A DNA stretch of 57,462 bases, the filler included, from Sphacelaria rigidula (taxonomy: Eukaryota), in NCBI GenBank assembly GCA_964200075.2. It is 7 parts of 7 records of this genome, joined end to end, with 100 filler letters (N's around TTAATTAATTAA, not from the genome) between each part and the next. Parts side by side here need not be neighbours in the genome. Positions count along the whole stretch, not along the records: positions 49,341 to 57,462 come from CAXNAA020012218.1; 6 more parts are not named here. The stretch is one strand, 5' to 3'. The notes beneath the pieces are model-generated. The model was given only the letters and a program-made list of their open reading frames with translations, made no database searches and was not told where the DNA came from. This document shows positions 1 to 57,462 of this stretch, piece by piece. The stretch's first letter is position 1. Each line of letters opens with the position of its first letter. Both the position numbers and the translations under genes were made by a program.

Positions 1-64
1 GTTAGGAGCCCCTGAAACAGACAAAATTTCGCGAAAAAAGTGCACCCCTACCGTAGCATTGCTC
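1..64 (-). mobile_element. Terminus of a Sola-like MITE, truncated by the contig start
   Basis: Reverse complement of 655-718 (1 mismatch) and near-identical to the reverse complement of 52710-52773; ends ...TACCGTAGCATTGCTC. Confidence 0.75.
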
Positions 65-160
65 ATCGGCCGTTCGGCTGCATGGGGAAAACGGCAAGTA
101 CGACAACAATAATGTTTCCATCTATCAAGGTCAAATCATTTTCATATATCAAGACAAGAA

Positions 161-319
161 AAGGAACTCTACGGTAGTCGTGGGGATGTGCACTTTTGAG
201 TCCGAGAGTGTTCTGCGACCGCACACCAAGGCCCAGATGTTTTGTCATCATCCAGATACTCCGACAACAGAGTGCGGAGCCTCAGAAATAAAATGTGCAC
301 CCCTACCGTGGCATTGCTC
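161..319. mobile_element. Diverged relative of the Sola-like MITE family
   Basis: Right end CTCAGAAAT...GTGCACCCCTACCGTGGCATTGCTC matches the family TIR; internal sequence similar to 49421-49580. Confidence 0.5.
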
Positions 320-654
320 CGGAAGCATAGTTGGACAGGGTTAAGGCCCCATACAAACATTACACCGAGAATGCTATTAGTGGGGCAGAGGAAGTATCAC
401 ATGATGTTCTTAGGAGGCAGGAGAGTGCGCGAATCTTTCTCCGTCGCGAGTTTCTTCTCGATTAGTTCTATATCTTGGACGAGGGCACCCCCGAAAATCA
501 GCACTGCTGATTGTCGTGTCCTCCACAGTTGGGAGCACCCGCAGCCCCGATACTGTACACCCACGAGTGCGCCGCCTGCAGATATGAGCAAGACCGATCC
601 AGAAAGACACTACTATTCGTAACCTTGGGATCTCGGAGACTACACTAACAAGAG

Positions 655-766
655 GAGCAATGCTACGGTAGGGGTGCACTTTTTTCGCGAAATTTTGTCT
701 GGTTCAGGGGCTCCTAACAATTCTAACCTCAGAAATTATTTCTGTACCCCTACCGTAGCATCACTC
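655..766 (+). mobile_element. 112-bp Sola-like MITE (internal deletion derivative)
   Basis: Imperfect TIRs GAGCAATGCTACGGTAGGGGTGCAC / TGTACCCCTACCGTAGCATCACTC; GAG...CTC ends; 4-bp TSD AGAG at 651-654 and 767-770. Confidence 0.8.
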
Positions 767-1208
767 AGAGGATCACACCGTTCTCGGCCGCGCGCGTTCA
801 CCCATTCTGGCCATGGGCCAAAAACGTGCGGGTTTTCGATTGCGGCTGGTGACGCTACCCCGTTCGAATGGTTCGGGCGCACGGCCAACCACATGAACAT
901 GTGTGGTACCTTTTCCCCAACAACGGTGGAACCATGCTACGGTAGGGGTTGCATGTTCGGGCTCAGATGTTTCTCGCTCGGGGGCTCCGAAGGTTGGGAT
1001 CTATACAAGAATATATGGACCAGCACATTGTCGTTATTCTAGTTTACCCTGATTGATTGATTGATTGGTAATCTCATAGTAACTGATTGCAACAATCCAG
1101 CTCGTGGTCAGGGTTGAGCAGCAGAAAAAATATGATCAGGAAAGAAGAAAAGGAACAGAAAAATACAGGAGCAACAGCCACAGAAAGGAAAGAAGAAAGG
1201 AAGTAGTG

Positions 1209-1320
1209 ACAACAACGACAGCAACAACAACAACAACAACTACTACTACTACTACTACTACTACAACGACAAAAACAACAACAACCTCTACTACTACTAC
1301 AACACACGAACACAAACACA
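1209..1320. repeat. (ACA)n/(ACT)n microsatellite
   Basis: Direct reading; explains the poly-T/V/C ORFs. Confidence 0.95.
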
Positions 1321-1899
1321 AATAACACAATGAGATGATTATCACGCATTACGTAGCTGATTGCAACAATCCAGCTCGTGATCACAAACAGAAAAAAAAG
1401 GAGAAAAATGAAAGAAATGAAAAATGGAAGTAGAAATAAAATGTGAAAAAGGAATGCAAGAGAAAAAAAGACAGGGACATCCCTAGCCCATTGGGGTGCT
1501 AATCGTGGCATGCTGCCACATACTTCATGCGTTTTGTTTTGGCGCGACAAAGGGCTCTTCTAAACGTTCAAACCTGAGAGAGACAAATCTGATCGATTGT
1601 TGGACTTCAACTGATCCCCTAGGGGTCCAGCCGTGGTCTCATGATGGACGTACCCAAGAAAAACGAAACTGAAACACGCTCTGAGAAAAAAAAAAGGTCG
1701 AACAGAACGATACACCAAATTAATTCGTAACAAAAAAAAAGCAATAAAAAAGTCAACACAAGCAAAGAACAGAAAGAAATGGCCGACCTAAAAAAAACCC
1801 GGAAAAGGCCGAAGGGATTCAGGGCAGTAGAAAAGTAGATACAGACACACACCAGTGGGCACAGCAGAGCCACCGATAAAGGACATAATCAACAGCCGA

Positions 1900-2372
1900 T
1901 ATGAGTAGACAGGATTCTCCGATTGGCAGCCCTCGACGTAGCAGCCTCTCGCTTGTGACAGCGGTCTGATTCTCGCTTGTCCGCGCGTCGCCACGTGTCC
2001 CCAAACTCTTCCGACTTTTCGACTCCGATATGCCATTTGCCCATGTTCTTCGCCGCAGTGACCCAATCGTATGCATCGTTAATCTCTACACCGTAGACGA
2101 ACCACTTTTGTCGGGCTCCTTTGTGCGGGACAGCCCCTAGCGCATATAGGCTCTCCTTTAGGGTATCCTCCTATTGCTTGGGGGGGCGGCCGACCTCCTT
2201 GGGTCCTCGTGTGGAAAGCCGACCGTTCATGACACGCTTGAGAAGGCGTGTGTCCTTCTGCCGGACAAGGGCTCCCGCGAACCAGAGTTGACGTTTGCGG
2301 ATAGTCGTCTCCATACGTTCGCAGTTGGTCATCTCGAGCACCGCTCTGTACGAAAGAGTCTTGTAGTCTCGT
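1900..2372 (-). mobile_element. 3' fragment of an RTE-like LINE ORF (pseudogenised)
   Basis: Minus-strand translation RDYKTLSYRAVLEMTNCERMETTIRKRQLWFAGALVRQKDTRLLKRVMNGRLSTRGPKEVGRPPKQ*EDTLKE matches the post-RT C-terminus of RTE-type LINEs; in-frame stop. Confidence 0.8.
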
Positions 2373-2670
2373 AGGTATTGGAATCTCGAAATACCCTGGT
2401 ATCGTAGTAGGTATCATTTCAATATACCGGATTGAGCGGGTACGGTAGGTATTGGAATCTCAAAATACCCTGGTGTCGTAGGTATCGTGGATATGACATT
2501 TCAAAACATCGGATTTGGCAGGCACGGTAGGTATTGAAATATCAAAATAACGTGGTAACGTCGGTATCGTTGGTATGACATTTCAAAATACCGAATTGGG
2601 TCGGTATCGGTGGGGTATGAGCTGTCCCAAATACCGGTACCGGGTACCTACCTTGTCCTCTATACCGAAT
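2372..2670. repeat. GGTAT/ATACC-rich dispersed repeat with internal ~75-80 bp tandem units (copy 1)
   Basis: Three GTAGGTATTG(G/A)AAT units followed by CCAAATACCGGTACC; homologous to 3695-4018. Confidence 0.8.
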
Positions 2671-3694
2671 TCAAAACTGTCATCTGGCAGTGCGAAGCGT
2701 TTCAGATCTGGGTGCAAGTCGAGCAGTCGAAGCGTTTATGTGCCCCACGTTGGAAGTCGCCCCCCACCCGAACACAATGCACCCCGGACCGAGGGAGAGA
2801 ATGAGAGCCAGCGCGAACGGCAACTGACCCGACATACCTGCGCCCATATGCTATTGGAGCGATGCGAGTAGCATATTTTTTTACTAAGTTTTGTTTTCGT
2901 TTTTTACGTCAATACGTGGGACTCTTCTTCCCTGCTGCTGTCGGACATGTGCATGATTTTTTATTTTTTTAATACTCTCCGCCCTGATCACAACTGGATT
3001 TATTGTAATCAGCTGACAGGGTTAGACATCCAATCCATAGATCAATCATGGGTACCGCGTGGTGATTTTCGTGGTTGTTGACGCGGGTGCAGAGACTATA
3101 GCGCTCTGAAAATAGTGCAGTAGTATGTGCCAAGTTGAAATTGAATTATTCGATTTTCATTTCGAGGAGGTCGGGCCGTAATTCCTGGCACCAACGTATT
3201 GCAGTAGTACGTGAGAGCAGGTGCAGTAGTACGCAAGAGTAGGGTTTGCCCCTTCGTGTCTAGTTGTATTCTTTCATTCAGACCACCCGGCAATTTCGCA
3301 GTATTTACGGTAAAGTAATATGGCAGGTTATTTAATTGGTATTTTGGCACATTGTTGTGTATATTGTATGCCTCCTGCGACCCCTCGATTTTTTTGTTTT
3401 TCCTTATTTTCGTTTTATTTCTGCTTGTTTGCTTGCACATGGAATATTATCGCGTATGATGCTCATCTTCGACATGGAACAATGTATACCTTCATATGAT
3501 GATCTAATCTTTATACCCATACACCAAAAACATCAGACGGCATAGGAATAATTCATTCGAATTGATTTAAACACGAAAATCAGGGGGAATCTGGGTATTA
3601 TTTACTTGTGAAAGCGAGACGTGCCTGCTCCGACAGCTTCTGGCCTCAGCGTGAGTTGGCACGAGCTGTTGCATCGTGGGGAGTGTATCGCGTT

Positions 3695-4018
3695 TGGTAA
3701 ATACCGGAGATACCCCCGGTATTTACCAGGGTATCCCATACCGTGGTATGCGTAGGTATCGTAGGTATGACATTTCAAAATACCGGATTAGGCGGGTGCG
3801 GCAGCTATTGAAATCTCGAAATACCCTGGTATCGTAGGTATCGTAGGTATGGCATTTCAAAGTACCGGATTGAGCGGGTACGGTAGGTATTGAAATCTCG
3901 AAATACCCTGGTATTGTAGGTATTGTAGGTATGACATTTCAAAAATACTGGGTTGGGTCGGTATAGGTAGGGTATGAGATGTCCCAAATACCGGTACCGG
4001 ATACCTACCCTTACCTAC
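3695..4018. repeat. GGTAT/ATACC-rich dispersed repeat (copy 2)
   Basis: Same tandem units and same 3' end as 2372-2670. Confidence 0.8.
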
Positions 4019-5466
4019 GGTGCCTGTGGATACCACATACATTTGACGGAGGGGTAAACAATTGTTCGTTACACCCTGATCCTGAGATATCTGCACTCTG
4101 AAATGGCAAAAAAGCGTTTTCCGAAACTCTCCAATAATGTCGCTCGTTTCGTGCAACAACATACTTCACTATTCTAAGGGGAACAAACACATTCGCACAT
4201 TCTCAATGCAGTCTCTCGTTCTTAAGAGGGCCATTCGGCCGCGCAAGCACCTTCCTCTAAACCGTTTTCTAGTAGAAGCAACAACAGCCAGCACGCCTTC
4301 GCCGCTTCAACCAGAGATGAAACTCGTCTCAACGGGGAAAAAAGTAACGAGCGGACCGCGATAAATATGAGCCGATAGGCGAGCCAGCCAGCCATACATT
4401 CGCAACGCGCGCCAAACAGTCCGAGTTCTGAACAAAACTCCAAACACTACTGAAACAAACAAAAAAGAGAACGATACCCCGGAGCGCGGCCTCAAGTTGA
4501 CATCATTCAAATTACTACAACTTTGCCTTATTCTGATATCCACTTTCTGCCTGTCGTTGCCTGCATGCCATCCTTTCCTGCGCAACCTGAAATTAGGGGC
4601 GTTCTGTGGGATGAAAACGACAAACTAACGGTATCCTTAGCGGCACGTGCTATTTGTAGCGACCATCTCTGCTTCCGAACACGGTTCGCGATAAGAGCCG
4701 TCAGCCACACAGGCGGCATAAGCATAGATAGTGATGGGACATAACCTCTCCTTTCCGGTTCACCGCCTTGGGCTAGCTTGTTCCTTCCAAAGAGGACATC
4801 AAATGGATAACGGTGAGCAGTGTCCATCCGTTTCTTGACCGCGCTTTCTCTTAGCACGAATCTGCCACAACGCTACGCAACGACGGCGCACATCGATGGA
4901 GCACCCCTCTCCTACCCTCCCCCCATTCCTTCCTCCGCCTTCCGTGTACGGCTGTTGCCTCCCCCGGGAGGACTCCGAGCGAATTATCCTGTCGCCTACA
5001 CGCAACATTTCTTCACCCCCCGCTGACATGAAAAGAAGTCGAAGCTCTCTGCAGAATCCTTCGCAAGCTAGCCAATCACACACACGATAGTATGTCAATT
5101 AGGAAATAGTACCGTACTACTTTGATACTGAGAGTACCGTGATAAGTGTGTGCGTGCATATACTGGAGCGATGGCTCCCAAAAACACAACCCGGCAAAAC
5201 TCACGGTTCAGGCTTCGGACGACAAGCACGGGAAAAATAGTGGAACCTTCACGGAAAACCTCCAGGAGGACGAGGAGGAAAAATGAAAAGAACAAAGTGA
5301 CCGGTGTGGAAAACAAAGTGATAATGTTTTCACGGACTAACGGGTGTATACACGTCACGTGGGCGACCGGTCCTTCTTACCCCCCGACCCCCACTCCGTC
5401 TCGAAAGGGATGCGTGGTCAGTAGTCCAACGACTAAGGCAAGCAACAAATGAGTACCCCCCCCCTG

Positions 5467-5768
5467 GTGACGCACCCATGAGGCAGTGTATAAGCCGTGG
5501 CTGTCTCTGAAAGTGGCGATACCAGAAAATATAGCAACGCATTGCAGACTGTCATCCAAATGCCAGATAATCAGTAGGCTTCGGGTTGAACAATCTTAGC
5601 ATGATGCAGCTCACTCTTCATGCGACTCGCCGAGTACACCACGGCGCTTGGTGGTATGAGTGCGAGCCTGGTCCGGCGAAAACCCGGTGTGCTCCGTCCC
5701 GGCTTTGTAGGGATGCGAGATCGATGGTCTTATGATTAAGGCATGCATGATCATGAGTACACCCCCCC
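5467..5768 (+). repeat. Dispersed ~300-bp repeat family ending ATCATGAGTACACCCC
   Basis: Homologous copies at ~14640-14920, ~23971-24280 (reverse), 24500-24572 (reverse, truncated) and ~53712-54006. Confidence 0.8.
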
Positions 5769-8124
5769 TCCCCCCTCCCCCCGACCCTCGTTGCCATTCT
5801 CATACCAATTTGTTGTATTGCAACTCTCAAAACCGAGGTGACAATTCCACACTTACAGGCTGGGCCAGCCTACAAACGGAGCTCTATGTTGTAGGCCGTT
5901 CAGCAGCTCAGTTAGAGAGTTGTGCTTTGAAATTTGTTTCGGGAATCGCAAGGGCATAACGAGTTGAAACGGCTGTAGAATGCTGGGTTTTTTTCGTGAG
6001 TCAAGGACGCTTGTATAGTCAGCACCATTTTTCACGAAAACATTCTTAACTCATGAAAATGAGTCAAGGTCCCGAAAGTTGTGCTTCTTGTGTTATGCCC
6101 TTACGATTCTCCAGTTCATATTTCATAGCATTACTCATTACTCTCAAAATTGAGCTGAGAAAATGACATTTCATGTGTTATGAGTTAAGGGCAAAAACAC
6201 GATAGTAACTTGTGGGATAGAGAACTATTTCGTTGCATCACGATACAAGTGCCATACTGTACAGGAAGCTCAGCATGTTGTACCTACATAAACATACGTA
6301 CCATAGGCGGGAGAATAAACGAGCGTAGCAAGAAAAAGTGAAATGACCCGAGACTAAGGAGAAACGCTTCGTTAAGGAAAATCAAACGTGCATGTATGCG
6401 TGCATCTCCAGTAATACAATGTGCCCTTCCTTGCTGTACTCAATTCATGTCCAGGCAACTTATTCTTCGGTCGAAAAGGTGCGGCGGAAAAGAAAGGTTC
6501 AGGTGATACTCCCTCCAAGCTCATTACCTACCATGAATACATTTATGGGATCCTGTTCCGTGTCGTGTGCCTCGACTACCCACCACTAGCAGTCCGGGCA
6601 AATTAGGCGAGGCGTGAGATAATATTGCTACTTTAACTACAGGCTGTCGCTACCGTGCGCTCGTGTATTGTACACGGATCTGTGTGAGTGTTGCCGGCAT
6701 CCGAGGTCATCGGGACAGGACGGGTAAAGAGCAGAACCAAATATACGAACCTCGCAAAGCCCGTCAGACGTTTCGGTTTTTGTCAGTGTTTGTTGATCAA
6801 TTATCAATGGAGATTGTGTACGATAGCCAGAAATTCCGATTTCCTGTCTGTTTGTTGATCAATCGGTTTCACTTCATCAATTGGTTGGGATGAAATTGAT
6901 GGTTGGACGGTTGATAGAATTATAGGTGGAAATATTTGTTGAATAAAGAAGGGTTCGAATGTTTGTTGGGACTTGGGTGGAAGTAGTTGGGAACAATACA
7001 ATATACTCTGTGAGATACTAAACAATGATTAATTTATTGGTTCGTTGAGATTGAATGGATGAGGGGATGTCTATTTGAGTTGTATTTTTGGAGGGGAAGA
7101 CACCATAGAAGCGGGGGCCAAAAAAGCCACCTCATGATCCGGATCATCATGCTAATGAGGAGTGATCATTGGTGACCCCATCAGCTGTCTGACGTATGCA
7201 TACACGTACACACTTCATGTACACGCTTACCATGGTACTCTCATCACCAAATTGGTATTATTTTTCAGTTGACATGTGACGTATACAGTGGTGTATATCT
7301 GTGTTGACTAGGCTGGGAGGGACCCTGCTGAGAGTTGACTTGTTTTCGATCTTGGACGGGAGGTCAAGAATTGCTGCATGTAGGTGGCGGGATAATTTCC
7401 TCGGAGTTCTCCCTGGGAAGGCAACAGCTATGCACGGAAGGTGAAGGAAACAATGGGAAGGGGGGAATGGGTACTACATCGATGTGTTCCGTCGTCGTGA
7501 ATACACTATTGAGGCAGATTTGCGTCGAGAAATAGCGCGGTTGACGAAAGGTTTACAAGTGCTCACCGTTATCCGTTTGCCGTCGCCTCCGCGGGGGACG
7601 AGCTGATCTCAAGGGGTCACAGGGAAAGGAGACATTATGTGCTGTCTCATCACCATCTGTTATGAAGTACAGTTCCCTTTCGTTTTCCTTTTTTACAGGC
7701 AGACTAGTTTCGCTTCATACGATGAAACGCCCAACAACATTCTGCCGGGGCTTCAGCGAATGAGACCGTACAAATAACAATGCCGTAAATACAAGTGTAC
7801 CCTGTCCGTACATCACAAAACACTGCATACGCGAGATTCAGGGAAGAAACAAACCACGACGCACATTGCACGAAAACAAAAGCAGTCTCTGCACACATAA
7901 TCGCGTTCTTCGCAGGTGTGCTTCCTCCAACCGAAAAAAACACCTCAGCTTCCATGCCTTGGTGATATCGCACTGTCGCCACTCCATCTAGGCGCCTACG
8001 CACGTGCGACTTGTCATTACACCACTTTTTTTTTTTTTCAGTTTCCCTCTCCCAGGAAAACCAGGACAAAAAACCTCTCACCGATACTTATACGAACGAT
8101 CAGTGGAATCACTCGCTTTCGTAT

Positions 8125-8224
8125 NNNNNNNNNNNNNNNNNNNNNNNNNNNNNNNNNNNNNNNNNNNNTTAATTAATTAANNNNNNNNNNNNNNNNNNNN
8201 NNNNNNNNNNNNNNNNNNNNNNNN
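8125..8224. other. Artificial contig spacer N44-TTAATTAATTAA-N44
   Basis: 100-bp linker with stop codons in all six frames. Confidence 0.99.
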
Positions 8225-9041
8225 ATTTCGATTTACGTGAAGATTTTGCCTCCCAAAACCTTGCACTTTTTGGGGGGGGGGCTATCGTAGAAAGTGTCTT
8301 TAGACAATTGCAGATGAACTGCACGGCAGTTTGGTCATTTTTTTCAGTCTCAGGCGATGTAACCAACATGGTTCCATGGTAGATCAACGAAATATTATTC
8401 ACGGGAATTCCGGAACTCCTGTACCACCCCGCCGCTGCTGTATTTTGGTTAGCCGAACCTCTTTTTCAGTAAAATAAAGTGCATTCGATCCGAGAGTAAT
8501 ATCGATTTGTACTGATTTTTGCTTCGGATATCAAATTTTCATGCCGAATACTTTGTACTCTGTCGCACAGTTTTAACCCAAATGCAAGCGTACGGCGAGT
8601 GTGTTTGGTCGTCTGACACGCCTATAAGCCTTTTCTTTATAAGGAATCACAACACCCCCCTTCTCCTATCTCTGCACGACTCACAGATTGAAAATATACG
8701 ATTTTCTCAGCCTATATCGATATCTCTGTAAACAGTGGGTTTGGCCACCCACCGCACACCCTTTGCCAACAAGCGTGACACCATGACGAAGATAACCAAG
8801 CGGAGTTGTTATTTACGGTTTTCTTTCCACCACAAAATGTGAAAAAAAAAATCCACAGCAAAAACTCTGGAATTTCATTATTGACAGCAGACAATCTTGC
8901 CTATGCCTTGACGAGGAAAAACTAGGTCTAGTAGCGGAGAAGGCGCTTCTTGAACATTCGATTCTGACAACATTATCTCCCGACAACATGAGCATATGTG
9001 CAAATACGCGTGTACATTTTTCCCAACACCTTCTGCAAAAG

Positions 9042-9230
9042 GTTCTGAGATCCGCAGCAGTGCACCAACAACGGAGGACACCCCTGCACCCGGGACCTCG
9101 GCACCTCTAGTCCCTACTCCCTCCCCCACAATCTCTTGGGAATGGCCGGGCAGCAGCGAGAAGTGGGGATTCGGCGATTGGGAGACCTTTGCACCGACCT
9201 CATCCGGTCGAAGCTTGGAACACACAGCAG
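9042..9230 (+). CDS. Internal exon of a Pro/Thr/Ser-rich (TPAP/TPSPT) probably secreted protein
   Basis: AAG acceptor (alternative CAGs at 9057/9060), CAG|GTACGG donor; GSEIRSSAPTTEDTPAPGTSAPLVPTPSPTISWEWPG...; phase 1-1. Confidence 0.55.
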
Positions 9231-10958
9231 GTACGGGTGGCGTGGGACGGGGCTGATTGGTCCTCCTTGCTTTGCTTGCATTAATTCATTTGCCGAGCTG
9301 CATGCGTAGTGAAATCGATTCGTAAACGCGGTCAAGATTAACTTGTCGACACGCGAGAGAGTCTTTTAGCACCTTCGGGCCACGGTCTGAGTGCTTCCTT
9401 TCGGGGACCGGGGTTGCTACCACGAGGTGACGAACATCGACTATCGCCCCACCACTCCCCACCCCTTCCCCCACCCGCTCTCCTCCGAGCGATGAGTGTT
9501 CTCCAACAGGAACTTTTCTGCAGCAGTGATATACCCTGCCCTTCCCCGAGGCGAATTAGTGAACTTATCCTGTAGAGCCTATTGCTCACAGACAACCAGG
9601 ATGACAGTTCGCTGGCTGACCTCTAGTAGATGATGACACATATTACCAAAGCTCAACCATAATGAGCGCTGGGACAGTAGCGCGCAGTCAGTGCGATCCC
9701 TACCGTAACTCCATACGACATAGTAGATTGCAGTCCTATTTATGTGTCCATTTTTGTGTGGGCTAGTCAGCACACCAGCGCAAGAAATTCAACACGGCCT
9801 AAGCGTACCTGTGCACCAGCTGAAGCCCCATTTCTTATGTGTTTAAGTACAGGATCTCTGAGGAAGGAGTTACACTAAACCCCCAAGCTGGGCCAATTAA
9901 CTGCATATACGAGACTATGCGGCAGTCCACTCAAATCAATTTGCTGCCGGCCCGGACGGTGACGCAAAGCAGTTCAAAGCGTTCACAAGAAGTGGATATC
10001 CAATTCATTGTACTGTTACTATCCAGTAGCTTATGGTCCCCTAACCACGGCTCACCAGCCAGGACTCACATGGCCCGCGGAGCAAGATTAGTCCAGTGTT
10101 GATTAGTCGACCGAAAACCACAGAATGAAAACGAGAGCACAAGAAATGTAACTCACACATAGTTATCGTACAAGAACCAAGAGATCCAAAACACATGCAC
10201 GATAAAATATTGTAGGAACGTTGCTGGCTCGGGAGCACAACCAGCGGTTCGTCGGCACCAGCTGAATACTCCATGCATCGTGAAGTCAGTCATAGACCAT
10301 AAAAATTCCGGAAGTTACTGCCCGTTGTGCAGGCAGAATATACGAATTGTTAACGGACCTATTCAACTGTGCAATTTGCATCCCTTCACAACCGTTGGAC
10401 ACAACTCGGAGGACCAAAATCCTATTCTTCACATGAAACTCGTGCTCCGCAAACGACCAATTAGCAAAAGAGTCGTATCCAAACGTCAGTGACTATTCGA
10501 GCGTATCAAGCATGCATATCTGCGAAATTGATTACTGTTCCTCGTCGAGATCCGTTCCTCCGAATACCGTAACAACACCCAGACATCACTCCCGCGACGA
10601 TGTCATAGCAGACGTACCGTGTGCTAGGAATGGGGGGCACTAAACGCACTCATACATTGGAGTCTGGGACTCTGAACTTATCAGTAGCTTCGCACGAGAA
10701 ATCGACTTTGTTACCAATGGAGGCATGTTTCCGCAAGCACTCTCGCGGGTCTGGTTTACAAGATAAACACGAAGGAACGTTAACGTGAGAAATCGGAGGA
10801 CGCGCTCAGGAACCGTCTATACTATTTGTCGATAATTCAAATGGTAACGCTGGTAATGGAATATCTCAACAAATGAGCACAATGCCATACGTCCACTTAC
10901 CCTTGGGTTAGATAGTGTCGAGCAGGTGAGCTGGGAGCAAAAGTTCAGTGTGCTTGGT

Positions 10959-11404
10959 AACACGGGATCTTACAAACTGAGGATTGATCTTTTATTGGGG
11001 ACGAGAAACCCGGAGAATTAAAATCTTCGTATCCACACCAAATCTTCGAAATATGATTTCGTCTCTTCACCTACTAACCGTTATTGACGATTGCTACAAG
11101 CCATCGAAATTTGGATTTCGATCACCGAAATGTTAGCGTCCTGAGTGAAAAAAAACAATTTCGGAACCATTTTGGCGTCCGTTCGGACACCCGAAATTCC
11201 TCAAAGCTAATTTTTCATCTAGGACCTCAACATTCAGGTGATCGAAATCCCAATTTCCATAGCGTGTAGCAGCTGTAAATAACCATCAGTAGGTGAAGAA
11301 ATGGAACCATATTTCGAAGATTTTGTGTGGATACGAAGATTTTAATTCTCCGGGTTTCTCATCCCCAATAAAAGATCCATCCCAAATCTGTAAGATCCCG
11401 TGTT
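10959..11404. mobile_element. ~445-bp foldback MITE (AACACGGG...CCCGTGTT)
   Basis: Almost entirely palindromic; 4-bp TSD TGGT on both sides. Confidence 0.85.
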
Positions 11405-12274
11405 TGGTGTGGACATTTTCGGTGTCCGCATTTAAACCCTCGTTTTGCGGGGGGTGTTGCGTGGAGATGTTAGGGTTTTGTAGCTTTGAAGCTCATGTTG
11501 CAAAAGGCCGTATGGTGCCCATCTTGAATCCCAGATATCGCCCACACACCTGATGATGTTCTTGGCATTACCCACTTCGACTAAACGATTGATCGCCTTT
11601 CTTAGAACTGATCAGCTGCGTATCAAGAGCCGTCGTATTCAAGCAGGGATAGGTATATTTGAATATTCGCTACAATAGAAAAAAAAAAACTCGACTAGAG
11701 GAGACAAGGGCGAGAACTAAAAGAGGACAGGAACAAAGAGAAATACGAAGAAATAGGCAACGAAAGAGGAAAATGAAGACGTGGAAGAACGACAGCACGA
11801 AGAAAGCAGAGAACACGCAAAAAGAGCACGAAACACTCAGCAAAGAAATCGACCGAGGAGGCAAAATTTACATGCAAATCAAAATGGCAAAAGCCGAGCA
11901 CACCGAGGAGCTGGAAACTCCCACGCTTGGAATCGCTTTCCCCAATGTCGCCCATATGAGGCGCTTTAACAGCCTGCAACCAGCTGTCGTGCGTTCGCTG
12001 TGTGATGATATTCTTCGCGATAATTTTCCGGCTGGCTTGAGAGGGGGGGTTTCGCGGTATCACTCAGAGAAGCATAGGATCGATCGATTCGTCGATTGTC
12101 GCGCTTTGACTGAACCCCCAGGGATCCAACCGTGGTCACATGACGAACGTACCCTAGAGAAAAACAAAACTGAAACACTCGCTGAAGGCAAAAAAAGAAA
12201 CAGAAAATATAGAACAGAACAGCATGATAGGCTAAGACGTAAAGCCGTAGGAACGAACACCAAAAAAAAATAAA

Positions 12275-12702
12275 AATACAGGATTTCACAAATTGGGGAT
12301 GGATTTTTTTGGGGGATGAGAACCCGGACAATTAAAATCTCCGTATCCACACCAATTCTTCGAAATATGATTCCATTTCTTCACTTGCTGGTAGCTATTG
12401 ACAACTACTACACGCCACAGAAATTTGGATTTCGATAACCGAAATGTTGGGATCCTAGGTGAAGAACCAATTTGGGGAAATTTGGTGATCCGATCGGACC
12501 CCAAGATTGTTTTTCACCCAGGACCCCAACATTTCGGGTATCGAAATCCAAATTTTACGGCGTGTAGTAGTCGTCAATAGCTACCAGCAAATGAGGAAAT
12601 GGAACCATATTTCAGAAGATTTGGTGTGGATACGAGGATTTTAATTCTCCGGGTTCTCACCTTCAATGGAAATTCCATCCCCAATTTGTAAAATCTCGTG
12701 TT
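12275..12702. mobile_element. Second copy of the foldback MITE
   Basis: Same long TIRs; flanks TAAA/GAAA. Confidence 0.85.
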
Positions 12703-13149
12703 GAAAGAGAAAAAAAACAATTAGAGGAAAGCAGAACATAACAGAATGAAGTACTGCTTGTCCAACCACACCACAACTGAGCGGGGCTTGGAGTAGCGCT
12801 CTAATTTTGTTTTCTCCCAAATTGCCTAAAACGTATCTTCACACGTCGACTGCACGGCCCAAGTCATGGAAAAAACCGGTGTTGGGGGCGTTTTGTCCTC
12901 CCGTGAGCTACTCATTGCTCAGGGGTCGGAAACTGGGAGAAACAGTACCACTGCCGACCGTGGATAAGGCCATTATGTTCACATTTTGACTGCTAGCTTC
13001 AAAACATCTGCCGCTGAGTAGGCTCCAGTTCGCCCTCCACAATTTATCTGTGCAGACTTTCGTTGTTCTCAAGAGGCAAAAGCCAAACCTACGCGTTTTA
13101 TTCATTTCCGTCGTGATCAGTCCCCACTGCCATGCCTCAACTCGAACAG

Positions 13150-13355
13150 GTCCCACGGCTGCCCCTACGATGGAATACTCCGGGCGCGATTGGTCTGGTG
13201 GATCAGCAGCTCCAACTAGCAGCGACTCGGATCGCGAACTCCCCCTTGGTACTGCCGCTCCCACTGCTGCTGTGTCCGGAATTACACGAGACGGAGGTGA
13301 CCAGACTACCGTAGTTTCAAGGAGATATAGCAAACCCTCTGCCGCTGCCGCGACG
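13150..13355 (+). CDS. Exon of a TAAPT-rich protein, possibly the same gene as 9042-9230
   Basis: AACAG acceptor, ACG|GTAGT donor; GPTAAPTMEYSGRDWSGGSAAPTSSDSDRELPLGTAAPTAAVSG...; phase-1 start is compatible with the upstream exon. Confidence 0.6.
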
Positions 13356-16348
13356 GTAGTTCGGGTTCACGTCCATTCGTTTTTTTTTGTTGCTGGCGCA
13401 CTGTAGTCCCTGCTGTCGTCGGGACGAGTCCGTGGTCTCAAGGGATAGATCCATTTCTCTCTCTCTCTCTCTCTCTCTCTCTTGAGTATTTCAGGATGAT
13501 GGGGAGTCGTTAAACGGTAGTAATAACGGATAGGCGGGATGCCACGTTGCCATGGATGTTATGACACGTCCGATCCATATGAGAAATGTTTTCCTCGCCC
13601 CCTGCCCTTCCCCATCTCCGGTATACAAAGTGGACACCCACCAAGGGGGATGGTAGGTTGATGAATTGGTCGCTTGATTGATCTTATTTCATTGAGTGTC
13701 GCGCGACAGTGACTGATCCCCGAGGGACCCAGTCGTGGTCATTATCCACACGATAGATGAATCCAAGGTAAGCAAGGCCGGAAGCATTCGCTCGAGCGCA
13801 AAATTGCGTAAACTGAACAAACCGCAAGACAAAGCACAGAAAGAATAAAAAATAATAAAGACAGTGAACATAGACGGGCGGGAGAGGAGAACGGCAAGGA
13901 AAACTAATCTCAATGAAACAGTTCATAGGTGAAGTAGTAACCAACAAGAAAATACTGGTCCCTTCAGCATGGCGTCAGGTGAAGGAGTTGCGAAAGTTCC
14001 CTGAGAAACGCCGCGAAATATAGTTCGAAACCGCACTATTCGGACATGAATGCTCACCCACGAGCTCTACAAACGCGAGGCACAAGCACTACTACACTGC
14101 CGTATGTATGGAGCCGAAAAAAAATGACAAAGCGAAACAAAACGAGACTAAACCAAACAACGGTCGGGAAGAAAGAAAGAAAAAGAGAGGGAAAGAGAAA
14201 GAGACGCAGCGGGGGAAAAGGGAAATAAGGGGACAAAGAACATATTGAACGCAAGGACGCAGTGGAACATATGTATTCAAGGAAACAGATAGTTCTGATG
14301 GTTAAGGTTGCAAGGATAGGGAAAAATACGAACAACCGATGAGGTGGGACAGTATAAATCCTTGAATCCTTGATCCTAACCTCAGTCCTAACCCTGACCC
14401 TTCTCGAAGCTTTCCACAAAGTTCACACGGGACACCTGAAAAATGACAACAGACCAGAACCATGCCTCCCTCCCTTGTTAAATCTCTCTCAAATAAATAT
14501 CGGTCTTGTCAGTGAAGGAGCAACTTACGTTGCTTCAGAAAGATCTAAATCGTTGAGATATTTCGAGGCATTCCGAGTATTCTTTTGGTGTGCAGTACTA
14601 CAGCGCAAAGCGCTCTTCTTTACACATTGAGCATCACCTCGGAATCACTCAAGAATGTTTCAACCTGACGATGTCCGAAAATGAAGCAAGTCATCGGAGG
14701 TTAAAATCCACATGCAAGATAATCAGTACGCTCCGGGCCAAACTATATTTGTACAGTGTATCTCACCCTTTGTGTGACTCGTCGAACACATCACGGTGCT
14801 CCGCGCTTGATGATTTCAAGCCTGGTCCGGTGAACCCCGGCGAGCTACGTCCCGGCTTCGTGGGGATGCGAAGCCAATGGTCTTATGACTGCGGCATGCA
14901 AGATCATGAGTACACCCGCTCCCCTCTACCACGGGAAAAATATGTACTCGCGAGAGATCAAGGCATATCCCCCCCGACACCTACATTTATCTTGCGTTTC
15001 TGGCATTGAAGTATCGACATCCCCGCAACCCGTCGCCTTTCGCCAAAATATTTTGTTTTGCGCCTTGCTCTGCGCGTACAGACTTCATAGACAACCCCTG
15101 ACAATCCAACGTGCCGATGCAAATTTCCCGTGCGACATATACTGCATATTGACTCTCATCGAGGATAGCTCAAGACAGATACTAGATACTTCGAAGTATA
15201 TGCACATCACATCACATCACATCACATCATATTTATCAGGGTCACGGTTTTCATCGTCGTCATTTTCGAATGAAGACGGTACTGTTGCCCTTGCAAGAGC
15301 CGCCATGGTGATAATTAAAAGCTGTGGGAGAAATGAATGTATATATATATATATACCATTTCGCCGTAATTCTCCTTCGAGAAGCGGGCAGTTGTCCTGC
15401 GAACCAGTGGGTGCTCACTGGCAAAAAGGCCAAATGTCTGCTGCTCGAGCGAAACGATATGGGGTGTGGAGCATCCCGGTACGATCGTATTAGGACTCTC
15501 CGGTCTCCACACTGCCCGCAGACCTCACGGGTCACATGTCAATCTACACCGGCAATCGATCGCCTTGGGGCTCGAATGCTCGATCTCTTGTCCCGCATGC
15601 GGACATTTTGACCATTGACGCACGAGTGAGCGTTCAATAAATCAAACCTCACAGATGTCCGCTTCTTGAACGAATGATGTGGGGTTTGATGCCCACCGTG
15701 ATCGATTGGAAGCGGAATTTTGATCCTGAACGGACAGGCTTGCGACGGGCTGGGGGCTCCGAAGATTACTCATGTGTCATGCGGGGATGGAGCACGCACC
15801 ACATCTTTTAACCTTTGAAGCATTAAGCGCTTGCGGATTCAAGGATCGCATACCCGCTTCGTGACCGAATCCTCGGACGGGTTTAGCGGAGTTTTCTCGC
15901 CGTTTTGCGGGTGAACAGAAACTCTGCTTGCGAAAATGCTTTCCAGTGGTGATACTCTTCGGCGTGAGTTCTCGATTTTTCGAATTGGGGTTGAACTCTC
16001 ATAGTGTTCAACCCCCAAAATTAGAATTGGCTGCTGGATTGTGATCCACTCTGGTCATCACACCGAGATTCACATGTTGAACGCAACAGCTTTCCAGCAC
16101 AATCAAGCAGCTTCGGAAGCGGACTCGACGCCCCGTAAGCGGGTTATTCTGCACGGCGAGTAACCAAGTTGTGTTGTCTATGCTCCACACCCCTACGGGC
16201 TAGACACGGCATCATAGAGCTCGAGATGGCCCAGTATTTCTTGGGAGCACATGGCGTTATCATCAGGGTAGGCTCGGATTTCCCCGGGCCGAGAGTGGTA
16301 CCCTGAACAGCCAATCATCTATGTTGAGGATGGTGCTTTTGATTGAGG

Positions 16349-16448
16349 NNNNNNNNNNNNNNNNNNNNNNNNNNNNNNNNNNNNNNNNNNNNTTAATTAA
16401 TTAANNNNNNNNNNNNNNNNNNNNNNNNNNNNNNNNNNNNNNNNNNNN
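16349..16448. other. Artificial contig spacer
   Basis: N44-TTAATTAATTAA-N44. Confidence 0.99.
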
Positions 16449-17038
16449 GGTCAATGGTCAAACGACTGAGGTAAGCAACAAATGCGTCCCCCCCCCCCTC
16501 CTCCCCCCCCACCGACGTATTTCTTGCGGTCGCGCTCGTCTGCAACTGGTTCAAGGGTCGGACGAACCAATGATTCGTCCGGAAATTACTTGATTCTAGT
16601 GTAATTGATTCGTACCGTACGAATCAATCCTTAAGCTTTGTTTTCAGCGTCGCAACCCAGGTAGGCGCAGCCCAGGCACGAAAAATGCTTGCTGCAAACG
16701 TTGCGTGGAGACCTGTTTGACCAGCGGTCGATTTTTTCCCTCTCTTTCGAGCAATCAGGTCTAAGAAATCGTGGATTTGGTGATTCAAACCGGCCATGAT
16801 TCGTCCGAACCGTGAACTGGCTCAACTGTGCCCATCTAGACAAAAGGCGAGCACCGCCGTGCGTTTTTTGTGTCTTGATCCCTTTGAAACTGCCTGCGGC
16901 GTTAATCTGTGCAAATCGTACCCTTAGATAGCACCTTCGCTCTTCGCTGGCAACAACCGACCGCCCCCCGGTAGTGAAGTGGGATTTCTGCAAGGTACGA
17001 GCACATGAAGCCGCCGCATACACGGTAAGGTCGCTCAC

Positions 17039-17122
17039 CTCTGGGAAGAGGGTAGCCGCGATGACGTCTAGAGCCCGAGCGAACTGCACATAGTTGATGG
17101 TCTTTTCTTCCTTGTCCTTGGC
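17039..17122 (-). CDS. Exon, C-terminal half of a p25-alpha/TPPP domain
   Basis: CAG|AKDKEEKTINYVQFARALDVIAATLFPE|GTGAGC; 84 bp, phase 0-0; continues TDVDLIFTR of the exon at 22224-22368. Confidence 0.85.
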
Positions 17123-19249
17123 CTGCCGGCGACAAGTCGACCACGAGAGGGTCATCGAGGAAGCAATAGAAATTCACAGTAACGATCTTGTCGGCAAGAT
17201 AGGGGTGCGGTGATGACCGTCAATGTCAGACCAATGGGACGGCGACAAAAACCGTAAAATATGCATCGTGTTGACGAAAGAACGCAAGGTTAGCCAGGCG
17301 TTCGGTCGAGGACACTTACCACTCATATTGCAGACGGGGGGGCGCGCGGGGGGGGGGAGGGGGGCAATCATACTCGGGCACTTAGATCAGACACATCAGA
17401 TCGGCTGCAGGCGAGGTCCGTTGTGATGTTGCTGGGGGTGTATCTTGAGCTGCACGCATCGCATACGCAGCCCTACACCTCGCTCGATACTACCGAAGAA
17501 TCAGCGCCGAAGAGACCATGTCGACCTTTGACACGGCTGCTGTATAGCTGGTAATGTGCAGCGTTGCTCTGGTCATCAATCAGAGGGAAAGAGAGTCATA
17601 CTACGATGGAAAGAAGAGGGGGGAGGGGGACTATTCCACGAAGAAGAGGCTCATCGGTGTGTCAGACGATCTAACACAGACGTGGTGCACTTGTATTTCG
17701 GTGAAAACGTTATCAAGCAGTGTTAAGGAGCGTTATTTGTCGGTAACAAGCGCTTCTGAATAACCGTTGCTGCTTTCAACGGCGATTTCAAGTAGAATTT
17801 CGGGGAAGAAATGGCCCAAAATTCTCCCCCCCCCCCTCGTCGCATGAGAATGACCTCCATGGAGGAAAGTAACCAGTACAACAAGAGGGCAAAAAGATAG
17901 AAGATACGTGGGACGCCTGGATGGTCCACCACGAGGATCTCATGGCACAAATATGGGGTACTTGTGTTAAAGGTGTTGAACTTGGCTTCAGGCTTTGAGC
18001 CCGTGTTGGAGGCATTATTTAGTGTCGGTGAGCCAGCAAAAGAACTGAAAGGAACCAGACCCCCAACAAGTACTAGGGTTGGGATATCCCAGTGCCTTGA
18101 CTGCATCCCACCACAACAATCAACACGGACAGGTTGGAGATACTCTCGAAAGAGATCGAGAGAGAGACGGTAGGGAAGGGCGGATGGAGAAGTAAAGAAT
18201 GGAACGGCCAAGTACTAGTATTGCTGGTACTCGGAGTCTGTAGCGATATGACGAGAATAGTTAAAAGGCAAATGCAATGGAGTTGGACTGCACTGTTTGG
18301 CAGCAGGAAAAGTAGAAAGGGAGGAGAAATAGCGTTGTGAACTGGTTTGGCTAACCAGTTAACTGCTTGCAAAAAAATACAACCAGTCACAGTCATCAGT
18401 TAAAACTGAATAACTAGCGGCGAAGCCGCCCCCTGACTCCGCCAGCGTTGCCTGGCAAGGTAGCACGGCGTAGTCGCGTGAATGGCCCCCCTCGGCTGGT
18501 GAGGGGGCCTCGCCGGAGGCACGAAAATTACACCATTTGGCTTCACATCTCTTCAAAATAGCGGGAAATTCTAGCCACCTAGTGCCAGCCATTCAAGCGC
18601 TTAATCGGTGCACAAAAACATATATGTGTAGGGGAAAAGGAAATATCACTGAACTTTGCGACGTGAATTCAAAAAACGAAAGCGGTGACAGAGTAGTGCA
18701 GCATACACAGCGTTCCGCGTGTACCACCCAAGCGCCGGGAACTACTAGTAGCACAACAGCTTGGTGGCGTTATTGAGTGTGACTTCATCAGCCAGGAAAA
18801 TTTAGCAGAAATCTCCACTCTTTCTCATGCTTCGGTATCATATTGACCAGCCACTACTGAACGCTTAGAGCTTGATGCTGACAGAATGAAGCAAAGCACA
18901 GACAACAACGATACATAACGCAGTCTTGCTTCACATTTCAGATCCGCTCAATCAACCACTGTCTGTGTCCAATGTCTAGTTTTTTATTTTATAATATCTT
19001 GTCTGCGATATTCTTGTCTACGGCCAGCTGTGTGCACTGTGCGGTCATCTACTCTCCTCTGTAACAGTGTCCCCACGGTCATTGTAGTACGACAACACTT
19101 GAGAAACATTGACTTGAGTATTACACATATGTGCATAGAACACTTTGGGGTACATATGTCGGGTGAAATAACTGGTTAAACTGGTTACAAAACCGATCCG
19201 TTAACCACTTGTACCAGTTAACTGTAACCCGAGACACGCTAAAACAGAG

Positions 19250-22030
19250 AGCGAGCAAGGAGTGGGAAAGGATAGAGACAAGTAAGGTGTTGGCATGGGT
19301 TAGAAGGGCAAGACGGAGAGTATGCATAGCCAATGGAACAACAAAACTAGGACGTAATCCACGGGTAAAGGGAGGGAGAGAGGCAAGAACGGGTAAGTGC
19401 CCGGAAGGGGAAGGGAAGAGGGCATAGCGATCCGCAGCAAATAGACGAAACCCAACGCGGAAACGGGAAGAACAATCAAGCAAGGGAAAGTAAAAGTAAA
19501 AATGATGTAGAGAGAACAGTAGACAACACGAGAGCAGATGATAATTCGAAAAGGAAGTTGAGAGTAGGATCGTGGAACGTGCTTGGATTCGCCACAGACA
19601 AGTGCAAAATAATATAAATAGCGCAACAAGTAAGCAAACACGACCTAGATATAGAAAGAGGGGGCGGGAAAAGGATGCAAAGCTGAAGAGTGCGTATGGG
19701 TTGGGAATCCAAGAGCAGGGGGGCGGGGAGAGTAGGGTTGTTAGTCAAGGAATATCTGTGTGACAGTATAAAAGTGACCGACGACACGAAATTTGACGAG
19801 AGCATATGGATAAGGGTACTAGGAGAGCGGGGAGCGAAGTATTTTGTCTATAGAGAACATCTGCATACCCCCAGAATCGAAGAGTAGGTTGAACGATATA
19901 CAACTGAGGTTTGGAGGGATAGCAACAGATGTATACAAGTACAAAAGGCAAGGAGGAGTAATGTTAGTGGGAGATTTTAATGCAAGGGTAGAAAGAGCAG
20001 GTCAACCGGATGATATGATCGGGGCATACGGGGAAGATAAGAAGAACACGAATGGGGTAAAAATGCTGAAGTTCTTTGAGACTAACGAACGCTGAACGAT
20101 AGAGCACAAAAGCCAGAGGCGCAATGTACATGGACTAGGATATGCAAAGACAAGAGGGAACGCTCCATTCTTAACTATATAGTGGTAGAGCATGGAAATA
20201 GTAAATATATGAAAGTAAATGTATGCGGGGAGGACGTGGAAACCACAGATCATTGCCTAACATGGACAGAAAGCTAACAAAAGAGAGCTACAGAAAATAG
20301 GCGGGGTAGGAATTCGAACGAATGGAGAATCGATTAACTAGATATGGAAGAAAAACAGCAGGAGTTTCAAGAAGAGGTGGCAAAAAATGAACTGAAATTA
20401 TCCGAGCTGTTGGAACACGTGGGAACAGTTGATACCGAAATGGAAAAAAAATCGGGCAGGAGCAAAGATTATAGAAGGATAGAAGCAGATGGTCAAGAAC
20501 ACAGCAAGTAAAGTCATAGGGAGGAAACTGATCGTATGCAACAGAGCAGTAAAATGGTGGGATGGGGACGTGAAAGAGAGTCTATCAGAGTAAGGAGAGG
20601 CCCACGCGAGGTGGATGTCGAACAAAAGTACGGTTGGATTGGAGGAGTATACTAAAGCTCAAAAGGAAGTAAGAAGATGGTGCAGGAGAAAAAGAAGGAA
20701 GTTTGGAAAGGTGTAGTGAATAAAACAGATGAACATTTCGACGGCGGGACGAGACAGATATGGGTAGGGATAAAAGTGATTATGGAAACCCAGGGAAGAA
20801 AGCTAGACAACGGGATAGCCAGACTCCGGGCACGGAATGGTAAAATGGTCAGTAGTTCGAAGGAGAAGATACAAGTCCTAGTCGAGCACTACCGTAAACT
20901 TGAGGTACCAAAACCTAACAGGACGTTCGACGCGGAATTCGAAATAGAAATCAACCCGTGGGCAGAGGCAAACGTAGAGACGTCAAAGCGGGAGGATAGT
21001 GGCTCGAGAGAATTGCAGAGAGATTTACTAGGCATGAAGGAGAGGAATGCGTAGCAAAACTCAAGAACAAAAAGGCAGCAGGAGCAGACGAAATAGTTAA
21101 TGAACTTCTAAAGTAAGGGAGAGAGGGAATGATTACCATGATGGTTATGCTGTATAACTGGATCTGGGAAACGAGTACACACCCAAGAGGTGGAGAGAAG
21201 GAGCAGTCGTCAACCTTTTCAAAAAAGGAGACAAGGCCGACCCAGGAATTGATGGACGGAAAACGCTACTAAACATGGTAGGGAAAACATTCTGTAATAT
21301 TATGAACGATAGAGTAGGAACGATGCTAGAAAAGGAAGACAAAATCGGCGAGGGGCAAGCAGGATTTAGGCCAAACCGTAGTTGCATAGACCATGTGTGC
21401 AGACTAGGTAAGATTATTCAGGGTATGAAAGACACCGGGCTGGCAACGTACCGTTTCTTTCTGGTCGTACGAACGGCTCATGACACAGTATGGAGAAATG
21501 GGTTGTGGAAAAACTTGTGGAAAGCTGGGATCAGAGGAAAGATGCGGAGAATGGTGAAGATGACATAATGTGCCAAAAGTGCTATGATATTAGACGGGGA
21601 AATATCGCAATATTTTGATATTTTACAAGGAGTTGCACAAGGACGTATGTTATAACCCACTTTGTTCAAGGTGTTTATCAATGACCTGATGTTAGCAATA
21701 AAAGCAGCAAAGCAAGAAGTCAAGGTGGGTGAAGATATGGTATCAGGATTGATGTCCGAGCGCTAGAGTACACTAAGAAATGGAGAGTGACAGCGAACAT
21801 TAAAAAATGCGCGGTACTCTTATGTAACGAAGATAAGAAGAATCCGGTAGACTTCAAATGGAAGTGGGGAGAAGAAAATCTGTCGATCGTAGACCAGCAT
21901 ACATATCTTGGTTTAGAGATCTCAAGACACTGTCCTTGGAATGCACACAAAAATAAAGTAGTAGGAAAGCGTAAGACACAGATTGATCCTCAGAGACCCG
22001 CACCTAGATACTAGGATTAAGAGATGTATC
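19250..22030 (+). mobile_element. Decayed LINE (APE endonuclease + reverse transcriptase), antisense within an intron
   Basis: Motifs LRVGSWNV, VMLVGDFNARV, GADEIVNELLK, NLFKKGDKADP, EGQAGFRPNRSCIDHV, DTVWRNGLW, GVAQG, VFINDL, YLGL; many stops and frameshifts; the FADD catalytic motif appears deleted near 21750; ends approximate. Confidence 0.93.
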
Positions 22031-22223
22031 CCGATGAAAAAGATACTCCGTTTTAACTACATTTGTAAATGAAACCCAGCCTTACTAATGATGACCCCCC
22101 TTCAGTGAACATCTCGACTTCTTGGCGGTCGTCGGTTCGACGCAGCTACGCCAGCAAAGGCACCGGTGCAAGGCTGGATCACCACATCCCCACACCACAC
22201 AGGCAATTGGAACCATTCCGTAC

Positions 22224-22368
22224 CCGTGTAAAGATGAGATCGACATCGGTACTGCGAAAGTTTGGTCCGAATATCCCTGGTGTGCCGGTGAATAGCTTCG
22301 CAAACGCTCTTCCGTCAAGCCGGTAGACGTTCGAGCCGTCATCTGCCTTCCGCTTGGCCGCGAGTTTC
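22224..22368 (-). CDS. Exon, N-terminal half of a p25-alpha/TPPP domain
   Basis: Pyrimidine tract+CAG acceptor, CGG|GTACGG donor; KLAAKRKADDGSNVYRLDGRAFAKLFTGTPGIFGPNFRSTDVDLIFTR resembles the TPPP consensus MDGKNFAKLCKD...TDVDIVFSKVK. Confidence 0.85.
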
Positions 22369-22813
22369 CTGAGGAGACGAGAGCGAGACGAACCCACAGC
22401 CTCAAGGAGGAGCCAAATAGCAAACAAAACACGAATCGAATACCAACACAGATTGAAGGCGAATCAACAGCGCGATAGAGAGCCTGAATCTCAGGGGAAA
22501 AGGGGTTCAGTTGCCTCTACCACTACATACGTGGCCATATTTTTTCATGCCATCGCTGTTCAGATATTTTTCCGTGCGTTGACACGGCAGGATGGGGTAT
22601 TGGTTCCACTGAAGCCAAACGCTTCCCCTGCCCCGTAAAATGGTGTCGTTGCTTTTCGTGCACCCCGATAACCGCAATGAAAACCAGACGAACATGGACC
22701 CGTAAAACGTGTTTGCAGATCTGATCGTCCTTCCGACCGCAATGAAATTGGAACGCGGACATAGTTCCCGCCCCACTGGACATATTGTTTTGCAGCTAGC
22801 TGTACAGACCTAC

Positions 22814-22879
22814 CTGAATATGAACTGTGTCACTCCGTCTCCCCGACAATTTGACGCAGCCGCACCTTCTACGATCACC
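22814..22879 (-). CDS. 66-bp internal exon of the IQ-like/p25-alpha gene
   Basis: CTCAG acceptor, CAG|GTAGG donor; phase 2-2 reading VIVEGAAASNCRGDGVTQFIFR fits both neighbours. Confidence 0.55.
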
Positions 22880-23571
22880 CTGAGCACCAACACGTCGAAG
22901 AGGCATGCACAGAGGTGTACATGCTGGTTTATATCGTGTTAGGGGATGGATTCGGCGAGGGCGGCGGGCGCTGACTTGCTGGACATCCTGTGTCGACCCT
23001 CAGTCAGTAGAGTTATGGTGAAATTGGTGAGCCAACCTACATGCTAGACTCTTCACGCTGATGCCTCGAGAGATACCGTACGATTATAATTGAGGTCAGC
23101 CTGAAGGGAAATCACAAATTTCCTGATTACCCTGTAGCAATGTCAGCACAAATTCATCGTTCTGCCCGTAAAAACCGGACAGGCATAGTTTGCTTGTGGG
23201 CGATCGAAACAGTTTCTGATCATACTGTATCAGACGGCAAAAAAACTCATCTCGCGTCACATTCGGAACGTCATCAGGGAGAAACCTCATGGGTTTGATC
23301 GAGTCAAAAGCCTCATTCTACCGCGAACATGGAGCCGGTGATGTGTTGGTGTTTCGCGGAAAAGGTACCAGTTTTTGTGGGTGGTAAGTCACAGGCTGCG
23401 CTGGTAGGGCTAGCTTCGCTTGCACTACACGTACTTATGCCTCGAATGTCGGGTTTAAAACGTACTTACGCTGTTCCGAATAAAGGACTCGATACAGAGT
23501 TGAAAGCATGCACGATAAATGGTTTTCACATGACCACTTTTGCGCAAGTGCAGATGGAGTTTATTAAATAC

Positions 23572-23768
23572 CTGAGGCGGGCGCGCTCCGAGCAAAACCT
23601 GGCCATCTCCCTAGCCATGGTCATCCACTCGTCCTCAATCTGACGATTCGTCACCAGCCTGCGGAGCCTCTGCTTTGCGAGGAACCGGCGGCCAGCAGAT
23701 TGTACCTTCCTCGCCGGGGCTGCAGTCGTCACCGCTTCGTGCCTCATGCGCGCCGCAAGTGCTCGCGC
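23572..23768 (-). CDS. Exon with IQ-like motif, same gene as the p25-alpha exons
   Basis: AACAG acceptor, CAG|GTATTT donor (phase 2); ARKVQSAGRRFLAKQRLRR is IQ-like. Confidence 0.65.
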
Positions 23769-24572
23769 CTGTTCGCATATTCGGGTCAAAATGGATGGCG
23801 TGAGGTACGGAGTAGTAGAAATCGCTTCCGAAACAGTGAGGTTATGACATCACTGTGATGGTGCGTCAGAAAATCCTGCTTAGTTACAAGTATGATATTT
23901 ATAAGCACATACAACCGCTTCAGGGTCATGTATTCATAGGTATTGCTCTGCTTCGAGCCCGAGTGCGGCAGGGGGGGTGTACTCGTGATCTTGCATATCA
24001 TAGTTGTATGGCCATTGACCTCGCATCCCTACAAAGCCGGGACGGAGCACGCCGGGTTTTCGCCGGACGAGGCTCGCAATCAATCACCAAGCGCGAAGTG
24101 CCGTGATGTGTTCGATGAGTCGCATGAAGGGTAAGCTGCATCCTGCTCAGATCGTTCATCCTAAAGCCTACTAATTATCTTGCATGAGCATCGCAGCAAC
24201 AATGAGTTGCTTCATTGTCTGTTATCGCCACCTCCAGAGACAGTCACGAGTTTCATACTGCCTCATGGATGTCTCACCATGTAAACACTATGTGATATAA
24301 TCATTCTCTTTGCGTGGAGTCGAGTTTCTCCCATCGCGTGCAACATGATCTGATGCGACCACCATCATGCTCACCGCACAAAAACCGCAAGCGCGCAAAA
24401 CAAATCGGTATCCTGATTGCCTAGCTTTCGCAATGAGTGGCGTATTTTACAGCATCATTGCCAGCCGACGCCAACGCCATAAGGGGAGTGGAGTAGGTGG
24501 GGGTGTACTCATTATCATGCATGCCATAGTCATGGGACCATTGACCTCGCATCCCGACCAAGCCGGGACGGA

Positions 24573-24672
24573 NNNNNNNNNNNNNNNNNNNNNNNNNNNN
24601 NNNNNNNNNNNNNNNNTTAATTAATTAANNNNNNNNNNNNNNNNNNNNNNNNNNNNNNNNNNNNNNNNNNNN
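24573..24672. other. Artificial contig spacer
   Basis: N44-TTAATTAATTAA-N44. Confidence 0.99.
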
Positions 24673-25237
24673 TCGTTTTGGTCGCCAGCGAGGTAAGTGT
24701 TGTGTTGGGTTTCCCCCTTCCAACAAGGGAACCCCCCCCCCCCCCCCCCCCCGGACTTTCCAGTAATATACGTGTACAACAAAACTGTCCGCGCCTGCTT
24801 GCAAAGCAAGGCAAAACCTTGACCGACCGTCATCACCCTCCACGTGGGCTTCCTTTCGGAATAAAATCGAAACTAGAGGGGGGCGTTTGGGTCCCCGTTA
24901 ACGCGTAACCTAGTGTTCATGCTACCATTTACCCCGTGGACAACACCACACAACCGTAAGAAGCTACATTTCTAGGCTTTGCTGCTCCGTCGAGTAGCGC
25001 TGCTACTTCTCTATCGCGGATTTCGAAGTACTTTGCCCCCAACAACTGGAATTCCTGCAGTTGTCTCAGTTGTGCCTCGTTCGACATGGCCAGTGAGACA
25101 CCGAAACACTCTAGGATACCGCATGCCAGCGAAGTAGGGACCACCGCACGGATTCATTGCTGTATTTTCTTGCTGTCAACATTCTTCAGCAGACAATCCA
25201 TACCCACATGGAATGTACGGCAGCATGTCGCACACAC

Positions 25238-25435
25238 CTCATTTTCCTGGCACATGGCGATGGCTCCAGTAACCAACAGCTCCTCAGCATCATCAAGCTT
25301 GGACTGCGCCTTGAATCTCGAGTAAGATGTTTTGTACAGCTGCAACGCCTCGTAGTAGTCTCCTTCGGACACTCGCTGCTGCAGCCGCTGCGCAACGTCT
25401 AACGTCTTGCCGCCTGCCTTTCGCCTTCGCGACAT
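25238..25435 (-). CDS. GET4: Exon 1 of Golgi to ER traffic protein 4 homolog
   Basis: MSRRRKAGGKTLDVAQRLQQRVSEGDYYEALQLYKTSYSRFKAQSKLDDAEELLVTGAIAMCQENE|GTGTGT; matches the GET4 N-terminal GxYYEAxQxYRTxxxR motif; 198 bp. Confidence 0.85.
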
Positions 25436-27235
25436 ACTTTCGAGTTTCTATCTCGTTCACTGCACCTCTTTCGAGCACAATGGGGTACCCGTGTTCGTTG
25501 TAACAAAGATGTCTTGTGTGGGTGCGGCCGCGCGGCGCAGAGACTCCATCACCGCTCATATACGCAAAAATCAGTAGTCATCTCTCACTATTGCGTTTGG
25601 ATTTTCGCTCTGTGTGGTGTGTGGTGTCTACTTGTATTGATTTGTGATGGTAATGTAACGTCTGAAGTTTTGAAAGACACAATTGCTGATGAGGGAATTG
25701 TGGGTTTGAAATGTCATTTTCATAGCTTGTGAATTCGACTGCGGAGGCTCCGGGGGCGGGGGCAGCCTTGTCATCCTTTGACTGTGGGTCTGAAATGCTA
25801 TGAAATCCAAAAGTGGGTCTATATCTATCGGATTATCCAGCGTATATTAACGGATATAGCTAAATCCGTGACGGCAAGGGCGCTTCATATTGATTTGAAG
25901 CCTCTGTTCACTACCGTGCGTCTTCTTGCTCCTGGTCTGCATCCCTCCTGTACTGTGTACTGCTTGCAAGTACCCGGGACTGTCTGTGCTGCATGCAGAG
26001 GGGCAGCTAGGCAGAACACAGACCCTCGGATATAAGCCCCCACTCGGCTTCCATTTTGCGACGGCGATTGCTCGGAGGGGGAACAGCAAAGAAAGGAAGA
26101 AAGAGCAGAGCAAAGCCCCACACTGAAGGAAGGAGATACACGAAAGAGGATTTTTTGAGAGTACCAACCTTCTTCGGGCTCATATTTTTATATTCGGAAT
26201 CGTCGCCAGGGGTAGTGCGGTGGCGCTGTGGACGGGGGGGGCGGGAGGGTGAAGGAAAGCTTGGAGAAATACGCCAATTGGAAAAGGGTACCGGTCAAAG
26301 CAAGCGAGGTGCGCGAATAAGGCAAAGGTGGTGCAGTTGTCATTGCTGTTCTTTCCTCGAGAGAGCCGGGAGAAGGGCGGGGCTGCGTAGCGTTCGCAAT
26401 CTGCTTCGTACCCAAAAAGAGGAAGACGGATGATCATATTTCGGGGGTTTTCGTACAGACAGCCCGGTACTAGAGACGAGATGTACGCTACATTATAGAA
26501 CATTCCACCACGACCCCATCGGTGAGCACCCCCTGTGTTTCGTTATGATGGAATCCGGGAAGGATTCGAGTTCGAGGCGAGGGTATCGTTGGCCGAATGA
26601 GGTGTTGCTGTCTCGTGTGTGACGGATTGATGATAGAATCGAAGACCAACTCCCTGTCTCTCTGTCTCTCCGCCTCTCCCACCTATTTGTGTTGTGTGTG
26701 TTCAACTGTGTCGTCGTTCTAGCCTGCCTGCATCAGGAGGACTGTCGTTGCGTCTCTACTGTTGTTGCACGATAGTTGTGCATTTGATCTTTGAGCATCG
26801 TGCAAGAGACACGAAGCGATCGCAAATACGATTGATGCTCTTTGCGTTCTCTATCCTCTTCTCACATACCCCCCCCCCCCCCTCCTGCTCCCCATAATGT
26901 TGTTGCCTTTGCACAATGTATTTGAGTCTTGTGAGTGCCGTCTGGTGTATATTGGCCGGGGCGGGGGGGAAGCTGGTACTTGTCAGACAGTAGTTGCCAT
27001 CCTTTTCTCGACTACCTACACCCCAATTTTAAAAAATCCCAATGTACTCCTTCCATCATAGTATCACTTCGCTCCCTCCCTGTCTATCCTACACACTGTC
27101 TGTCCTACACCACTGTACTATATCATTGCGGTACTGTTGTCTTTTTCATGTCCTGGCTCTACTGTACTGACTTTTCTGTACTCCAATGTTTTCGAGCGCA
27201 GACGGTTGGTTGAAAGGCCCGTTTTGAAACCACAG

Positions 27236-27341
27236 CACGATGGAGTTCAATGCGTTGGTATGGGCAAAAGCGCAGGATGGACACTGGCACCGAGGAACCG
27301 TGATATCGAGAGAGGAGAAAGGAGACCTTAGGTTTATCAAG
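27236..27341 (+). CDS. Exon encoding a Tudor/SH3-like beta-barrel fragment
   Basis: CACAG acceptor, AAG|GTATTT donor; MEFNALVWAKAQDGHWHRGTVISREEKGDLRFIK has the VWAK..DG.W.RG.V pattern. Confidence 0.6.
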
Positions 27342-30300
27342 GTATTTCCTGTTCAGTGCGTGCGTGGTATGTTTCATCTCTGTAGTCCTCTTTGTCCACT
27401 GGCCCTTCCTTTCGATATAAAACGAGAGGACCCATCAGCCGAGGGAACACGAGACTGTGTTTAGGAAACCTCACCCTACACACATGTATGTCCTTCGCCT
27501 CCTGCGTTGCAGTAGCTTGCACGGACATGTCTACAGGTTCGTTCCATGTGCCTGTGCGCGTGTCCCCGCAGTCGCCAACTGCTTCATCATCGCACCAGTA
27601 TCGTACGCGTATTCATCATGATGTGGTCCGTGGAGGATTGATGCAACACGTTCGTGCGAGTGGGCCGGAAAACCCTATCCTCCTCCTTCCCCCCTCCCTG
27701 CCACCCCCCCCGCCCCCCTCCCGCCCCCGCCCCGGCAAATACATAACCGCGGTCCATGCCATAATTTATTTATGATTCTATATTTCTTCACCCTCGTACA
27801 TCATGGCACAACACAGCGACTCGCTGCCTACAATTTGCACTTGTGGTCTGCCCTTAGCGTTGGCGTGTTCATGGCTCTCAATATATGCCTACTTATGCTG
27901 GAGGTACTGTTCGCTCTCGTTGTGCATGTCTGATGTTCCCTGTCGCCACCTATCTTACTGTTTCCTCCGGGATTGTAGCGGCCCGTGGGTTTCGATTCCG
28001 AGACCCGCTTTACCTGACCGTACTGTTGTCATGCACTTTTTTTTTTTTCCGTGCTGGACACGAAATGACGTTTTTACATCAGTGGCCGTTGTTCATTTTA
28101 CCTTGGTACTACAGTTGTAGTGTATGATATGTTGAGGGCTCTTGCCAGTTGTCCAGACCTTGTGGATCTGGGTGGGGTGACCGATGATTGAGAACGGAAA
28201 GCCGCAAGCTTGTTTTTTCGCTCGCTCATCTTGCAGTCCCTCAGCGGAGAACACACGGGCAACTCCTCGCATACTTTCGCCACAGGTTTTGCCGCAATGA
28301 CATGCAAACCGTTTGGTTTCGAGCTCTGTTTGTCGACTGAAAACTCATGTCTCCTCCGCGCGCACGCACCTCATGTTCACTATCTGTAGAAACTGTATTC
28401 CAGATTCTTCACATGAAGAAAGACGTAGCTGCCCTGTCGGTACGCTGTATTTTTGGGGGTATCCCGAGCTTTATTCCAGAGAAATATGTACTGAGCAGTG
28501 GGCGGGAATACTGTGCTGTGGAGAATGGTGACAGCATTCTGCTCTCTAGGCTTGCTAGCCTTTGGCCGTCATGGGACTCCCCCAGTGTGACGAGCCCCCG
28601 AAGCACCGCAAAACCCTGTGTGCGACAATTGGGTGATATACAGGAGGGTTTGCCCCCTCTCTCCGTTTGTTACACCCAACACACATCCCGAATCACACTC
28701 GACTCGCCGACTGTTTTCACGTGGCGGCACCTGCTACTCTACTTATGCACGCAGTGTGACTTCACTGAGTGCTGCACTCCATGCTGCGTTTTGTCATCAA
28801 CTCCGCAGTATGGCAGGGTACGACGAACGCTCGCGTGCTGTAGGTAATCACCATACTCGACACTACGACGTTAGTATATATCAGAGCTTCTCACTGTTCT
28901 GTCGTGGTTACTGTTGCCGTTTCCGTGCCTCAACTTACTCGTGCCGACCTCTACTACAGTATTAATACTGTTGTGGTCCACAACTGCATATCCGTAGTCG
29001 CGCCATTGTACGTCTGCCGTCATCTTCAGCGGCCAAGTTTCCCCTAGCAAGAGGATGGTTGATGGTTCGTGGTACGGTGCTGACTTTCCGTGTATCATGG
29101 CGTGTTCGCTCCCATATCTTCCTTCACAGACCAACGGCGGCCTCTAAGTCACGAAGTACCACGTTGCACTTTTTTCTTCAGCTGGAGATGAGTTTACAGG
29201 GGATGAGTAAATTTTTCTTTTTTCTTGATGGACACTCGTGGTTTAGTCAGTGCATTTTGCGTCTCACGAGCCAACAAACTCGCAAAACTGTTTGCCCTCT
29301 CCCTGCCATAACTCGGAACTCGCCGCGGTCTGGTTTGCAGCTCATAAGTACAGCCCATCTTTCGTACAACGGACGCTCATCTCTCCCAACATCCACGGTG
29401 GATCAGTGGAAGGGTGAGCCGCTCAAAATCAAAATAAGAACAAAAAAAACGTAGAACACCGTCCTTCGCTTCTCCCCGCTCTCCGGCGGTTAAGACACAC
29501 ACCAGGAGCTATTCCACCAATCGTCCCTTCCTTCTCATATTCATTTTCGTTTGTTTTTTCTTTCTCATACCGAAGTGGTGTTAACGGAAAGCAGATGAAA
29601 CACAGCACACGGTGGAGTGCCAGTATTGTCTGTGAAAAAACGGCGTCGTTCTTTTTCTCCTTGTCCCGCCAATATAACCCACCGTTGAGCTCTGGGTTAG
29701 AAGGCTCGAGACACCGCACCTTAGGCCCCCAATGCCCCGTGTTGTTTTCATACATTGCCCCCAGTATTTCCCACTCGACCGTCAACGTCGCAAGTCAGGA
29801 CCGAATACTAAATACTCTCCTGTCAATAGAGACGTGAACCCTTTCGTGAAGGGAGCTCTGTGTTCCGTGCTCACGGTCAAGCCGATCATGCAGTACTGAC
29901 TGTACTGACTGACGTTACTGTCGGTAGTATACCTTACTGTTGTGCTGTACGGTGTACCGTATCTTACTATCTGTATCATGGACGGTTGTGCAACCCTTGG
30001 ATGACGTGAATCGGTATAATATTATTTCACCAAGAAATTGACTACCGTGCTGAGGGAACCAAATGTAAGTCTCCCCGTGCTAACGGGGCTGCAACAAAAA
30101 CTGTTTTGTGGTGGGAGCGAGAGATCGGAAGATTGCTTCCTTTCATGCTTCATCGTCGTTTTACACCGTGAACCGAAGGGTACGCTGTTGGCGGGTTGTA
30201 CCCCGTCGGAAAGACTTATTGTTCTTGCCTGGAAATATGTTCCAGAGCACTTCAACGATTATTTGATGATTTCTCAATAGAATCCGCGTACAGCGAGTGC

Positions 30301-30789
30301 TCCCCGGCGTGTCCTTGTGCCGCATCGGCATCACGCTGACTTGAAAATTGCATGTTGGATGGACGGGTCTCTTGGGGTGGTCGGAGGAGGCGAGTTTACC
30401 CCGGTTCGGTGCAGAATTCCGATGGTTGACAGGCACATGGTTTTTCTCAATCCAGAACCTTTTTGGTAACCCAAACCTCGAACCACGATAGACCGAGAAC
30501 TGAGTGAGAACCGTCAGCAAGAGGGATGCAGATGGTGGGCGGGCGGCGTCACAAGCTGGGCCAACCTAGACACGCCTCTGAAGATTGTAGGCGAGTTAGC
30601 AGCTTCATTTTGAGAGTTTGTGCTGTGAAAAATGGTACAGAGTATCGCAAGAGCATATGTCGATTTCACGAATGGGCTACCGCCGATCGTCAAAGGGTTG
30701 AGACCGCTCCTTATAACAAACACGAAAAAAAATCTGCAATAGTGCCTTTTTGGAGCTGTTACGTTGTTTCACGCCATAACAGAGTGTCA

Positions 30790-30979
30790 GGCCGTGTCTT
30801 ATCAAATTGTTTTTGACTCGAAAACGTACGGTGGAATCAAATTTGCTCGTACCTGATACGTCCACGGCATTCATGTTCTCACCCATGTGAGAAAATAAAT
30901 AGCGTGGACGAATCATGAACGAGCGGATTCGATTCGACCGCACGTTTTCGACACCATAACAATTTGATAAGACACGGCC
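30790..30979. mobile_element. 190-bp PIF/Harbinger (Tourist-like) MITE
   Basis: TIR GGCCGTGTCTTATCAAATTGTT; 3-bp TSD TCA on both sides; diverged copy at 33609-33798. Confidence 0.85.
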
Positions 30980-31027
30980 TCAGGCGGAGTCTGATACCTT
31001 GGAATAACTTGCTATAGGTATTGCGGA

Positions 31028-31501
31028 CGCGTCTTATGGACTGAAAAAAAAATCTGTCTGAGAACTGCCCTTTTGAACCTTTCACCTCGGACTGTTGGCA
31101 GAATACGGGCCTTGGCGGATTTGGCCTCTCGGAAAGATTTGCTCTATTTTTCACGAGGATCCCAGCGCGTTTGTCCGATAATTCGTACTCCCAGTTTTAC
31201 TCCTGGCCGCATTCTGGATTTTTTCAGTCGCCGTGAAAATCGTCCAGTTGTCGGGAAGAATACGTACTTTTCCCCGACAACTCGAAGTTCTTCAGGTGAC
31301 TGAAAAAAAAAGTCAAAACCCGGCCAGGAGTAAACTGTGAGTACGAATTATCGGACAAGCGTGCTGGGATCCTCGTGAAAAACAGAGCTAATCTTTCCCA
31401 GGAGGCCAAATCCGCCAAGGCCCGTATTCCGCCAATAATCGGTGATGAAAGGTTCCAAAGAATAGTTCTCAGATAGATTTTTTTCAAGTCTATAAGAAGC
31501 G
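31028..31501. repeat. ~470-bp imperfect foldback palindrome
   Basis: Arms pair about a centre near 31263, e.g. GAATACGGGCCTTGGCGGATTTGGCCT / AGGCCAAATCCGCCAAGGCCCGTATTC. Confidence 0.85.
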
Positions 31502-31931
31502 ACCTGAGACGGTTCCAGGACATTTCCCGTTTTCCGGTGGCCACCGTTTTTCTTTCGGCCGAACAAGAATTTTTGCCGAAGAACGGACAAGTGCAGAGAG
31601 AAATGGCGATTTTTTCTGGATTTGACCGTTTTTGGCCGTTCTTAGACAAACGTCCTTGTTTGGCCAGAATAAGAACTGCGGCCACCGGGGAACAGTCCTG
31701 CTGTCCTGGAACCGCCTCAACTAGTAGAGATAGTCATTCCGACGTGTCAAACTCCGCCTGGCTCTCTATCAGGACGTAAAACGACGTACGATAAAAGCCC
31801 CATGAATGCACTTTTCCAGATTTTAATTCTGTCTCTTATAAGGAGCGGCCTAACTCATGAAAAAAAAATGAATATCTTGGCGTAACTTTTTCTTCTTCTG
31901 CATGCCCTTTTGATTCTCCATACCAAATTTC

Positions 31932-32715
31932 ATGACACAACTTTTCGAACTGCTGAATCCAGATTTGGTGCAGCATGTAGCGCAATATCTTGAATTCAGT
32001 ACAGGATTTTGTGCGCGCCATATCCGTCGATACATGACTAATCAGGTGAACGTGACAGTATCGATCGTTTCCCTGTGTTTCCCAAGGGATGTCCACAACC
32101 AAAAATCGGCGTGATCCGCTGAGCATACTGCAACGGGGTATCGTATAGACGTTAGTATTGAGGTATTTCCATACGTCAAAGAATTTACTCGACATGGCGT
32201 TTGATGGCTGGGATAAGCACCTGACCGGTTTGTTGAGCAAATAGACATCTGCCCCTTCATAAGACGATCGACGACGTGTGCGGATAATGGCCCAATTTGT
32301 CTGCGTCGATGAGATATGGCCCTGAAGGTCAAAATCCTTTTGTTGAGCCGGCATCCACTGCGTGCATCCTGGAAGAGCGCTTGGGACAGCGAGCGCTCTA
32401 GAAGGCCGAAATTGACACGAAGTCAAGACTTCAGGCAAAGCATATATCCCAGTTCACGATCATCCAAGGTAGGCATCGGGTTAACGTAAACTGCACTGGC
32501 TGAAACCGTCGAATTTGTCCGGTGTGACTTTGGGCAGGATTGGAACGGTGGTGTATGATCTCCTCTTGAAGTTTTTGCGGAAGTCGGGAAGGACCTTTGA
32601 GTCTGTCCGAAGAAGAGAGTAGCCCTCAATCCAGGCATTATGCATTATACCCTCCCGTTTGAGAAGTACGCGAAAGGTGCAATTGCGGGTCAAGAATATA
32701 GAGCCAAGTTTCGAG
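31932..32715 (+). pseudogene. Possible degraded F-box + FNIP-repeat gene
   Basis: MTQLFELLNPDLVQHVAQYL is F-box-like; downstream fragments EIWP*, SQDFRQSI and CDFGQDWNG resemble FNIP repeats; many stops. Confidence 0.35.
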
Positions 32716-32749
<34 letters not shown>

Positions 32750-32795
32750 CACCGAGGGCGGGGGCGCGGGGCGCCCCCCCCCCCGGAGCACAACA

Positions 32796-32895
32796 NNNNN
32801 NNNNNNNNNNNNNNNNNNNNNNNNNNNNNNNNNNNNNNNTTAATTAATTAANNNNNNNNNNNNNNNNNNNNNNNNNNNNNNNNNNNNNNNNNNNN
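32796..32895. other. Artificial contig spacer
   Basis: N44-TTAATTAATTAA-N44. Confidence 0.99.
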
Positions 32896-33608
32896 ATTCA
32901 CTGATTGACCGCTTTTCACTCTCAATCGTATCATCTACTCTCAATCTCACGAAAACACTGTTATTAGTGCCTGAAACAGTTTCAGTTCCGAAAGCCCCCC
33001 CCACGCGTAAAACTGCTTTGTGCGGTAGCTCACCAACCAGACCATCGAATTCCTCGAATGGGGTACTCTACGGTAACTGTATGCACAGGACGTGTGCTCG
33101 AGCAGAAAAAAAAAGTTGCCTGTAAGTCTGGGGTCACTCAGCAACACGTATACGACTCGTGGTACACTTTCCTTGATCGACAAGCAGAACGCTCAGTAAC
33201 ACGTACGCATCGTGGTACACTTTCCTTGATCGACAAACAGAACGCTCTCGGGTTCACGTCTTGAGTACGAGGCCCTCTCCAGCATTGCGGCCTCACTGCC
33301 GTAACAGTTACCCTAAAGTCATTATCCAGTGGACACCTTGACTGCGCGTCATCATCCAACGGCCAACTTCTCTTTTCTGCGGCTGCTAGAACAACCGATA
33401 TGCCCAAACTCCTCGGTTTTGGGCTGCTCGGGATAAGGCCAGCATCGTGGTGGTGAAGGTACATTTTATATCCGTGTTCTGGTGAAGAAACAGGGGGAAA
33501 CAGGTTTGTGAACACCATCTTTCGATTTTCTCCATTCTCGACCACCCCTGGGGGTGGGGGGAAGAGGGGGGGGTAGACCGTTTTCGAGTCCGTGAGGCCC
33601 CTTGGTCA

Positions 33609-33798
33609 GGTCGTGTCTTATCAAATTATTTTCGACTCGAAAACGGACGGTGGAATCGAATTTGCTCGTACCTGAGATGTCCATGGTATATATGTTTTCA
33701 ACCATCTGAGAAAATAAAGAGCGTCGGTGATTCAGAAACGAGGGAATTCGATTCGACCGCACGTTTTCGACACGAAATCTTTTTGATAGGACGCAGTC
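33609..33798. mobile_element. Diverged copy of the Harbinger-like MITE
   Basis: Colinear with 30790-30979; left flank TCA. Confidence 0.8.
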
Positions 33799-34391
33799 GC
33801 ACACCACAGTACAGTAGTCCACAGCAAAGCAATAAAGAAAGGATCATGCGTTAGGGAAGGAGACCACACACGCCTGCGGCGATGAGCTCCCTGCTCGATA
33901 TTGATGAGCCAACAGTCGTGTTGTGTTCTTGGCCAGCCATGCACCGCGCATGCCCGATTGTATGGATGCTCTGACGACACGGACTGTGTAGAGACCAATG
34001 CTACGATAGGGGTTGCGCTTTTTGTTTCTGGGTCTCGTTTTTTGAAGGAGCCCAATTATATGGGGCCTACTGTGCAACCCAAATCTCCGGGGACAGGACA
34101 TGGAGATGCACACAGGGGCCTTTTCGTGAATTGGCATCATTTTCAGTCTTGAAAATGATGCCAATTCTCAAAATTATGCTTGCAACACCCCGAGAAACAT
34201 TTTCGCTCAAAAGTGCAACCCTGCCGTAGCATTCCTCTAGAGTATGCATCATAGCTGCTTGCCAACGAGAATACCGCCATATCATACTGTTACACTGCTG
34301 TTGTACAAGACACGGCGCTGTCTGTACACTGTGTCTGTGTACTGTTCAGGCTATCCAGGTGGCAGCACGAGTAGTGGGAGTATCCCAAGGG

Positions 34392-34583
34392 CAGGTCGAG
34401 TAGGGTATATTCAATTGCGGGGATATTGAAAGTCGTACTTGAAGTACAAAAATTAGGGGTAGGGCTTGAGGGATCGCTCTTCAGTCATTTTTTGAGTACG
34501 ACTCTTAACTCTCTACCCTAATTCATGTACCTCAAGTACGTCTTTCAAAATACCCCGCAATTGAGTATACTCTACTCGACCTG
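34392..34583. mobile_element. MITE-like element with ~70-bp TIRs
   Basis: CAGGTCGAGTAGGGTATATTCAATTGCGGGG... / ...CCCCGCAATTGAGTATACTCTACTCGACCTG; TSD not seen. Confidence 0.7.
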
Positions 34584-34887
34584 ATCTTCTAGTATTCCTG
34601 TATCGCACCACTTGTCAACTGTTCAGAGCACTACCGGCCCTGTACAGCAGTTCTCTTTTACTACTACTATTATTATTGTCTGTTGTATGCGGCACAGAGT
34701 GTACAGTCTGCACAGCAGACAGCAGACAACAGTACTTGTATTATACTGATGGTGTGATTTCACAACTGCTACTTGCGGCTATACGCCCGTGGATGGTACT
34801 CAGAGCATCAAAATATTGTTCTCTGCCCGGACTTGGCCCGGATACACTGTTTTCCCGCGCATGACCTGCGGCGGGTGTGAATGGTTG

Positions 34888-35262
34888 CCATTACGTAATA
34901 GCACACACACTCACGATAGGATCACACTTGAACAGTCCCTGATGTCCTGTTGTTCATGCCGCAGCAACTACTTGTACCAACTATCAACATTTTTTGTTCT
35001 TCGAGAAATTGCCTTCAAGAAGCGCTCCAAGAAAAAACGATCCATTATTTGATTCCCGGTTATATGACCTACTTGTACCAACTATCAACATTACGTAATC
35101 GCACACACTCACGATAGGATCACACTTGAACAGTCAGCTGATGTCCTGTTGTTGATGCCGCAGCAACTACTTGTACCAACTATCAACATTTTTTGTTCTT
35201 TGAGAAATTGCCTTCAAGAAGCGCTCCAAGAAAAACGATTCATTGTATGATTCTCGGTAGTA
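34888..35262. repeat. Recent ~200-bp tandem duplication
   Basis: CATTACGTAAT...GATTC unit present at 34888 and 35089 with few mismatches. Confidence 0.9.
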
Positions 35263-36394
35263 TGGAGCAGAGAACTCATCGCCGCCTACGTTTGTAGCAT
35301 CCTACCCTACAACAAAGAAATCTGATCGGTATTGCAGGCCTGCTGTGTACTGCTGTGGAGTACGTCTGTTGTTTCTTGTGCTTAGCACGAAGGGTATGAC
35401 TCCAATGCTAGAGTCAAAGCCTTTGGCTCAGCATTTAAAATTGGGTTTCTTGTGAATTTAGCCCGAAGGGTATAACTGTAGCAGCTAGAGTCATGTCCTT
35501 TGCTTTGTTCAGGGCGAGATCTGTTGTACATTGACATAATTTTGACTCGAAAGATGAGTGCAAGACCCAGATTACCCATCGTGGAGGCCCGAGGTTAACG
35601 CTCTCGAAAAAATTCTTGTTATCAGGTCCATGGGATGGCCATAGATGATGGGGACAATGGGAAGGAACGCAGGGGGTGGGAGAGAAAACAACACTCTCCT
35701 GAAGTATAATGTTCTACATCGTGCTGCATTGTCCTGTGCTGTACTGAGCCGTGTTCGGCTTTGTCCATCTATATACAGTCACCTTCAGGGGGAGTAAACT
35801 GTTGTGCATTGGCATAATTTTGACTTGAAAAACAAATGCAAGATCCAGGTGACCCACCGCAGAGGCTCACAGGTTCAACGCTTTTCAAAGATTTCGTGTA
35901 ATCTGATCATTCATGGTACCCATCGAAGAAGGGCAGGAAAGCAGCGGGGGGAGAGATAAGACAATAATACTGCACTGTACTGTACCACACAGCTTTTGTA
36001 CTGCATTGTACTGCTGCTGTTGTACTCTCTGTTTCAAATTTTCCTTGTCTATAGTCACTCACCCCTAGGGTGGGCATCTTCATCGGGATAATCTTCACTT
36101 GAAAAATGAGTCGTGAGTACGCCCACGAGCAATGCACCTGCAGCAGATTGTGTGATATGCACAGACGGCCTTCCGGGGTTCTCTTGGAACCGACCGGACG
36201 GATAATATGCTTCTGACTAGCTAGCTTGATTTGTCCATCAGGAGCAGCCAGGACACTCATGACTGGTGAGCGATTTGCATCCTAGTATAGGCAGTGAAAG
36301 CTCCGACACATGCAAGAGGGCTTGAGTGTTACACTTTTTTAGATCTACTCTAATCGGAGCCGTTCAAAAATTCCTGATTAAAACTGCCTTTTTG

Positions 36395-36770
36395 GCCCTT
36401 CTACGTCGTTATAAGCCTGAAAAGAGGGCTAGGCGGATGTTGGCGCCTTGGAGTGACTCGCTCTACACATTGAGGGAGTTCTAGATCAACTTTGCATCTC
36501 CCGCTGGCCGCACTTTCATTTTTGACCAAACGCAGATTTTCAATAACAAACGGCCAAGCGATAAAAAAACAGGGGGAAATTTCGAAATTTTGATCACCTG
36601 ATTGTTTTTTACTGTAAACCCGTGTTTTGCCTGATTTGGCCAAAAACAAAAGTACAGCCAGCGAGAAATGCGAAGTTGCCCTGGAACGGTCTCAACGAGT
36701 AGAGCAAGTCGCTCCAAGGCGTCAACATCCCCCTAGACCTCTTTTCGGGCGTACCCCGACGGAGAAGAGC
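36395..36770. mobile_element. MITE-like element with ~70-bp imperfect TIRs
   Basis: Ends pair (GGATGTTGGCGCCTTGGAGTGACT / AGTCGCTCCAAGGCGTCAACATCC); related to 31500-31790. Confidence 0.65.
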
Positions 36771-37003
36771 TGGTGTTTTAAGGGGAGGGTATCGTAGACT
36801 GCAATAGTATTATTATAGTGGATGCTCTGTCACAACCTATAGCAAGTCCTGAGATCACTAGCCTCACCTAGCAGAAACGTGCAGTGCACGGCCCAGTAGT
36901 GCATCTACATTTAACATTCGCACAGCCAGCGCTCATAATTGTATTGCGGGCACGTCTGACGATTGGATAAAAGCCCTCACTTGGGACGGTTAATAGCGCG
37001 TAC

Positions 37004-37246
37004 CTGCTTGGTCCAGTCAAATACTTCCTCTTTTTTCTCAGCAGTAATAGCAGCAGCAGACGTCGTAGCAGTGGAGTGTAGTACTCCGGGAGTCAATTTG
37101 TCGAAAACACACCCACCGCCAACCTCAGACACACGGGGGACATGTTTAGCGTGCGACGGTTTTGCCACCGAGCCAGGAAGAGCAGGGAGGTAAAACCCCC
37201 TCACCGCAGCAACAATGACCATAAATATTGCAAAATGATGCGTCAT
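37004..37246 (-). CDS. Exon 1 of a plastid-targeted protein, probably a Rieske oxygenase of the PAO/Tic55 family
   Basis: Signal peptide MTHHFAIFMVIVAAVRG-F, transit-like segment, ends EEVFDWTKQ|GTACGC, as in the FxWxKQWYP start of these Rieske domains; exon 2 not found. Confidence 0.6.
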
Positions 37247-37578
37247 GGCGCTATGCTTTCCTCTCTGAGCAAAGGGCACGCCAATGCGTAACAGAAGACA
37301 GTGCAGTGTAGGGAAAGTGGTCGACTCTCCTCGGTAGATTGATACCCGTAACTATCGCGGTGGATCATGGGGAAAATGCACTTTTCCGAGAGAAATCACA
37401 TACACGCGACCCCATAGGAATAGCACCCTAAAATACAAGAAAGACGGCACGGCATCTTTCGTAATTAACAGAGGTTAGGGTTACCGAACGGTCGAACAAA
37501 ATGGCTGGAACTAGACTTGTTTCAGTGTTGCTCAGTGCGCTGGATCTCCCCGAGGTACGGACACAGCGACAACAGACG

Positions 37579-37887
37579 TTACCAACTGGTCGGAAAAATG
37601 GTTGAAATTAAAAACGTACTCGTTTTAGTCTTAGTCGGGGCGATGGATGAAACCAACAACAGATACAGGTGAGCAGTAGACCCAGCTTGTCCAGAACGTG
37701 TTATGTTCCAAAATCGGCTGAAAGGCGTCGATTTGAGCTCTGGCAACGCACATCTTGACTGAGGAATACTCTGCACCCCCTTGCCCGAGTGTTCTCGGTA
37801 TGCCTTGGTCGGGGTTAGGGTTAGGTTAGCGTTAGGGTTGGCGGCATCTCCATAGTGCGTCAACCATTTTTTCCGACCAGTTGGTAA
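37579..37887. mobile_element. TIR element containing a TTAGGG tract
   Basis: TIR TTACCAACTGGTCGGAAAAATGGTTGA; GGGGTTAGGGTTAGGTTAGCGTTAGGG at ~37811-37837; flanks AGACG/AGAGG. Confidence 0.7.
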
Positions 37888-37907
37888 AGAGGCCTCCACA
37901 GCGAGGT

Positions 37908-38272
37908 GAGTTTACCACCCGGTAGTTGACAGATAGTTCTCGGAAATTTATGGTTTGTGCAGGTGCTGATGCATTTCGAACAACCCTAACCCTAACCCTA
38001 ACCCTAACCCCGACCCCAACGAAGACATACCGAGAACCCTCGGGCAAGGGGGTGTAACGCATTCCTTAGTCGAAGTGTGCGTTGGTAGACCTCAAATCGG
38101 CGCCCCAGGCGCCGATTCAGACAAAAACGCGTTCTGTGCACGCTAGGAGCACGCCAGGAGCACAGCCCCCTCTAAAGATCCGGATTTCTGTTTCACACTA
38201 AAATCCAATACGCACTTGTCCACAAATCGGAAATTTCCGAGAACTATCTGTCAACTGCCGAGTGGTAAACTC
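37908..38272. mobile_element. TIR element containing a (CCCTAA)n tract
   Basis: 42-bp TIR GAGTTTACCACCCGGTAGTTGACAGATAGTTCTCGGAAATTT; (CCCTAA)4 at ~37984-38007. Confidence 0.75.
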
Positions 38273-38859
38273 TACTAGAGGACACAGCAGCAGTGAAGAT
38301 GTAACAGGCGACAGAGATGCCGACAGGGGAATAAAATCGATATACTGTTGTATCTATAACCGAAATTCCGAATTGCGAGCTAGTGGAGGGCTGTTTAATA
38401 CAGTGTACCAGATGGTCGGAAAAAGCAGTTGAAAGTATCTTATGCTCGTTTTAGTATTGACCAGTGCACATAGGGCAGCGGTGAAGATGAAACCGCCAAA
38501 AGGTATCTTCCACAGGAGAAACATTCGATAACAACGGGACAATTCTGAACGCTGGAGCAGCTGTTCAAAAGTTGGCACAAGAAGTAAAATGGGACATGTC
38601 ATGTTTTGTTGTACAGCAGCGCACGCAGACGGCTCTCTCATGTGCTGCATCTGTCACTGCACAATCGTGTATTTGAACTTTGCCAAACCTGTCTGGTCTC
38701 TGCTCGATTACCTGAGCTGCTGTACTACTATTGCATTCCGAACAAGTGTAGTTGGCAGGCAGTGCTGTCTTGCCGAAGTTGAAAATGCAATGTTGCTGAC
38801 ACGAAGCACAAAAGTCACGTGACTATCCATGGGAGCACAGCTGGTTTCCATCGCCAGCA

Positions 38860-39198
38860 GTAGCCACGCTGGCTTTAATCCCATCCCCAGCAGTAGCCAG
38901 CCACGCGTGAGAGACACACTCGTCGTGCACAGCCCCCATAGAGAGGTGCGCACAGCTATATCTCCCAGCACTTCGTCGAGTGAGCAAGCATGGGCCCATC
39001 GGCGGGTAGTACGGACTAGCGCTTTCTAGCACGGTGACTATCACGCGCAAGGTGAGTGGGCATTGTCACATGATCGAAACGCGGACCGTCTCTCGCACGA
39101 AGAAGAGCAGCAACAGCAGCAGCAACAGCAGCAGTATTGGCACCGGTTGATTGAGACCCACCCCCAGCTGTACAATTCTGGTAGTTAAGCTTCTGCTG

Positions 39199-39257
<59 letters not shown>

Positions 39258-39716
39258 CATGCTCTTTCTCCTTTTCGTGTGCTAGACGCGGTTAGTGTTT
39301 CGACCCGTGACACTGTCCACCACCCGGCACGTTATTGCCTCTCTACTTCGAATCAATTGTCGTTGTCACCCCCAGTGCATTTTCAGTATGTACCACTTGT
39401 TTTTCCTGTAGTGGACGCTGGGTTTATTCGCATCACCAGCGATAACAACGCGTGTGAGATACACTCGTCGTGCACAGGTACCACAGAGAGATTCGCAATG
39501 CTATTTATCCCAAAACTTAGCCGAGTGAGGAAGCATAGACCCATCGGCGGGTAGTACGGACTAGCGCTTTTCAGCACGGCGGCCATCACGGGCAACGTGC
39601 GTGGGCGTTGTCGCACCATCAAACGCGGACCGTTTCTCGCCCGAGGAAGAGCAGCAGCAGTATCGGCACCGGCTAATTCAAACCCACCCACAGCCGTATG
39701 TATCCACTGGTAGTAA

Positions 39717-39750
<34 letters not shown>

Positions 39751-39815
39751 ATTGCTTTTTCTCCTTCTCGAGCTGGAGGCCGTCCGCAGTTCGACCCGCG
39801 ACAATGCCCACACAC
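38860..39815. repeat. Two diverged tandem copies of a ~400-470 bp repeat, each with a (CTG)n microsatellite
   Basis: Shared CCCATCGGCGGGTAGTACGGACTAGCGCTTT at ~38995 and ~39541. Confidence 0.85.
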
Positions 39816-41018
39816 CCTTGTGCGTGATTGCCGCCCTGCCTGAGGTCGCTGGTCTATTCGTGTGCTGTTTTCGTCATGACGTCACTCGTCTTTCCCTCTA
39901 CATTGGAACGGCGTGTGACTTCTCGTGAAAATGAATTTGTGAACCATCACCATACACCTGTATCACGAAATGATTATCACCTTCGTTGTTTCGTCAAAAT
40001 GCCGCCTTCTGATATATATCTTCTTGGGGTGCTGTTGTAGAGATGCACACCTCCTAGGTCACGCCAACTTAAATATCCATGTACAACTCCAAATTTTAGG
40101 CCATAGTAGTGTCCATTTTGACCCCGGTTCAGAATAGTGGCGGGAAAAAAAAGCGTGTGAAATTCTTGAAAAAAACAATTTTGAACGTCTCCCATAAGAG
40201 TTGGCCGGATGTATTGGCACCCAGATTTTTGGCCTACGGATTGTTCACTTTTGGGACGTTTGAGCCACTTTTTGACCCCCGAACAGGGAAAACCGGTAAC
40301 ACGTGTCTTGAACACTTTGCATCACCCCACAGAGAGGAGCCCAGCCAACTTTTCAGATTCGCTTGGTTCCAAGGTTTCGAAAGCGGTCGCTGAACAATAA
40401 TCCGTGTGCAATAAAATCCACGGCCATCTCCACAGATTATACAGTGCGGTGGATCTCATCGAGGTACGGACAGGGCAGCACTGTAGATGTAATAACAGGC
40501 ACAGGGCTGTTTCCCAAATGGTCAGAAAAAATAGTTGACACGAACAATGAGGTTCCAACTGTAGACGCCGGCATGATTGTTCAATCATGTCATTATGAAA
40601 AACTATGGTTGGTTCGGATCTTGTGATCGATGGCTGTTGGCAACTGGCCGATCAATGTGGAGGTACGACGGTACCACTACAGACAGAATACATCGCACCG
40701 CGGCAGGGTCCCTGCATTCGCTAGTGCGACTCTACCCATGTTGTTCTGCACGGTGTACGAGCTGGGCCAGTCAAGAGGTGGATTTGAAGTTTGCAGGTCC
40801 ATGCTCCGCCCAATATTTAGAGTTGGAGCGTTAAATTTGGTATAGACAATGAATAGGGCATGAAAAAAAAAGTACGTCGGTACCATTTCGTATTTTCTTT
40901 TTTCAGGAGTTGAGGGCATTTTACTGATACCTGAAAACCGATTATTGCCCTTACCTTATAACAGCCGATCCTAATCTTTCGGGTTGAAACATAAAATGAG
41001 GTTGAAGTCTCATCCCTC

Positions 41019-41118
41019 NNNNNNNNNNNNNNNNNNNNNNNNNNNNNNNNNNNNNNNNNNNNTTAATTAATTAANNNNNNNNNNNNNNNNNNNNNNNNNN
41101 NNNNNNNNNNNNNNNNNN
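41019..41118. other. Artificial contig spacer
   Basis: N44-TTAATTAATTAA-N44. Confidence 0.99.
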
Positions 41119-41238
41119 GCTGGCGATATCCCGAATGAATTTGCAAACGGGGATGCCCTGACCCATATTATCGTGCGTCTAGAATCGTTAGAAGCCCCTG
41201 AACCAGACAAAAATTCGCGAAAGAAGTGCACCCCTACC
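41119..41238 (-). mobile_element. Partial Sola-like MITE
   Basis: Reverse complement of ~52720-52840. Confidence 0.75.
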
Positions 41239-41399
41239 CCGCCTGGAACCGAGCGGTTGACACGATTCAGTTACTCTAACTGAACGTGTCAACGCTGGAT
41301 GCGTTATTTCTGCACGGCAATGTTGACTGTATGCAGAGCGTGTGCCGCCTCATTGGGTCAACCTCGACTCGTCCCCACGCATCCACGAGCGATTGTTAT

Positions 41400-41612
41400 T
41401 GTAATGCGTGAGTGGACCGTGTGCTTAGAGGACCGCATCGGAGTTTGAACATCCTTATTGGTAGGGTTCGGGTTCGGGTCAGGGTTAGTGTTGGGGTTAG
41501 GTTCAGGGGCGTGGTCCCTGCAAGGACTGGCCCGATTGGTTTTGAAAACATCGATCCTGAGGTGTTTCGAACGAGGATGTCCTCTGAGAAAGCGACCCCT
41601 TTATGCATTACA
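41400..41612 (+). mobile_element. TGT...ACA MITE with degenerate TTAGGG tract
   Basis: Ends TGTAATGC...GCATTACA; flanks GTTAT/GCTAT (5-bp TSD, 1 mismatch); copies at 42013-42173 and 57172-57372. Confidence 0.75.
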
Positions 41613-42199
41613 GCTATATCAATCGATTCCGCGCTTTATCCTCCTGGTCGTTTAGGCATGCGGGACGATCTTGAGAGTCAATAAAGTCGAGGTCTGACAA
41701 AAGGCCTCCCTGGGCCTCCGCGTGTGAGATTGGGGTGGAAAAAACGGTTCGTGAGCGCAACCCGCAGCGCTTTCCACACACGAGCACCGTGTAAGCCGGA
41801 AGAAATAGGTTTTGCTTTTGAAAAATCGCGTTCGAAGAGGCCTCGTACGGTCTTGCCAAGCACACTTACCGCAGTGTTGGCCTTGCGACGAAAATGTCTT
41901 TTGCTCCTACGCACGCCCTACTGTTGTTCGTTTGCACACGGAGTGGGTGATCGCCTCTGCGCCTGCCGTCGATTTCATAGCTATCGGATCTACGGCCGGT
42001 AAGAGGGTGTATTGTAATGCGCGAGAGGACCGCGTGCTTAGAGGACCGCATTGGAACTTAAACACCCCTATGGTCAGGGTTAGGGTCAAAAGCGTAATCC
42101 CTACAAATATTAACCCGATTGGTCTCGGAGAACGTCGATCCTGGTGTTTGAACTACGGCTCCCACGCATTACAGGACGACCAGTGTTGAAGGTATAATT

Positions 42200-44420
42200 G
42201 ACTACCACTGCGACTAGTAAGCCATTGTGGAATCAAGGCGAAGAAATAACTGGTTCGAAATACGCCATGAGTGACCCCCATTTTTCTGCGGAAGGCTTTT
42301 ACCAGACTTCTGGCGTCAATTCACATTACTTCTCTCCCTGTTTTTGAAGACCTCACAGACTCCACCGGTTTGTTTACACTGCTGTCCACAACCTATTGCT
42401 AGAAATCAAATGCAACAATGCTGTGCAGCACATCTCAAGTGTTCCGCAAATCTGACCTGGATGACCGAATATTCAGTCATGGGACTTTCAAGAATCTAAT
42501 AGGTGCCCTTCCTCTTGACAACCCTACGTCGAGCTGACTTTGAATACCACGGCATCCATCGAGGCTACGAAATTGGTTATTTCGATATGCCTCTCCTTTT
42601 TTCTGTAGCCATCGCCAATCATCATCAGCTCGATGATATTTGCAACTTCGGCAAATGTTCTCGACTTGGAAACATCAACAAATATACTATGTAGGCTGCC
42701 ATCTTATCTATTCTGAATGCCTGTCTCCACCTTTCGGTATATGTGGGTGCATCAGCCGGGGAAACACAGGAGAAAGACCAACACAGGAGTTTTTTTCTCT
42801 CACTTTTTGCTTGAGAACTCGACCGTCCTTCTGCGGTGCTTGGCGTTTTTTTCACGAGAGGGGTTTAGCGATCCTTTTCCCTCCTCGATCGTGGAGTCGA
42901 ATTTTGTGCACGACGACATTGTCGGTCTTCACTGTTGGGCACCGTGTGAGATAAACCCCAGATCGTGTGACTGCACCAAAATTCGAACCCATGACCTAAC
43001 CGCCAGAAGGTTTGGAGTTTTCCAACTGAGCCACCGGGGCGATCGGCTTCTATATATGTTGCGGGAGTTTCCCTTTCCACCTGGGTGAGAGTGTTGATGC
43101 TCGCCGTGGGTGCACTGAGCAACTACTCTCTCTTTCAGGCCAAATCCACCGAGACCCATGCATTATCGTACAGTAGGATCTGATCTTCATAAAGCCTTTT
43201 TGTTTGCCACGGGAGTCAGGTACCGTTGGCTTCTTCCGCTCTGGGTTTTGTGCCGGGTGGTCCAAAAATGACGGTCGAGATTTGCATCACGAGTGGCTTC
43301 TTCGAGTGTCCGAGCGCATGTCACCTGATCCAACGAGACGAACACAGTGTTCATTGGCGTTCCTCCCGCCGCCCCCCTCTGTGATGTTGTACTCCACCCG
43401 CTCCACATCTCACAAGCAGTTTGTACAGAACAAGGGTCGATCGCGCCGGCAATGCTTGAAGCGTCTTCAAGCTGAGACTGCGCCTAGCTTCGTGCAGGAT
43501 ATGGCGACCAACGCTCTCGAGGATGAGCTGAAGGTATGTCTATGCTCTGTGCTCTATGGTAAGGACCAACTTAGCAGTTGTCTTTTTGGTGTGACAGCTA
43601 CGCGAGATGGTCTGTTGAATACACTGGATTCCGTACCTCCCGTGCGTGTTGTACGCGAACCAGTTCTCTCGAGTACGTGACGTAGCGTCAGGACCTCGTA
43701 GCGTCGTAACCCTTTACAAACAGAGGCTATCATAGCCCGATTCAGAGAGGCGGGAAACCTGTATCAAACCACGCAGGCGATTACGACATCTTCAGCGGGG
43801 TCCGTATATGTGCCAATGCGTGCCGTAAACGCGAAGTAAGCGCCAACTGACGACGCTTCTTGAGGCTGGATTGAGGAAATATAGTCCGCCGCTCATGTCG
43901 AAACTGCGGGAAACTAGGAAGCGATATCTCATCTGAAAAGCAAGAAAGAGAGCATCTACACCTACTCCATGTTCAGGGGCACACCTTAATGTCGTTTCTA
44001 CTAAATCGACCCCTCCGATCGCCAAGAGTTGTCCGTCTATGCTGCCGGAACACTGGTTTTATCCACCAAGACTTATAACTACCGATCCAATCAAAAGCGA
44101 GACGATAGATGAAGAGAGGAACCACGGGACGGCCACAAATGGCTAAAATGTTCTCATCTGTCCGAATAAAATTGCCCCAACCAGCCCGAAACGATATATA
44201 TATCACCCCCGTGGACGACTGACTATTCTCTTACACATGGAAAAACCAAGGGACCAACTTCCGCATGAGACATTTCCAGATGAAGATGTTTCGTTTATAC
44301 TCGTACGTGCCATCCACTAGTTTCCGGCTCTTGATGAGGTCTTGGAAAATGTGTCGAGAACGTGCTGAGAATGTGTTGAAATAGCCGGAACAAGCGAGAG
44401 GGGCAACACTGGCCCGCAAA
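42200..44420 (-). pseudogene. Highly degraded Sola-like DDE transposase, interrupted by a SINE
   Basis: Ordered fragments ICGRPVV..F..L..IG...GDRRGRFSRN, LYFLNP, HLA*LSHQKDNC, KPTVP...IMHG and, after removing the SINE, GKLPQHIPKGGDRHSE*I, then MAAYIVYL; these recall Sola D.RG, KD.C and LP..L...DN...EN motifs; boundaries approximate. Confidence 0.45.
42745..43052 (-). mobile_element. tRNA-derived SINE
   Basis: Minus strand has A box TGGCTCAGTTGG and B box GGTTCGAATT; 7-bp TSD TATATGT at 42738-42744 and 43053-43059. Confidence 0.85.
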
Positions 44421-45174
44421 TTGGTTGAATTTCATGTGAATTGGTCGGAACCTGTCGGTTCAAGTGCTGAACCTTCATTCGGCAGTTCCGGAGCCGGGTT
44501 TGACCCGACTTTGCCCAAACGTATGTCTCCTCACACTACCTCGATAGCGTAGGTTTGATTTCTGGCTTATTTGTCTCCAGGAGCTCCCGGAGATACTCTG
44601 AATTTGCTATGTCGGGTGTAAAATGGTCGTTTTCCAATACAAGGAGGACTTCATTGCAACGGGTACGTCCGACTTGGCGTTTACATCGAATTGGTAGTCA
44701 GGCTGCATCTACTTTCTCAGTTGTAGAGAGAAGTCCCGCCGCGAGGCCCTGGCCTGGACGATCGCGGAACTGCTCCGGAAAACTAACAAAGCAGTGGGAA
44801 GCAAGCACGGCGCGACTAACGACTCTGCTTTGCCGCCCCTTCAAAAGTGAAGAGCAAGCTCCACCATAGCGGGTATGTTCAACTGTCCGTGCATACAACG
44901 AAATCGAACGAGAAACCTCCCCGAGAAGAGACTAACGGCCCGTGGCACACGAAAAGCTCAAGGATTAATTTTACAATCGTTCCTTACTCCGATCAGGAGC
45001 TGCAGAAGGAAGCGTAACCCCACTGATGATCGCAACCCCCCCTTCCCCCCCCCCTCCCCTCCCCGAAGAGGAGAAACTGGAAACTAAAAGCCAGAGAACT
45101 GAAAAGTGGAGCTGGGAACAAAACTGTTTCGACAGCAGTGCAGGGAAAAAACACCCGAACCCCTGAGCACAGGC

Positions 45175-45420
45175 CACAAGGGGTGGTAGTCTATCGGTAC
45201 AGTTGACCCCTTGAGGGTGGAAACAACGCCGGCTCGATTCCCAGTAGATGCGGTTGGGTCTTTTTCTCTCAAGTATCCGATTTTCCGCCGTCTAAAGCGT
45301 GAGAAGATGGGTGTGAGTACTGACGAGAGTTTGCTTCACATGTGTTGTTTGACGACGGTCGGGGCGGTGCGGGAATGGTGATTTTATCGCGAGACCAAGG
45401 TGTTGGGCGTGTACCGGGGA
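45175..45420 (+). mobile_element. Degenerate SINE-like element
   Basis: A-box-like TAGTCTATCGG and B-box-like GGCTCGATTCCC; body similar to 54590-54845. Confidence 0.5.
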
Positions 45421-46603
45421 GCCACGGACCCCTTCTTGTACCAGCGCTTGTTCGCCTCTGAGCCTTCGGCAGACGTGCCTTACTAAACTCCGCAGCCCAC
45501 CCTCTCAGCCATGTTTGGCTACTGTCCTAGTGGTCAACACCAACACGCGGAAGAAAGATGTGGACAGACGGGTTGATCTCTTGAGACCACACACTTATCC
45601 CGAGGAAGGCGGCGGGGGAAGGGGTGTACTCATGATCATGCATGCCATAATCATGAGTACACCCCTTTCTTCGCCGCCTTCGGCAGGGGAAGGGGGGAGG
45701 GTTGAACGTGCGACGAAACAACAGCATACGTAAGGAAGAATTCCCATCATGTAAAGGATGGCACATGCAAAGTGGAACAAAATCATTGAAAACGAAAAGT
45801 TCGGGTAAAACCGTTATGACGCATGGAAGTTCGGAACAACTGCGCCTGTCACTTTGAGAGGTGTACACGCCCCCTTGATCGAAGTATGCATATATTTGAC
45901 AAGCAAAGCACCGTGATTTTTGCTCTATTCTCGCTGCGATATGGTACAGATGTTGCGCGGTACTCGCCACAGTTTCGATGAATTACGTTACAGCACAGCG
46001 TGGTAGTCGTCATCTGCGGTGCTGTACCAAAGGAGAAGCGATACGCACGGGGAAATGCGACCTTCCGCGGTACAGCGGTAAGTGGGTGCTGGAGTTTGCA
46101 CGTTCGCGCGGTACCGAGGATATTGTCCACACACCGCGTTGAACCGCGTTCTTTTTCCTGCAGCGAACGCACTGAGAGCGGCCCCGAAAAAGGCAAAGAG
46201 CAAGAATGTGGGACCGTATACCCGTAGGACCCCCGACGACAAGCTGGCCCGTAAATCGTGCTAGAGTGACCACAGGGGAGATTGCTTCCGAGATTTGTGT
46301 CGGGTAGGAATGTATCCTGACCCCCGGGATTTGAGATCGAACGGCAACAGCGATGAGTCTTGGTAACAGGAAAGCGTGGGAAAATCGCTTTCATTCGAAC
46401 ACAAGATGTACAAAGGGTGACTAGCGTACATCAACATATCCACAGTCAGCTTGGGTGGATGGTCTTCGTGGTGCTGATTGGATCAATCACTGCAGGGACG
46501 TAGGCCATGCGCGGCACATCGCCATTCGACCTCGGCGAAAGTTCCGTTGTGGTAGTGGTTCTTTGCAAAGAACCACAGTCAGTAGTACAGTAGAATTATC
46601 ATC

Positions 46604-46740
46604 ACTCCCGGGTGGTCAGAGTGGTGAAGCAACGGTCGGTTTGGGCGGATGTCGTGGGTTCGATTCCCGGAAGGAAACACATTGTTTGCCCATGTTCTTC
46701 ACACAGAGTTTGAATTCCGGCATCGGAGAGTGGTACAGAC
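46604..46740 (+). mobile_element. tRNA-derived SINE head
   Basis: A box TGGTCAGAGTGG and B box GGTTCGATTCC; no convincing cloverleaf. Confidence 0.55.
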
Positions 46741-47787
46741 GTTAGTAATAGGCGGCAGTAAATGAGAGTCGACGCGCTGCGCGAGTGGTGGTGCAATGCA
46801 ATTTCGAGCAGTGGATTGTCAGGCAAGAAGTTATTCGGGGGGGGGGGGGGGGGGGGGGGGGGTGGGGGGGGGGTGATCCCTTGAGACGACGCACTCGTCC
46901 CGAGGGGTTGGAGAGGATGAAAACGAATTAGTACCCAAGGAAATAGCCATGAACATGTTGCGACGTGGTACAATCCAATATGTTCTCACTGAGGTGAGTT
47001 TGGATCAACAACCGTGGCGATTCGTGCGCGTGTCGTATGGTGGTACATTCGACGAATAGCGTTGGGTTTTGGTTTCTTTCAGCCTCCTGTCACCGTAATC
47101 AAAGGAGAATCGCCACAATTGTTGGCCATGGCTAGCAGTTTCATGCTGCCAATGGAATTGTCCTCATGACCACTTCCTCGAGTCATCGGCCTCAATGAGT
47201 TATGTGCTCCAGGTACGATGTGCTAGTTGTCGACTCCGGCGCACATGCTTGCTTGGTGGTATTCTTCAAACAACACCCGCTGTATGCTGCCAAAAGCATT
47301 GGCTAACGTCTCTGTTTGGACATACTCCTGTAGTCGACGACAATACAAGGAAAAAAAACGCAGATTTCAGACTTTGGTGATGTTTCCTTGAAGAAGACGG
47401 ACCATTTGTTTTTATTGAGAGGTGAATTCAAAACCCCGGGGAAGCTTGTCCGCCGCGGTGCGTACGGGACCGCCTGTTCGCTGTGCGTCTGAGAGAGCTT
47501 GTCCGCTTGTGTACGAACAACGATCTACGAGCAATGACCATGAGATACAGTAGCGTCACAGGAACATTGTTCAAGGGTCGCCACGGCTCCGACGCGTTGC
47601 TTCTGTTCAATTTGACCAACTGGGCTGCCCCCCGTCCCCTGGTCGCTGTCGCAATTTTGCCGTCGTGTTTGGTGTGTATGCACAGAAAACGCAGTACAAG
47701 GCGGCCGTGATCGAGATATCGGCGCTGACCATGTAAGCACATTTCGACACTTTTCGTGGTGGTCACAAGCGATCATTACTCGCTATC

Positions 47788-48217
47788 AACACGGGATTTT
47801 ACACATTGGGGACGGAGGTTTTGAGGGGGGATGAGAACCCGGAGAATCAAAATTTCGTATCCACACCAAATCTTCGAAACATGGTTCTATTTCTTCACTT
47901 GCTCTTAGCTATTGACAACTACTCCACGCCATATAAATTTGGATTTCGACAACCGAAATATTGGGGTCCTTGGTGGAACACCAATTTGGGGGTCCGATCG
48001 GATCACCTAGATTCCCCGAAATTGTTTTTTCACCTAGGACGCCAACATTTCTGTTCTCGAAATCCGAATTTTCATGGCATGCAGTAGTTGTCAATAGCTA
48101 CCAGCAAGTAAAGGGATGGAACCATATTCCGAAGATTTGTTGTGGATACAAAGATTTTAATTCTCCGGGTTCTCGTCCCCAATGAAAAATCCATCCCCAA
48201 CTTGTGAAATCCCGTGT
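47788..48217. mobile_element. Third copy of the AACACGGG foldback MITE
   Basis: Colinear with 10959-11404 and 12275-12702. Confidence 0.85.
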
Positions 48218-48660
48218 GTTTTGCGTTTTGCCTGCTAACCGGGAATGTGTTAAAGGCATCTTGTCTGGGATTTTGGCGTCCAAGCAGTGACTGATTGTTG
48301 GATCGATTGATAAACTGGTGCAGGATTCGACCCTCCTCTTTTGTCGCTTTCGTGCGCACAACGTAGACATGGTAGTGTGACGATAGGAAAGTGACGGCAA
48401 ACAAGGCAGGCAAGAACAGTTTGTACGTGATCAACGCTGAGGCGAAGATTTTGCAACGGCGATGACACTCGTTCCTGCTCCCCTAAGCTCGTGGCGCACG
48501 GCGATCTAAACGAGTCTGTCAAAATAAAATCCACGACTCTGCGGAGTTTTCTCACGGAATAACACCAAGTATTGTCCACTAATCGTGCAAATATCTGGTC
48601 GTGTGTTGTCCGGATAGCGACTAACACTTCAGTCGTCTTTGAGTGACCAAACGTGCGGTA

Positions 48661-48726
48661 ACTGCTGTCATTATTATTATTATTGCTGTCATTATTATTA
48701 TTGTTGTTATTATTATTATTTTTCTT

Positions 48727-48757
<31 letters not shown>

Positions 48758-48890
48758 TCATCATTATTATTATCAATATTGTTATTATCAATATTATTAT
48801 TATCAACTTATAATCATAATTTTTTATAGCAGTATCAGTATTAGTATTAGTATTAGTATTAGTATTAGTATTAGTATTAATATCATGATA
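48661..48890. repeat. Compound microsatellite (ATT)n/(TTC)n/(AGTATT)n
   Basis: Direct reading. Confidence 0.95.
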
Positions 48891-49240
48891 ATATTTTTTT
48901 TGGCCCGCCGTTTCCGTGGCCACACACATGAATCCAGGGTCCGGGGCTGCGACAATGTAGTCGCCATGGTCGCCGCCGATGACGGCAAGCCGGGGGCTCC
49001 TATATGGATGGAGCTATGTGTGGGCACGATGGCTGACATCATGTACGGCACAAAACCCAGAAAACACTCCACGGCTGATGTGCTCAGGTGATACATGAGA
49101 GGTACATGTACGGTAACGATTCGAAGGTTGGGTACCGGTAAGACCGAGTGCAAGTAGTATTTCATCGCGGAAAAAATGATGGGGGTACTCATCGGTTGCT
49201 TGCCTTAGTCGTTTGTCCATTGACCACGCATCCCTTTCGA

Positions 49241-49340
49241 NNNNNNNNNNNNNNNNNNNNNNNNNNNNNNNNNNNNNNNNNNNNTTAATTAATTAANNNN
49301 NNNNNNNNNNNNNNNNNNNNNNNNNNNNNNNNNNNNNNNN
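49241..49340. other. Artificial contig spacer
   Basis: N44-TTAATTAATTAA-N44. Confidence 0.99.
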
Positions 49341-49586
49341 ATCCTCCGGGTTCTCATCCTCAATGAAAAGCACCATCCTCAACATAGATGATTGGCTGTT
49401 TATAGCCAATAACCCAGTCTAGAGGGATTCCACGGTAGTAGGGGCGCACTTTTCACTTCACGTTGTAGTCCAAACGTTTTCTGAAGTTGCACACTAAGGC
49501 CCAGGTGTCTGTCATCCAGAGGCTCCGGCAGTGCGGAACCTCAAAACAAATTGTGGACCTCTAACAACGTAGAAGCACCCTTGATC

Positions 49587-49666
49587 TGTTCAGGAAGCGA
49601 ACAGTTTACCCATTGAACCAGTGAGCGCTCACTGGTTCAACGGGTAAATTGTTCGCTTCCTGAACA
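49587..49666. repeat. 80-bp spacerless palindrome (P1) centred on AGCGCT
   Basis: 40-bp arms with 2 mismatches; TGT...ACA ends. Confidence 0.95.
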
Positions 49667-50447
49667 AAGGATATGCTGTGTGGTCCGTCCTGCCGGCATG
49701 ACATACCAGATCGGTGATCTCCGCGGGGCCTCTTGCCCCTCGCGAGCCTCACTGTTCAGACGTATGTCTTGGTTGGTACGAGAGAGACGTCTGCCGGGTC
49801 CGCTCGAAGACCTCATCATAATGTGACAGAACGATGTTTGGTACTGAGGATCTAGATCTCAGGCGAACCGTACTTCCGCGACACATCAAGCACAATTGCG
49901 GGTATTGTGGTGACCGCCAATCCATCCCGCCGACCGAAAATAACCACGCTGGGGGTGCGTATCTTTGGCTCAGGGGTGAGTCACGGTGCGTGACGGATGT
50001 GCTTGACGGCGAGAAATATATTATTATCTTGTATGGTATACAAAACTCTGTCGATCGTACTGTATATTGACACCTTGACTACTATGACGGTATGAGTGCT
50101 GCTCTGGGTGGTATCAGGTGAGACAGATTAAGCGTAGTTACGGGTAGTGAGCATCAATTGATAACGGCGACGGAAAAGAACCACGCTGGCGGTGCGTATC
50201 TTTTGACTCAGAGGTGGGCTGGGGCGGTGCGTGACGCAAGTCCTCTTTGATGGCGAGACAGATACTACGGTCTTCTTGTGAATACAACTATGTCTACAAG
50301 TAAAGACAAAGATATAACGGTGGGGGAACACGTCATGACCTCTCACGGAACGGTAGTAGTAGTGCAGTCAGATGCAACACTGCTTCTACGCGGTAGGATA
50401 CGATTCGTTCACACCATTTTCCCAGAGGCTGGCAATAGTGAGGAGCC

Positions 50448-50862
50448 TGTTAAGAAACCGATTGACTGCTGAGCTAGTCAGCCAGCGCTGGCTGACTAGC
50501 TCAGCAGTCAATCGGTTTCTTAACAAGAGCTAAATTGTGTAGGTCCGTCACATGACCCCGGGCACTCACGCCCCAGGGTTGCTATCCCTGTAAACAACGC
50601 TGTTAAGTTAAACCGGTAGACTTCGACCGCACCCGGCGCTCAACATCGAAGTCAAGTTCTCTGACTTTCCTTTTCTTTCCACCGCGCCAACGCGACATCG
50701 AAAAATGATTTTACTTACACAGGGATTCGAACCCTAGAACCTAGCTTACCGGTTGACTGCTGTTCTAGTCAGCCAGCGCGGGCTGTTAAGCTCATCGTCA
50801 ATCTCATTGAATGCTGCGACGAGCTAAAAAAGCGAGCTCAGCAGTCAATCGATTTCTGAACA
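50448..50862. mobile_element. 415-bp TGT...ACA element opening with a perfect 78-bp palindrome (P2, 50448-50525)
   Basis: Distal TIR AGCTCAGCAGTCAATCGATTTCTGAACA; flanks GAGCC/GAGCT; minus-strand B box GGTTCGAATCCC at ~50722-50733. Confidence 0.75.
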
Positions 50863-50879
50863 GAGCTGTACCAAACACT

Positions 50880-51503
50880 GCTTTGTTTTTTCTGTTGATT
50901 TTGTCACAAGAAATTGATCAATAAGCACTGACAAGAACCGAAAAGTCTGGTGGGCTTAGCGGGGTTCGTATATCTGCTTCTGCTCCTTGCTCGCTCTGTC
51001 CCGATGACCTCAGATGTCGGAGGGCATTCTTTTTTTATTTGTCATCATTTTTCGGATATTTTTCTGTTAACTTTGTTGCAAGAAACTGACCAATAAACAC
51101 TGACAAGAACCGAAAAGTCTGGTGGGCTTAGCGGGGCTCGTATATCTGCTTCTGCTCCTTGCTCGCTCTGTCCCGATGACCTCAGATGCCGGAGGGCATT
51201 TTTTCGAAAATTGTCACGATTTTTCGGATTTGTTAACGTGAACTTTATTGCAAGAAACTGACCACTAAACACTGACAAAAACCGAAAAGTCTGGTGGGCT
51301 TTGCGAGATTAATACATTTGCTTCTGCTCCTCGCCCGCTTTGTCCCGATGGCCTCAGATGCCGAAGGGAATTTTTTCGAAAATTGTCATGATTTTTTGGA
51401 TATTTCTCTGTTAACTTTGTTGCAAGCAATTGATCAATAAACATTGGCGAAATCCGAAAAGCCTTGAGAGCTTCGCGTGGTTTGTGTATTTGCTTCTGCT
51501 CCT
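50880..51503. repeat. Tandem array of a 172-bp unit (~3.6 copies)
   Basis: Equivalent positions at 50927, 51099, 51271 and 51443; reverse copies at ~6690-6800 and ~56980-57395. Confidence 0.9.
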
Positions 51504-52472
51504 GAATATATATATATATATATATATATAAGGATCTCTACTGTCCACGGCAGCTGAACGCATCCGTCAAGGCTTCGGCAATAAACTAGGGAACACATGG
51601 CTGGGTGTCCCTCCTCTCCCCCCCCTTATCCCCCCCCCCCTCAAAAACTCAAATCTTCGATCTTGGGGCCAATGTGTCCAGATTTGTTTTTTCGCTGCCC
51701 CAGCCGTGGTCACATGAAGGACGTGCCCGAGACGAAACATAAAGTAAATACCCTACTATACCTTGACTACTGAGACGATGTGAGTACCCCGGGTTTCTCA
51801 GACACGTGGCACTGTGGCGTGCAGCAGCACCATACTACTTTTTTTCGCGGACAGACAGGCCGTGGTCTATGACGTCCGCGTGAGGCAAACATCCACATCG
51901 TCTATGACGCCGACCGTGGGAGAAGGGCATGTTCTATGTACAGTGTGTGTGTCGTGTTTGGGTACAAGACGGGTGACCCCGCTGCTTGATGCAAATCCCC
52001 AGAGGAGAGAGAAAGACATGCATGACTCAATTACAGGCTTTTATTGATTTTCTTGTATAGTACTTCGAACTACATGGTGAGTGTTATTACCCTGATAGTC
52101 TCTGACCCTTACGGAAAGCGCAACATGTCATCACGCGCCGATCGAGAGGAACGAATAAACGTGTCTTCGTGTGAAACGGGTGCCTGACGCCGTTTCAGCG
52201 GATTCGAGAACGACATATAAGGTAGTACCGTACAAGACGGACGCAGCATCTCCCGGTGTGATACAGCTCTCTTTATTCGTGTGCTGCATCGAGGCACGGA
52301 TACGTGATCGATCTCAACATTTTGCCGTGCTACAGACAAATGGACATGACTAGGCATGGGCAATATTTTACTGGAGAGGTATTTCAAACTCGACATTGCC
52401 GGTATATTTGACTGTAATTTACAGTCAAATATACCGGGAACCACGTGTTTGAGATAGCTCTATTGTGCGATC

Positions 52473-52603
52473 TGTGACGGTTTAAGAGACAACCAACTAG
52501 ACTACTGACAAGTCAGCGCTGACTTGTCAGTAGTCTAGTTGGTTGTCTCTTAAACCGTCACAAAAGTTAGTCGCTGGTTCGATTCCCGTCCTAAACCGTC
52601 ACA
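52473..52603. mobile_element. 131-bp TGT...ACA element made of a perfect 90-bp palindrome (P3, 52473-52562) plus a B-box tail
   Basis: Distal TIR TAAACCGTCACA; GATC on both flanks; A box TAGTCTAGTTGG and B box GGTTCGATTCCC. Confidence 0.75.
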
Positions 52604-52709
52604 GATCTCGTTTATCGGAAGCCCGAACGACATGCAAATTTAAAGCTGTGCATCACATATCATTGCAACGACAAAGGCTCCGCCAGGGTGTACTTGGTAG
52701 TTCGGAACC

Positions 52710-52966
52710 GAGCAATGCTACGGTAGGGGTGCACTTTTTTCGCGAAATTTTGTCTGGCTCAGGGGCTCCTAACGATTCTGGACGCACAAGAACATGGGTC
52801 AGAGCATCCCCGTTCGCAGATTCATTCGGGATATCCCCAACATATTGGAATAGTAATCCTGGTGTACTCTAGCATGTTTTTATAAGTCGTGTTTTGGATG
52901 AGATAAAGGGCTCCTAATAATTCCAACCTCAGAAAATATTTGTGTACCCCTACCGCAGCATCACTC
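52710..52966 (+). mobile_element. 257-bp Sola-like MITE
   Basis: GAG...CTC TIRs as in 655-766; 4-bp TSD AACC. Confidence 0.85.
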
Positions 52967-54095
52967 AACCGGGTGAGTGGAAAGAGTACCATGGCTAGTA
53001 CGAGGGTTCGACGCATGGTGAGAGCTGTGTAGCTGGAGTGCGGTTTGTGTCATTCATAATGAAGACAACGATAAACGTCGCTGGCCCATTACCACAGCTG
53101 TGTCCGGCAAGTTCCAGTAGACACAATGGAGTAGACACGATGACCCAATCAGTGCATGCTTGTATGCGTTTCAGCGATTTTGCGGAAATATCCAAGCTGA
53201 CGAAGTCAGGATATGCATGCAGTAGTTCACAATTGATTACTTTGTCGATTTCTCACCCTGCGTGCTGCCTCACAACTGCTGCAATGATACCCGGTCTTTC
53301 TGGACCTGCTTATTCATCATTCTGTTCGCAGAAGCTCAGGTTGAAGCAGTGCCCGCACGTCGTCGCTGCACCTTACCTACAACGAAGACAACCCCTCACC
53401 CCACTCTAGCCCTTACTTTGGTTAAGTACGAGAGTGGTGAAACAAGCCAAGGGTCATATCACAATATTGTCAGGACCCCCCCCCTCCCTCTCCGCCCATC
53501 TATCTCCCTCGTAGCGGTGGGCGTCAGATGGCAACGACGCTGTAAAACATGCTACTACGTGAGCTAGGCAACCAGGTTACCGTTTTCTTTGCCCACTCGC
53601 GTCTTATTGCGGGAGTCACGACGGTGGTCGAGTTGGGCCACATTGTGCGAGGTGGGAAAACCTCAACTCAGCGCAAAGGGAATTTTTGTACCACGCAGCG
53701 TTTATATGATGAGACACCCATGAGGCAGTCTAACCCGTGGCTGTCTCTGGGAGTGGCTATACCAGAGAATGAAGCATTTCATTGCTGGCTGTCATCCACA
53801 AGCAAGGTAATTGGTGCGCTCCGGGCTGAAAAATGTCAGCACGATGCAGCTCACTCTTCATTCAACCCGCCGATTACATCACGGCGCTTCATGCTCGACG
53901 ACTGCAAGCCTGGTCCGGCGAAAATTCGGCGTGCTCCGTCCTGGCCTTACAGGGATGCGACATCAAGGGTCTTATAACTACGGCATGCAAGATCATGAGT
54001 ATACCCTCTGGTTCCCCCGTACTCCTGTGCGTGGGGCGTATGTCCTTTGTATTGGCAACACGCACGACATGTTCACCTTGCTTGACAGGGAATAG

Positions 54096-54463
54096 TAGAG
54101 CTCGGAAATGGTACTAGTTATAACTGGCCATTATCATTATAATGCTAATAATTGCAATGATTACATGAAAAATTCGGATAATGGCTTCAAACCATTATTT
54201 ACCGTTACCGGCTTCATAAGCCGTTACCGGCTACGTATGCCAAATCCAGCCTTAAACATTGGCCCAAATTTGATGTATTTCTTAGCTCTAGTGAAGCCAA
54301 ATCGCGTACAAACGGCGCCCCCCCCCCTGCCGGGGGAGGCTTTTTGGCTCGCGGCTGCGGCGCTCGATGACCAAACCATTATATACCATTCAACTGGTTG
54401 ATGAATGCGCTACGCGTGACCATTCAGCTGGTTGTTGGTTGAGCAAACCATTTCCGAGCTCTA
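54096..54463. mobile_element. 368-bp hAT-type MITE
   Basis: Perfect 17-bp TIR TAGAGCTCGGAAATGGT; perfect 8-bp TSD GGGAATAG. Confidence 0.9.
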
Positions 54464-54589
54464 GGGAATAGGTACAGCTGTTGCGCCAACGAACTTCGAT
54501 GTAGACATCTGTGAGCGCGGAAACTCACGGTGGGCACTCAGTCTACCGGGCTCTCGCCGCCATCGTGAATATTGTTGGCGACTACTACA

Positions 54590-54845
54590 GCCGTCGCACC
54601 CCGGTGGTGTAAGTCAAAATGCCCCGTCTGACACCATTAGGGCGGAGAGAACGTTGGTTCAATTCCCGCCAGACGCGTTGGGATTTTTCTTCAAAAGTAT
54701 ATCATCTACACCGGTAAAAGCGCGAGCGCGTGAGTAGACAAAAAATAGTGTTATATTAGTCGGCTGAGTTTGTTTGACGAGAGTTGACACGGTGCGGGAT
54801 TGCTGACCCGATCCGCGAGACGGAAATGCAAGGTGTGCACCGGGA
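54590..54845 (+). mobile_element. Degenerate SINE-like element
   Basis: GCCGTCGCACCCCGGTGG head, B-box-like GGTTCAATTCCC; similar to 45175-45420. Confidence 0.5.
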
Positions 54846-55760
54846 GAGAGAGAGATGGCTTGATCACTTCAGACAACGGACTCGTCCCGTGGGAGGGGAG
54901 GAAGGGTTTCGAGTGTGACAAAACATAAATGTACGACTAATCTCGCTACGCGTAGGTGCGGCAGACATCTTCATGTACGTGGAGAATTGTCCCTTCCCGG
55001 AAACTCAAGTGTTGTTGAACGCCTCAGGTGTTTGTTAGACCGTGGAGCGCGCATCCTTGAGAGGGCTTGGCATTGTCGCCAGAATGGGGAGGGGCGAGGA
55101 ATGTACATGTATGTCACGGACACGTGAGTAAGTATCAACGTTTACTCGGGCAGGTATTTCGTGATTCGGGACTGAAACATCTCACCGTCTCCGTGAAGGG
55201 CAAGTTGGAATGAAATTATCTGATTGGTTCGAAAGGAGAACTTGCGAAAATCTGATAGGCTGGATTTCCTCAGTCCTCGGCCAACGGCATCCATGTCTAT
55301 TTGGAGCGTAAGGGGAGTTTTGGAGATGGATTACACAATGAGTTGGCTTTTGCAATTTGGATAAAAAAAAAAAGTGAGAAATTCCCGAAAATTTGTTACC
55401 GTAGCATTTTCCGTGAAGACCATCCCAGTGCGCGAGTGAGAGCTGTCGGTGCTGGGAGAACAGGACAAAGATACGAGCTGGGCTAGCTGATAGTGATTTG
55501 TGAATGTTTCTGGTCCCGGCTGTGGGTGATCCACGGAGTTGGGTGCTGAAATTTTGACACGGTATTTTTATCATCAATGCGCACATTACACAGGATGCCA
55601 CGAAAAAGAAGAAACAGAGAGTTGGAGCGATTTGCAAGTTTCTGCCAAAAACTGGAATAATGCTGTGACTCCGTGAAAATGAAGAAATACGGCGGCATCC
55701 GTCGTCTTGTTGTGCGTCCTTGTGTGTATGAGAACCTGGTAAAATTTCGGCCAAAAATTC

Positions 55761-56707
55761 CACACGTCATATGAGTCATGCACTAGTCGGAACGAGTGCA
55801 CTCTTGGATGTTTTTTGAAAACATAACGAGCATGACTCGTGTGCTCGAGTCATTCATCTCTTTCACAACGAGCGATGACTCGTATGCTCGAGTAATGATT
55901 TTTTTTCACACTGAGCAATGATCCGTGTGCTCGAGTTATTAGTTTTTTTACGACAGAGCAATAACTCGTGTGCTCGAGTTATTAGTTTTTTTACGACGAG
56001 CAATGACTCGTATGCTCGAGTCATGATTTTTTTTCACAATGAGCAATGACTCGTGTGCTCGAGTCATTAGTTTTTTCACAAGGGGCGATGACTCGTGCGC
56101 TCGAGTCATTAGTTTTTTTACAACGAGCAATGACTCGTGTACTCGACCATCCATTTTTGTCACAACGAGCAATGATTCGTGTGCTCGAGTCATGATTTTT
56201 TTACAACGAGCAATGACTCGAGTGCTCGCCCTATGAATATACAACTCGAGAGATACTCTCCGCCGCTTTAGTAGAACTCTTATCTGTGTGTGGGGGGGAG
56301 GGAGGGGAGGGACGGGGGGGGTACCTGGATAACATGAAAACGAGCTTTGGAGCTCGACGCTTGTACATGTGCAGATATGCACATGAACTCGAAGATTCTA
56401 GGTTCAAGATCGTCGAAGAGCTCATGATAATTTGATGCTCGTCGAATTGCTGACGTCTCCACTCAAGTCGTTTATCACGAGCAATGACTCGTGTGATCCA
56501 GTCTTCACTTCTCCACCACGGGCAATGACTCGACTCCTCGCGCCCTATTATTTTTTTCCACAACGAGCAATGACTCGAGTGCTCGCCCTTTCAATTTTTT
56601 CCACAACGAGCAATGACTCGAATACTCGCCTTACTACTTTCTATGGCCAACGAGCAGCCCAACGAGAGTGAGCGCCACGAGTCATACTCGTGCTCGTCCG
56701 ACGTGTG
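55761..56707. mobile_element. MULE-like non-autonomous element with internal ~42-bp tandem repeats
   Basis: Ends CACACGTC/GACGTGTG; flanks CAAAAATTC/AAAAAATTC (9-bp TSD, 1 mismatch); array of ACGAGCAATGACTCGTGTGCTCGAGTCAT units. Confidence 0.6.
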
Positions 56708-57171
56708 AAAAAATTCCTGAAATTGGGCGCACGCGGGCACTTTTCGCGTGAAACGGCTGGGCCCCATTGGTCAAAACTGGTACAACAGCCTCCAATTACA
56801 TAGGTCACAACAGGGGGGGGCGTAATAACAGATTCTGGACATGTAGGCCCCAAGATTGAAAATTTGAGTTTCTGAGGGTGCGCGGGGGGGGGGGGGGGGG
56901 CACCCAGCCGTCTGTCCCCTAGTTTATCGCCGAAGCGTTTGGCGGATGCGGTCAGCTGCCGGGGACAGAGATGCTCAGCATGGAGACCTGAGGCCATCGG
57001 GACAGAGCGGGCAAGGAGCAGAAGCAAATTTTAGACAAACCCCGCAAAGCTCACTAGACTTTTCGAATTGTGTCAGTGCTTATTGATCAATTTCTTGCAA
57101 CAAAATTAAGGGGGGGGAACAAAATCAGGACGATTTTCGAAAAAGTGCCCTCCGGCATCTGAGGTTATCGG

Positions 57172-57372
57172 TGTAATGCGTGAGAAGACATCGTGCTTAG
57201 AGGACCGCATCAGAATTTGAACATCCCCATGGTCAGGGTTAGGGTTGCGGGGTTAGGGTCAGGGGCGTGGTCCCCGCATGGACTGGACCGATTGGTTTTG
57301 AAAAACGTCGATCGTGAGGTGTTTCGAACTACGACGCGGTCCCTTGAGCACGCGGTCCTCTCACGCATTACA
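57172..57372 (+). mobile_element. 201-bp TGT...ACA MITE with TTAGGG tract, inserted into a 172-bp repeat unit
   Basis: ~35-40 bp TIRs; TSD ATCGG/ATCGC, supported by comparison with the uninterrupted unit at ~56996-57020. Confidence 0.8.
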
Positions 57373-57462
57373 ATCGCGACAAAGCAGGCAAGGAGTGTGT
57401 GTGTGTGTGTGTGTGTGTTGTCGTCCCATTTATTCTGGGCACCAGTCTACACCTTTCGGTGT

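Follow-up and report, generated by a model that had tools for sequence, protein, structure and literature searches.

Gene-less elements capped by loop-less palindromes and bearing tRNA-type promoter boxes in Sphacelaria rigidula, and their possible copying by LTR-retrotransposon proteins

The window comprises 57,462 nucleotides of the Sphacelaria rigidula assembly GCA_964200075.2, in seven joined parts with filler between them, and the features described here lie in the part derived from CAXNAA020012218.1. Three palindromes, P1, P2 and P3, are located within 3 kb of each other (Table 1). Re-inspection of the sequence confirmed that all three are loop-less, carry AGCGCT at the axis and have TGT...ACA ends, with arms of 40 bp in P1 (two mismatches), 39 bp in P2 (perfect) and 45 bp in P3 (perfect). 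A scan with permitted loops of 0–11 disclosed no further loop-less palindrome above the score cut-off in the whole window. The A-box-like motifs that the earlier note had placed in the arms are present, as are the B box of P3, the GATC on either side of P3 and the GAGCC/GAGCT that border the 415-bp P2 unit. The internal B box attributed to P2 also exists, but it is on the minus strand and is part of the far (right) end of the element. The palindromes had been described as unrelated, which proved incorrect: P1, P2 and P3 are members of one element class. The P1 copy in the window is truncated, and what is left of it is the promoter-poor end; it aligns with positions 1–162 of a full P1 copy and stops at 49758 without a second end and without a target duplication. 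The P3 copy is a 131-bp deletion form of an element of ~500 bp. ARAGORN detected no tRNA genes in the window, and Rfam searches of positions 49300–53000 produced only generic hairpin (miRNA) matches below the cut-off, tRNA and ribozyme matches being absent.

Table 1. Features of the three palindrome-capped elements, in positions of the whole window
Feature	Positions	Strand	Remarks
P1 terminal palindrome	49587..49666	.	40-bp arms, AGCGCT axis; promoter-poor 'A-side' end of truncated element
P1 inner-arm A-box-like motif	49633..49643	+	Family position has 0 mismatches to A-box consensus
P1 inner extension and start of body	49667..49758	+	AAAG-type, degenerate B box, conserved internal motif
P2 left target duplication GAGCC	50443..50447	+	Family duplication is 5 bp
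P2 terminal palindrome	50448..50525	.	39-bp arms, A-side end
P2 inner-arm A-box-like motif	50497..50507	+	From sequence and box scoring
Conserved internal motif	50574..50602	-	Axis-like GCG(C/T)TG, G-tract, short stem; common to families
Intact P2 B box	50723..50733	-	Right-hand (promoter) end
P2 right-hand palindrome, rearranged	50747..50862	.	Degenerate core 50747-50803; arm piece 50835-50862, ends ACA
P2 right target duplication GAGCT	50863..50867	+	1 mismatch
P3 left target duplication GATC	52469..52472	+	Family duplication is 4 bp
P3 terminal palindrome	52473..52562	.	45-bp arms, promoter 'B-side' end
P3 inner-arm A box	52531..52542	+	0 mismatches
P3 AAAG-x segment	52563..52573	+	Directly 3′ of ACA; predicted self-primer site
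P3 B box	52576..52586	+	45 nt past A box
P3 terminal-arm remnant	52590..52603	+	Final 14 bp of arm; closes 131-bp deletion form
P3 right target duplication GATC	52604..52607	+	From sequence

Each palindrome represents a dispersed family, with 336, 82 and 703 loci for P1, P2 and P3, respectively, at first look. A genome pattern search (435 matches compared to 64 for the control) added eight families. The sequences therefore constitute a class of small gene-less elements with at least 11 families that combine tRNA-type promoter boxes with a terminal hairpin, as had been suspected from the window. No description of this class was found in the literature searched. Full elements are 270–550 bp in length with a palindrome at both ends, and multimers reach ~1 kb. 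Because any palindrome reads as a direct as well as an inverted repeat, the terminal palindromes formally are direct repeats with TG...CA ends; the inverted symmetry also continues inward of them. The termini are TGTNR in eight of 11 reference palindromes, whereas P1, F4 and F6 start with TGTTC. The hexamer AGCGCT is at the axis of 77 of the 112 palindromes in the first 90 loci, which were chosen by similarity so that the proportion is not a measure of enrichment. A census of 633 kb that was not selected for palindromes, too small for genome-wide enrichment, contained two long palindromes (loops of at most 3), neither with AGCGCT; other types of palindrome thus occur in the genome. Summed DNA depth over P3 exceeded that of unique flanks thousands-fold, a ratio that does not represent copy number. 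Pattern scans yielded two non-palindromic matches in a metagenome collection and none in viral contigs, collections that hold few algal genomes. Two axis 10-mers had no match in five supplement files of PMC12477816, which may omit its sequence library.

The duplications of 4–5 bp expected from the window were recovered at family level: 4 bp for P3 and 5 bp for P1 and P2. Exact 4-bp duplications flanked 13 of 28 P3 end pairs and exact 5-bp duplications none, whereas exact 5-bp duplications were noted in seven of 19 P1 pairs and two of 14 P2 pairs, compared to 0–1.5% in mismatched end pairs. The exact P3 duplications are G+C-rich, and none of the 13 is CCGG or CCGT. Solo palindromes carried duplications in four of 20 cases; an initial impression that they never do so was a product of query bias. 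These duplications are pertinent to whether the palindromes are fold-back artefacts of library construction or assembly. The assembly is short-read (27,214 contigs), many copies are situated at contig ends, and among the public contigs listed no DNA contig crosses the P2 axis. Nevertheless, the palindromes are neither chance nor fold-back products, because they are dispersed repeats with hundreds of diverged copies, their arms differ within one copy by 2.9–4.5 bases on average, and exact target duplications flank the outer arms. In addition, the P2 left arm is joined to the identical unique flank in public contigs from three samples of two studies, and the right arm is joined to the body in a contig from one sample. 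An artefactual origin accordingly merits almost no credence.

The promoter boxes are spaced as in tRNA genes. The A-B box spacing is 43–45 nt in seven of nine scored heads compared to 42–45 nt in six host tRNAs, and the box scores were matched by none of 1500 shuffles in eight heads and by six of 1500 in the other; the scoring employed an A-box consensus and one P1 subfamily head was left out. The heads themselves were not scored as tRNA by ARAGORN or Rfam, and the tRNA-like character that had been ascribed to the arms is therefore confined to the boxes and their spacing. The A box sits inside the palindrome and the B box 10–19 nt outside it, with the latter intact at one end only. Runs of at least four T number one on the B-box strand but 64 on the opposite strand (29 copies, 6.1 kb), divided as 0/50 for P3, 0/14 for P2, 0/0 for both P1 and F7, and 1/0 for F10; the copies counted are related to one another, and P1 contributes no information. 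On the B-box strand T-runs are avoided as far as a CTTTT that adjoins the far palindrome. Transcription of the elements by RNA polymerase III is likely; for P2 the predicted minus-strand RNA would end in intact copies at the T-run adjoining the A-side palindrome. Of the head-to-head promoters proposed earlier, the A boxes do face both ways, but a tRNA-spaced B box follows the inward arm of one end only; this and the T-run asymmetry indicate a single transcript and not a true head-to-head arrangement. The suggested hairpin RNA would arise solely with read-through, the predicted main RNA instead being a panhandle that extends from the axis to before the far palindrome. No RNA run is among the sequencing runs listed as containing the elements. 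The P3 body is covered by contigs from two runs that are presumed to be RNA, as contigs that convey no strand, start or level, and in the assembled contigs neither a transcript or its start site nor a cDNA or particle was observed. Across 14 copies of 11 families an internal motif is conserved in alignment which likely is a plus-strand primer or packaging signal; RNAalifold returned no consensus structure for it. A purine tract adjoining the terminal repeat is absent: CTTT precedes the repeat and the G-tract lies tens of bases upstream.

The segment that follows ACA differs between families, yet fits the far end of its own element with 6–15 pairs in most copies, and in full P3 copies AAAG-x is the complement of the 3′ end predicted for the RNA. 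A match to AAAG-x also is expected from any inverted repeat. When 18 copies were folded (L343 was left out), the predicted RNA 3′ end paired beside ACA at a probability of at least 0.7 in 12, and was not placed at the primer site in six. Copy L090 possesses the identical private change on both sides of the predicted primer duplex. Some subfamily heads, namely P1 'B2' and the inner heads of F4, have no ACA or fit the far end badly, and would therefore need priming in trans. The post-ACA segment does not start with TGG, and its longest complement to six host tRNAs is 5–7 nt. These values bear on a rather unlikely alternative in which the same LTR-retrotransposon parasite is copied as an ordinary TRIM, with an R region from read-through, a host tRNA or tRNA fragment as primer, and arm symmetry produced by hairpin repair or gene conversion. 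A family-specific segment that suits its own far end but offers so short a tRNA complement argues against such a primer, albeit within a comparison of six host tRNA types only, and four T might be a leaky stop which would furnish the read-through.

The arms of a palindrome change together. Symmetric arm variants numbered 28, 47 and 53 in P1, P2 and P3 against 6.1, 16.0 and 11.4 after shuffling, and rare symmetric variants six, five and 14 against 0.3, 0.4 and 0.5, with six of the 14 in P3 stemming from one F7 copy left in the set. The majority of arm differences are one-sided. Variants common to both palindromes of one element amounted to 14, 27 and 12 compared to 4.8, 9.5 and 4.2 (p = 0.002, 0.017 and 0.007), and L013, L084 and L171 have variants present in all four arms. 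In L015, L062 and L188 both palindromes have symmetric arms yet differ from one another, which would require two RNAs or later hairpin repair. Ordinary TRIM copying is in keeping with palindromes that double as direct repeats, with solo repeats that carry duplications, with head-to-tail arrays and with the observation that, among cross pairs, inner-5′ and outer-3′ arms share the most variants (18 compared to 11–13). However, ordinary strand transfer does not explain the sharing within palindromes (38 shared variants in two pair types), nor axis breaks and inverted dimers. Among 89 broken palindromes, the break lies at 0 to +4 in 25 and no more than 8 nt from the axis in 44, and the axis is also the junction in multimers and in hybrid palindromes built from two unlike arms; a trimer of 728 bp lies inside a 5-bp duplication. 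The conserved axis behaves like the turnaround site that had been envisaged for AGCGCT. A linear DNA replicon with hairpin ends (protelomerase or rolling-hairpin) whose resolved ends integrated, AGCGCT being the resolvase site, would also be consistent with symmetric arms, with loop-less palindromes that keep a core of 6–12 bp and with inverted dimers that have their junction at the axis. That origin is highly improbable: no coding partner was seen, viral contigs gave no match, the duplications still require an integrase, and the Pol III boxes, the T-run gap and the Copia pieces are left unexplained.

The Copia pieces suggest a link between the elements and LTR-retrotransposons. Three P1 copies are fused to segments of Copia pol. 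In L076, ~220 bp of Copia reverse transcriptase are internal to the element and a 5-bp duplication surrounds it. The L298 piece matches RVT_2 (E = 3.3e-8) and the L299 piece is from the RNase H region, both from one low-copy Copia family of 31–54 candidates. The bounding duplication is missing in two of the three chimeras, in which later rearrangement is possible. Both Copia LTRs begin with TGTTC as does P1, and one begins with TGTTCGT as do F4 and F6; an ACA 3′ end for the family 1 LTR was dropped as the copies diverge past GGAATA, so that only the 5′ tip was compared. Those Ectocarpus families for which a duplication is listed have 4 bp in Gypsy and 5 bp in Copia (PMC12477816 supplement). 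No Gypsy piece was found inside P3 or F7, and no LTR beginning TGTGAC was seen among the Gypsy LTRs in 40 integrase loci, where one family ends in ATCACA. A search for a Gypsy partner with PPT+TGTGACG gave noise (69 compared to 50), and a helper element for P3 was not found. In one F8 copy a gag-like open reading frame is joined to the RNA start; this frame is single-copy and lacks a Pfam match, and it names no helper.

The earlier reading of the ends as Ginger-type inverted repeats is less well supported than mobilization by LTR-retrotransposons, considering the Copia-P1 fusions and the correspondence of the duplications with Copia (5 bp) and Gypsy (4 bp). It would make the elements non-autonomous cut-and-paste MITEs of a Ginger/TDD-type integrase-like transposase, with tRNA boxes as passengers and the palindrome as either an element reduced to its minimum or a terminal repeat that has doubled. 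Ends of TGT...ACA, duplications of 4–5 bp and inverted repeats of 40–270 bp are appropriate for Ginger (PMC2836005), the symmetry that extends inward of the palindromes is as expected, cut-and-paste also predicts solo palindromes with duplications, and Ectocarpus DNA5-N1_Ec32 is listed as 'possible Ginger?' (PMC12477816 supplement). We nonetheless regard these MITEs as decidedly improbable. P1, F4 and F6 depart from TGTNR and the targets are neither CCGG nor AT-rich; of 388 exact P3 termini in this fragmented assembly, the first 100 included none that belonged to a long element; a crude pattern located motifs like those of reverse transcriptase or RNase H upstream in 18 of 20 integrase loci, with two lacking them; and the Ginger superfamily is absent from the Ectocarpus table (PMC12477816). 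Moreover, DNA transposition needs no kept A-B spacing, one-strand T-run gap or internal Copia reverse transcriptase.

Overall, the palindromes probably are the terminal repeats of gene-less Pol III elements whose copying and insertion rely on the reverse transcriptase and integrase of LTR-retrotransposons, and in which each palindrome would be rebuilt from one arm. The observed components of this account are the architecture, the boxes, the T-run asymmetry, the duplications, the joint change of arms, the axis breaks and the Copia pieces in P1. The RNA would start at the axis (GCGC), proceed through the arm, ACA, AAAG-x, the B box and the body, and stop at CTTTT before the far palindrome. Within a retrotransposon particle in which it would be packaged, its 3′ end (x′-CUUU) may pair with AAAG-x just past ACA, which is the position of the tRNA primer in LTR elements. 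Reverse transcriptase would then begin with TGT and copy the arm as far as the RNA 5′ end, and the new DNA, ending in the self-complementary AGCGC(T), could re-prime, with either itself or another molecule as template, to generate arm-axis-arm before continuing through the body. The other end might derive from a second jump or from re-priming at the axis, and wrong jumps would produce half-palindromes, inverted dimers, head-to-tail multimers and chimeras with Copia RNA. The second strand would be primed by the G-tract of the internal motif or by other purine runs. The TGT...ACA ends would be taken by integrase, from Copia for P1 and probably for P2, F4 and F6 (5 bp), and presumably from a Gypsy for P3 and F7 (4 bp).

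We advance more tentatively, as a possibility, that this is a new mode of LTR-type retrotransposition in which a Pol III RNA dispenses with host primer, R region and U3: the terminator end primes, self-complementary first bases jump, half a tRNA gene gives rise to two palindromic integrase ends in each cycle, and families parasitize Copia or Gypsy by mimicry of LTR tips. If so, an LTR-retrotransposon particle makes integrable DNA from a Pol III RNA of 200–450 nt that has neither R region nor U3 and needs no tRNA primer. This would define the minimal set of cis signals that reverse transcriptase and integrase require, and would offer a direct test of RNA choice by the particle. It also would account for a class of repeats, in the hundreds or perhaps the thousands, that would end up among the unknown MITEs in the output of standard tools. 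Members of the class sit at many contig ends of the assembly and scatter palindromes prone to cruciform formation, along with Pol III boxes, through the algal genome.

Several known systems share parts of this organization. Ginger1 and Ginger2/TDD have TGT...ACA ends, inverted repeats of 40–270 bp and 4–5 bp duplications, but no transposase was found here, three families break TGTNR and target preferences are unlike: CCGG/CCGT for Ginger1 and AT-rich RTATAY for Ginger2/TDD, compared to G+C-rich for P3 (PMC2836005). Ginger is not characterized by Pol III boxes or by Copia captures, and 'palindrom' does not occur in PMC2836005. DNA5-N1_Ec32, an unclassified 502-bp element, has TGTTG-CAACA termini as in F10 and a 5-bp duplication, but the description on which this comparison is based gives an imperfect inverted repeat of 9 bp and neither a palindrome nor tRNA boxes (PMC12477816). 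Troyka was dismissed as a relative as its CG ends and 3-bp duplications mark it as unrelated (PMC12440569). From SINE2 elements the palindrome-capped elements are distinguished by fixed duplications of 4 or 5 bp and integrase-type TGT...ACA at both ends. The duplications of SINEs are variable in length, and their tails are simple and LINE-like. SINE2 elements resemble the present ones in length and in having an internal promoter of tRNA type at the 5′ end of the RNA, and SINEs are moved by non-LTR elements (PMC10886601). Retrozymes similarly are non-coding parasites of LTR-retrotransposons with an unusual RNA route, but they utilize hammerhead ribozymes and circular RNAs, whereas an Rfam ribozyme match is absent here (PMC4918200). 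In Tf1/Tj1 the primer site adjoining the LTR likewise has its complement in RNA of the element itself, but the primer is the cut 5′ end of a Pol II mRNA rather than a predicted, uncut Pol III-terminated 3′ end (PMC4600332). The palindrome-capped elements further lack an R region, and their complement is the predicted 3′ end and not the RNA 5′ end.

Helenus/TRIMp3, reported from fungi, animals and one plant, is the closest known system (PMC10886601). Its author found no self-complementarity for priming (Kojima, 2024; PMC10886601), and 'palindrom', 'inverted' and 'hairpin' have no occurrences in the main text of that paper. Both groups are non-coding, shorter than about 1.3 kb and endowed with tRNA-type A and B boxes and terminal repeats, with duplications of 4 or 5 bp, which in Helenus are tied to Gypsy or Copia, and both include solo repeats, tandem arrays and several families per genome (PMC10886601). 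In Helenus, however, both boxes are within ordinary LTRs, whereas here the A box is in the palindrome and the B box outside it, and Helenus has a tRNA primer site and an LTR-adjoining purine tract, whereas here the primer position fits the far end of the element itself (PMC10886601).

P1, P2 and P3 were found in the window where the earlier note had placed them, each palindrome lacking a loop, centred on AGCGCT and bounded by TGT and ACA, and the promoter boxes and flanking duplications that it described also were present in the sequence. The suggestion that the three are unrelated was not borne out: DNA searches and a pattern search of the genome identified them as dispersed repeats of one class. 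The host assembly (244 Mb in 27,214 contigs, including a plastid-like contig with psaL, and presumably from an alga, probably a brown one) yielded 336, 82 and 703 first-look candidates for P1, P2 and P3, respectively, with 40 scored per family. The pattern TGT-N30-44-AGCGCT-N30-44-ACAAAAG produced 435 matches compared to 64 for its reversed control, with overlapping matches counted separately and unrelated repeats among the matches listed. Reading of 100 listed matches revealed at least eight further families of palindromes (F4-F11), whose arms measure 37-44 bp and have only the axis region, the A box and the ACA end in common. That the palindromes are an artefact was judged scarcely credible. 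A census of 633 kb contained two long palindromes, neither of the AGCGCT class, and palindromic or fold-back families without this axis were noted at loci L053, L055, L020, L151 and L269.

Features in the window (unprefixed coordinates) and at other genomic loci (L-numbers)
Feature	Coordinates	Remarks
P1	49587-49666	Truncated element; promoter-poor end
P2	50448-50525	415-bp copy, read right to left; promoter end rearranged
P3	52473-52562	131-bp deletion form; promoter end kept
Cluster of three families	49587-52603	Within 3 kb, far above mean density (~1,100 first-look loci per 244 Mb); mixed-family neighbours also at L009, L179, L312
P1-like element	15381-15809	Old, decayed; 67-71% identical to a complete copy of P1; seemingly an inverted dimer with decayed axis joint near 15628
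Inverted repeat	52375-52461	Unrelated; 1-nt spacer; ends 11 bp before P3
Core of that repeat	52399-52437	Perfect, 19 bp
Tandem array	50900-51503	172-bp unit; high-copy in public contigs
Direct repeats	49907-49966 / 50144-50203	80% alike, 237 bp apart, between P1 and P2
TTAA-repeat string	49285-49296	Short, with N runs on both sides; a linker artefact of scaffolding is probable
Broken reading frames	20656-21568	Non-LTR reverse transcriptase-like by eye
Long palindromic/fold-back repeats	30818-30951; 45605-45681	No AGCGCT axis
P2 copy	L032:1471-1800	Seemingly ends at cryptic ACA within arm, with near 5-bp duplication
F10 copy	L106:1490-1890	Flanked by 11-bp inverted repeat, not direct duplication
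gag-like frame	L297:8694-9781	Single-copy, 270 codons, leads directly into an F8 element at its predicted RNA start; matched no family and nothing in Pfam
Copia family found in fusions with two P1 copies	L376:1408-1425; L394:3426-3443; L391:2635-2652	AGCGCT a few bases past 5' LTR in two of three copies seen; different short palindrome at this position in the other Copia family

The clustering of families possibly reflects a common insertion preference or a repeat-rich domain. Full monomers measure 270-550 bp and comprise, in order, a palindrome, AAAG followed by a family-specific segment (x) and an intact B box, the body, a conserved motif (GCG(C/T)TG, a G-tract and a short stem), x again in degenerate inverted form, CTTT and the second palindrome. 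The A and B boxes, scored with consensus patterns, are 43-45 nt apart in seven of the nine heads scored and 48 and 51 nt apart in the other two; the spacing in six host tRNAs is 42-45 nt. Shuffled sequences reached the box scores in 0 of 1500 trials for eight heads and in 6 of 1500 for one. Neither ARAGORN on the window nor Rfam on positions 49300-53000 still recognises the heads as tRNAs. In 29 copies taken together, the stretch from the B-box head to the far CTTTT has one run of four or more T residues on the B-box strand and 64 on the opposite strand, a signal that stems from related copies of P3 and P2, with P1 having zero runs on both strands. This asymmetry points to a single predicted Pol III transcript that would stop at the far palindrome.

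In LTR elements a tRNA primer site lies directly after the terminal repeat. Six host tRNAs matched the segment after ACA by only 5-7 nt. When the predicted RNA, from axis to CUUU, was folded, its 3' end paired with AAAG-x just after ACA with a probability of at least 0.7 in 12 of 18 copies (P3, 3/6; P2, 5/5; P1, 2/5; plus F8 and F10), and in these folds the arm is predicted to stay free as a template. This pairing is permissive and not proof, as any inverted repeat gives the same result.

Variants present in both arms numbered 28, 47 and 53 for P1, P2 and P3 compared to shuffled means of 6.1, 16.0 and 11.4, and rare both-arm variants 6, 5 and 14 (8 for P3 without one F7 copy) compared to 0.3-0.5, with diverged copies left out (1/69, 4/42 and 3/58, respectively). 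The majority of arm differences were one-sided (230, 172 and 161). Among the 26 elements whose palindromes are both whole, 14, 27 and 12 variants were common to both ends versus 4.8, 9.5 and 4.2 after shuffling (p = 0.002, 0.017 and 0.007). In three elements all four arms bear variants, whereas others have two internally symmetric palindromes that differ from each other. Broken palindromes are interrupted at positions 0 to +4 relative to the axis in 25 of 89 cases and within 8 nt in 44, where an even spread is estimated to give ~7 per five positions. The joints of multimers, inverted dimers and two-arm hybrids also are at the axis, and a 728-bp trimer is enclosed by one 5-bp duplication. The sequence patterns show that the arms change jointly and suggest that the palindrome is remade.

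Exact 4-bp duplications flank 13 of 28 P3 outer-end pairs and exact 5-bp duplications none, and the latter flank 7 of 19 P1 and 2 of 14 P2 pairs. With one mismatch allowed, 18 P3, 10 P1 and 5 P2 pairs have duplications in a loose end search that also yields some false pairs; mismatched end pairs matched 0-1.5% of the time. Solo or shortened palindromes have duplications at 4 of 20 mid-contig P3 loci. Curated Ectocarpus families are listed with duplications of 4 bp for Gypsy and 5 bp for Copia in the portion consulted of PMC12477816 supplement file 1. The earlier note had likened the ends to those of Ginger transposons and LTRs, but the target and terminal rules for Ginger in the available sections of PMC2836005 do not hold here, and a Ginger-type MITE is improbable.

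Copia sequences are fused to P1 in three copies. In one (L076), two partial palindromes enclose ~220 bp of Copia reverse transcriptase; a 5-bp duplication bounds the whole, and the left joint shows short homology. Of the others, one is joined to part of a reverse transcriptase (RVT_2, E 3.3e-8) and one to sequence from the RNase H region, both of which map to one Copia family with 31-54 candidates; neither copy has bounding duplications and, therefore, later rearrangement is possible. The LTRs of both Copia families start with TGTTC and P1 with TGTTCAGG, and F4 and F6 share TGTTCGT with the second Copia family. The purine tracts of both Copia families look similar, by eye, to the G-tract in the internal motif. 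Downstream of the 5' LTR, no TGG primer site is visible in the few copies examined of either family, and the post-LTR palindromes might be dimerisation signals that could pair with the first bases of the small RNA. No helper was found for P3 or F7: Gypsy pieces were absent in 71 elements screened and a TGTGAC start was absent among Gypsy LTRs from 40 loci.

It is considered likely that LTR retrotransposons mobilise the elements. A full route that is favoured on balance would commence with Pol III transcription from the axis to CTTTT and packaging of this RNA by a retrotransposon particle. The RNA 3' end would prime beside ACA and reverse transcriptase would write TGT-arm-AGCGC, whose self-complementary AGCGC end would re-prime on itself or on a second molecule, followed by completion of arm-axis-arm and then the body. 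Another jump would make the second element end and integrase would insert the finished DNA. Among rivals to this route, ordinary TRIM copying with hairpin repair at a later stage is considered unlikely and a hairpin-ended DNA replicon very improbable.

No description of palindrome-ended elements with tRNA boxes was found in the openly accessible full-text literature searched. Judged by the sections available of PMC10886601, the elements resemble Helenus/TRIMp3 in being short and non-coding with tRNA boxes and duplications of 4 or 5 bp. However, the B box here lies beyond the repeat, which has no adjoining purine tract; comparisons with six host tRNAs found no tRNA primer site; and the repeat itself is palindromic, a term that does not occur in the main text of that paper. 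Thus, the elements are not Helenus/TRIMp3 members as defined. One unclassified Ectocarpus family of 502 bp, which has TGTTG-CAACA termini and a duplication of 5 bp, compared by its description in the accessible part of PMC12477816, could be a relative. Self-priming is known from Tf1/Tj1, which use the RNA 5' end according to the portion consulted of PMC4600332, whereas the 3' end is the predicted primer here. If confirmed, self-priming with rebuilding at the axis would be a new route of LTR-type retrotransposition, a prospect that we rate at slightly below even.
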